This document shows, in pieces, positions 1-15,531 of a stretch of DNA of 15,531 bases. Positions within the stretch are counted from its first letter, which is position 1; the number at the start of each line of letters is the position of its first letter. The translations under genes and the position numbers were made by a program. The notes beneath the pieces are model-generated. The model did no database searches. It was not told the DNA's origin and saw only the letters and a list, made by a program, of their open reading frames with translations. Where the stretch lies: the UHGV virus genome UHGV-1641076; one strand, given 5' to 3'. This DNA is from a virus.

Positions 1-154
1 GCCAGGTAACCGGCTCACCTTTTTCGTTCTGCTCATTACAGAAAAAATAACGTTCTCCACCGACCTCTGTCAGGTCGATTTCCCAGAGCACCACGCTGGC
101 CGACTGCTCCGCACGGGTGCATTCATTCAGTGTTTCCTGCCGGATATCCTGCAT
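1..154 (-). CDS. L: Tail tip assembly protein L, N-terminal part only (gene runs off the window start)
   Basis: Minus-strand ATG at 154..152 overlaps the M stop (ATGA). Translation from 154 downward reads MQDIRQETLNECTRAEQSASVVLWEIDLTEVGGERYFF..., matching my recall of the lambda gpL N-terminus. Truncated by the window edge. Confidence 0.85.
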   Translation of the reverse strand, partial: MQDIRQETLNECTRAEQSASVVLWEIDLTEVGGERYFFCNEQNEKGEPVTW

Positions 155-483
155 CAGTTCACCACCTGTTCAAACTCTGCGCTGAACTCAACACGCAGCA
201 TACTGACCCGCGACGACCATTTTGCGCAGGTCACCTTTATCTGCCGCCACTCATAAGGCGGCGTCCACAGAAAGGCTTTCCAGCCCCCGTGCTCTTCCAG
301 AAACGACTCCAGTACCGTGGCCTCCTCACGGGGGACAGAAAGCGTCACGCTGTACGTTTTCAGGTTGGCATTCAGCCCGGCAGGCGCTCGCTGGGAATAG
401 CCATCACCAAAGCGCACCTTTCTTACAGAAGGGACCGAAGCCACATCCATACCGGGTTTCACTTTCCAGCGGAAGGTCTTCAT
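154..483 (-). CDS. M: Tail tip protein M (109 aa)
   Basis: 109-aa ORF MKTFRWKVKPGMDVASV... with the same length and position as lambda gpM. Its start overlaps the H stop and its stop overlaps the L start. Confidence 0.9.
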   Translation of the reverse strand: MKTFRWKVKPGMDVASVPSVRKVRFGDGYSQRAPAGLNANLKTYSVTLSVPREEATVLESFLEEHGGWKAFLWTPPYEWRQIKVTCAKWSSRVSMLRVEFSAEFEQVVN

Positions 484-3041
484 CGTCCACCTCCGGAGAA
501 CAGGCCACCATCACGCATCTGTGTCTGAATTTCATCGCGGGCACCCTTGCGGGCCATGTCATACACTGCTTTCATCATCTGTGGACCTGGCAGACCATTC
601 GTACCGTCGTTCTGAATCACCACGTTGTTGTTCTGCTCAAACCTGATACCCTCTGAACGCCGCATTTGCGCCGGACTTCCGGTGCCACCGACATAACCGC
701 CGGTGGCATAGCCGCGCATCAGCCGGTAGAGATTTCCCACGCCAATCCGGCTGGTTGCCTCCTTCGTGAAGACAAATTCACCACGGTGAACAATCCCCGC
801 TGGCTCATATTTGCCGCCGGTTCCCGTAAATCCTCCGGTTGCAAAATGGAATTTCGCCGCAGCGGCCTGAATGGCTGTACCGCCTGACGCGGATGCGCCG
901 CCACCAACAGCCCCGCCAATGGCGCTGCCGATACTCCCGACAATCCCCACCATTGCCTGCTTAAGCAGAATTTCTGTCATCATGGACAGCACGGAACGGG
1001 TGAAGCTGCGCCAGTTCTGCTCACTGCCGGTCAGCATCGCCGCCATATTCTGTGCAATACCATCAAAGGTCTGCGTGGCTGCACTTTTAACCTGCGACAT
1101 ACTGTCCGTGGCGCTCTCTTCCCACTCACTCCAGCCGGACTTCAGGCCTGCCATCCAGCTCCCGCGAAGCTGGTCTTCAGCCGCCCAGGTCTTTTTCTGC
1201 TCTGACATGACGTTATTCAGCGCCAGCGGATTATCGCCATACTGTTCCTTCAGGCGCTGTTCCGTGGCTTCCCGTTCTGCCTGCCGGTCAGTCAGCCCCC
1301 GGCTTTTCGCATCAATGGCGGCCCGTTTTGCCCGTTGCTGCTGTGCGAATTTATCCGCCTGCTGCGCCAGCGCGTTCAGGCGCTCCTGATACGTAACCTT
1401 GTCGCCAAGTGCAGCCAGCTGGCGTTTGTACTCCAGCGTCTCATCTTTATGCGCCAGCAGGGATTTCTCCTGTGCAGACAGCTGGCGACGTTGCGCCGCC
1501 TCCTCCAGTACCGCGAACTGGCTCTCCGCCTTCCACAAATCCCGGCGCTGCTGGCTGATTTTCTCATTTGCTCCGGCATGCTTCTCCAGCGTCCGGAGTT
1601 CAGCCTGAAGCGTCAGCAGGGCAGCATGAGCACTGTCTTCCTGACGATCGCCCGCAGACACCTTCACGCCGGACTGTTTCGGCTTTTTCAGCGTCGCTTC
1701 ATAATCCTTTTTCGCCGCCGCCATCAGCGTGTTGTAATCCGCCTGCAGGATTTTCCCGTCTTTCAGTGCCTTGTTCAGTTCTTCCTGACGGGCGGTATAT
1801 TTCTCCAGCGGCGTCTGCAGCCGTTCGTAAGCCTTCTGCGCCTCTTCGGTATATTTCAGCTGTGACGCTTCAGTATCGCTCTGCTGCTGCGCATTTTTGT
1901 CCTGTTGAGTCTGCTGCTCAGCCTTCTTTCGGGCGGCTTCAAGCGCAAGACGGGCCTTTTCACGATCATCCCAGTAACGCGCCCGCGCTTCATCGTTAAC
2001 AAAATAATCATCCTTGCGCAGATTCCAGATGTCGTCTGCTTTCTTAAACGCAGCCTCTGCCTTAATCAGCATCTCCTGAGCGGTATCAGGACGACCAATA
2101 TCCAGCACCGCATCCCACATGGATTTGAATGCCCGTGCTGTCCTGTCTGCCCAGGTTTCCAGCGTGCCCATGTTCTCTTTCAGGCGTCGGGTCTGGTCAT
2201 CAAACCCTTTCGTTGCGGCCTCGTTCGCCGCCTGCAATGCCCCGGCTTCATCGCCGGAACGCTGCAACTGAGCAACATACGCAATCTGCTCCGCCGTCAC
2301 GTTATGGAACTGGCGTGCCATCGCCGTCAGCCCCGACGTCGGGTCTGTGGTCAGCTTCCCGAAGGCTTCAGCGACCTTGTCCACCTCCACGCCGGATGCA
2401 GAGGAGAAACGCGCCACACTCTGGCTGATGGACGCAATCTGAGCCTCACCGCTTACCCCCGCCTTAACCAGTGCGCTGAGTGACTCGCTGGTCTGGTTAA
2501 ACGTCAGCCCTGCCGCCTGCCCGGCTCTGGACAGGACCAGCATACGATCTGCCGTCAGTCCCGCCTGATTGCCGGAAAGGACCAGCGTTTTGTTGAAATC
2601 GGACAGGGTTGAGTTGCCCTGATACCAGGCATACGCCAGCGCTCCGGTCGCCACCGCCAGCGAGGTGGCCCCCACCATCGGCAGGGTGATCGCACCGGCA
2701 AGCCCCCGGAACATGGGGATCATCCCGCCGAAGGAGTCCTTCACCTGACCCCCCTGTTGCAGCAGGATCAGCCACGGACTTTGCCCGCCTGCAAGCTGCG
2801 TGGCCACGTCAGTGAACTGCGCAGGCAGCATACGCATGGCGGCTTTATACTGCCCGACGGAAATTCCCGCTTTCTGTGCAGCCAGCGCCTGCCGGTTCAT
2901 CGACTGTTCAACGACTGCCGCTGTTTTTTTCGCATCACTTTCCGTACCGGAAAAATGACGCCTGACTCTGGCCATCTGCTCGTCAAATCTGGCCGCATCC
3001 AGACTCAAATCAACGACCAGATCGCCTACCGGTTCAGCCAT
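480..3041 (-). CDS. H: Tail tape measure protein H (853 aa)
   Basis: 853-aa ORF, the same length as lambda gpH. It has a long Ala/Gln/Glu/Lys/Arg-rich helical middle, a Gly-rich hydrophobic segment near the C-terminus (GIVGSIGSAIGGAVGGGASASGG), and sits between T and M. Confidence 0.93.
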   Translation of the reverse strand: MAEPVGDLVVDLSLDAARFDEQMARVRRHFSGTESDAKKTAAVVEQSMNRQALAAQKAGISVGQYKAAMRMLPAQFTDVATQLAGGQSPWLILLQQGGQVKDSFGGMIPMFRGLAGAITLPMVGATSLAVATGALAYAWYQGNSTLSDFNKTLVLSGNQAGLTADRMLVLSRAGQAAGLTFNQTSESLSALVKAGVSGEAQIASISQSVARFSSASGVEVDKVAEAFGKLTTDPTSGLTAMARQFHNVTAEQIAYVAQLQRSGDEAGALQAANEAATKGFDDQTRRLKENMGTLETWADRTARAFKSMWDAVLDIGRPDTAQEMLIKAEAAFKKADDIWNLRKDDYFVNDEARARYWDDREKARLALEAARKKAEQQTQQDKNAQQQSDTEASQLKYTEEAQKAYERLQTPLEKYTARQEELNKALKDGKILQADYNTLMAAAKKDYEATLKKPKQSGVKVSAGDRQEDSAHAALLTLQAELRTLEKHAGANEKISQQRRDLWKAESQFAVLEEAAQRRQLSAQEKSLLAHKDETLEYKRQLAALGDKVTYQERLNALAQQADKFAQQQRAKRAAIDAKSRGLTDRQAEREATEQRLKEQYGDNPLALNNVMSEQKKTWAAEDQLRGSWMAGLKSGWSEWEESATDSMSQVKSAATQTFDGIAQNMAAMLTGSEQNWRSFTRSVLSMMTEILLKQAMVGIVGSIGSAIGGAVGGGASASGGTAIQAAAAKFHFATGGFTGTGGKYEPAGIVHRGEFVFTKEATSRIGVGNLYRLMRGYATGGYVGGTGSPAQMRRSEGIRFEQNNNVVIQNDGTNGLPGPQMMKAVYDMARKGARDEIQTQMRDGGLFSGGGR

Positions 3042-3872
3042 ACCGGACTCCTCCTGCGATCCCTTCTGATACTGTCATCAGCATTACGTCATCCTCCGTC
3101 ATGTCCGCCACATCCGGGGAAGCGGGGATAACTTCATTCCCGTCCGGGCCAAAGCAGACGCCTCCGGCAAGCCCTGCCGCTTTCTGCATCAGCACATCAT
3201 CTTCAGGCTCTTCGTCAGCCTCGCGCCGGTTCAGCAGACTGAAATCCAGCGGATGCATATCCGGATCGCTGAAAAACAGGCTGAGTACGGTGTACGTCAG
3301 CCCGGAAAAGTGCATATCCAGCAGAACATCATGAAAATAATGGGTACTGTAAAAGCGGTGCCAGTCGGCATACTCCGTGGATGACATCCCGGCAAGCATG
3401 GCGCGCCAGTCGGGTCGCCCCATCTCACGCGCCAGTTTCAGGGCAAAACTCAGCTCACCGTCGAACACTTTCCCGCAGAAACAGGCTCTGCTGGCCCGGC
3501 GTCATCTGCCTGTTCAGGTGCATCATTCACAACAAACTCAGACATACCGGACAGACGCATTACCACATTTTCAGCCTGAGCAATTGCCTCTGTGGGCCAG
3601 GTGGTAAGCACTTCCTGCTCAATTTGTTTAACGGCTTCATTCATGGACGGCATCTTTGTCTTCTGCGGATGGCTATGCCACAGGGACATCGCCACCAGAA
3701 AAGCACCGGTTCTGACGAGATCTTCCACGCTCACCTGTCGATTGAGACTGGATCCCGCCTGTTCTGCCTGTCGTTTCAGCAGGGCGAGATGCTCAATTCG
3801 CTGCAGGGCTGACAGTTCAGAAAGCGTGACGCTCACACCGTTATATTCAAATGATTCGGTTTTCAGGAACAT
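3034..3872 (-). CDS. G-T: Tail assembly chaperone G-T fusion, made by a programmed -1 ribosomal frameshift (G frame 3450..3872, T frame 3034..3468)
   Basis: Two overlapping minus-strand ORFs of 140 aa (G) and 144 aa (T) in -1 register. The slippery heptamer GGGAAAG is present at 3469..3475 (plus strand reads ctttccc), at the 3' end of G. Confidence 0.85.
3450..3872 (-). CDS. G: Tail assembly chaperone G (140 aa)
   Basis: 140-aa ORF MFLKTESFEYNGVSVTLSELSALQRIEHLALLKRQ..., same length and position as lambda gpG, immediately after V. Confidence 0.9.
   Translation of the reverse strand: MFLKTESFEYNGVSVTLSELSALQRIEHLALLKRQAEQAGSSLNRQVSVEDLVRTGAFLVAMSLWHSHPQKTKMPSMNEAVKQIEQEVLTTWPTEAIAQAENVVMRLSGMSEFVVNDAPEQADDAGPAEPVSAGKCSTVS
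3469..3475 (-). other. Slippery heptanucleotide G GGA AAG for the G to G-T -1 frameshift
   Basis: Exact GGGAAAG on the minus strand, 2 codons before the G stop, where the T frame opens. Confidence 0.8.
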
Positions 3873-3887
3873 CGCTGACTCTCCGGA

Positions 3888-4628
3888 TTAACTGTCGGTG
3901 ACGGTGATTTCTGCAACCGCAGCAAACTCACCATTACCGGATACAACCGGAATGTTGACCTTGCCTGCAGCAACACCTTTCACGGTGATGGTCATACCAC
4001 TGACCGACACGGTGGCTTTTGTTTTATCCGCAGACACCGCACGGAAGCTCTTGTCGGTTGCGCCTTCCGGCTGGAATGCCACGGTCAGCGTGGTGCTCTG
4101 CCCTTTCACCACCGAAGTGCTGGCAGGCGTCACGGTCATGCCGGTTGCCACTGTTACCGTGCTGCGATCTTCTGCCATCGACGGACGTCCCACATTGGTG
4201 ACTTTCACCGTGCGGGTGATCACTTCCTTCGCCGTCACCGCCTTACCGATACTGCTGACCCAGCCGCGGAACACATCGACCGTGCCGTTCGGGAAGCGGA
4301 TTTTATAGGCACGGGTATCCCCTTCATTAAACCACGCCAGCAGCGCCTGCTGCCCCTGCTCTCCGGGCATCCACGCCAGCGTGAAGCTGGTATCTCCGGC
4401 AGATTTCTGCCCCTGCCCGGTCGCAGTCCAGTCCGCATCTTCATCATCGAGATAGCTGTCGTCATAGGACTCAGCGGTCAGTTCGCCGGGCGTCAGGTCT
4501 TTAACTTTAGCCAGACGCGACCAGTCAACGTCTGAAAGCGGGTTCGCATAAGGGTCACCGCTCCCGTTATAAACCCACAGGGTGGTCCCGGCCCCTTTCA
4601 CCGGTGCCAGAGGATTTGGTGTTGGCAT
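3888..4628 (-). CDS. V: Major tail tube protein V (246 aa) with a C-terminal Ig-like domain
   Basis: The track ORF is 256 aa. The likely start is the internal ATG at 4628 ([20 protein letters not shown]...), which gives 246 aa and the lambda-like 7-nt gap after U. The C-terminal ~90 aa are Thr/Val/Ser-rich and beta-like, consistent with the Ig-like domain of lambda gpV. Confidence 0.9.
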
Positions 4629-4635
4629 ATCGTCC

Positions 4636-5031
4636 TCACATTTCATAGGTAATGACATAAGTCAGATCGGCTGAACTCCACAGGCCCGCATCATCGTCGC
4701 GCCGGTAGTCATAGCCACTGGCCACCATACTGGTGATCAAATCTGACAGTGCCGGGATATCGCTCATCACCGGATAAATCCGGGACTCCATCCACGCATC
4801 CAGCTCTGAATCCGGCACCTGAGCAGGCAGGAAAACTTCGATATGCAGCTCCGCCTGCCAGGTATCGCTGTCCAGCTCTTCGCCCGTGTATTCAGCGCCG
4901 GTGAGATAAACGGCAATTGCCGGAAAATCCGCCTCATCAAAAACAGCGGGGCGACCATCAAAAAGCGTCGCCCCGGTGTCATGCTTCTCCAGTGCATCCA
5001 GTACGGCTGCACGGAGTTCAGTATGTTTCAT
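4636..5031 (-). CDS. U: Tail terminator protein U (131 aa)
   Basis: 131-aa [29 protein letters not shown]..., same length and position as lambda gpU. Its start overlaps the Z stop. Confidence 0.9.
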
Positions 5032-5606
5032 CGCTTTATTACCATTCTCAGTTGATGCTGCAGCGCATAGCCCAGCTCTTTCGGAAGACGTTCACGCCGT
5101 ATCCGTTCAATATTCTGTTTAAACGCCGTGGTAAGCGGCACCGCCATCGGGATTTTCACCACATCAATGGGGTAACGGTTTTTCCCGGCCACACGCTGCA
5201 TGACATGCCACCGGCCATTTTTCAGTTGCTGAATAAACGCGCCGGGAATACGACGGTTTCCCACCACAAGCACGCTGCCGCCACCTTTCAGGGATGAACG
5301 CTGCCCCTTTTTACGACGCCTGCGGCGCGAAAGGACAACCCGCGCGTTACCCAGCTTGATTACGGGCAAATCCCCCCGGTTAACCCTGATTCTGGCCTGC
5401 GGATTTTTGACCGTGGCCCTTTTCAGCCTGGCCCTTTCCTTTACCAGTTTCCGGCGTACCTTTGTCTCACGGGCAACCTGTGCCACCGACTGCGATATCG
5501 CGGATGAAGCAACGCGGTTAATGGCCATTGCGGCGGCACCGGGCACCGCCGTTCTGCTGATACGGCTGAGGTTTTCAACGGCCTGCTCAAGACCTTTTAT
5601 GGCCAT
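5028..5606 (-). CDS. Z: Tail completion protein Z (192 aa)
   Basis: 192-aa ORF with a strongly basic RRRRRKKGQR segment, same length and position as lambda gpZ. Confidence 0.9.
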   Translation of the reverse strand: MAIKGLEQAVENLSRISRTAVPGAAAMAINRVASSAISQSVAQVARETKVRRKLVKERARLKRATVKNPQARIRVNRGDLPVIKLGNARVVLSRRRRRKKGQRSSLKGGGSVLVVGNRRIPGAFIQQLKNGRWHVMQRVAGKNRYPIDVVKIPMAVPLTTAFKQNIERIRRERLPKELGYALQHQLRMVIKR

Positions 5607-5617
5607 ACATCCCCCTT

Positions 5618-5971
5618 TCAGCGGCGACGGTTAACGGCAGGCGGTACGCCCCGCCCAAGCCAGAGATGACAGCTTCCGCCATCATCCGGCGAAATCCGGT
5701 CTATCCAGAAGTTTTCCTCACCGATGGTCAGCGTGTCGCCGCGCCGCAGCTGCCGCACATCATCAGTCCGGACAAACAGGGACGGGCTGGAGCCTTCAAC
5801 GCGCACGCCCTGTCCGGCATAGCTGATATTTTCAGGGTCATCAAAAACACCACGTATCACAGCACCGGACTGCTCACCGGATGTCATGGTGGCTGACGTT
5901 CCCATGTACCCGCGTATCGTTTCATCAGCGCGGGCAATGGCAGCATCGAACAGGTTATCGAAATCAGCCAC
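5618..5971 (-). CDS. FII: Head-tail joining protein FII (117 aa)
   Basis: 117-aa ORF MADFDNLFDAAIARADETIRGYMG..., same length and position as lambda gpFII. Confidence 0.9.
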   Translation of the reverse strand: MADFDNLFDAAIARADETIRGYMGTSATMTSGEQSGAVIRGVFDDPENISYAGQGVRVEGSSPSLFVRTDDVRQLRRGDTLTIGEENFWIDRISPDDGGSCHLWLGRGVPPAVNRRR

Positions 5972-5982
5972 AGCGCCTCCCG

Positions 5983-6369
5983 TTATTGCATTCTGGCCAG
6001 GCCACGTTCTGTCATTTCGGCTGCCACACCGGCAGAGACACGAAACGCCGTTCCCGGCAGCACAAATGCCACAGGTTCATCCCGCGTGGCGTGAAGTGCA
6101 TCGGTATGCAGCGTCACCAGTGCCACAACCGTGACCAGAGCAGCCGTATCAGTCACGGTATCCGGCTGCGCTGATACCACCTCATTTTCATGTCCGGTCA
6201 GCGCATTTTCCGGGCTGAGAGGGGTATCCTGATCGGCAGTGTCATCAAGCTCCTCTTCCAGCTCTGCCACACGGAGCGCCAGTTCTTCTTTCGTTCCCGT
6301 CAAACTGACATCGCGGTTCAGTTGCTCACCCAGCTCCTGAAGACGGGCAATCAGTTCATCTTTCGTCAT
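5983..6369 (-). CDS. FI: DNA packaging / head completion protein FI (about 128 aa from the internal ATG)
   Basis: The track ORF is 141 aa from an upstream start. The likely true start is the ATG at 6369 (MTKDELIARLQELGEQLNRD...), which leaves the same 41-nt gap after E as in lambda. Confidence 0.85.
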   Translation of the reverse strand: MTKDELIARLQELGEQLNRDVSLTGTKEELALRVAELEEELDDTADQDTPLSPENALTGHENEVVSAQPDTVTDTAALVTVVALVTLHTDALHATRDEPVAFVLPGTAFRVSAGVAAEMTERGLARMQ

Positions 6370-6410
6370 GAACTCCTCCACAGAGAGAAAATGGCCCCGA
6401 AGGGCCATGA

Positions 6411-7436
6411 TTACGCCAGTTGTACGGACACGAACGCATCAGGATCAGCCAGCAGCATCAGCGGTGCTGACTGAATCATGGTGAACTCACGCGCCGGATC
6501 GCCGGTGGTCACCCAGTTTTTCGGGTAGCGGGCAGAGGCGTTAATACCTTCGCGCTGTGCGTCCGCATCCTGAATGCAGCCATAGGTGCGCAGACCGCGT
6601 GCCTGAGTGTTTCCCAGCACCATCGTGTTGTCCGGCAGGAAGTTCTTTTTGACGTCGTTTTCCACGTACTGTCCGGAATACACGACGATCGCCGTATCGC
6701 CATACATCCCCTTATAGGACACCGCTTCGCCCAGGTCTTTTACCGCTGTCTCCAGCTCGGAATTAGAGCCGCGACGGGTATCCAGCTTCTCCTTGACGGC
6801 TTTGAAGGAACGGAACAGCGCCCAGCCTTTCGGATCAAACACGATGATATTCACCACGCCGCTGGCGTTCAGCGCGTAGGCTTCGATATCGTCGGTCGGG
6901 TCATACGTGGACTTGTCACGCTTGCTCCACTCCGTGCCGCCGGACTGCGTGATGTTGTTCGCCGCACTGCGGCCCATATCCACCTCAACCGGATCGAAGG
7001 CTTCACCGGTCATGGTGTATTTGCCCTTGAGCACGGCAGAAACTGCCTGCATCTCTTCGACCTGAGCAATGGCCAGCTCTTCGTCACGCATGTTCTGCAG
7101 GATGATGCGACGGCGGCGGTAAGCCGGGTCCGCCAGATTCTGCGGATCTTCATCCGGCAGGCGACGCAGGGTCATCTGCGGATTCACCTCATGCTTCGGC
7201 TTGACATAACCCGGCGTAAATTCAGAGGTGGAGCCGCCACGGGAACGGATAACCTCACCGGAAACAATTGGCGAAACGTACAGCGCCATGTTTACCAGTC
7301 CAGGAATTTGTGAGAGATAGACTTTCTCCGTGGTGAAGGGATAGCTCTCACGGAAAAAGAGACGCAGAAACAGCGGATCAAACTTAAATTTCTGCTCATT
7401 TGCCGCCAGCAGCTGGGCGGTTGTGTACATCGACAT
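6411..7436 (-). CDS. E: Major capsid protein E (341 aa)
   Basis: The track ORF is 350 aa. The likely true start is the ATG at 7436 (MSMYTTAQLLAANEQKFKFDPLFLRLFF...), giving 341 aa as in lambda gpE. The sequence matches lambda E in my recall. Confidence 0.93.
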   Translation of the reverse strand: MSMYTTAQLLAANEQKFKFDPLFLRLFFRESYPFTTEKVYLSQIPGLVNMALYVSPIVSGEVIRSRGGSTSEFTPGYVKPKHEVNPQMTLRRLPDEDPQNLADPAYRRRRIILQNMRDEELAIAQVEEMQAVSAVLKGKYTMTGEAFDPVEVDMGRSAANNITQSGGTEWSKRDKSTYDPTDDIEAYALNASGVVNIIVFDPKGWALFRSFKAVKEKLDTRRGSNSELETAVKDLGEAVSYKGMYGDTAIVVYSGQYVENDVKKNFLPDNTMVLGNTQARGLRTYGCIQDADAQREGINASARYPKNWVTTGDPAREFTMIQSAPLMLLADPDAFVSVQLA

Positions 7437-7491
7437 AAAAAAATCCCGTAAAAAAAGCCGCACAGGCGGCCTTTAGTGATGAAGGGTCAGG

Positions 7492-7824
7492 TTAAACGAT
7501 GCTGATTGCCGTTCCGGCAAACGCGGTCCGTTTTTTCGTCTCGTCGCTGGCAGCCTCCGGCCAGAGCACATCCTCATAACGGAACGTGCCGGACTTGTAG
7601 AACGTCAGTGTGGTGCTGGTCTGGTCAGCAGCAACCGCAAGAATGCCAACGGCAGCACCGTCGGTGGTGCCATCCCACGCAACCAGCTTACGGCTGGAGG
7701 TGTCCAGCATCAGCGGGGTCATTGCAGGCGCTTTCGCACTCAATCCGCCGGGCGCGGTTGCGGTATGAGCCGGGTCACTGTTGCCCTGCGGCTGGTAATG
7801 GGTAAAGGTTTCTTTGCTCGTCAT
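7492..7824 (-). CDS. D: Head decoration protein D (110 aa)
   Basis: Likely start at the ATG at 7824 ([27 protein letters not shown]...), giving 110 aa as in lambda gpD. Confidence 0.9.
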
Positions 7825-7833
7825 AAACATCCC

Positions 7834-8439
7834 TTACACTGGTGTGTTCAGCAAATCGTTAACGGCATCAGATGCCGGGTTATCTGCAGCCAGCGGTGCC
7901 GGTGCCCCCTGCATCAGACGATCCAGCGCAGTGTCACTGCGCGCCTGTGCACTCTGTGGTGCTGCGGCCAGAATGCGGCGGGCCGTTTTCACGGTCATAC
8001 CGGGGGTTTCTGCCAGCACGCGTGCCTGTTCTTCGCGTCCGTGAGCCTCCTCACAGTTGAGGATCCCCATAATGCGGCTGTTTTCTGCCGCAACCGCTGC
8101 GGTGATCTGCGCGTTCACGTCCGGCTGCGCCGCGCTGGCGTTCTCGCCCTCCGTCGCTGGCACCACGTCAGTAACGTCAGCCTGCGAAGCAGTGGCTGAA
8201 ACAGTTGTTGATTGAGTCTCTTTGGTCATTCGCCCTCCTGAGAGACGGGATTTACGTGCATCCAGTGCATCACGCATGACGGTGATCGCATCGGTGCTGT
8301 TAACAAGTTCATCAGCCAGTCCGGCATCAATGGCCTCCTGACCGCTGTACACTGCAGCCTCGGTATCCAGCACAGCCTGCACGGACAGGCCGGTATATGC
8401 CGACACCTTCTGTGCAAACATCCGGCGGGTTGCATCCAT
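7834..8439 (-). CDS. Nu3: Scaffolding protein Nu3 (201 aa), nested in-frame in the 3' part of C
   Basis: An in-frame internal ATG gives MDATRRMFAQKVSAYTGLSVQAVL..., 201 aa sharing the C stop. This matches the lambda C/Nu3 arrangement. Confidence 0.8.
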   Translation of the reverse strand: MDATRRMFAQKVSAYTGLSVQAVLDTEAAVYSGQEAIDAGLADELVNSTDAITVMRDALDARKSRLSGGRMTKETQSTTVSATASQADVTDVVPATEGENASAAQPDVNAQITAAVAAENSRIMGILNCEEAHGREEQARVLAETPGMTVKTARRILAAAPQSAQARSDTALDRLMQGAPAPLAADNPASDAVNDLLNTPV

Positions 8440-9133
8440 CCGGGACTGCAGTGTTTCCCGGACATCATCCGGTAGATGGCTGTAGGGGTTGCCATCCACC
8501 TTATGGCTGCCGCTGTAAATCAGCGTGATTTCCACGCCCTGTTTCTCCAGCGCAGCACCGTAATTACTGTGAGCCATCATGACGCCGATGGAGCCTGTCC
8601 GGGCGGTCTGCGTGACCAGACGCCGGGAGGCGGCGCTGGCAAGCAGCTGACCTGCACTGCAGTTCATGTCGTTGGCCAGCGCCCATACCGGTTTTATGTC
8701 TCGCACACGGGCGATGATGTCAGCACAGTCAAATGCTCCCGCCACCATCCCGCCCGGTGTGTCCATATCCAGCAGAATGCCGTCCACCATCGGATCGCTG
8801 GCAGCCTGTTGCAGACGGGCGATAATGCCGTTGTAACCGGTCATTCCCGAATACGGCTGCAGCGCCCGCGTCCGGCTGACCAGCGTACCGGACACCGGCA
8901 GCACGGCGATGCCGTTCATGACCTGATAACTGCGGGCCTGTCGTGGTCCGTCATCATCACCGGATAACGCCAGCGCCGCGGGTGCCTCTCCGGCAGTCAG
9001 GCTGTCGCCGGATACTGCATCCGTCAGGCGGCTGATCCCAAGCTGGCCTGCAAGCGCACAAAAGAAAACCCGCGCATAGGCGGGTTCAAGCATCAGCGGC
9101 TCATTAAAAGCCATGCTGGCAATATGCGGGAGA

Positions 9134-9153
<20 letters not shown>
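7834..9153 (-). CDS. C: Prohead protease / minor capsid protein C (439 aa, S49 ClpP-like family); apparent GTG start
   Basis: A 1320-nt frame whose start overlaps the B stop by 20 nt, exactly as in lambda. The initiation codon at 9153..9151 is GTG, preceded by a GGAGGAG Shine-Dalgarno. The track ORF extends further upstream, probably spuriously. Confidence 0.88.
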
Positions 9154-12834
<3,681 letters not shown>

Positions 12835-12860
<26 letters not shown>

Positions 12861-13380
12861 TCAGCAACCCCGGTATCAGTTCATCCAGCGCGGCTGCTTT
12901 GTTCATGGCTTTGATGATATCCCGTTTCAGGAAATCAACATGTCGGTTTTCCAGTTCCGGAAAACGCCGCTGCACCGACAGGGGGATCCCGTCGAGAATA
13001 CTGGCAATTTCACCTGCGATCCGCGACAACACGAAAGTACAGAATGCGGTTTCCACCACTTCAGCGGAGTCTCTGGCATTCTTCAGTTCCTGTGCGTCGG
13101 CCTGCGCACGCGTAAGTCGATGGCGTTCGTACTCAATAGTTCCTGGCTGGAGATCTGCCTCGCTGGCCTGCCGCAGTTCTTCAACCTCCCGGCGCAGCTT
13201 TTCGTTCTCAATTTCAGCATCCCTTTCGGCATACCATTTTATGACGGCGGCAGAGTCATAAAGCACCTCATTACCCTTGCCACCGCCTCGCAGAACGGGC
13301 ATTCCCTGTTCCTGCCAGTTCTGAATGGTACGGATACTCGCACCGAAAATGTCAGCCAGCTGCTTTTTGTTGACTTCCAT
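12835..13380 (-). CDS. Nu1: Terminase small subunit Nu1 (181 aa)
   Basis: 181-aa ORF MEVNKKQLADIFGASIRTIQNWQEQGMPVLRGGGKGNEVLYD... with an N-terminal winged-HTH DNA-binding region. It is the first gene after cos, as in lambda. Confidence 0.93.
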
Positions 13381-13557
13381 TGTTCATTCCACGGCCAAAA
13401 ACAGAGAAAGGAAACGACAAAGGCCCAAAAGTTCGTTTTCAGCACCTGTCGTTTCCTTTCTTTTCAGGGGGTATTTTAAATAAAAACATTAAGTTACGAC
13501 AAAGAAGAACGGAAACGCCTTAAACCGGAAAATTTTCATAAATAGCGAAAACCCGCG
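13381..13557 (-). promoter_or_regulatory. cosB terminase-binding region: three Nu1-binding R elements (approx R1 13403..13420, R2 13445..13460, R3 13504..13519) and an AT-rich IHF-type site (approx 13461..13503)
   Basis: Three copies of the GGAAACG / CGTTTCC core (R2 inverted relative to R1 and R3), with lambda-like spacing between cosN and Nu1. The reverse complement of this stretch matches my recall of the lambda left end, with a few substitutions. Confidence 0.75.
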
Positions 13558-13569
13558 AGGTCGCCGCCC
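13558..13569 (-). other. cosN: the 12-nt cohesive-end sequence GGGCGGCGACCT (reverse complement of plus-strand aggtcgccgccc)
   Basis: Exact match to the lambda cohesive end. It is flanked by ...GTTACG on the lysis side and CGCGGGTTTTCGCTATTTATGAAAATTTTCC on the Nu1 side. Confidence 0.9.
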
Positions 13570-13822
13570 CGTAACGGCCCGGATCGCCGGAAAGGACCCG
13601 CAAAAATGATAATGGTTATCATTTTCAATGTAGTCCAGTTTCTTCCACCATCGCACCGGACAGGCGACTATGAGGGGACAACGCCGCGCTCCGTTAACGC
13701 GGTAAACCCCGGTGTGTATCGTTTTTGATTATCCCCGCACACTCGCGCAGAGGAGTCTCCCTGTCGGGCTGCGGTCTCTGTTAATGAGGGAATACAGCGA
13801 CGATACGGCGCATCAACAAAAC

Positions 13823-14296
13823 TTATTTCAGGCACTGAGTGCGGATATAGTCCTGTGCCCCTTCCAGTTGCTTGTGCATCGTCATCAGCCGCTCTCTGAG
13901 GGTGAAATAATCCCGTGTAACGGTGTCTGCCAGTTGGGGGCCGGTTGCATTATCCACGCCGGAGGTGGTGGGGGCTTCACGCACGGAGCCTGGACAGGTG
14001 GCGTTGATCCGCAGGCGCTTACGACCAGCGGCAACATCAGCGCGCAGAGTTTCATTTTCAGCTCTCGCATCGGATAATTCCCTCGAGTATTTTGCATCGA
14101 GCGCAGCAACATCGCGCTGGCGCACCTGCATATCAGTAATGGTTGCGTTCGCCAGCTTCAGTTCACTGGCTTTGTTATCGCGCTGCGCTTTGTAGGTAAT
14201 CGCGTTATCACGGTAATGGTCTGTTGCCATCCACAGCGCACCACAGGCCACCAGCAGAATAACGATAAACGCGGAAAGCATTCGGTTTATGTTCAC
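13823..14296 (-). CDS. Rz: Rz i-spanin (inner-membrane spanin subunit); start is either the GTG at 14296 (157 aa) or the ATG at 14281 (152 aa)
   Basis: N-terminal TMD ([16 protein letters not shown]) followed by ...[16 protein letters not shown]...[24 protein letters not shown]..., clearly similar to lambda Rz. The GTG at 14296 overlaps the stop of the upstream small ORF (GTGA), suggesting translational coupling. Confidence 0.88.
13885..14070 (-). CDS. Rz1: Rz1 o-spanin (outer-membrane lipoprotein), embedded in the +1 frame of Rz (about 61 aa)
   Basis: Embedded [64 protein letters not shown]. It has a lipobox (LVVSAC, or VSAC) and a proline-rich stretch, and resembles lambda Rz1. The start is assigned to the internal ATG at 14070. 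Confidence 0.85.
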
Positions 14297-14424
14297 CCCA
14301 GCAACCCCGACGAAGACAACATCATCCAGGCCATGGAAAGAAAAAGAGCAACCAGCATTAGTGAAAATGAAATGCCGACAATTACACAGAGGATCTTCGC
14401 CAGCGTTATGAGTTTGTCTGACAT
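14293..14424 (-). CDS. Small hydrophobic protein (43 aa, one predicted TMD), function unknown
   Basis: ATG at 14424 preceded by a strong Shine-Dalgarno (AAGGGAGGA, 6-nt spacer). Product [43 protein letters not shown]: a short positively charged N-terminus, then about 25 hydrophobic residues. The stop overlaps the Rz GTG start. Confidence 0.6.
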
Positions 14425-14438
14425 GCTTAATCCTCCCT

Positions 14439-14621
14439 TCACGATTTCAACGCAATGACCAGTTTTGCCAGCCCATACAGCATCGGGGACACAGCAACAC
14501 CGACCGCCACCCACTTAATGGCAAAAGCCAGTGCTCTGCTGATGTCATCAGTTACAGGCGCTTTCAGTTCAAGGCCATTTTTCATAGTCAACCTCAACAG
14601 AATTCGTTTATACTTCGCCAT
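14439..14621 (-). CDS. Small membrane protein (60 aa from the ATG at 14621, or 48 aa from the ATG at 14585), function unknown
   Basis: Product [60 protein letters not shown]. The second ATG has a GAGG 6 nt upstream. There is one Gly/Ala-rich hydrophobic segment. Its stop codon TGA lies inside the Shine-Dalgarno of the next small gene. The track's upstream start at 14654 is a GTG inside the terminator hairpin and is unlikely. Confidence 0.55.
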
Positions 14622-14654
14622 GTTCTCCCTTGCCTTACTCAAGGTCAGAAACAC

Positions 14655-14697
14655 AAAACCCCGCTTGGTGCCAACAAACGGGGTTTTTACTTTTATT
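14655..14697. terminator. Intrinsic-terminator-like hairpin, potentially bidirectional, between the endolysin gene and the small ORFs
   Basis: Stem AAAACCCCG (14655..14663) paired with CGGGGTTTT (14679..14687), with a loop containing the palindrome TTGGTGCCAA. On the plus strand it is followed by TTTTTACTTTTATT; on the minus strand by UUUUGUGUUU. Confidence 0.6.
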
Positions 14698-14777
14698 CAC
14701 TTACGTTTCGCCAGTTCGCAGGATTTCGTGTTATCCGCCCGCGTGGCCATACCTTATTTTTCAGCAAAATATTCTGC

Positions 14778-15311
14778 TTATCTGTCGATTCCCCAGCACG
14801 CCAGCGCGCTCTCCTGGTCACGACGGGATACCTGACCATAACAGTTATTTGAGCGGATACGGCAGTCTCTGCCACCGTCCTTAATCCACCAGCGAATCGC
14901 CTCACACGCTCCCCTGCGGTCACCAGCATTCAGCCGCTTATAAAACGTCGACGGGAAACACTTACCGGGGCCAATGTTATAGGGACAGAATGACGCTATA
15001 CCCGCTTTCTGTGGTTCGGTCAGTGGAACTTTAATATTGCGCTCCACCCATGCCAGCGCCTTATCCCGTTCAATGGCATTAACCTGGTCGCATTTTTCCT
15101 TCGACAGTTTCATGCCCGGAATAACAGGTTTACCATCCACCATTGTGGCACCGCGGCAGATGGTCCAGATACCCGCACCATCACGGTATGCCGTTGTGTG
15201 GTTACCTTCTTTTTCATCCAGAAACTGGTCGAGAATATCAGGCGCAGGCGCACCGATGGCAATCAACGCCAGAACGGCAGCCGACAGGCCATATTTGATT
15301 TTGGTGTTCAT
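14778..15311 (-). CDS. R: SAR endolysin, T4-lysozyme-like (GH24) muramidase, 177 aa
   Basis: The N-terminus MNTKIKYGLSAAVLALIAIGAPAP is a weakly hydrophobic Gly/Ala-rich signal-anchor-release type segment. It is followed by EGNHTTAYRDGAGIWT, i.e. the E-x8-D-x5-T catalytic triad spacing of T4 lysozyme. The gene sits upstream of Rz/Rz1. Confidence 0.85.
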   Translation of the reverse strand: MNTKIKYGLSAAVLALIAIGAPAPDILDQFLDEKEGNHTTAYRDGAGIWTICRGATMVDGKPVIPGMKLSKEKCDQVNAIERDKALAWVERNIKVPLTEPQKAGIASFCPYNIGPGKCFPSTFYKRLNAGDRRGACEAIRWWIKDGGRDCRIRSNNCYGQVSRRDQESALACWGIDR

Positions 15312-15367
15312 GGATATTTATCAGGATTTATCGGTTCCGAATCCCTGGATATGTTAAATCTTCAGCC

Positions 15368-15394
15368 CGCCAGCGGTAGGACACTGGCGTTTTT
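15368..15394 (+). terminator. Plus-strand-oriented terminator-like hairpin in the non-coding stretch between the endolysin and IS1
   Basis: Stem CGCCAG (15368..15373) paired with CTGGCG (15384..15389), a 10-nt loop, then TTTTT (15390..15394). On the minus strand it is preceded by an A-tract instead, so it is oriented for plus-strand transcripts. Confidence 0.4.
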
Positions 15395-15476
15395 CCTGAT
15401 GGCTGAAATATATCTGACAATTTCAGTAGAGGATTAACCATGCATAACGATCAACATAATTATGATTTATGCCTGC

Positions 15477-15531
15477 GGTGATGCTGCCAACTTACTGATT
15501 TAGTGTATGATGGTGTTTTTGAGGTGCTCCA
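15477..15531 (+). mobile_element. IS1 insertion sequence, left terminal inverted repeat and first about 55 bp; the element continues beyond the window
   Basis: GGTGATGCTGCCAACTTACTGATTTAGTGTATGATGGTGTTTTTGAGGTGCTCCA matches my recall of the IS1 left end (terminal IR GGTGATGCTGCCAACTTACTGAT, followed by the lead-in to insA). insA would start just past the window edge on the plus strand. Confidence 0.85.

Follow-up and report, generated by a model that had tools for sequence, protein, structure and literature searches.

Two separable small membrane-protein genes between the SAR endolysin and spanin genes of a Stx-phage-like prophage, with a possible role in modulating lysis

Comparative analysis of the 15,531-nt UHGV-1641076 stretch (hereafter the window), read as a lambdoid, Stx-phage-like E. 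coli prophage, indicated that the two small genes between its SAR endolysin gene and its spanin genes are two separable, horizontally exchanged cassettes and not an obligate pair. Their substitution patterns established both as protein-coding genes under purifying selection, and they are very probably real, expressed genes. We tentatively favor the view that they encode accessory peptides of the inner membrane, expressed late and tuning the membrane steps of lysis. A first-pass annotation of the sequence had proposed either a lysis-control pair or a membrane moron, and these two are still the leading readings.

The lysis block runs R-ORF1-ORF2-Rz/Rz1, with every gene on the minus strand. R (14778..15311) encodes a 177-residue SAR-type phage lysozyme (PF00959, E 2.8e-25; phrog_7 endolysin, E 1.5e-63) and is called a lysozyme in the RefSeq annotation of UPEC 26-1. 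Its N-terminal segment, LSAAVLALIAIGAPAP, is Gly/Ala-rich and weakly hydrophobic, with a Kyte-Doolittle mean of 1.88. On the 3' side of R lies a linker (14697..14777, minus strand) that carries the conserved motif GCAGAATATTTTGCTGAAAAAT along with a mini-ORF of 17 codons (14697-14750). The linker is common to the window and to Stx phages, where it stands upstream of ant, and its motif also occurs 3' of a lipoprotein gene in the locus L089. A terminator-like RNA hairpin on the same strand (14655..14687) occupies the 5' side of ORF1 (14439..14621, 60 aa, RefSeq WP_001151823.1), which is followed by ORF2 (14293..14424, 43 aa, RefSeq WP_001280932.1). The block closes with the i-spanin gene Rz (13823..14296; PF03245, E 7e-47; phrog_13, E 4.3e-73), in which is embedded the o-spanin gene Rz1 (approximately 13885-14070), with a lipobox (LVVSAC) and a proline-rich mature part.

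ORF1 and ORF2 each have their own Shine-Dalgarno site and are packed stop-to-start between R and Rz. This arrangement had been described in the first-pass annotation, and both genes proved to be annotated in RefSeq. The stop of the first gene had been placed at the Shine-Dalgarno site of the second, and the ORF1 TGA (14439-14441) does lead directly into that site (TGAAGGGAGGAttaagcATG). The overlap of the second stop with the Rz start, also part of the earlier description, depends on the start codon chosen. The ORF2 stop (14293-14295) overlaps, as GTGA, a possible GTG start at 14296, so the description holds for this codon; it does not hold for the RefSeq start, ATG 14281, which lies 11 nt beyond the ORF2 stop and opens a product named 'lysis protein'. 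We favor GTG 14296, although it is not proven, because the resulting N-terminus (MNINR...) regains a basic residue ahead of the membrane segment, as in the Rz of 933W (MNR...).

The ORF1 protein consists of a basic N-terminal domain followed by a weakly hydrophobic C-terminal helix. Translation was assigned to the ATG at 14621; GTG 14654 (71 aa) and the internal ATG of Met13 (48 aa) are other possible starts. The best 19-residue Kyte-Doolittle mean of its single hydrophobic segment was 1.88, equal to that of the R SAR segment. This helix holds the conserved residues Lys36 and Lys53, and the chain ends in ...VIALKS. An AF2 model based on the ORF1 alignment had a pLDDT of 67, with helices at residues 2-15 and 22-59, a result too weak and simple to serve for fold comparison. 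The phrog_1115 profile matched the full length of the protein (residues 1-60, E 2.6e-42), and homologues were found in Escherichia, Salmonella, Klebsiella and Serratia. Within the family the dN/dS ratio was 0.25 at near-saturated synonymous divergence (pS 0.63), and Leu8 was encoded by five synonymous codons among the lineages. A search of the family profile against 1.84 billion representatives recovered just 26 clusters and no connection to any named family. Except for one weak match to a 1149-residue protein, the clusters were small proteins of one kind. The stop codon of ORF1-family genes abuts the start codon of the next gene.

The ORF2 protein is one strongly hydrophobic membrane segment (best 19-residue Kyte-Doolittle mean 2.89) with a predicted N-in orientation. 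It ends in ...SSSGLLG and has no soluble domain. The phrog_4906 profile again covered the full length (residues 1-43, E 2.1e-23). Homologues of 43-49 aa occurred in 276 phage records, all full length and directly before Rz. Among them are P13374 ORF53 and EDL933_1392, which in the literature found figures solely as a length-matched control protein (PMC4765031). The 933W homologue, at 27438-27566, has no annotated feature in the 1999 record AF125520, and was later predicted to be an inner-membrane protein with one TMD (PMC4765031, Additional file 1). Between clades the ORF2 dN/dS ratio was 0.275, and divergent clades differed by a TCT-to-AGC serine switch, in-frame length changes and conservative hydrophobic replacements. 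Among close relatives, the first 26 codons were near-invariant in DNA, with variation equal at the three codon positions, and some prophages carry frameshifted or truncated copies. Apparent fusions of ORF2 to the ORF1 C-terminus (P0213, P0218 and P0234) were rejected as Rosetta-stone evidence, because local duplication or rearrangement, together with gene callers extending an out-of-frame ORF, explains them. A paralogous relationship between ORF1 and ORF2 was also rejected (hhalign probability 0.6%).

In both families the start codons and Shine-Dalgarno sites were retained across different contexts. Two antisense ORFs on the plus strand (14216-14458 and 14455-14835) were considered as genes and rejected. 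In the ORF2 comparison, the antisense frame that shares wobble positions was open with a dN/dS ratio of 0.295. This value is the expected artifact; the frames cross the variable hairpin and neighboring genes, and conserved starts are absent. An open antisense frame is itself expected, since the gene is hydrophobic and poor in Tyr, His and Gln.

The PHROG label of both phrog_1115 and phrog_4906 is 'unknown function', and other homologues are named 'hypothetical protein'. Pfam searches with E up to 1 returned no holin family (including the S21 pinholin, PF04971) and no DUF2730 for either protein; the sole line was DUF3930 at E 0.08, below the cut-off of that family. Neither protein was matched in NCBIfam (E up to 5), in PADLOC, or in PDB profile searches (E up to 1). 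Literature searches by sequence, accession, PHROG identifier and topic found no functional description of either gene. These results agree with the earlier statement that neither gene resembles S21, lambda S or lambda S107, and they extend it to the holin, pinholin and releasin families. The comparison with phage lysis and small-protein families proposed at that stage yielded only phrog_1115 and phrog_4906, with no characterized relative.

The hairpin ahead of ORF1 was the sole terminator-like site found in 13300-15531, with a folding energy of -18.9 kcal/mol (z -2.5). Because an A-run precedes it and a T-run follows it, the hairpin looks bidirectional. It preceded the ORF1-family gene in each of the 52 upstream sequences that were unique, and in 11 out of 12 distinct contexts. 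Alignment folding gave 10 pairs, and at two of these both bases had changed in a compensatory manner, one such change being AU to GC in Serratia. Over the hairpin, Rfam gave only a sub-threshold rimP-leader match (25.6 bits, cut-off 47 bits, E 0.47), which was dismissed as chance. In the locus L154, an integron attC-like reading of repeated hairpins was dropped as well: they are too short, they lack the attC core sites, and no integrase gene was called in the part of the contig examined. No promoter-like site was found on the coding strand between the hairpin and ORF1, so both genes are probably made only by antiterminated late read-through. The gene order in relatives matches the Q-dependent late region of Stx-type phages.

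The first-pass annotation had taken the pair as the only membrane-protein candidates for the timing function in the window, since no holin was visible beside the endolysin gene. This did not stand: the lack of a visible holin gene is explained by the end portion of an IS1 copy at the edge of the window (15477..15531, plus strand). Homology to UPEC 26-1 ends at 15476, and the last 55 bases of the window are repeated at 83,600 places in E. coli genomes and in at least 5000 plasmids. We take these bases to be the IS1 terminal repeat. The insertion breaks a plus-strand gene (start at 15441) that separates the holin region from R; UPEC 26-1 retains this gene intact (WP_000551290.1). In this uninterrupted relative a class II holin gene is situated some 1.3 kb upstream of R, and where relatives share the R-ORF1-ORF2-Rz block, the region ahead of it encodes a class II or S-type holin. 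Thus, ORF1 and ORF2 are very probably not the holin, which would lie beyond the IS1 insertion. A holin gene usually stands just upstream of the endolysin gene and is the only or required source of the membrane lesion, and both ORFs are downstream of R; neither product has the hydrophilic, strongly charged cytoplasmic C-terminus of holins or the two TMDs (TMD1 SAR-like) of pinholins.

The hairpin-ORF1-ORF2 segment was present, at a coverage of at least 80%, in 1036 of 5426 complete E. coli genomes, and the R-ORF1-ORF2-Rz block was present in the complete genomes deposited for phages PhiR5_2 and PhiR12_1 to 5. All 80 IMG/VR loci found with ORF1 showed the order R-ORF1-ORF2-Rz, with ORF2 shortened in some and additional DNA before Rz in a few. 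The pair therefore does recur beside SAR endolysins in other prophages, as the earlier annotation had suggested checking, although in L089-type (phiP27-like) cassettes it also accompanies an endolysin that is soluble (GH108) and holins of the large-hole type. ORF2 lies directly upstream of Rz in P13374, Stx1 phage, 933W, Min27 and L164, and directly upstream of a small lipoprotein gene in the L089-type cassettes. Every ORF2 context seen was a lysis cassette with ORF2 directly before an outer-membrane-disruption gene (Rz/Rz1 or the small lipoprotein gene). Eight of the 12 ORF1-family contexts were also lysis cassettes, comprising SAR lysozyme, GH108, M15, lambda-S-type holin, pinholin and Salmonella remnant types, and in seven of these eight no more than two genes' distance separated it from the outer-membrane-disruption gene that follows. 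The other four contexts were baseplate, tail-fiber or other tail-gene regions: in Klebsiella and Serratia, relatives are flanked by spike and baseplate genes, and at one prophage end they follow tail-fiber genes. Because linked blocks spread by recombination, the contexts do not count as independent samples.

The two genes also occur apart. ORF2 is found without ORF1 in hundreds of Stx phages, and ORF1-family genes are found without ORF2. The R-Rz gap had been regarded as unusual in holding any gene, which proved not to be so: in 933W-type Stx phages it routinely contains ant and the ORF2 homologue, with ant in the place of the hairpin and ORF1. Homology to P13374 and Stx1 phage covers the linker after R, ends at 14692/14683 and resumes at the ORF2 ATG (14424). 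In Salmonella the slot is shared with a DNA methylase gene (N6/N4). In phiSTEC1575-Stx2k the hairpin and lipoprotein gene are as in L089, but a different 57-residue relative replaces ORF1 and ORF2. In the K-12 prophage Qin, with the same holin, YdfR and R types, the gap is empty and Rz overlaps R directly. ORF1 and ORF2 thus appear dispensable for lysis, since Qin has neither, ant replaces ORF1 in Stx phages and the methylase gene shares the slot in Salmonella. L154 shows yet another arrangement, in which two ORF1-like paralogues precede a pinholin-like gene upstream of the SAR endolysin gene.

In the explanation we tentatively prefer, both genes would sit in the late, Q-antiterminated operon and be made along with the holin, endolysin and spanins, and the hairpin would shield ORF1, ORF2 and Rz/Rz1 from stray transcription in lysogens. 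The two proteins would insert N-in with almost no periplasmic part. ORF1 might tune holin triggering or membrane energization, ORF2 might tune the spanin step, and neither would be required for lysis. The dispensability of both genes, the broken ORF2 copies in some prophages, the lack of similarity to holin, antiholin, releasin or spanin families and the tail-module relatives of ORF1 count against a lysis role. A more specific version, which we regard as doubtful, treats ORF1 and its hairpin as a self-insulated mobile late cassette and ORF2 as an inner-membrane partner of the spanin step. The hairpin would then silence a membrane-active, depolarizing ORF1 peptide in lysogens, and Q-antiterminated ORF1 would lower membrane energization, sharpening pinholin triggering and SAR-endolysin release. 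As ORF2 is kept in essentially all 933W-type Stx phages, the pair would in this way set both the timing and the completeness of lysis, and hence those of Shiga toxin release.

Set against lysis modulation, the main competitor, although somewhat unlikely, is that the two are moron-like passengers, mobile membrane-protein genes unrelated to lysis that serve, for example, phage exclusion or host-envelope modification. Such cassettes would land in permissive late-operon junctions, the R-Rz gap being one of them. The mosaic breakpoints at 14692 and 14424 flank the cassettes exactly, with ant exchanged for the hairpin and ORF1, and the same slot takes up unrelated cargo (ant, the methylase gene) or, in phiSTEC1575-Stx2k, the 57-residue relative. 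The spike/baseplate and tail-fiber surroundings of ORF1 relatives and the Qin cassette, which has neither gene beside the same R type, fit this explanation too. However, a hairpin upstream with no promoter found is unlike a classical moron, and the preponderance of lysis cassettes (8/12 for the ORF1 family, all contexts seen for ORF2) and the two ORF1-like paralogues ahead of the L154 pinholin-like gene argue for a connection with lysis. We consider it very unlikely that the genes are non-functional, either as spacers that preserve translational coupling into Rz or as decaying remnants. The near-invariance of the first 26 ORF2 codons, the common truncated, frameshifted and duplicated variants, and the similar dN/dS ratio of the wobble-sharing antisense frame would all suit this explanation. 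In divergent clades, however, dN/dS ratios of 0.25-0.28 went together with conservative replacements, the Ser codon-family switch and in-frame indels, and translation starts and ribosome-binding sites were kept in different contexts; the open antisense frame is the one expected from composition, and it runs through the variable hairpin.

ORF1 might instead be a toxic membrane peptide that a cis-antisense RNA silences, as in type I toxin-antitoxin systems or with P22 sar; this we judge improbable. The RNA would start from a plus-strand promoter in the first codons of ORF1 (-10 at Lys-Tyr-Lys), cross the ribosome-binding site and end at the hairpin, covering roughly 14621-14700 (about 75-80 nt). 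A promoter-like TAGTCA-18-TATACT is indeed present on the plus strand at 14585-14614; at the equivalent site Klebsiella and Serratia have TATAAT, and the RWW class has TGGACA-18-TATACT. The A-run before the hairpin, seen in the contexts read, is a T-run in the antisense direction, and the predicted plus-strand RNA has a single-stranded 5' part and a terminator hairpin (-21.2 kcal/mol, z -3.1). In the ORF1 family the first 24 codons had diverged less at synonymous sites (pS 0.42) than the remainder had (0.71), and a protein of at most 60 residues with basic residues inside its hydrophobic helix would suit a toxin. Equally good promoter matches arose, however, in 5-53% of synonymous recodings, so there is no promoter signal beyond the amino-acid sequence; the site is poor in L154, the most divergent member, a sense promoter that could drive a toxin mRNA was not found, and Rfam gave no match. 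Least probable of all is that the pair itself supplies timing, whether as a holin in two parts (split or two-component), as an element resembling a pinholin, or as a factor that, like releasin, the SAR endolysin needs; context has already largely refuted this. The ORF1 segment is as weakly hydrophobic as the SAR segment, a dual start (Met1 and Met13) is possible, small one-TMD proteins, some of them ORF1-like, surround the pinholin-like gene of L154, and in Mu only a few genes separate the SAR endolysin gene from the releasin gene downstream of it (PMC9239132). Against these points stand the ordinary holin gene upstream in relatives, the lack of a holin-family or DUF2730 match in Pfam (E up to 1), and a Mu releasin that is N-out/C-in and acidic (PMC9239132), where ORF1 is N-in and basic. 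The two-component holin proposed in the first-pass annotation is not supported, as each gene occurs alone (ORF2 in the Stx phages without ORF1), Qin has neither, and the families are unrelated; the proposed SAR-endolysin regulator is made unlikely by the GH108 cassettes and the tail-module relatives.

Shiga toxin exits the cell through phage-mediated lysis, and the 933W-type lysis cassette is treated as S, R, (ant) and Rz/Rz1. ORF2 appears to lie in nearly all Shiga-toxin phages, and this conserved membrane-protein gene directly before Rz is missing from the reference 933W annotation. The ORF1 family has a signature of its own, a 5' terminator-like hairpin and a stop codon that abuts the next gene, and moves between lysis and tail modules. 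Either gene may be a new lysis-timing modulator or a new kind of late-operon passenger; if they are neutral passengers, the finding is an ordinary one.

Among characterized systems, lambda S107, T4 RI and Mu gp25 share with ORF1 and ORF2 that all are small membrane-anchored proteins of lysis cassettes and not lytic enzymes, and the late co-expression of the three probably applies to ORF1 and ORF2 as well. Sequence relationships to antiholins or releasin were absent in Pfam searches with E up to 1. The Mu gp25 releasin (DUF2730/PF10805) has 99 residues, with an N-terminal TMD in N-out/C-in orientation and an acidic cytoplasmic domain of about 70 residues (PMC9239132). ORF1 is opposite in both topology and charge, with an N-in orientation, a basic cytoplasmic part and a C-terminal helix. 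Unlike gp25, ORF1 and ORF2 are not tied to a SAR endolysin, as the soluble GH108 cassettes show, and the 933W R gene has been cloned and expressed without genes of the ORF1 or ORF2 type (PMC9239132). Neither protein has the periplasmic domain or lipobox of the spanins, which follow them as Rz/Rz1 at 13823-14296. The pair is within the size and hydrophobicity range of type I toxins such as TisB and Hok (60 and 43 aa, one hydrophobic helix each), and ORF1 is also like them in the conserved basic residues of its helix; searches gave neither a relative among known toxin families nor a match to an RNA family. In P22 sar the initial codons hold the antisense promoter, and the bidirectional terminator stands just upstream of the ribosome-binding site; the candidate antisense promoter and bidirectional hairpin of ORF1 are similarly placed. 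Classical morons, as Juhala and colleagues reportedly defined them in 2000, are flanked by their own promoter on the upstream side and a terminator on the downstream side, and the prophage expresses them. In contrast, ORF1 has its hairpin upstream and no promoter was detected, and the genes are fitted stop-to-start. Nevertheless, like optional genes, the cassettes are bounded by breakpoints (14692 and 14424), alternate with ant at the ORF1 position and are absent in Qin. They resemble in this respect the late-region cargo represented by 933W ant, bor and HK97 gp15, which is likewise optional, has sharp mosaic breakpoints and occupies interchangeable slots.

All of the relevant genes lie on the minus strand of the window. 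R (14778-15311; PF00959), the SAR-type lysozyme gene, is followed by an 81-nt linker (14697-14777; it includes a conserved motif and encodes a 17-codon mini-ORF), a terminator-like hairpin (14655-14687) with an A-run on one side and a T-run on the other, ORF1 (60 aa, 14439-14621), ORF2 (43 aa, 14293-14424) and Rz (13823-14296; PF03245), in which Rz1 is embedded. The small terminase subunit gene lies further 3' of Rz on the same strand. The gene order, the Shine-Dalgarno and stop-start spacing and the hydrophobic segments were as the first-pass annotation had described them. The ORF1 stop enters the Shine-Dalgarno sequence of ORF2 (TGAAGGGAGGA-6 nt-ATG), and the stop codon of ORF2 shares bases with a GTG (GTGA) at which Rz may begin. 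RefSeq starts Rz at an ATG 11 nt downstream; the GTG is favoured, because it would restore a basic residue before the membrane segment, as in the Rz of phage 933W. The hydrophobic segment of ORF2 is strong (Kyte-Doolittle mean 2.89). That of ORF1 is weak, with a mean (1.88) equal to that of the SAR segment in R, and includes basic residues that are conserved.

Judged from sequence comparison, ORF1 and ORF2 are real genes. The dN/dS value was 0.25 for the ORF1 family (pS 0.63) and 0.275 between the two clades of ORF2, where the changes comprised conservative hydrophobic exchanges, a serine codon changed from TCT to AGC and one codon added in frame; the codon-position bias among close ORF2 relatives was small. 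Leu8 of ORF1 is specified by five different codons across lineages, which indicates that translation includes the 12 residues upstream of Met13. Frames antisense to ORF2 (14216-14458 (+), 80 aa) and ORF1 (14455-14835 (+), 126 aa) are also open, and likewise open in L089, a phiP27-like locus. A similar dN/dS score came from the antisense frame sharing wobble positions, but this is an expected artefact, and the antisense ORFs also cross the variable hairpin; they are most simply a product of codon make-up in hydrophobic genes. ORF1 and ORF2 match phrog_1115 and phrog_4906, both labelled as unknown function, and both are already catalogued, in RefSeq, solely as hypothetical proteins. The hairpin-ORF1-ORF2 segment was at least partly present in 2113 of 5426 complete E. 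coli genomes, and covered to at least 80% in 1036.

The window closes with 55 bases (15477-15531) of a massively repeated element, found at 83,600 places in E. coli genomes and in at least 5000 plasmids, which we take to be the end of IS1 (its terminal repeat). This insertion lies 12 codons into a plus-strand gene starting at 15441 and parts the holin region from R. A prophage segment of UPEC 26-1, 100% identical to the window, runs on past the 15477 point; there the plus-strand gene is intact (WP_000551290.1), and a YdfR pseudogene and a class II holin accompany it upstream of R. Phage PhiR5_2 has the same R-ORF1-ORF2-Rz block, with holin S immediately 5' of R. In view of these holins, the earlier argument that ORF1 and ORF2 are the only candidates for lysis timing falls.

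In alignment with Stx phages, homology spanned R and the linker to 14692, broke, and restarted exactly at the ORF2 start codon. The antirepressor gene ant fills the break in P13374, 933W, Min27, Stx1 phage and locus L164, and thus ant and hairpin plus ORF1 are alternative fillings of one slot. The comparisons indicate two separable cassettes, with ORF2 travelling with Rz and the hairpin plus ORF1 swapping with ant. An obligate pair is not what we observed, as the genes are found separately and their sequences are unrelated. ORF2 homologues, full length in every case, occur in 276 phage records, and the family is restricted to Escherichia. The homologue in 933W (27438-27566), the best-known Stx2 phage, is without annotation in the 1999 reference record; that of the resequenced EDL933 genome, EDL933_1392, appears in a published table as a predicted one-TMD inner-membrane protein, merely as a control protein (PMC4765031).

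Several loci were irregular. Among L055, L056, L059, L061, L062 and L067, with L064 and L065, ORF2 is truncated or frameshifted after ~27 codons in some, and an insert of ~0.95 kb parts the ORF2 stop from the first Rz codons in two, so some cassette copies are not intact. A rearranged locus in many E. coli prophages (L033, L039 and L149, phiSTEC1589-Stx1c) has codons 23-60 of ORF1 (the 3' part) copied behind ORF2. The join is a GGGGTGA junction, the same as the ORF2-Rz link, with a possible 40-aa product from GTG; gene callers prolong this frame upstream through out-of-frame ORF2 into "proteins" of 71-90 aa (P0196-P0225, phrog_3246).

The ORF1 family extends to Salmonella, Klebsiella and Serratia but is small: a search of 1.84 billion representatives gave 26 clusters at 50% identity. 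Its best-conserved region is N-terminal, ending in x-AP, followed by a helix in which basic or polar positions are conserved, and by a C-terminus of LKS or RWW. We found 12 distinct genomic contexts, eight of them lysis cassettes of differing make-up. The window type, R-ORF1-ORF2-Rz, kept its order in all 80 IMG/VR loci. A second cassette, without Rz, combines holin_8, a 3TM holin and a GH108 endolysin with ORF1-ORF2 and then a small lipoprotein; in phiSTEC1575-Stx2k, with an M15 endolysin, a 57-aa relative precedes the same lipoprotein type. The others are locus L085, a Salmonella cassette in which a DNA methylase separates the ORF1 relative from Rz, a lambda-S-type holin cassette, a GC-rich phage whose SAR endolysin is preceded by a pair of ORF1-like paralogues, a pinholin-like gene and a further two one-TMD genes, and a Salmonella remnant with the relative abutting Rz. 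In the four non-lysis contexts the relative lies between spike and baseplate genes (Klebsiella, Serratia), 3' of tail-fibre genes (two different prophage types) or 5' of tail genes. The pair recurs beside the SAR-type lysozyme in the 80 window-type loci, and it also accompanies the soluble GH108 endolysin. In the GC-rich phage, of metagenomic origin (L154, 3437-4420), five small genes for proteins with one or two TMDs lie between the genes for the major capsid protein and the SAR endolysin, set apart by three near-identical hairpins of 35-40 nt; they encode two ORF1-like paralogues, a pinholin-like protein and proteins of 51 and 32 aa.

The hairpin (-18.9 kcal/mol) is the sole terminator-like site within 13300-15531. 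A hairpin stood 25-75 nt 5' of every readable ORF1-family gene (52 of 52 unique upstream sequences) and was kept in 11 of the 12 contexts; an inserted inverted repeat disrupts the twelfth. Such a conserved arrangement of hairpin and gene is unusual. The outer stem is constant and the inner stem varies by lineage with pairing retained, including a compensatory AU-to-GC change in Serratia. It looks bidirectional, because A-runs lie 5' and T-runs 3'. No promoter-like site was found on the coding strand between hairpin and ORF1, and the ORF1-family gene ends right before the start codon of its 3' neighbour (...TGGTGGTGA-N-ATG in the class ending in RWW); the ORF1 cassette is thus fitted to a place within an operon. 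In Stx-type late regions, the transcribing polymerase has been antiterminated by Q, and the gene order in UPEC 26-1 and 933W fits such a region. Under such transcription, polymerase would read through the hairpin during lytic growth, and in lysogens the hairpin would stop stray transcription. In a widespread Salmonella prophage remnant adjoining Rz (L162, 2940-3000), a 48-nt perfect inverted repeat (GATTGCTGACAAAGTCC...GGACTTTGTCAGCAATC) stands where the hairpin and the opening codons of the ORF1-like gene would be; it resembles a small palindromic insertion. Locus L161 has a second hairpin 3' of the ORF1-family gene.

The linker GCAGAATATTTTGCTGAAAAAT, followed by a short ORF start, is found repeatedly where modules join: 3' of R in the window (14697-14777) and 933W (L147, 1147-1235), and 3' of a small lipoprotein gene in L089 (3541-3570). 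It looks like a recombination linker joining late-region modules. In variant P0123 the mini-ORF continues into ORF1. The phiP27-like cassettes lack Rz/Rz1 and carry a ~60-aa lipoprotein in that place (L089, 3352-3534; L146, 3072-3254; L145, phiP27, 2495-2683). This protein (phrog_7528) has the lipobox LVGC and a mature part of ~29 residues with two more Cys, and could be an unrecognised outer-membrane lysis component; compared with this ORF, the annotated phiP27 L32 seems to occupy the wrong frame.

Literature searches returned no functional study of ORF1 or ORF2. We tentatively suggest that they are late-made membrane peptides modulating lysis, because of the recurrent site 5' of the outer-membrane-disruption gene, the lack of a detected promoter of their own and the operon fit. 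The mosaic behaviour of the cassettes, the interchange of the slot with ant and methylase, and the ORF1-family copies in tail modules would also suit mobile passengers with a function outside lysis, the main alternative, which we consider somewhat less likely. That ORF1 is a type I toxin, or is under sar-like antisense control, is an appealing but minor alternative: the stretch 14585-14614 resembles a promoter on the plus strand, the hairpin would act as terminator for an antisense RNA, and synonymous divergence is lower in the ORF1 5' codons, but in a synonymous recoding control the promoter match did not exceed what the protein sequence by itself yields.

Present evidence points to a pair of very common small genes and does not indicate a new lysis mechanism. 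They are probably not essential for lysis, as in K-12 Qin the spanin follows directly on an R of the same type, and neither has the periplasmic domain or lipobox of a spanin. The holin, pinholin or releasin-like roles raised in the first-pass annotation found no family match. Position and the absence of a charged tail speak against a holin or pinholin, and a holin is present elsewhere. The DUF2730 domain of the releasin, Mu gp25, is missing, the pair is also seen beside a soluble endolysin, and gp25 (PMC9239132) has a topology and charge opposite to those predicted for ORF1.

Follow-up and report, generated by a model that had tools for sequence, protein, structure and literature searches.

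What does a strong hairpin do in the middle of a phage lysis cassette, directly on the path of the polymerase that must transcribe the genes on either side of it? The window examined here, a stretch of 15,531 nt taken at its full length, is a lambda-like E. coli prophage whose late genes are all on the minus strand. Along that strand come the R endolysin, the hairpin, geneA, geneB, Rz/Rz1, cos, Nu1, the large terminase subunit, and the head and tail genes. A first-pass annotation made from the letters alone had reported a GC-stem hairpin with U-tracts on both sides between the endolysin stop and a pair of small genes; this was borne out by direct reading and by a consensus scan of the 15.5-kb window, in which the hairpin (13 pairs, 6 G-C pairs, 7-nt loop) ranked first of 19 terminator-like sites. 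Its placement of the hairpin inside a late operon of the kind normally transcribed by Q-antiterminated polymerase is supported as well. The 231 nt centred on the hairpin match E. coli O104:H4 strain FDAARGOS_349 with 100% identity.

The R endolysin (14778-15311, minus strand, 177 aa) is a GH24 phage lysozyme (Pfam Phage_lysozyme, E 2.8e-25), and its hydrophobic N-terminus suggests the signal-anchor-release type. The hairpin lies 90 nt 3′ of the endolysin stop and 33 nt 5′ of the geneA ATG (14621). On the endolysin side it is bordered by a conserved non-coding 3′ flank of 80 nt (14698-14777, minus strand), which occurs in at least three alleles that recombine and is kept in both the Type 1 and the Stx-type contexts described below. 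A search of this flank for a conserved ORF or an obvious structure found none, and a short ORF of 17-19 codons was rejected because its frame differs between alleles. On the other side, the leader of geneA (14622-14654, minus strand) holds a Shine-Dalgarno sequence, AAGGGAGA (14625-14631), overlapped by a small hairpin, CCUUG-7 nt-CAAGG (14628-14644). One and the same leader serves geneA, geneA′ and, in Salmonella, geneC, and this recurrence together with the overlap suggests that the leader hairpin may limit translation initiation.

The two small genes, geneA (14439-14621, minus strand, 60 aa, phrog_1115) and geneB (14293-14424, minus strand, 43 aa, phrog_4906), each encode one hydrophobic helix, and a 19-residue hydropathy window gave values of 1.9-2.9 for the single hydrophobic stretch in each of geneA, A′, B, C and D. 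Pfam and NCBIfam searches of the small proteins returned no family, PHROGs returned only families without assigned function, and a protein-guided scan of species-representative genomes with geneA gave no confirmed relative. A second in-frame ATG, at codon 13 of geneA and with a GAGG in front of it, is a candidate for the real start; in Sakai prophage Sp4, only this shorter form (37 aa; L134 8615-8728) is open, after an 8-codon upstream ORF, so that the start of geneA given here is tentative. Downstream, geneB abuts Rz with no hairpin in between. Stx phages match the geneB stretch in megablast, and phage P27 has a small ORF annotated just 5′ of Rz, suggesting that geneB is also present in these phages. 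The i-spanin gene Rz (13823-14281; Pfam Phage_lysis, E 7e-47), with the lipoprotein gene Rz1 embedded in another frame (13885-14070), is followed by a lambda-type cos site with lambda-like flanks (about 13558-13569, complement of GGGCGGCGACCT), and then by Nu1 (12835-13380) and the large terminase subunit (10935-12860), these genes again on the minus strand. Two more strong late-strand terminator-like hairpins lie in the late head-gene operon, at 9087-9066 and at 6408-6391, the latter directly 3′ of an ORF ending at 6411 that is probably the major capsid gene.

On the plus strand, positions 14655-14687 read AAAACCCCGCTTG-GTGCCAA-CAAACGGGGTTTT, followed by TACTTTTATT up to 14697. A 13-bp stem pairs 14655-14667 with 14675-14687 around a 7-nt loop (14668-14674), with a G+C core of CCCCG/CGGGG, an A-run on one flank and a T-run on the other. 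Read in the late (minus) direction, the stem is followed by GUGUUUCUGACC, the complement of 14643-14654, and the U-rich run at its 3′ side spans 14643-14658 (UUUUGUGUUUCUGACC); in the plus direction the corresponding run spans 14684-14697 (UUUUUACUUUUAUU), the distal portion of which, CTTTTATTCACTTA, is already part of the conserved flank 3′ of the endolysin gene. The folding energies, which the first-pass annotation had named as a check, agree with a strong structure in both orientations: the 43-nt RNA reaches -18.1 kcal/mol on the late strand (z -4.14) and -15.1 kcal/mol on the plus strand (z -3.56), with none of 200 dinucleotide shuffles as stable in either case. A terminator "d-score" formula came out negative even on a control terminator and was dropped in favor of folding energy and U counts.

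The first eight nucleotides after the stem contain six U on the late strand (UUUUGUGUUUCU) and six on the plus strand. The plus-strand run is the cleaner one and the late-strand run is interrupted, so that termination in the late direction may be partial. The stem is better on the late strand, where a U.G pair takes the place of a C.A mismatch on the plus strand. The earlier claim that the hairpin is an even better terminator on the plus strand is thus right about the U-run and wrong about the stem, for which the pairing and covariation of 17 variants, given next, also favor the late strand. Its stable G+C-rich stem-loop, the U-rich run 3′ of the stem and the helix kept in evolution are features of an intrinsic terminator, and on both strands the single stem has an A-run 5′ and a U-run 3′ of it, the layout of a bidirectional terminator, which makes it also competent to halt transcription from the opposite side. 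From the minus side, the late operon arrives; on the plus side there is a predicted promoter 70-95 nt away and no protein gene at all.

To see which RNA is under selection, 17 distinct, closely related Type 1 variants were aligned in both orientations. Read as late-sense RNA, 96.8% of the alignment cells are paired and the covariation score is 0.096, a value that none of 500 shuffles reached; read as plus-strand RNA, 90.0% are paired and the score is 0.037, reached by 1 of 500. Two late-sense pairs have changes on both sides, and one pair occurs in four types (UG 12, UA 2, AU 1, GU 1) while the same pair is mismatched on the plus strand in 14 of the 17. There is also one A-U to G-C double change among the variants, the late-sense hairpin is the more stable orientation in 16 of 18, and the loop variants GCTGCC, GCAGCC and GCGGCC lengthen the stem in late-sense RNA only. 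In three cases (CCTC, GAACCCC and the Sakai form of the Stx-type hairpin), a single change leaves the position paired, as G.U, in the plus-strand RNA alone, so tolerance is not confined to the late strand. These three substitutions had given a first impression that the plus-strand RNA was the selected one, which the formal count on the 17 variants overturned. As the variants are closely related, the shuffle control overstates significance and the independent double changes number only two or three; pairing and covariation thus favor the late-sense RNA as a tendency rather than a proof.

The element is widespread. At least 80% of the 231-nt query is found in 994 of 5,426 complete E. coli genomes, roughly a fifth, and the same query matches many temperate phage records; among species-representative genomes, the exact hairpin pattern hit one Escherichia locus and two chance look-alikes (Volucribacter and a Blastocatellia MAG). 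We assembled a comparative set of more than 200 loci, partly by scanning IMG/VR with the R 3′ flank and the geneA leader as anchors and partly from annotated phages and genomes. Across this set, only two kinds of hairpin occur about 90-110 nt after the stop of a GH24-type endolysin. Type 1, the hairpin of the window, is followed by one of several small genes with one hydrophobic helix each: geneA (phrog_1115), its shorter relative geneA′ (phrog_4493; ECs_1094 in Sakai Sp4) or geneC (phrog_6632), the last with three different leaders; in all, at least four different small genes are preceded by the same hairpin. Type 2 is unrelated in sequence (core AGGCACC-ATTAC-GGTGCCT), occurs in Stx phages and in Sakai Sp6, Sp9 and Sp11, and is followed by the antirepressor gene ant; its U-tail is on the late strand only, with 5 U in the first 8 nt versus 2 on the other strand.

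That two unrelated hairpins occupy the same place and are both terminator-like in the late direction suggests a late-sense role at this position. A late-strand U-rich run after the stem is kept in every downstream module class (GUGUUUCU, GUUUUUAU and GUUUUCUG), where the sequences are otherwise unrelated and the comparison is one of U counts only. Hairpins before small membrane-protein genes have A- and U-runs on both sides, whereas the hairpin before ant does not. The hairpin is absent from E. coli K-12 Qin, where rrrQ overlaps rzpQ, and a literature search on this hairpin element found nothing. The late-operon intrinsic terminator is a familiar type of element, of which this hairpin would be a common example that lacks annotation.

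The comparison also bears out the proposal of a module boundary, since the hairpin lies exactly on a mosaic joint, with small genes swapping downstream of it and unrelated genes upstream. In the GH24-linked copies, the loop variant tracks the R 3′ flank allele (GTG with a, CAG with b, CTG with c), and the class of the downstream gene reassorts freely. Elsewhere, hairpin, leader and small gene move as one behind upstream genes of unrelated kinds: an M15 peptidase (L139), where the hairpin lies 8 nt after the stop and has the A-U to G-C double change; in E. fergusonii, a GH19 enzyme (L225), with two hairpin-led small-gene cassettes in tandem; a Salmonella lysozyme (L222); and a 143-aa ORF (L141), where the hairpin lies 6 nt after the stop. 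In the E. fergusonii locus (CP079884; L225 1175-1500), the first tandem small gene ends in ...KWW and is followed by an apparent remnant Rz start, suggesting that the cassettes were stacked by recombination at the small-gene/Rz junction.

The same annotation had gone further and called the small genes a moron-style insertion, and here the data disagree. A moron is an insertion of promoter, gene and terminator in lambdoid phages (PMC4104026). The cassette resembles morons in its variable extra genes between conserved late genes, with at least five alternative fillings between R and Rz, and in its sharp boundary. It differs in that the hairpin lies 5′ and not 3′ of geneA and geneB, leaving no terminator downstream of the inserted genes, and in that the protein genes lack their own promoter; a promoter-terminator layout exists only in the predicted antisense unit discussed below. 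No usable sense promoter was found between R and geneA, the best minus-strand site scoring 4.98 and being placed to start downstream of the ATG. With the hairpin upstream, only 33 nt left to the geneA ATG and no sense promoter, the unit is not a moron.

Our preferred reading, to which we give a probability of about 0.6, is that the hairpin is a Rho-independent terminator, or insulator, in the late lysis cassette, probably selected mainly as late-sense RNA structure, and, as part of the same estimate, that a portable unit begins with it on the 5′ side. This unit, lying between the endolysin gene and Rz/Rz1, would consist of the hairpin, a short leader that carries the ribosome-binding site and a gene for a one-helix membrane protein. 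The structure, its conservation, the late-strand covariation and the position on the mosaic joint are direct observations; the course of transcription across it is a prediction from lambda, in which terminators are ignored by Q-modified polymerase. Polymerase not modified by Q, coming from leaky or foreign promoters such as those of an upstream insertion sequence, would release its transcript at the U-run after the stem, and the small membrane proteins, the spanins and the packaging genes would consequently stay silent in the lysogen. Q-modified polymerase from pR′ (Q and pR′ both lie outside the window) would transcribe through the hairpin, which would be retained in the long late transcript and could also shield the upstream S-R message from 3′ exonucleases. 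Terminator-like sites such as the two in the head genes would be tolerated in the late operon because Q-modified polymerase ignores them.

Among the closest known systems are the lambdoid late-operon terminators, lambda tR′ with its downstream sites and tR′ of Stx phages (PMC7547250), which have in common with the window a G+C-rich stem, a U-run and the pR′ unit, and for which the expectation would be the same, that only unmodified polymerase is stopped. Unlike tR′, the window hairpin lies between R and Rz and not beside pR′, is symmetric and two-way, and sits on a mosaic joint.

A second reading looks to the opposite strand. It had been noted that no plus-strand gene lies upstream of the hairpin; this is correct for proteins, but a sigma70-like site, TAGTCA-18-TATACT (14585-14614, plus strand, antisense to geneA codons 3-12), would start a short plus-strand RNA there. 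The site is in the top 0.03% of window positions in a position-weight scan, and its predicted start, ~14621, is the geneA start codon. The predicted RNA of ~70-77 nt (14621-14697, plus strand) would comprise a 5′ stem-loop, an A-rich linker (AGAAACACAAAA), the terminator hairpin and a U tail, and would be complementary both to the Shine-Dalgarno sequence of geneA and to its start codon. The hairpin could accordingly also, or mainly, terminate a short cis-antisense RNA (~70-95 nt) from a promoter in the small gene's first codons, a possibility that we take seriously but rate below even odds. At the same tentative level, the RNA might pair in lysogens with leaked late message and either block translation or trigger cleavage, directed against a potentially harmful membrane protein; with the sense terminator, it would form a double lock, or it might alternatively act in trans like the short prophage sRNAs. 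All of this is compatible with the late-operon terminator reading.

Several features of the related cassettes point in this direction. The geneA′ class (Sakai Sp4 and L139) has a homologous and stronger site, TGGACA-18-TATACT (score 10.54), and in the geneC family, which is unrelated, a promoter of the extended -10 type, TCGAAT or TCGCAA-17-TGcTAAAAT (score 9.0-10.2), would begin transcription at the geneC start codon; it is kept in E. fergusonii (10.21) and, in weaker form, in Salmonella (TAATAT, 6.86). The predicted start is 66-71 nt from the end of the stem in the principal classes of geneA and geneC; this distance is 77 nt in a single variant of geneC, and in geneA′ it is 92-93 nt. The background per 130-nt one-strand window, from 752 kb, is 0.10 at a score of at least 8.06, 0.046 at 9.03 or more and 0.0175 at 10.2 or more, so low that two independent promoters would arise jointly with a chance of about 1e-3 to 5e-3. 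The predicted RNAs fold as 5′ stem-loop, A-rich linker and terminator (z -2.5 to -3.3), and the symmetry in A- and U-runs is found at the hairpins of small membrane genes and not at the ant hairpin. Short antisense-oriented sRNAs are, moreover, an established class in the late regions of EHEC lambdoid prophages (AgvB, AsxR and HnrS; PMC4104026, PMC13502914).

Other features speak against it. The Sakai Hfq-crosslinking list (Table S2) has no peak at the Sp4 hairpin, nor at the R-ant hairpins of Sp6, Sp9 and Sp11, a weak negative given that the list's distance filter could exclude the site. The promoter hexamers lie within the best-conserved N-terminal codons, where protein constraint may account for their conservation, and an AT-rich gene start will often mimic a -10 box when read on the other strand. 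In geneD (L225), the fourth small gene, the site is no more than weak (score 5.35). Stem pairing and covariation favor the late-sense strand and not the plus strand, and the plus-strand T-run is perhaps a mere complement of the A-run that strengthens the sense terminator.

A bolder form of the antisense proposal, to which we give slightly lower odds again, would make the hairpin a common 3′ end for a family of prophage antisense RNAs not described before, combining a two-way terminator with a promoter hidden in the first codons of the small gene. At the same odds, such a cassette would shut off its own protein gene in two ways in the lysogen, through sense termination and through antisense RNA over the ribosome-binding site, and release it only under Q antitermination. 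Since the 5′ part of the RNA would vary with the gene and the 3′ part would be constant, some versions could act in trans on host messages, as do AgvB, AsxR and HnrS.

P22 sar, which covers the ant ribosome-binding site, and lambda OOP are phage cis-antisense RNAs that end at intrinsic terminators. The RNA predicted here, ~70 nt long, would resemble them in having its promoter in or next to the target, in being complementary to a translation start and in ending at a hairpin with a U-run; it is unlike them in sequence, in its target, which is a small membrane-protein gene of the lysis cassette, and in being a prediction only. Type I toxin-antitoxin loci such as hok/sok pair a small hydrophobic protein with a short antisense RNA from a promoter in the 5′ region. 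In the window, too, the protein is small and hydrophobic and a predicted short antisense RNA would cover its translation start; unlike in hok/sok, the protein gene is embedded in the late operon without a dedicated promoter, no constitutive promoter of its own having been found, and it has no Pfam or NCBIfam family match.

Also comparable are AgvB, AsxR and EcOnc03 (PMC4104026) and HnrS (PMC13502914), short EHEC prophage sRNAs oriented against the late operon. The predicted RNA would share with them the lambdoid late region, the antisense orientation, a length of 50-70 nt and an intrinsic terminator; AgvB, AsxR and EcOnc03 have a conserved 3′ part and a variable 5′ part. Identity with AsxR, AgvB or HnrS was rejected, as the AsxR terminator is unrelated in sequence and the HnrS/EcOnc12 locus lies elsewhere in the window (13634-13831); the Pas sRNAs were set aside as a match since they lie upstream of the holin. 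Rfam, run over the whole window at gathering score, gave no match, including to AgvB (RF02702) and AsxR (RF02703), and at a permissive threshold the antisense-RNA region matched only the rimP leader, at 25.6 bits versus a gathering score of 47 and driven by the terminator.

Two observations concern neighboring RNAs. The stretch at 13634-13831 (plus strand) shares 95% identity with the stretch of Sakai Sp9 immediately behind Rz, which holds the Hfq peak EcOnc12, that is HnrS, a 66-nt sRNA repressing hha (PMC13502914), and it contains a promoter-like site, TTAACG-17-TATCGT (score 8.64), with its -10 at 13717. Ribosome profiling of Sakai gave a low-level "novel small gene" candidate, XECs106 (NC_002695 1184893-1184994, plus strand; PMC5597208, S2 Table), which corresponds to about 14722-14823 of the window, just past the Sp4 hairpin, antisense to R and overlapping its end; because this region is present in several copies, the assignment of the candidate is tentative, and it is uninformative for termination.

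The hairpin might instead act after transcription, as a 3′-exonuclease barrier or processing landmark in the Q-antiterminated late transcript, which would give the holin-endolysin segment a lifetime different from that of the spanin and packaging segment; we consider both parts of this unlikely as the main explanation. Selection on late-sense RNA structure is what such a role would predict, and the hairpin does lie directly after the stop codons of several unrelated upstream genes. If Q-modified polymerase ignores the hairpin, termination matters only in lysogens, and intercistronic stabilizing hairpins are well known from E. coli operons. Stabilization, though, would not require the U-rich run that all downstream classes have kept after the stem, and the symmetry of A-run and U-run is typical of terminators. 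A barrier role is compatible with the terminator role. Least probable by far is that the hairpin has no function and is a shared short "linker" that persists through repeated homologous-recombination crossovers between mosaic phages: the loop variant's linkage to the R-flank allele while the left modules reassort, and its travel with the left module elsewhere, do place crossovers at or beside the hairpin, but compensatory and wobble-preserving changes keep the helix, Stx phages hold an unrelated hairpin at the same place, and both flanks keep their U-runs.

Terminators within late operons under Q control are ordinary elements and mostly of help in annotation; the proposed portable cassette and the candidate antisense RNA may raise the interest of this one somewhat. 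The comparison locates mosaic exchange in the lysis cassettes of E. coli prophages, including relatives of Shiga-toxin phages, and defines a portable unit of hairpin, leader and small membrane-protein gene without assigned function, sitting among lysis genes. It further predicts that about 1,000 sequenced E. coli genomes, O104:H4 and O157:H7 among them, encode a new antisense RNA, and start-site and 3′-end data exist for Sakai in the form of dRNA-seq and Term-seq (GSE143631; PMC7547250).

One last observation concerns the edge of the window upstream of R. In this copy, its last 55 bases (15477-15531) resemble the terminal inverted repeat of IS1, which we take them to be, and this IS1-like end interrupts a plus-strand ORF of 104 aa that starts at 15440 and has no Pfam match. 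The same ORF is intact and free of the insertion in O104:H4 FDAARGOS_349 (L004 3881-4195), indicating that the window comes from a different strain or copy and that the stretch 5′ of R is disrupted in it.

Follow-up and report, generated by a model that had tools for sequence, protein, structure and literature searches.

The window, by which we mean the whole stretch of 15,531 nt that was analysed, is the minus-strand late region of a lambdoid prophage. Its endolysin gene, R, is followed by two small ORFs (orf60 and orf43), by the spanin genes Rz and Rz1 and, past Rz, by Nu1, terminase, portal, and head and tail genes (Table 1). Compared with intact relatives, none of the 18 proteins examined from this operon is shortened; they comprise R, orf60, orf43, Rz and 14 proteins of packaging, head and tail. 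Upstream of R there is no P21-family holin (PF04971) within the window, which stops 55 nt into an IS1 element.

Table 1. Features of the lysis region, with positions in the window
Feature	Position	Strand	Basis
R, 177-aa SAR endolysin (GH24 / T4-lysozyme-like muramidase, 933W R / RrrQ type)	14778..15311	-	PF00959
SAR (signal-anchor-release) domain of R, codons 1-26, MNTKIK + YGLSAAVLALIAIGAPAP	15234..15311	-	sequence features
Catalytic triad codons of R, E35, D44, T50 (E-x8-D-x5-T)	15162..15209	-	regex match at residue 35
Native R leader, no ORF, no SD; last ~15-20 nt (…TCCTGATAAATATCC) homologous to ydfR/DUF1327 3' end	15312..15476	-	stops, SD energy, alignment
First 37 nt (12 codons, MHNDQHNYDLCL) of reverse 104-aa ORF (orf6 of Stx2 phage 86; WP_000551290.1), truncated by IS1	15440..15476	+	
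Promoter-like site across IS1 junction, -35 TTGGCA in IS1, 17-nt spacer, -10 AATCAT in flank	15462..15490	-	consensus scan 9/12
IS1 left end (IRL + transposase 5' UTR), transposase reading away from R; window ends here	15477..15531	+	R100 match
Terminator-like hairpin + T-rich tail between R and orf60	14655..14687	-	13-pair stem, 6 GC pairs
orf60, 60 aa, C-terminal TMD, strong SD (-8.4), function unknown	14439..14621	-	PHROG 1115
orf43, 43 aa, single TMD, strong SD (-11.3), function unknown	14293..14424	-	PHROG 4906
Rz i-spanin, 157 aa from GTG (relatives: 152 aa from ATG 14281)	13823..14296	-	PF03245 E=7e-47
Rz1 o-spanin lipoprotein, embedded in Rz (+1 frame)	13885..14070	-	PF06085 E=7e-20

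An earlier note, made from the sequence alone, had described R as an endolysin with a SAR N-terminus and the catalytic triad of T4 lysozyme, and all elements of this description are present. R matches PF00959 (Phage_lysozyme) at E=2.8e-25, with 89.5 bits against a Pfam cutoff of 22.3, and falls into PHROG 7 (endolysin, 1.5e-63). Its triad, E35-x8-D44-x5-T50, is in register with the E/D/T of phage 21 R (PDB 3hde, E=3e-16). SAR endolysins are recognised by two to three basic residues ahead of a weakly hydrophobic TMD with a high share of Gly, Ala, Ser and Thr (Young laboratory, PMC9239132). Indeed, the N-terminus of R carries two basic residues (K4 and K6) and then the 18-residue, weakly hydrophobic segment YGLSAAVLALIAIGAPAP, of which 50% is Gly/Ala/Ser/Thr (61% in the equivalent segment of 933W R). 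The anchor has a 17-mer Kyte-Doolittle maximum of 1.9 and contains no Cys, and the SAR region equals that of R21 in length and register. Together, these features give good support to the assignment of R as a predicted GH24 muramidase with an N-terminal SAR anchor.

R is 93% identical to 933W R, from which it differs in the anchor region by A19I and S22P, and 933W R has been employed experimentally as the 'phage 933W SAR endolysin' (PMC9239132). This identity lends indirect support to the membrane tethering and release that would be expected of the R allele in the window. The protein is 100% identical to WP_001092910.1 (O104:H4, UPEC 26-1), its ORF is intact, and the exact sequence is indexed in 2,430 collection blocks. 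In surveys of Stx phages, the lysis genes are described as encoding predicted R21-like SAR endolysins along with P21 S-family pinholins (PMC8136144, PMC10462455).

Between R and orf60, a strong terminator-like hairpin lies inside the late operon, where presumably only the Q-modified polymerase reads through it. A 17-codon ORF after R was considered as a remnant of ant and was rejected, as the N-termini differ. Further downstream, Rz is 100% identical to the copy at another locus (L001), and Rz1 was called as 61 aa in a contig identical to the window (L036). The spacer from Rz to Nu1 (13381-13822) is only ~440 nt long. Its counterpart in the O104:H4/UPEC relatives measures ~1.2 kb and accommodates a 46-aa ORF as well as a YlcI/YnfO gene. 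In the window, packaging and head genes match a different prophage mosaic (best whole-window identity 96-97%), which points to a recombination joint within the Rz-to-Nu1 spacer.

On the other side of R, the 165 bp upstream of the gene are free of ORFs on the minus strand, as had been stated, since all three frames contain stops. On the plus strand, which the first reading had overlooked, the leader holds the 37-nt start (ATG at 15440) of a reverse ORF that encodes 104 aa when complete. This ORF, orf6, belongs to PHROG 1853, a family of unknown function, and has no match in Pfam, NCBIfam or PADLOC. In relatives it runs antisense to the late operon that surrounds it, with DUF1327 on one side and R on the other, in the manner of a lysogen-expressed moron.

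The presence of an IS1 end beside the leader was likewise borne out: the last 55 nt of the window are identical (55/55) to those that lead directly into the transposase CDS of IS1 on plasmid R100. Complete E. coli genomes match the window region at 99.8-100% identity, with each match ending exactly at 15476, and IS1-free relatives diverge exactly at 15476/15477. IS1 at this site was not found in any complete E. coli genome searched, and the IS1/leader junction has no match in complete E. coli genomes, species-representative genomes, IMG/VR or JGI metagenomes. One draft contig, DABSRL010000063.1 (GCA_014583145.1), matches the window at 100% identity across 15,473 nt and stops 3 nt short of the IS1 junction. 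A rare S49-protease variant that characterises the window lineage occurs in just seven contigs, all of them 10-50-kb drafts; exact-protein look-ups of TerL and the portal led instead to thousands of unrelated prophage mosaics. All seven contigs break at IS1, so assemblies of the window lineage break at this multi-copy repeat. The 55-nt IS1 stub looks like an assembler k-mer overlap, and the right edge of the window like a contig end at a collapsed repeat. The IS1 insertion, 37 nt into orf6 and 165 nt upstream of R, is the sole local novelty and is confined to one lineage.

The IS1-free relatives show what natively lies upstream of the leader. In UPEC 26-1 and O104:H4 2011C-3493, the upstream order is SASA esterase, a 71-aa class II holin, DUF1327/YdfR, the reverse 104-aa ORF and the lysozyme; DUF1327/YdfR starts 4 nt past the holin stop, and the gap between the reverse ORF and the lysozyme is 128 nt. 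The holin matches PF04971 ('Bacteriophage P21 holin S') at E=9e-33 and shares 99% identity with 933W S. An exact-string check of 13 relatives placed the S start exactly 1,479 nt before the R ATG in 12 of them, with a gap of 1,263 nt between the S stop and that ATG; the remaining one (L006) gave no string match but has a called PF04971 holin of 71 aa at these coordinates. The comparison with IS1-free relatives that the earlier note had proposed therefore gives the same order, S, DUF1327, reverse 104-aa ORF and R, in all those that share the leader.

This arrangement is widespread. An exact-protein look-up of R led to ten independent places, every one with the same S-DUF1327-reverse ORF-R module, and the full interval from S to R is common to 53 complete genomes. 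The S-DUF1327-R layout also occurs at four loci from unrelated look-ups (L028-L031). More broadly, matches with the layout holin, YdfR/DUF1327, lysozyme are found in ~3,300 of 5,426 complete genomes, BL21(DE3) and HS among them. Phage PhiR12_1, recorded with E. coli K-12 MG1655 as its host, has a close variant of the phage 86 layout, and related PhiR phages have been used in plaque assays. In PhiR5_2, as in 933W, S ends 4 nt before R, and homology to the window starts exactly at the R ATG.

These observations correct the premise that a pinholin should sit immediately upstream of such an endolysin: in thousands of E. coli prophages and in phage genomes deposited as complete isolates, S and R are natively set apart by DUF1327/ydfR, with or without the reverse ORF. 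Separation of the predicted S and R by accessory genes is thus a native and common state of the module and is not caused by IS1; because relatives with S apart from R are widespread, the absent adjacent holin is not IS1 damage. The same holds for the weak ribosome-binding site, because the leader that lacks a Shine-Dalgarno sequence (SD) is base-identical in phage genomes with native S-R separation. The two anomalies are hence real as descriptions of the window, but both are native in IS1-free relatives. Of the three explanations offered earlier, namely a holin beyond IS1, its loss through IS1-mediated rearrangement, or lysis timing by downstream small membrane proteins, the comparison of gene orders favours the first.

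The lysis cassette of 933W (S, R, ant, Rz/Rz1) resembles the module in R (93%), in the S of the relatives (99% to 933W S) and in its embedded Rz/Rz1 spanins. In 933W, however, the S stop lies 4 nt before the R ATG and a strong SD for R (-8.5) lies inside S, whereas the R leader in the window lacks an SD, S natively stands 1.26 kb upstream of R, and orf60/orf43 replace ant. The Stx2-converting phage 86 (AB255436) has the order s-orf5-orf6-r. Its 165-nt leader and R N-terminus are identical to those of the window, and the order and spacing of S, DUF1327 (268 aa), the reverse 104-aa orf6 and R are those of the window's relatives. Phage 86 differs in having no IS1, in carrying ant in place of orf60/orf43 and in its packaging module.

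Two further systems share parts of the design. The Qin-type layout of E. coli prophages, with class II holin (essQ), ydfR and rrrQ in K-12 gene names, has the same endolysin family, the SD-less ATAAATATC-ATGA junction, and DUF1327/ydfR between holin and endolysin. In that layout, the stop codon of ydfR and the R start codon overlap, which provides translational coupling, whereas in the cassette of the window the reverse ORF intervenes and coupling is lost. Phage 21 S21/R21 has in common a PF04971 holin (present in the relatives), a PF00959 endolysin, the E35/D44/T50 register and a Cys-free SAR domain. The similarity to R21 is distant (E=3e-16), though, and the 165-aa genes of RrrD/R21 type directly adjoin S.

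We therefore consider it very probable that R, Rz and Rz1 are part of a standard lambdoid pinholin-SAR-endolysin cassette of the 933W/Qin rrrQ type, heading an intact late operon. As judged from gene content, the module in IS1-free relatives consists of S (a predicted pinholin), DUF1327, the reverse ORF, R, optional small ORFs or ant, and Rz/Rz1. The SAR endolysin, which is the usual one of lambdoid prophages of the Shiga-toxin type, and the layout of the cassette are already known, and the IS1 insertion is lineage-specific. Upon induction, RNA polymerase modified by Q would transcribe S, R, Rz and the structural genes from pR'. R would be exported by Sec, and its SAR domain would hold it in the inner membrane in an inactive form until depolarisation triggered by S released and activated it; Rz/Rz1 would then disrupt the outer membrane.

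In the window lineage, IS1 is probably a simple insertion, with S collinear beyond it. The right end of IS1 (…AAGTTGGAGTCATTACC) would then join TATGCCTGC and the remainder of orf6 (nt 38 onward), followed by DUF1327 and S, so that S would lie ~2.3 kb upstream of R. Lysis would need antiterminated read-through of the 768-bp IS1, antisense to its transposase. From general lambda biology, the Q-modified polymerase would be expected to read through IS1. If read-through failed, the whole downstream late operon would be silenced, lysis and morphogenesis alike. With IS1 upstream of the entire late operon, one polar insertion could thus decide lysis and particle production of an otherwise intact prophage. 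A promoter-like site that spans the IS1 junction and points toward R might, more speculatively, transcribe R as far as the hairpin downstream of it in an uninduced lysogen, if it is active. Fusion promoters formed by IS1 have been documented (PMC9330008).

A possible but doubtful alternative to simple insertion is that an adjacent deletion or inversion mediated by IS1 removed or relocated S, DUF1327 and pR'/Q, leaving a defective remnant of R, Rz and structural genes bounded by IS1. IS1 is known to generate such adjacent deletions and inversions (PMC9330008). Only a single IS1 end is visible in the window, hence neither the second inverted repeat nor the 8-9-bp target duplication of a simple insertion can be checked there, and the breaks of all seven lineage contigs at IS1 suggest a genome with multiple IS1 copies, in which recombination between IS elements is plausible. 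Against this, the flank on the R side is 100% identical to IS1-free relatives up to the junction and the 18 downstream genes are all intact, which suggests a recent event, and a deletion would require a second event after the insertion. None of these points is decisive.

The remaining suggestion, that lysis is timed by the small membrane proteins downstream of R in the manner of phage Mu, fared less well. The pair is of interest in itself: orf60 and orf43 have the strongest SDs of the lysis region, and they are kept together between R and Rz in phages of the PhiR series and in ~640 E. coli genomes. Neither has a Pfam match at E<=0.01, including DUF2730 (PF10805), nor any in NCBIfam or PADLOC. 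A role in a defence system was likewise rejected for orf60, orf43, orf6 and DUF1327, as they have no PADLOC match. We regard it as unlikely that the two jointly modulate the timing of lysis by targeting the SAR endolysin or the pinholin in an antiholin-like or releasin-like way. If they did modulate lysis, they might sustain it in the IS1-interrupted lineage even after loss of S.

Very unlikely, in our view, is the stronger proposal that lysis is independent of a holin and timed by orf60/orf43 as a releasin like Mu gp25 or as a novel holin. What speaks for it is that both are small proteins with a single TMD and strong SDs, placed between R and Rz, and that the short cytoplasmic tail of R carries two Lys. 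The holin-less gp22/gp25 system of Mu likewise comprises a SAR endolysin with lysines in a short cytoplasmic tail; in Mu gp22, two such lysines confer dependence on the releasin, and the gp25 family is defined by DUF2730 (PMC9239132). The window, in contrast to Mu, has no DUF2730 protein, orf60 and orf43 falling outside this and every other Pfam, NCBIfam and PADLOC family, and its relatives encode a holin. Indeed, orf60 and orf43 occur together with S in PhiR12_1 and PhiR5_2, ant takes their place in 933W and phage 86, and a prophage with an identical R (L013) has neither. Being replaced or missing in holin-bearing relatives, orf60 and orf43 are dispensable accessories of a holin-containing cassette.

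The R ATG at 15311 lacks a recognisable SD, in agreement with the earlier description: with an anti-SD duplex energy of +0.6 kcal/mol it ranks last among 20 starts in the window, where the remaining 19 range from -0.2 to -11.3 kcal/mol. Among 19 genes, no other start region (-30 to +30) has as little structure (-3.1 kcal/mol) or as high an AU content (68%), which is compatible with SD-independent initiation. The leader is identical at 165 of 165 positions in UPEC 26-1 and Stx2 phage 86 and is base-identical in O104:H4 as well, and the upstream 30-40 nt and the SD energy of +0.6 are the same in relatives having the leader of R. Across alleles, the energy follows the N-terminus encoded. Alleles beginning 'MSRKL…' (933W, PhiR5_2) come directly after S and have a strong SD (-8.5 kcal/mol) within the S 3' end, whereas all eight 'MN…' alleles lie between 0.6 and 1.2. 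The 'MNTKI…' alleles all share the SD-less ATAAATATCC-ATGA junction; in general form it reads ATAAATATC(C/T)-ATGA, with energies of +0.6 to +1.2, whatever DNA stands further upstream. The R gene is thus found in two initiation contexts with a recombination breakpoint exactly at the ATG, one with an SD inside S and one with the ydfR-derived ATGA (L015, L027, L029).

Other prophages suggest an origin for the second context. At two loci (L029 and L031), a 103-aa YdfR ends in …HHKYL* and its TGA overlaps the R ATG, and the last ~15-20 bases of the leader align to the coding 3' end of ydfR at these ATGA junctions. Given this overlap of the R start by a homologous ydfR stop, the ATAAATATCC-ATGA junction looks like a relic of translational coupling. 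In the leader of the window, the frame ending at the R ATGA has no start codon, and no upstream ORF is left for coupling. On the simplest reading of these alignments, the SD-less start would have evolved under translational coupling to ydfR and persisted after insertion of the reverse-ORF cassette. That the uncoupled leader permits adequate translation is suggested by its occurrence in sequenced phage isolates. About 2,400 genomes have R plus at least the final 10-45 nt of the leader, with recombination breakpoints at about -10, -25, -44, -70 and -77.

The SD energy of R, the lowest-ranking in the window, might be taken as a sign that the gene is decaying and poorly expressed in a degenerating prophage. 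We consider this extremely improbable, since R stands behind an identical leader in sequenced phage isolates, the ORF is intact with its exact protein in so many collection blocks, and the open, AU-rich start fits SD-independent initiation. As a matter of annotation hygiene, 'no adjacent holin' and 'no SD' are poor signs of decay for endolysins of the RrrQ/933W type; both traits are native to the widespread S-DUF1327-(reverse ORF)-R module and should not be taken as such.

A cis-regulatory RNA in the leader was also considered and rejected, the fold z-score being -1.0 with no Rfam match at the gathering score. The leader does contain a stable hairpin, CGCCAG-N10-CTGGCG (15368-15394), of which PhiR12_1 has a version with substitutions. 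In the window, TTTTT follows this hairpin on the plus strand, so that it could terminate antisense transcripts just upstream of the start of the reverse ORF.

Follow-up and report, generated by a model that had tools for sequence, protein, structure and literature searches.

Introduction

IS1 is an insertion sequence of 768 bp, in which the insA and insB′ frames are joined via a programmed −1 frameshift. The element shows a preference for AT-rich target DNA, and its insertions are classically polar on the genes that follow. Regarding the late genes of lambdoid phages, Q antitermination resists terminators, and a Q-modified RNA polymerase should largely read through a simple IS1. SAR endolysins, of which the R protein of phage 21 is the type, carry a weakly hydrophobic N-terminal transmembrane segment rich in Gly, Ala, and Ser, which is able to leave the membrane; the endolysins of phages 21 and P1 are exported without a holin.

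Published work describes Q as the antiterminator needed for the whole late transcript (PMC10695390; PMC7171158). It also describes an outward-facing −35 element within the IS1 inverted repeat, from which hybrid promoters form when a correctly spaced −10 is present (PMC8764528; PMC9330008 Table 1), and most IS1 insertions leave the neighboring gene unactivated (PMC8764528). Furthermore, IS1 is known to generate adjacent deletions (PMC9330008).

In this work, we analyzed the UHGV virus genome UHGV-1641076, a stretch of 15,531 nt (hereafter, the window), which carries late genes of a lambda-like prophage and ends inside a copy of IS1. The element is a known one with known behavior, and the site it occupies, at the edge of a scaffold, is previously unrecorded but unremarkable.

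Results

Identity and orientation of the IS1 end

The original prediction held that the window closes on an exact IS1 terminal repeat, with insA directed away from the prophage genes and the endolysin gene about 165 bp away. The alignments agree with it on all of these points. Positions 15477–15531 (plus strand) correspond to the left end of an IS1A-type element, with 55/55 identity to thousands of IS1 copies over the only 55 nt of the element that lie inside the window (8,195 of 9,303 matching E. coli records; E = 9e-20). The left terminal inverted repeat (IRL), 23 bp long with sequence GGTGATGCTGCCAACTTACTGAT, occupies positions 15477–15499 and is followed by 32 nt of insA leader, the insA start codon beginning at the next base past the window end. 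Indeed, in an annotated copy (L013), the CDS of the “IS1-like element IS1A family transposase” begins right after the 55-nt match and on the same strand. The insA gene thus reads rightwards, out of the window, and the late genes lie on the minus strand, in the opposite direction. The gap between the IS1 junction and the lysozyme start at 15311 is exactly 165 nt (15312–15476), and the 30 nt beside the junction are 67% A+T. The alignments of every relative examined end exactly at 15476, where the IS1 terminal repeat begins.

Support for the junction from independent assemblies

Searching with the rarer window proteins H (tape measure) and C, terminase A being too common to be informative, we reached a metagenome scaffold and contigs of bacterial isolates. 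The scaffold LIUW16-1_SAMN05414984_METAG-scaffold_1835 (ENA ERZ28595376, L029; 15,529 nt) matches positions 1–15529 of the window exactly over its whole length. Since the window is a whole scaffold ending in a high-copy repeat, its right end marks an assembly break, where the assembler could not cross the repeat, and has no biological meaning as an end. Both window ends are in fact breaks of this kind, the left one lying within the tail gene L and the right one 55 nt into IS1. A contig end within a repeat should not be taken as a sign of a crippled prophage.

Among the isolates, one contig (GCA_014583145.1, L027) starts at window position 15473 and shows 0 mismatches over 15,473 nt, and another (GCA_013077485.1, L014) starts at about 15471, as placed by gene offsets. 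Because these independent isolate assemblies break 3–5 nt from the junction, the repeat boundary is real and common to a lineage.

A join of prophage and IS1 created by chimeric assembly of the metagenome scaffold could be suspected from the fact that the scaffold follows the high-copy repeat for the length of a single k-mer (55 nt) and then stops. However, both isolate assemblies, in which the prophage is 100% identical, break off 3–5 nt from the same position, and the uninterrupted relatives all diverge at exactly 15476, the precise start of the IS1 terminal repeat. The chimera was rejected on the coincidence between the contig breaks of the isolates and the junction, and we regard such an artifact as extremely improbable. 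That a real IS1 end begins at 15477, within the small gene described below, is in our judgment nearly certain.

The insertion site in uninterrupted relatives

The segment 13634–15476 shares 99.8–100% DNA identity with three uninterrupted loci (L001, L002, and L009), from prophages including those of UPEC 26-1 and O104:H4 2011C-3493. At the site, L001 reads ...tatgcctgc immediately before the insertion point and aagccataaatg after it. In all three loci this point lies within a CDS of 104 aa (WP_000551290.1, hereafter ORF104), located on the strand opposite to the late genes. The ATG of ORF104 corresponds to window position 15440, with a GAGG ribosome-binding site 7 nt 5′ of it, and IS1 follows the first base of codon 13; the window therefore retains the start, 12 codons, and 1 nt of the gene (15440–15476, plus strand), on the basis of the CDS annotated in L001 and L002 and of its translation. 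ORF104 is destroyed by IS1. The gene belongs to phrog_1853, a family of unknown function, and gave no Pfam and no PADLOC match; PADLOC returned no match for the DUF1327 protein or for the two small membrane proteins (see below) either.

In the relatives, ORF104 shares with a DUF1327 gene a spacer of 1.26 kb between the holin and endolysin genes. Moving upstream, the order is ORF104, the DUF1327/YdfR-family gene, a 71-aa class II holin, a SASA-family esterase, tRNA genes, a DNA methyltransferase, and Q. The holin stop codon is ~1.1 kb upstream of the insertion site, while Q and the late promoter are 6–7 kb upstream of the lysozyme gene and of the site. The spacing of holin, ORF104, and lysozyme is kept in all 10 of the 10 loci recovered with the lysozyme protein, most of them with a called DUF1327 gene. 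The plaque-forming phage PhiR12_1 has the order holin, DUF1327, opposite-strand small ORF, lysozyme, 60-aa gene, 43-aa gene, Rz, and Nu1. The DUF1327 gene is annotated inconsistently (L001 7936–8271 vs L009 8742–9548): for the same sequence, the gene caller of the collection gives an intact 268-aa protein and RefSeq PGAP a truncated “YdfR family” pseudogene.

The expectation that IS1 had landed on the late promoter, the holin, or a Q-dependent leader is not borne out, the position being codon 13 of ORF104 in relatives with 99.9–100% identity. The late promoter and the Q leader were rejected as candidates for the site given the location of Q 6–7 kb upstream in the relatives, and the holin, expected at the site, is found elsewhere, at the distance given above. 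Judging from the conserved gene order, the insertion is in an accessory gene, within a spacer of the kind usual in this phage group.

IS elements have targeted this spacer more than once. ORF104 is interrupted after residue ~56, in other E. coli isolates (GCA_052223975.1 and GCA_053097625.1), by an IS21-family element with an rve transposase and IstB (L031 681–2585; L032 809–1057), giving an 82-aa fusion ORF (P0012). Two further ORF104 variants (P0010 and P0011) are fused after residue ~61 to sequence running antisense into the DUF1327 region, and correspond to internal spacer deletions in some E. coli genomes. The spacer thus tolerates insertions, as seen from the IS21-family element, and the occurrence of this interruption and of the deletion variants suggests that it is dispensable.

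Lysis genes and hairpins

The endolysin gene (14778–15311, minus strand) encodes a 177-aa lysozyme of the phage 21/RrrD type (PF00959; phrog_7), with sequence homology to PDB 3hde, 3hdf, and 4zpu. The protein carries the catalytic triad motif E35-x8-D44-x5-T50, in agreement with the E-x8-D/C-x5-T pattern. Residues 8–23 (GLSAAVLALIAIGAPA) are hydrophobic and 56% Gly/Ala/Ser, a composition consistent with an endolysin of the SAR type.

A terminator-like hairpin with a 13-bp stem followed by a T-rich run (14655–14687, minus strand; −18.9 kcal/mol, z = −3.3) directly follows the lysozyme stop codon, ahead of the small ORFs, Rz, and the head genes. This hairpin lies inside the late operon, which implies a dependence of late transcription here on antitermination. 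The 128 nt that separate the lysozyme start from the ORF104 start contain another stable hairpin, followed by TTTTT (15361–15407, plus strand; fold −20.5 kcal/mol, z = −3.2). It could shield ORF104 from antisense transcription coming through the lysozyme gene.

Between the lysozyme and Rz genes, two conserved minus-strand genes encode small predicted membrane proteins of 60 aa (14439–14621; phrog_1115) and 43 aa (14293–14424; phrog_4906), both from families of unknown function; they are annotated in the relatives and in phage PhiR12_1. These two hydrophobic proteins could be lysis accessory proteins. The Rz spanin follows (13823–14296, minus strand; PF03245, phrog_13), with Rz1 embedded in it (13885–14070, minus strand; PF06085), Rz1 being called in L027, the isolate contig of identical sequence.

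Packaging, head, and tail genes

All the substantial genes of the window are on the minus strand and make up a lambda-like late region. As in a lambdoid late operon, the endolysin, Rz/Rz1, cos, terminase, portal, head, and tail genes are found on one strand. A lambda-type cosN was located as an exact string at 13558–13569 (minus strand): the 12-nt sequence GGGCGGCGACCT, which is the cohesive end of phage lambda. The cos region 5′ of Nu1 (13558–13569, with flanks to 13380) is nearly identical to that of phage lambda, the cohesive end included, and on this ground the packaging signal of the prophage is intact.

Positions 1–13380 (minus strand) hold Nu1, A, W, B, C, D, E, FI, FII, Z, U, V, G, T, H, M, and the start of L, as assigned from the ORF list, from the Pfam labels on identical contigs, from family scans, and from protein comparison. 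The products include terminase A, the portal, an S49 protease/scaffold, and a tape measure protein of 853 aa. The packaging, head, and tail genes of the window are full length in comparison to the relatives, with L present only for its first 153 nt. No known RNA family was found in the window using Rfam.

A mosaic boundary is visible at ~13634–13640. On its right, the lysis module is 99.8–100% identical to the prophages of O104:H4 and UPEC 26-1, while the head/tail module on the left of ~13634 reaches only about 96% identity with any complete E. coli genome. Near this boundary, at 13778, lies the end of a MEGAHIT contig assembled from another metagenome (L028).

Searches for the junction and for the other IS1 end

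The 151-nt sequence spanning the junction was covered at 0 places among 5,426 complete E. coli genomes, and an exact 40-mer of the left junction was absent from genome_contigs and metagenome_contigs. The right junction, predicted as IRR followed by 7–10 nt and then by AAGCCATAAATG..., was sought in the same two collections using a gapped pattern and was not found. The 9 bp adjoining IS1, TATGCCTGC (15468–15476), would be the target-site duplication if the insertion is simple; a second copy was not found in the collections searched. The search for ORF104 homologues gave 13 clusters, none of them N-terminally truncated, and 10 guessed ORF104 products lacking the N-terminus, such as a companion contig would encode, had no exact counterpart among ~15 billion proteins. 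These negatives for the junction and its products are weak: the sources are drafts in many pieces, indexing is poor for genes cut by a contig end, and the ORF104 of this strain may have one residue changed. Taken together, they speak slightly in favor of a deletion or rearrangement next to IS1.

Candidate outward promoter at the IS1 end

A consensus scan identified a promoter-like hybrid site at 15462–15490 (minus strand; 9/12 positions), composed of a −35 TTGGCA in the IS1 IRL, a 17-nt spacer, and a −10 AATCAT in the flank. The site points at the lysozyme gene, and its −10 matches 4/6 consensus positions. The same scan gave 5 such sites over 2.2 kb, while 2.3 ± 1.4 are expected by chance from shuffled sequences. 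An outward promoter from this IS1 end has a modest sequence basis: the site is a candidate, and its activity is speculation.

Discussion

IS1 stands as a physical break between the block of endolysin, spanin, cos, head, and tail genes and all upstream sequence, as originally proposed: these genes are on one side of the element, and their normal drivers are on the other side or lost. Somewhat better than even, in our estimate, are the chances that an IS1A-type copy transposed into a lambda-like prophage as a simple insertion. Such an event would have added 768 bp with a 9-bp duplication of TATGCCTGC and inactivated ORF104, and it predicts the sequence ...AAGTTGGAGTCATTACC + TATGCCTGC + AAGCCATAAATGAGCGG... 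at the other end, followed by the remainder of ORF104, DUF1327, and the holin. A normally polar element would then be placed in the late transcript between holin and endolysin. Late transcription from the Q-dependent promoter, 6–7 kb upstream, would enter IS1 antisense to insAB, and the Q-modified polymerase would largely read through the simple IS1, so that the endolysin, spanin, head, and tail genes would be expressed at a reduced level but not silenced. Attenuation rather than loss of late expression is expected because Q antiterminates and because the late transcript already has to pass the terminator-like hairpin 3′ of the lysozyme gene. If the insertion is simple, the strain is a natural test of the read-through of a whole IS1, located between holin and endolysin, by Q-modified RNA polymerase.

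The uncoupling of the late operon from its promoter, which had been put forward as the probable consequence of the insertion, would hold only if a deletion or rearrangement is tied to IS1 or if the Q-modified polymerase cannot cross the element. We give about one chance in three, in round terms, to a scenario in which IS1 marks the boundary of a deletion, of an inversion, or of an IS1–IS1 recombination. Holin, Q, and the early half would no longer be adjacent, and the block from endolysin to tail would be an orphan without its native promoter, that is, one more defective lambdoid remnant. Several observations go in this direction: IS1 makes adjacent deletions (PMC9330008), nothing upstream of IS1 is seen in these assemblies, neither a right-hand junction nor a truncated ORF104 product emerged from the collections searched, and the junction occurs in 0 of 5,426 complete E. 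coli genomes. Absence is, however, weak evidence here, for the reasons given with the searches (draft fragmentation, poor indexing of partial genes, and a possible residue difference in ORF104). Moreover, the full set of 20 late genes, together with cos and the lysis genes, is intact and does not differ between the metagenome and the isolates, which suggests a recent event and not a long decay.

Lysis control could also have changed through the IS1 end itself, if the hybrid promoter formed by the IRL −35 and the flank −10 drives transcription of the SAR-like endolysin gene, perhaps along with genes further downstream, without Q. The TTGGCA-17-AATCAT site does read toward the lysozyme gene, an outward −35 and hybrid promoters are documented for IS1 (PMC8764528; PMC9330008 Table 1), and, with its SAR-like N-terminus, the endolysin would probably not need the holin for export. 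On the other hand, the −10 matches at only 4/6 positions, the number of sites (5 vs 2.3 ± 1.4 in 2.2 kb) leaves room for chance, most IS1 insertions do not activate the neighbor (PMC8764528), and selection would act against unregulated expression of an endolysin; besides, the terminator-like hairpin after the lysozyme gene would halt an unmodified polymerase before Rz and the head genes. Altogether, we consider such a promoter effect unlikely. Still further down in probability, and in our opinion hardly to be expected, is the combination of the two scenarios, in which IS1 would bound a domesticated or orphaned late block whose regulatory half is gone, with the hybrid promoter driving a Q- and holin-independent SAR endolysin, and perhaps the particle genes, in a lineage now represented by a metagenome and several isolates.

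IS1 insertions in E. coli prophages are commonplace. Over its 55 terminal bases, which take in the 23-bp IRL and the insA leader, the element is the same as annotated IS1A copies (IS1A/IS1R type, Escherichia coli and Shigella); the insertion site alone is new, considering its absence from the complete E. coli genomes searched. The AT-rich flank is in line with the target preference of IS1. The IS21-family insertion of L031 and L032 hits the same small gene and the same holin–endolysin spacer as IS1 does here, whereas the family of the element differs, as does the position, after residue ~56 of ORF104 vs 12 for IS1. Lastly, in comparison to the Stx-type/lambdoid lysis cassettes (class II holin, DUF1327, 177-aa lysozyme, and Rz/Rz1), the cassette is here cut by IS1 beyond the lysozyme-proximal 165 nt, with holin and DUF1327 outside the window, while the gene order from lysozyme to Nu1 is the same.
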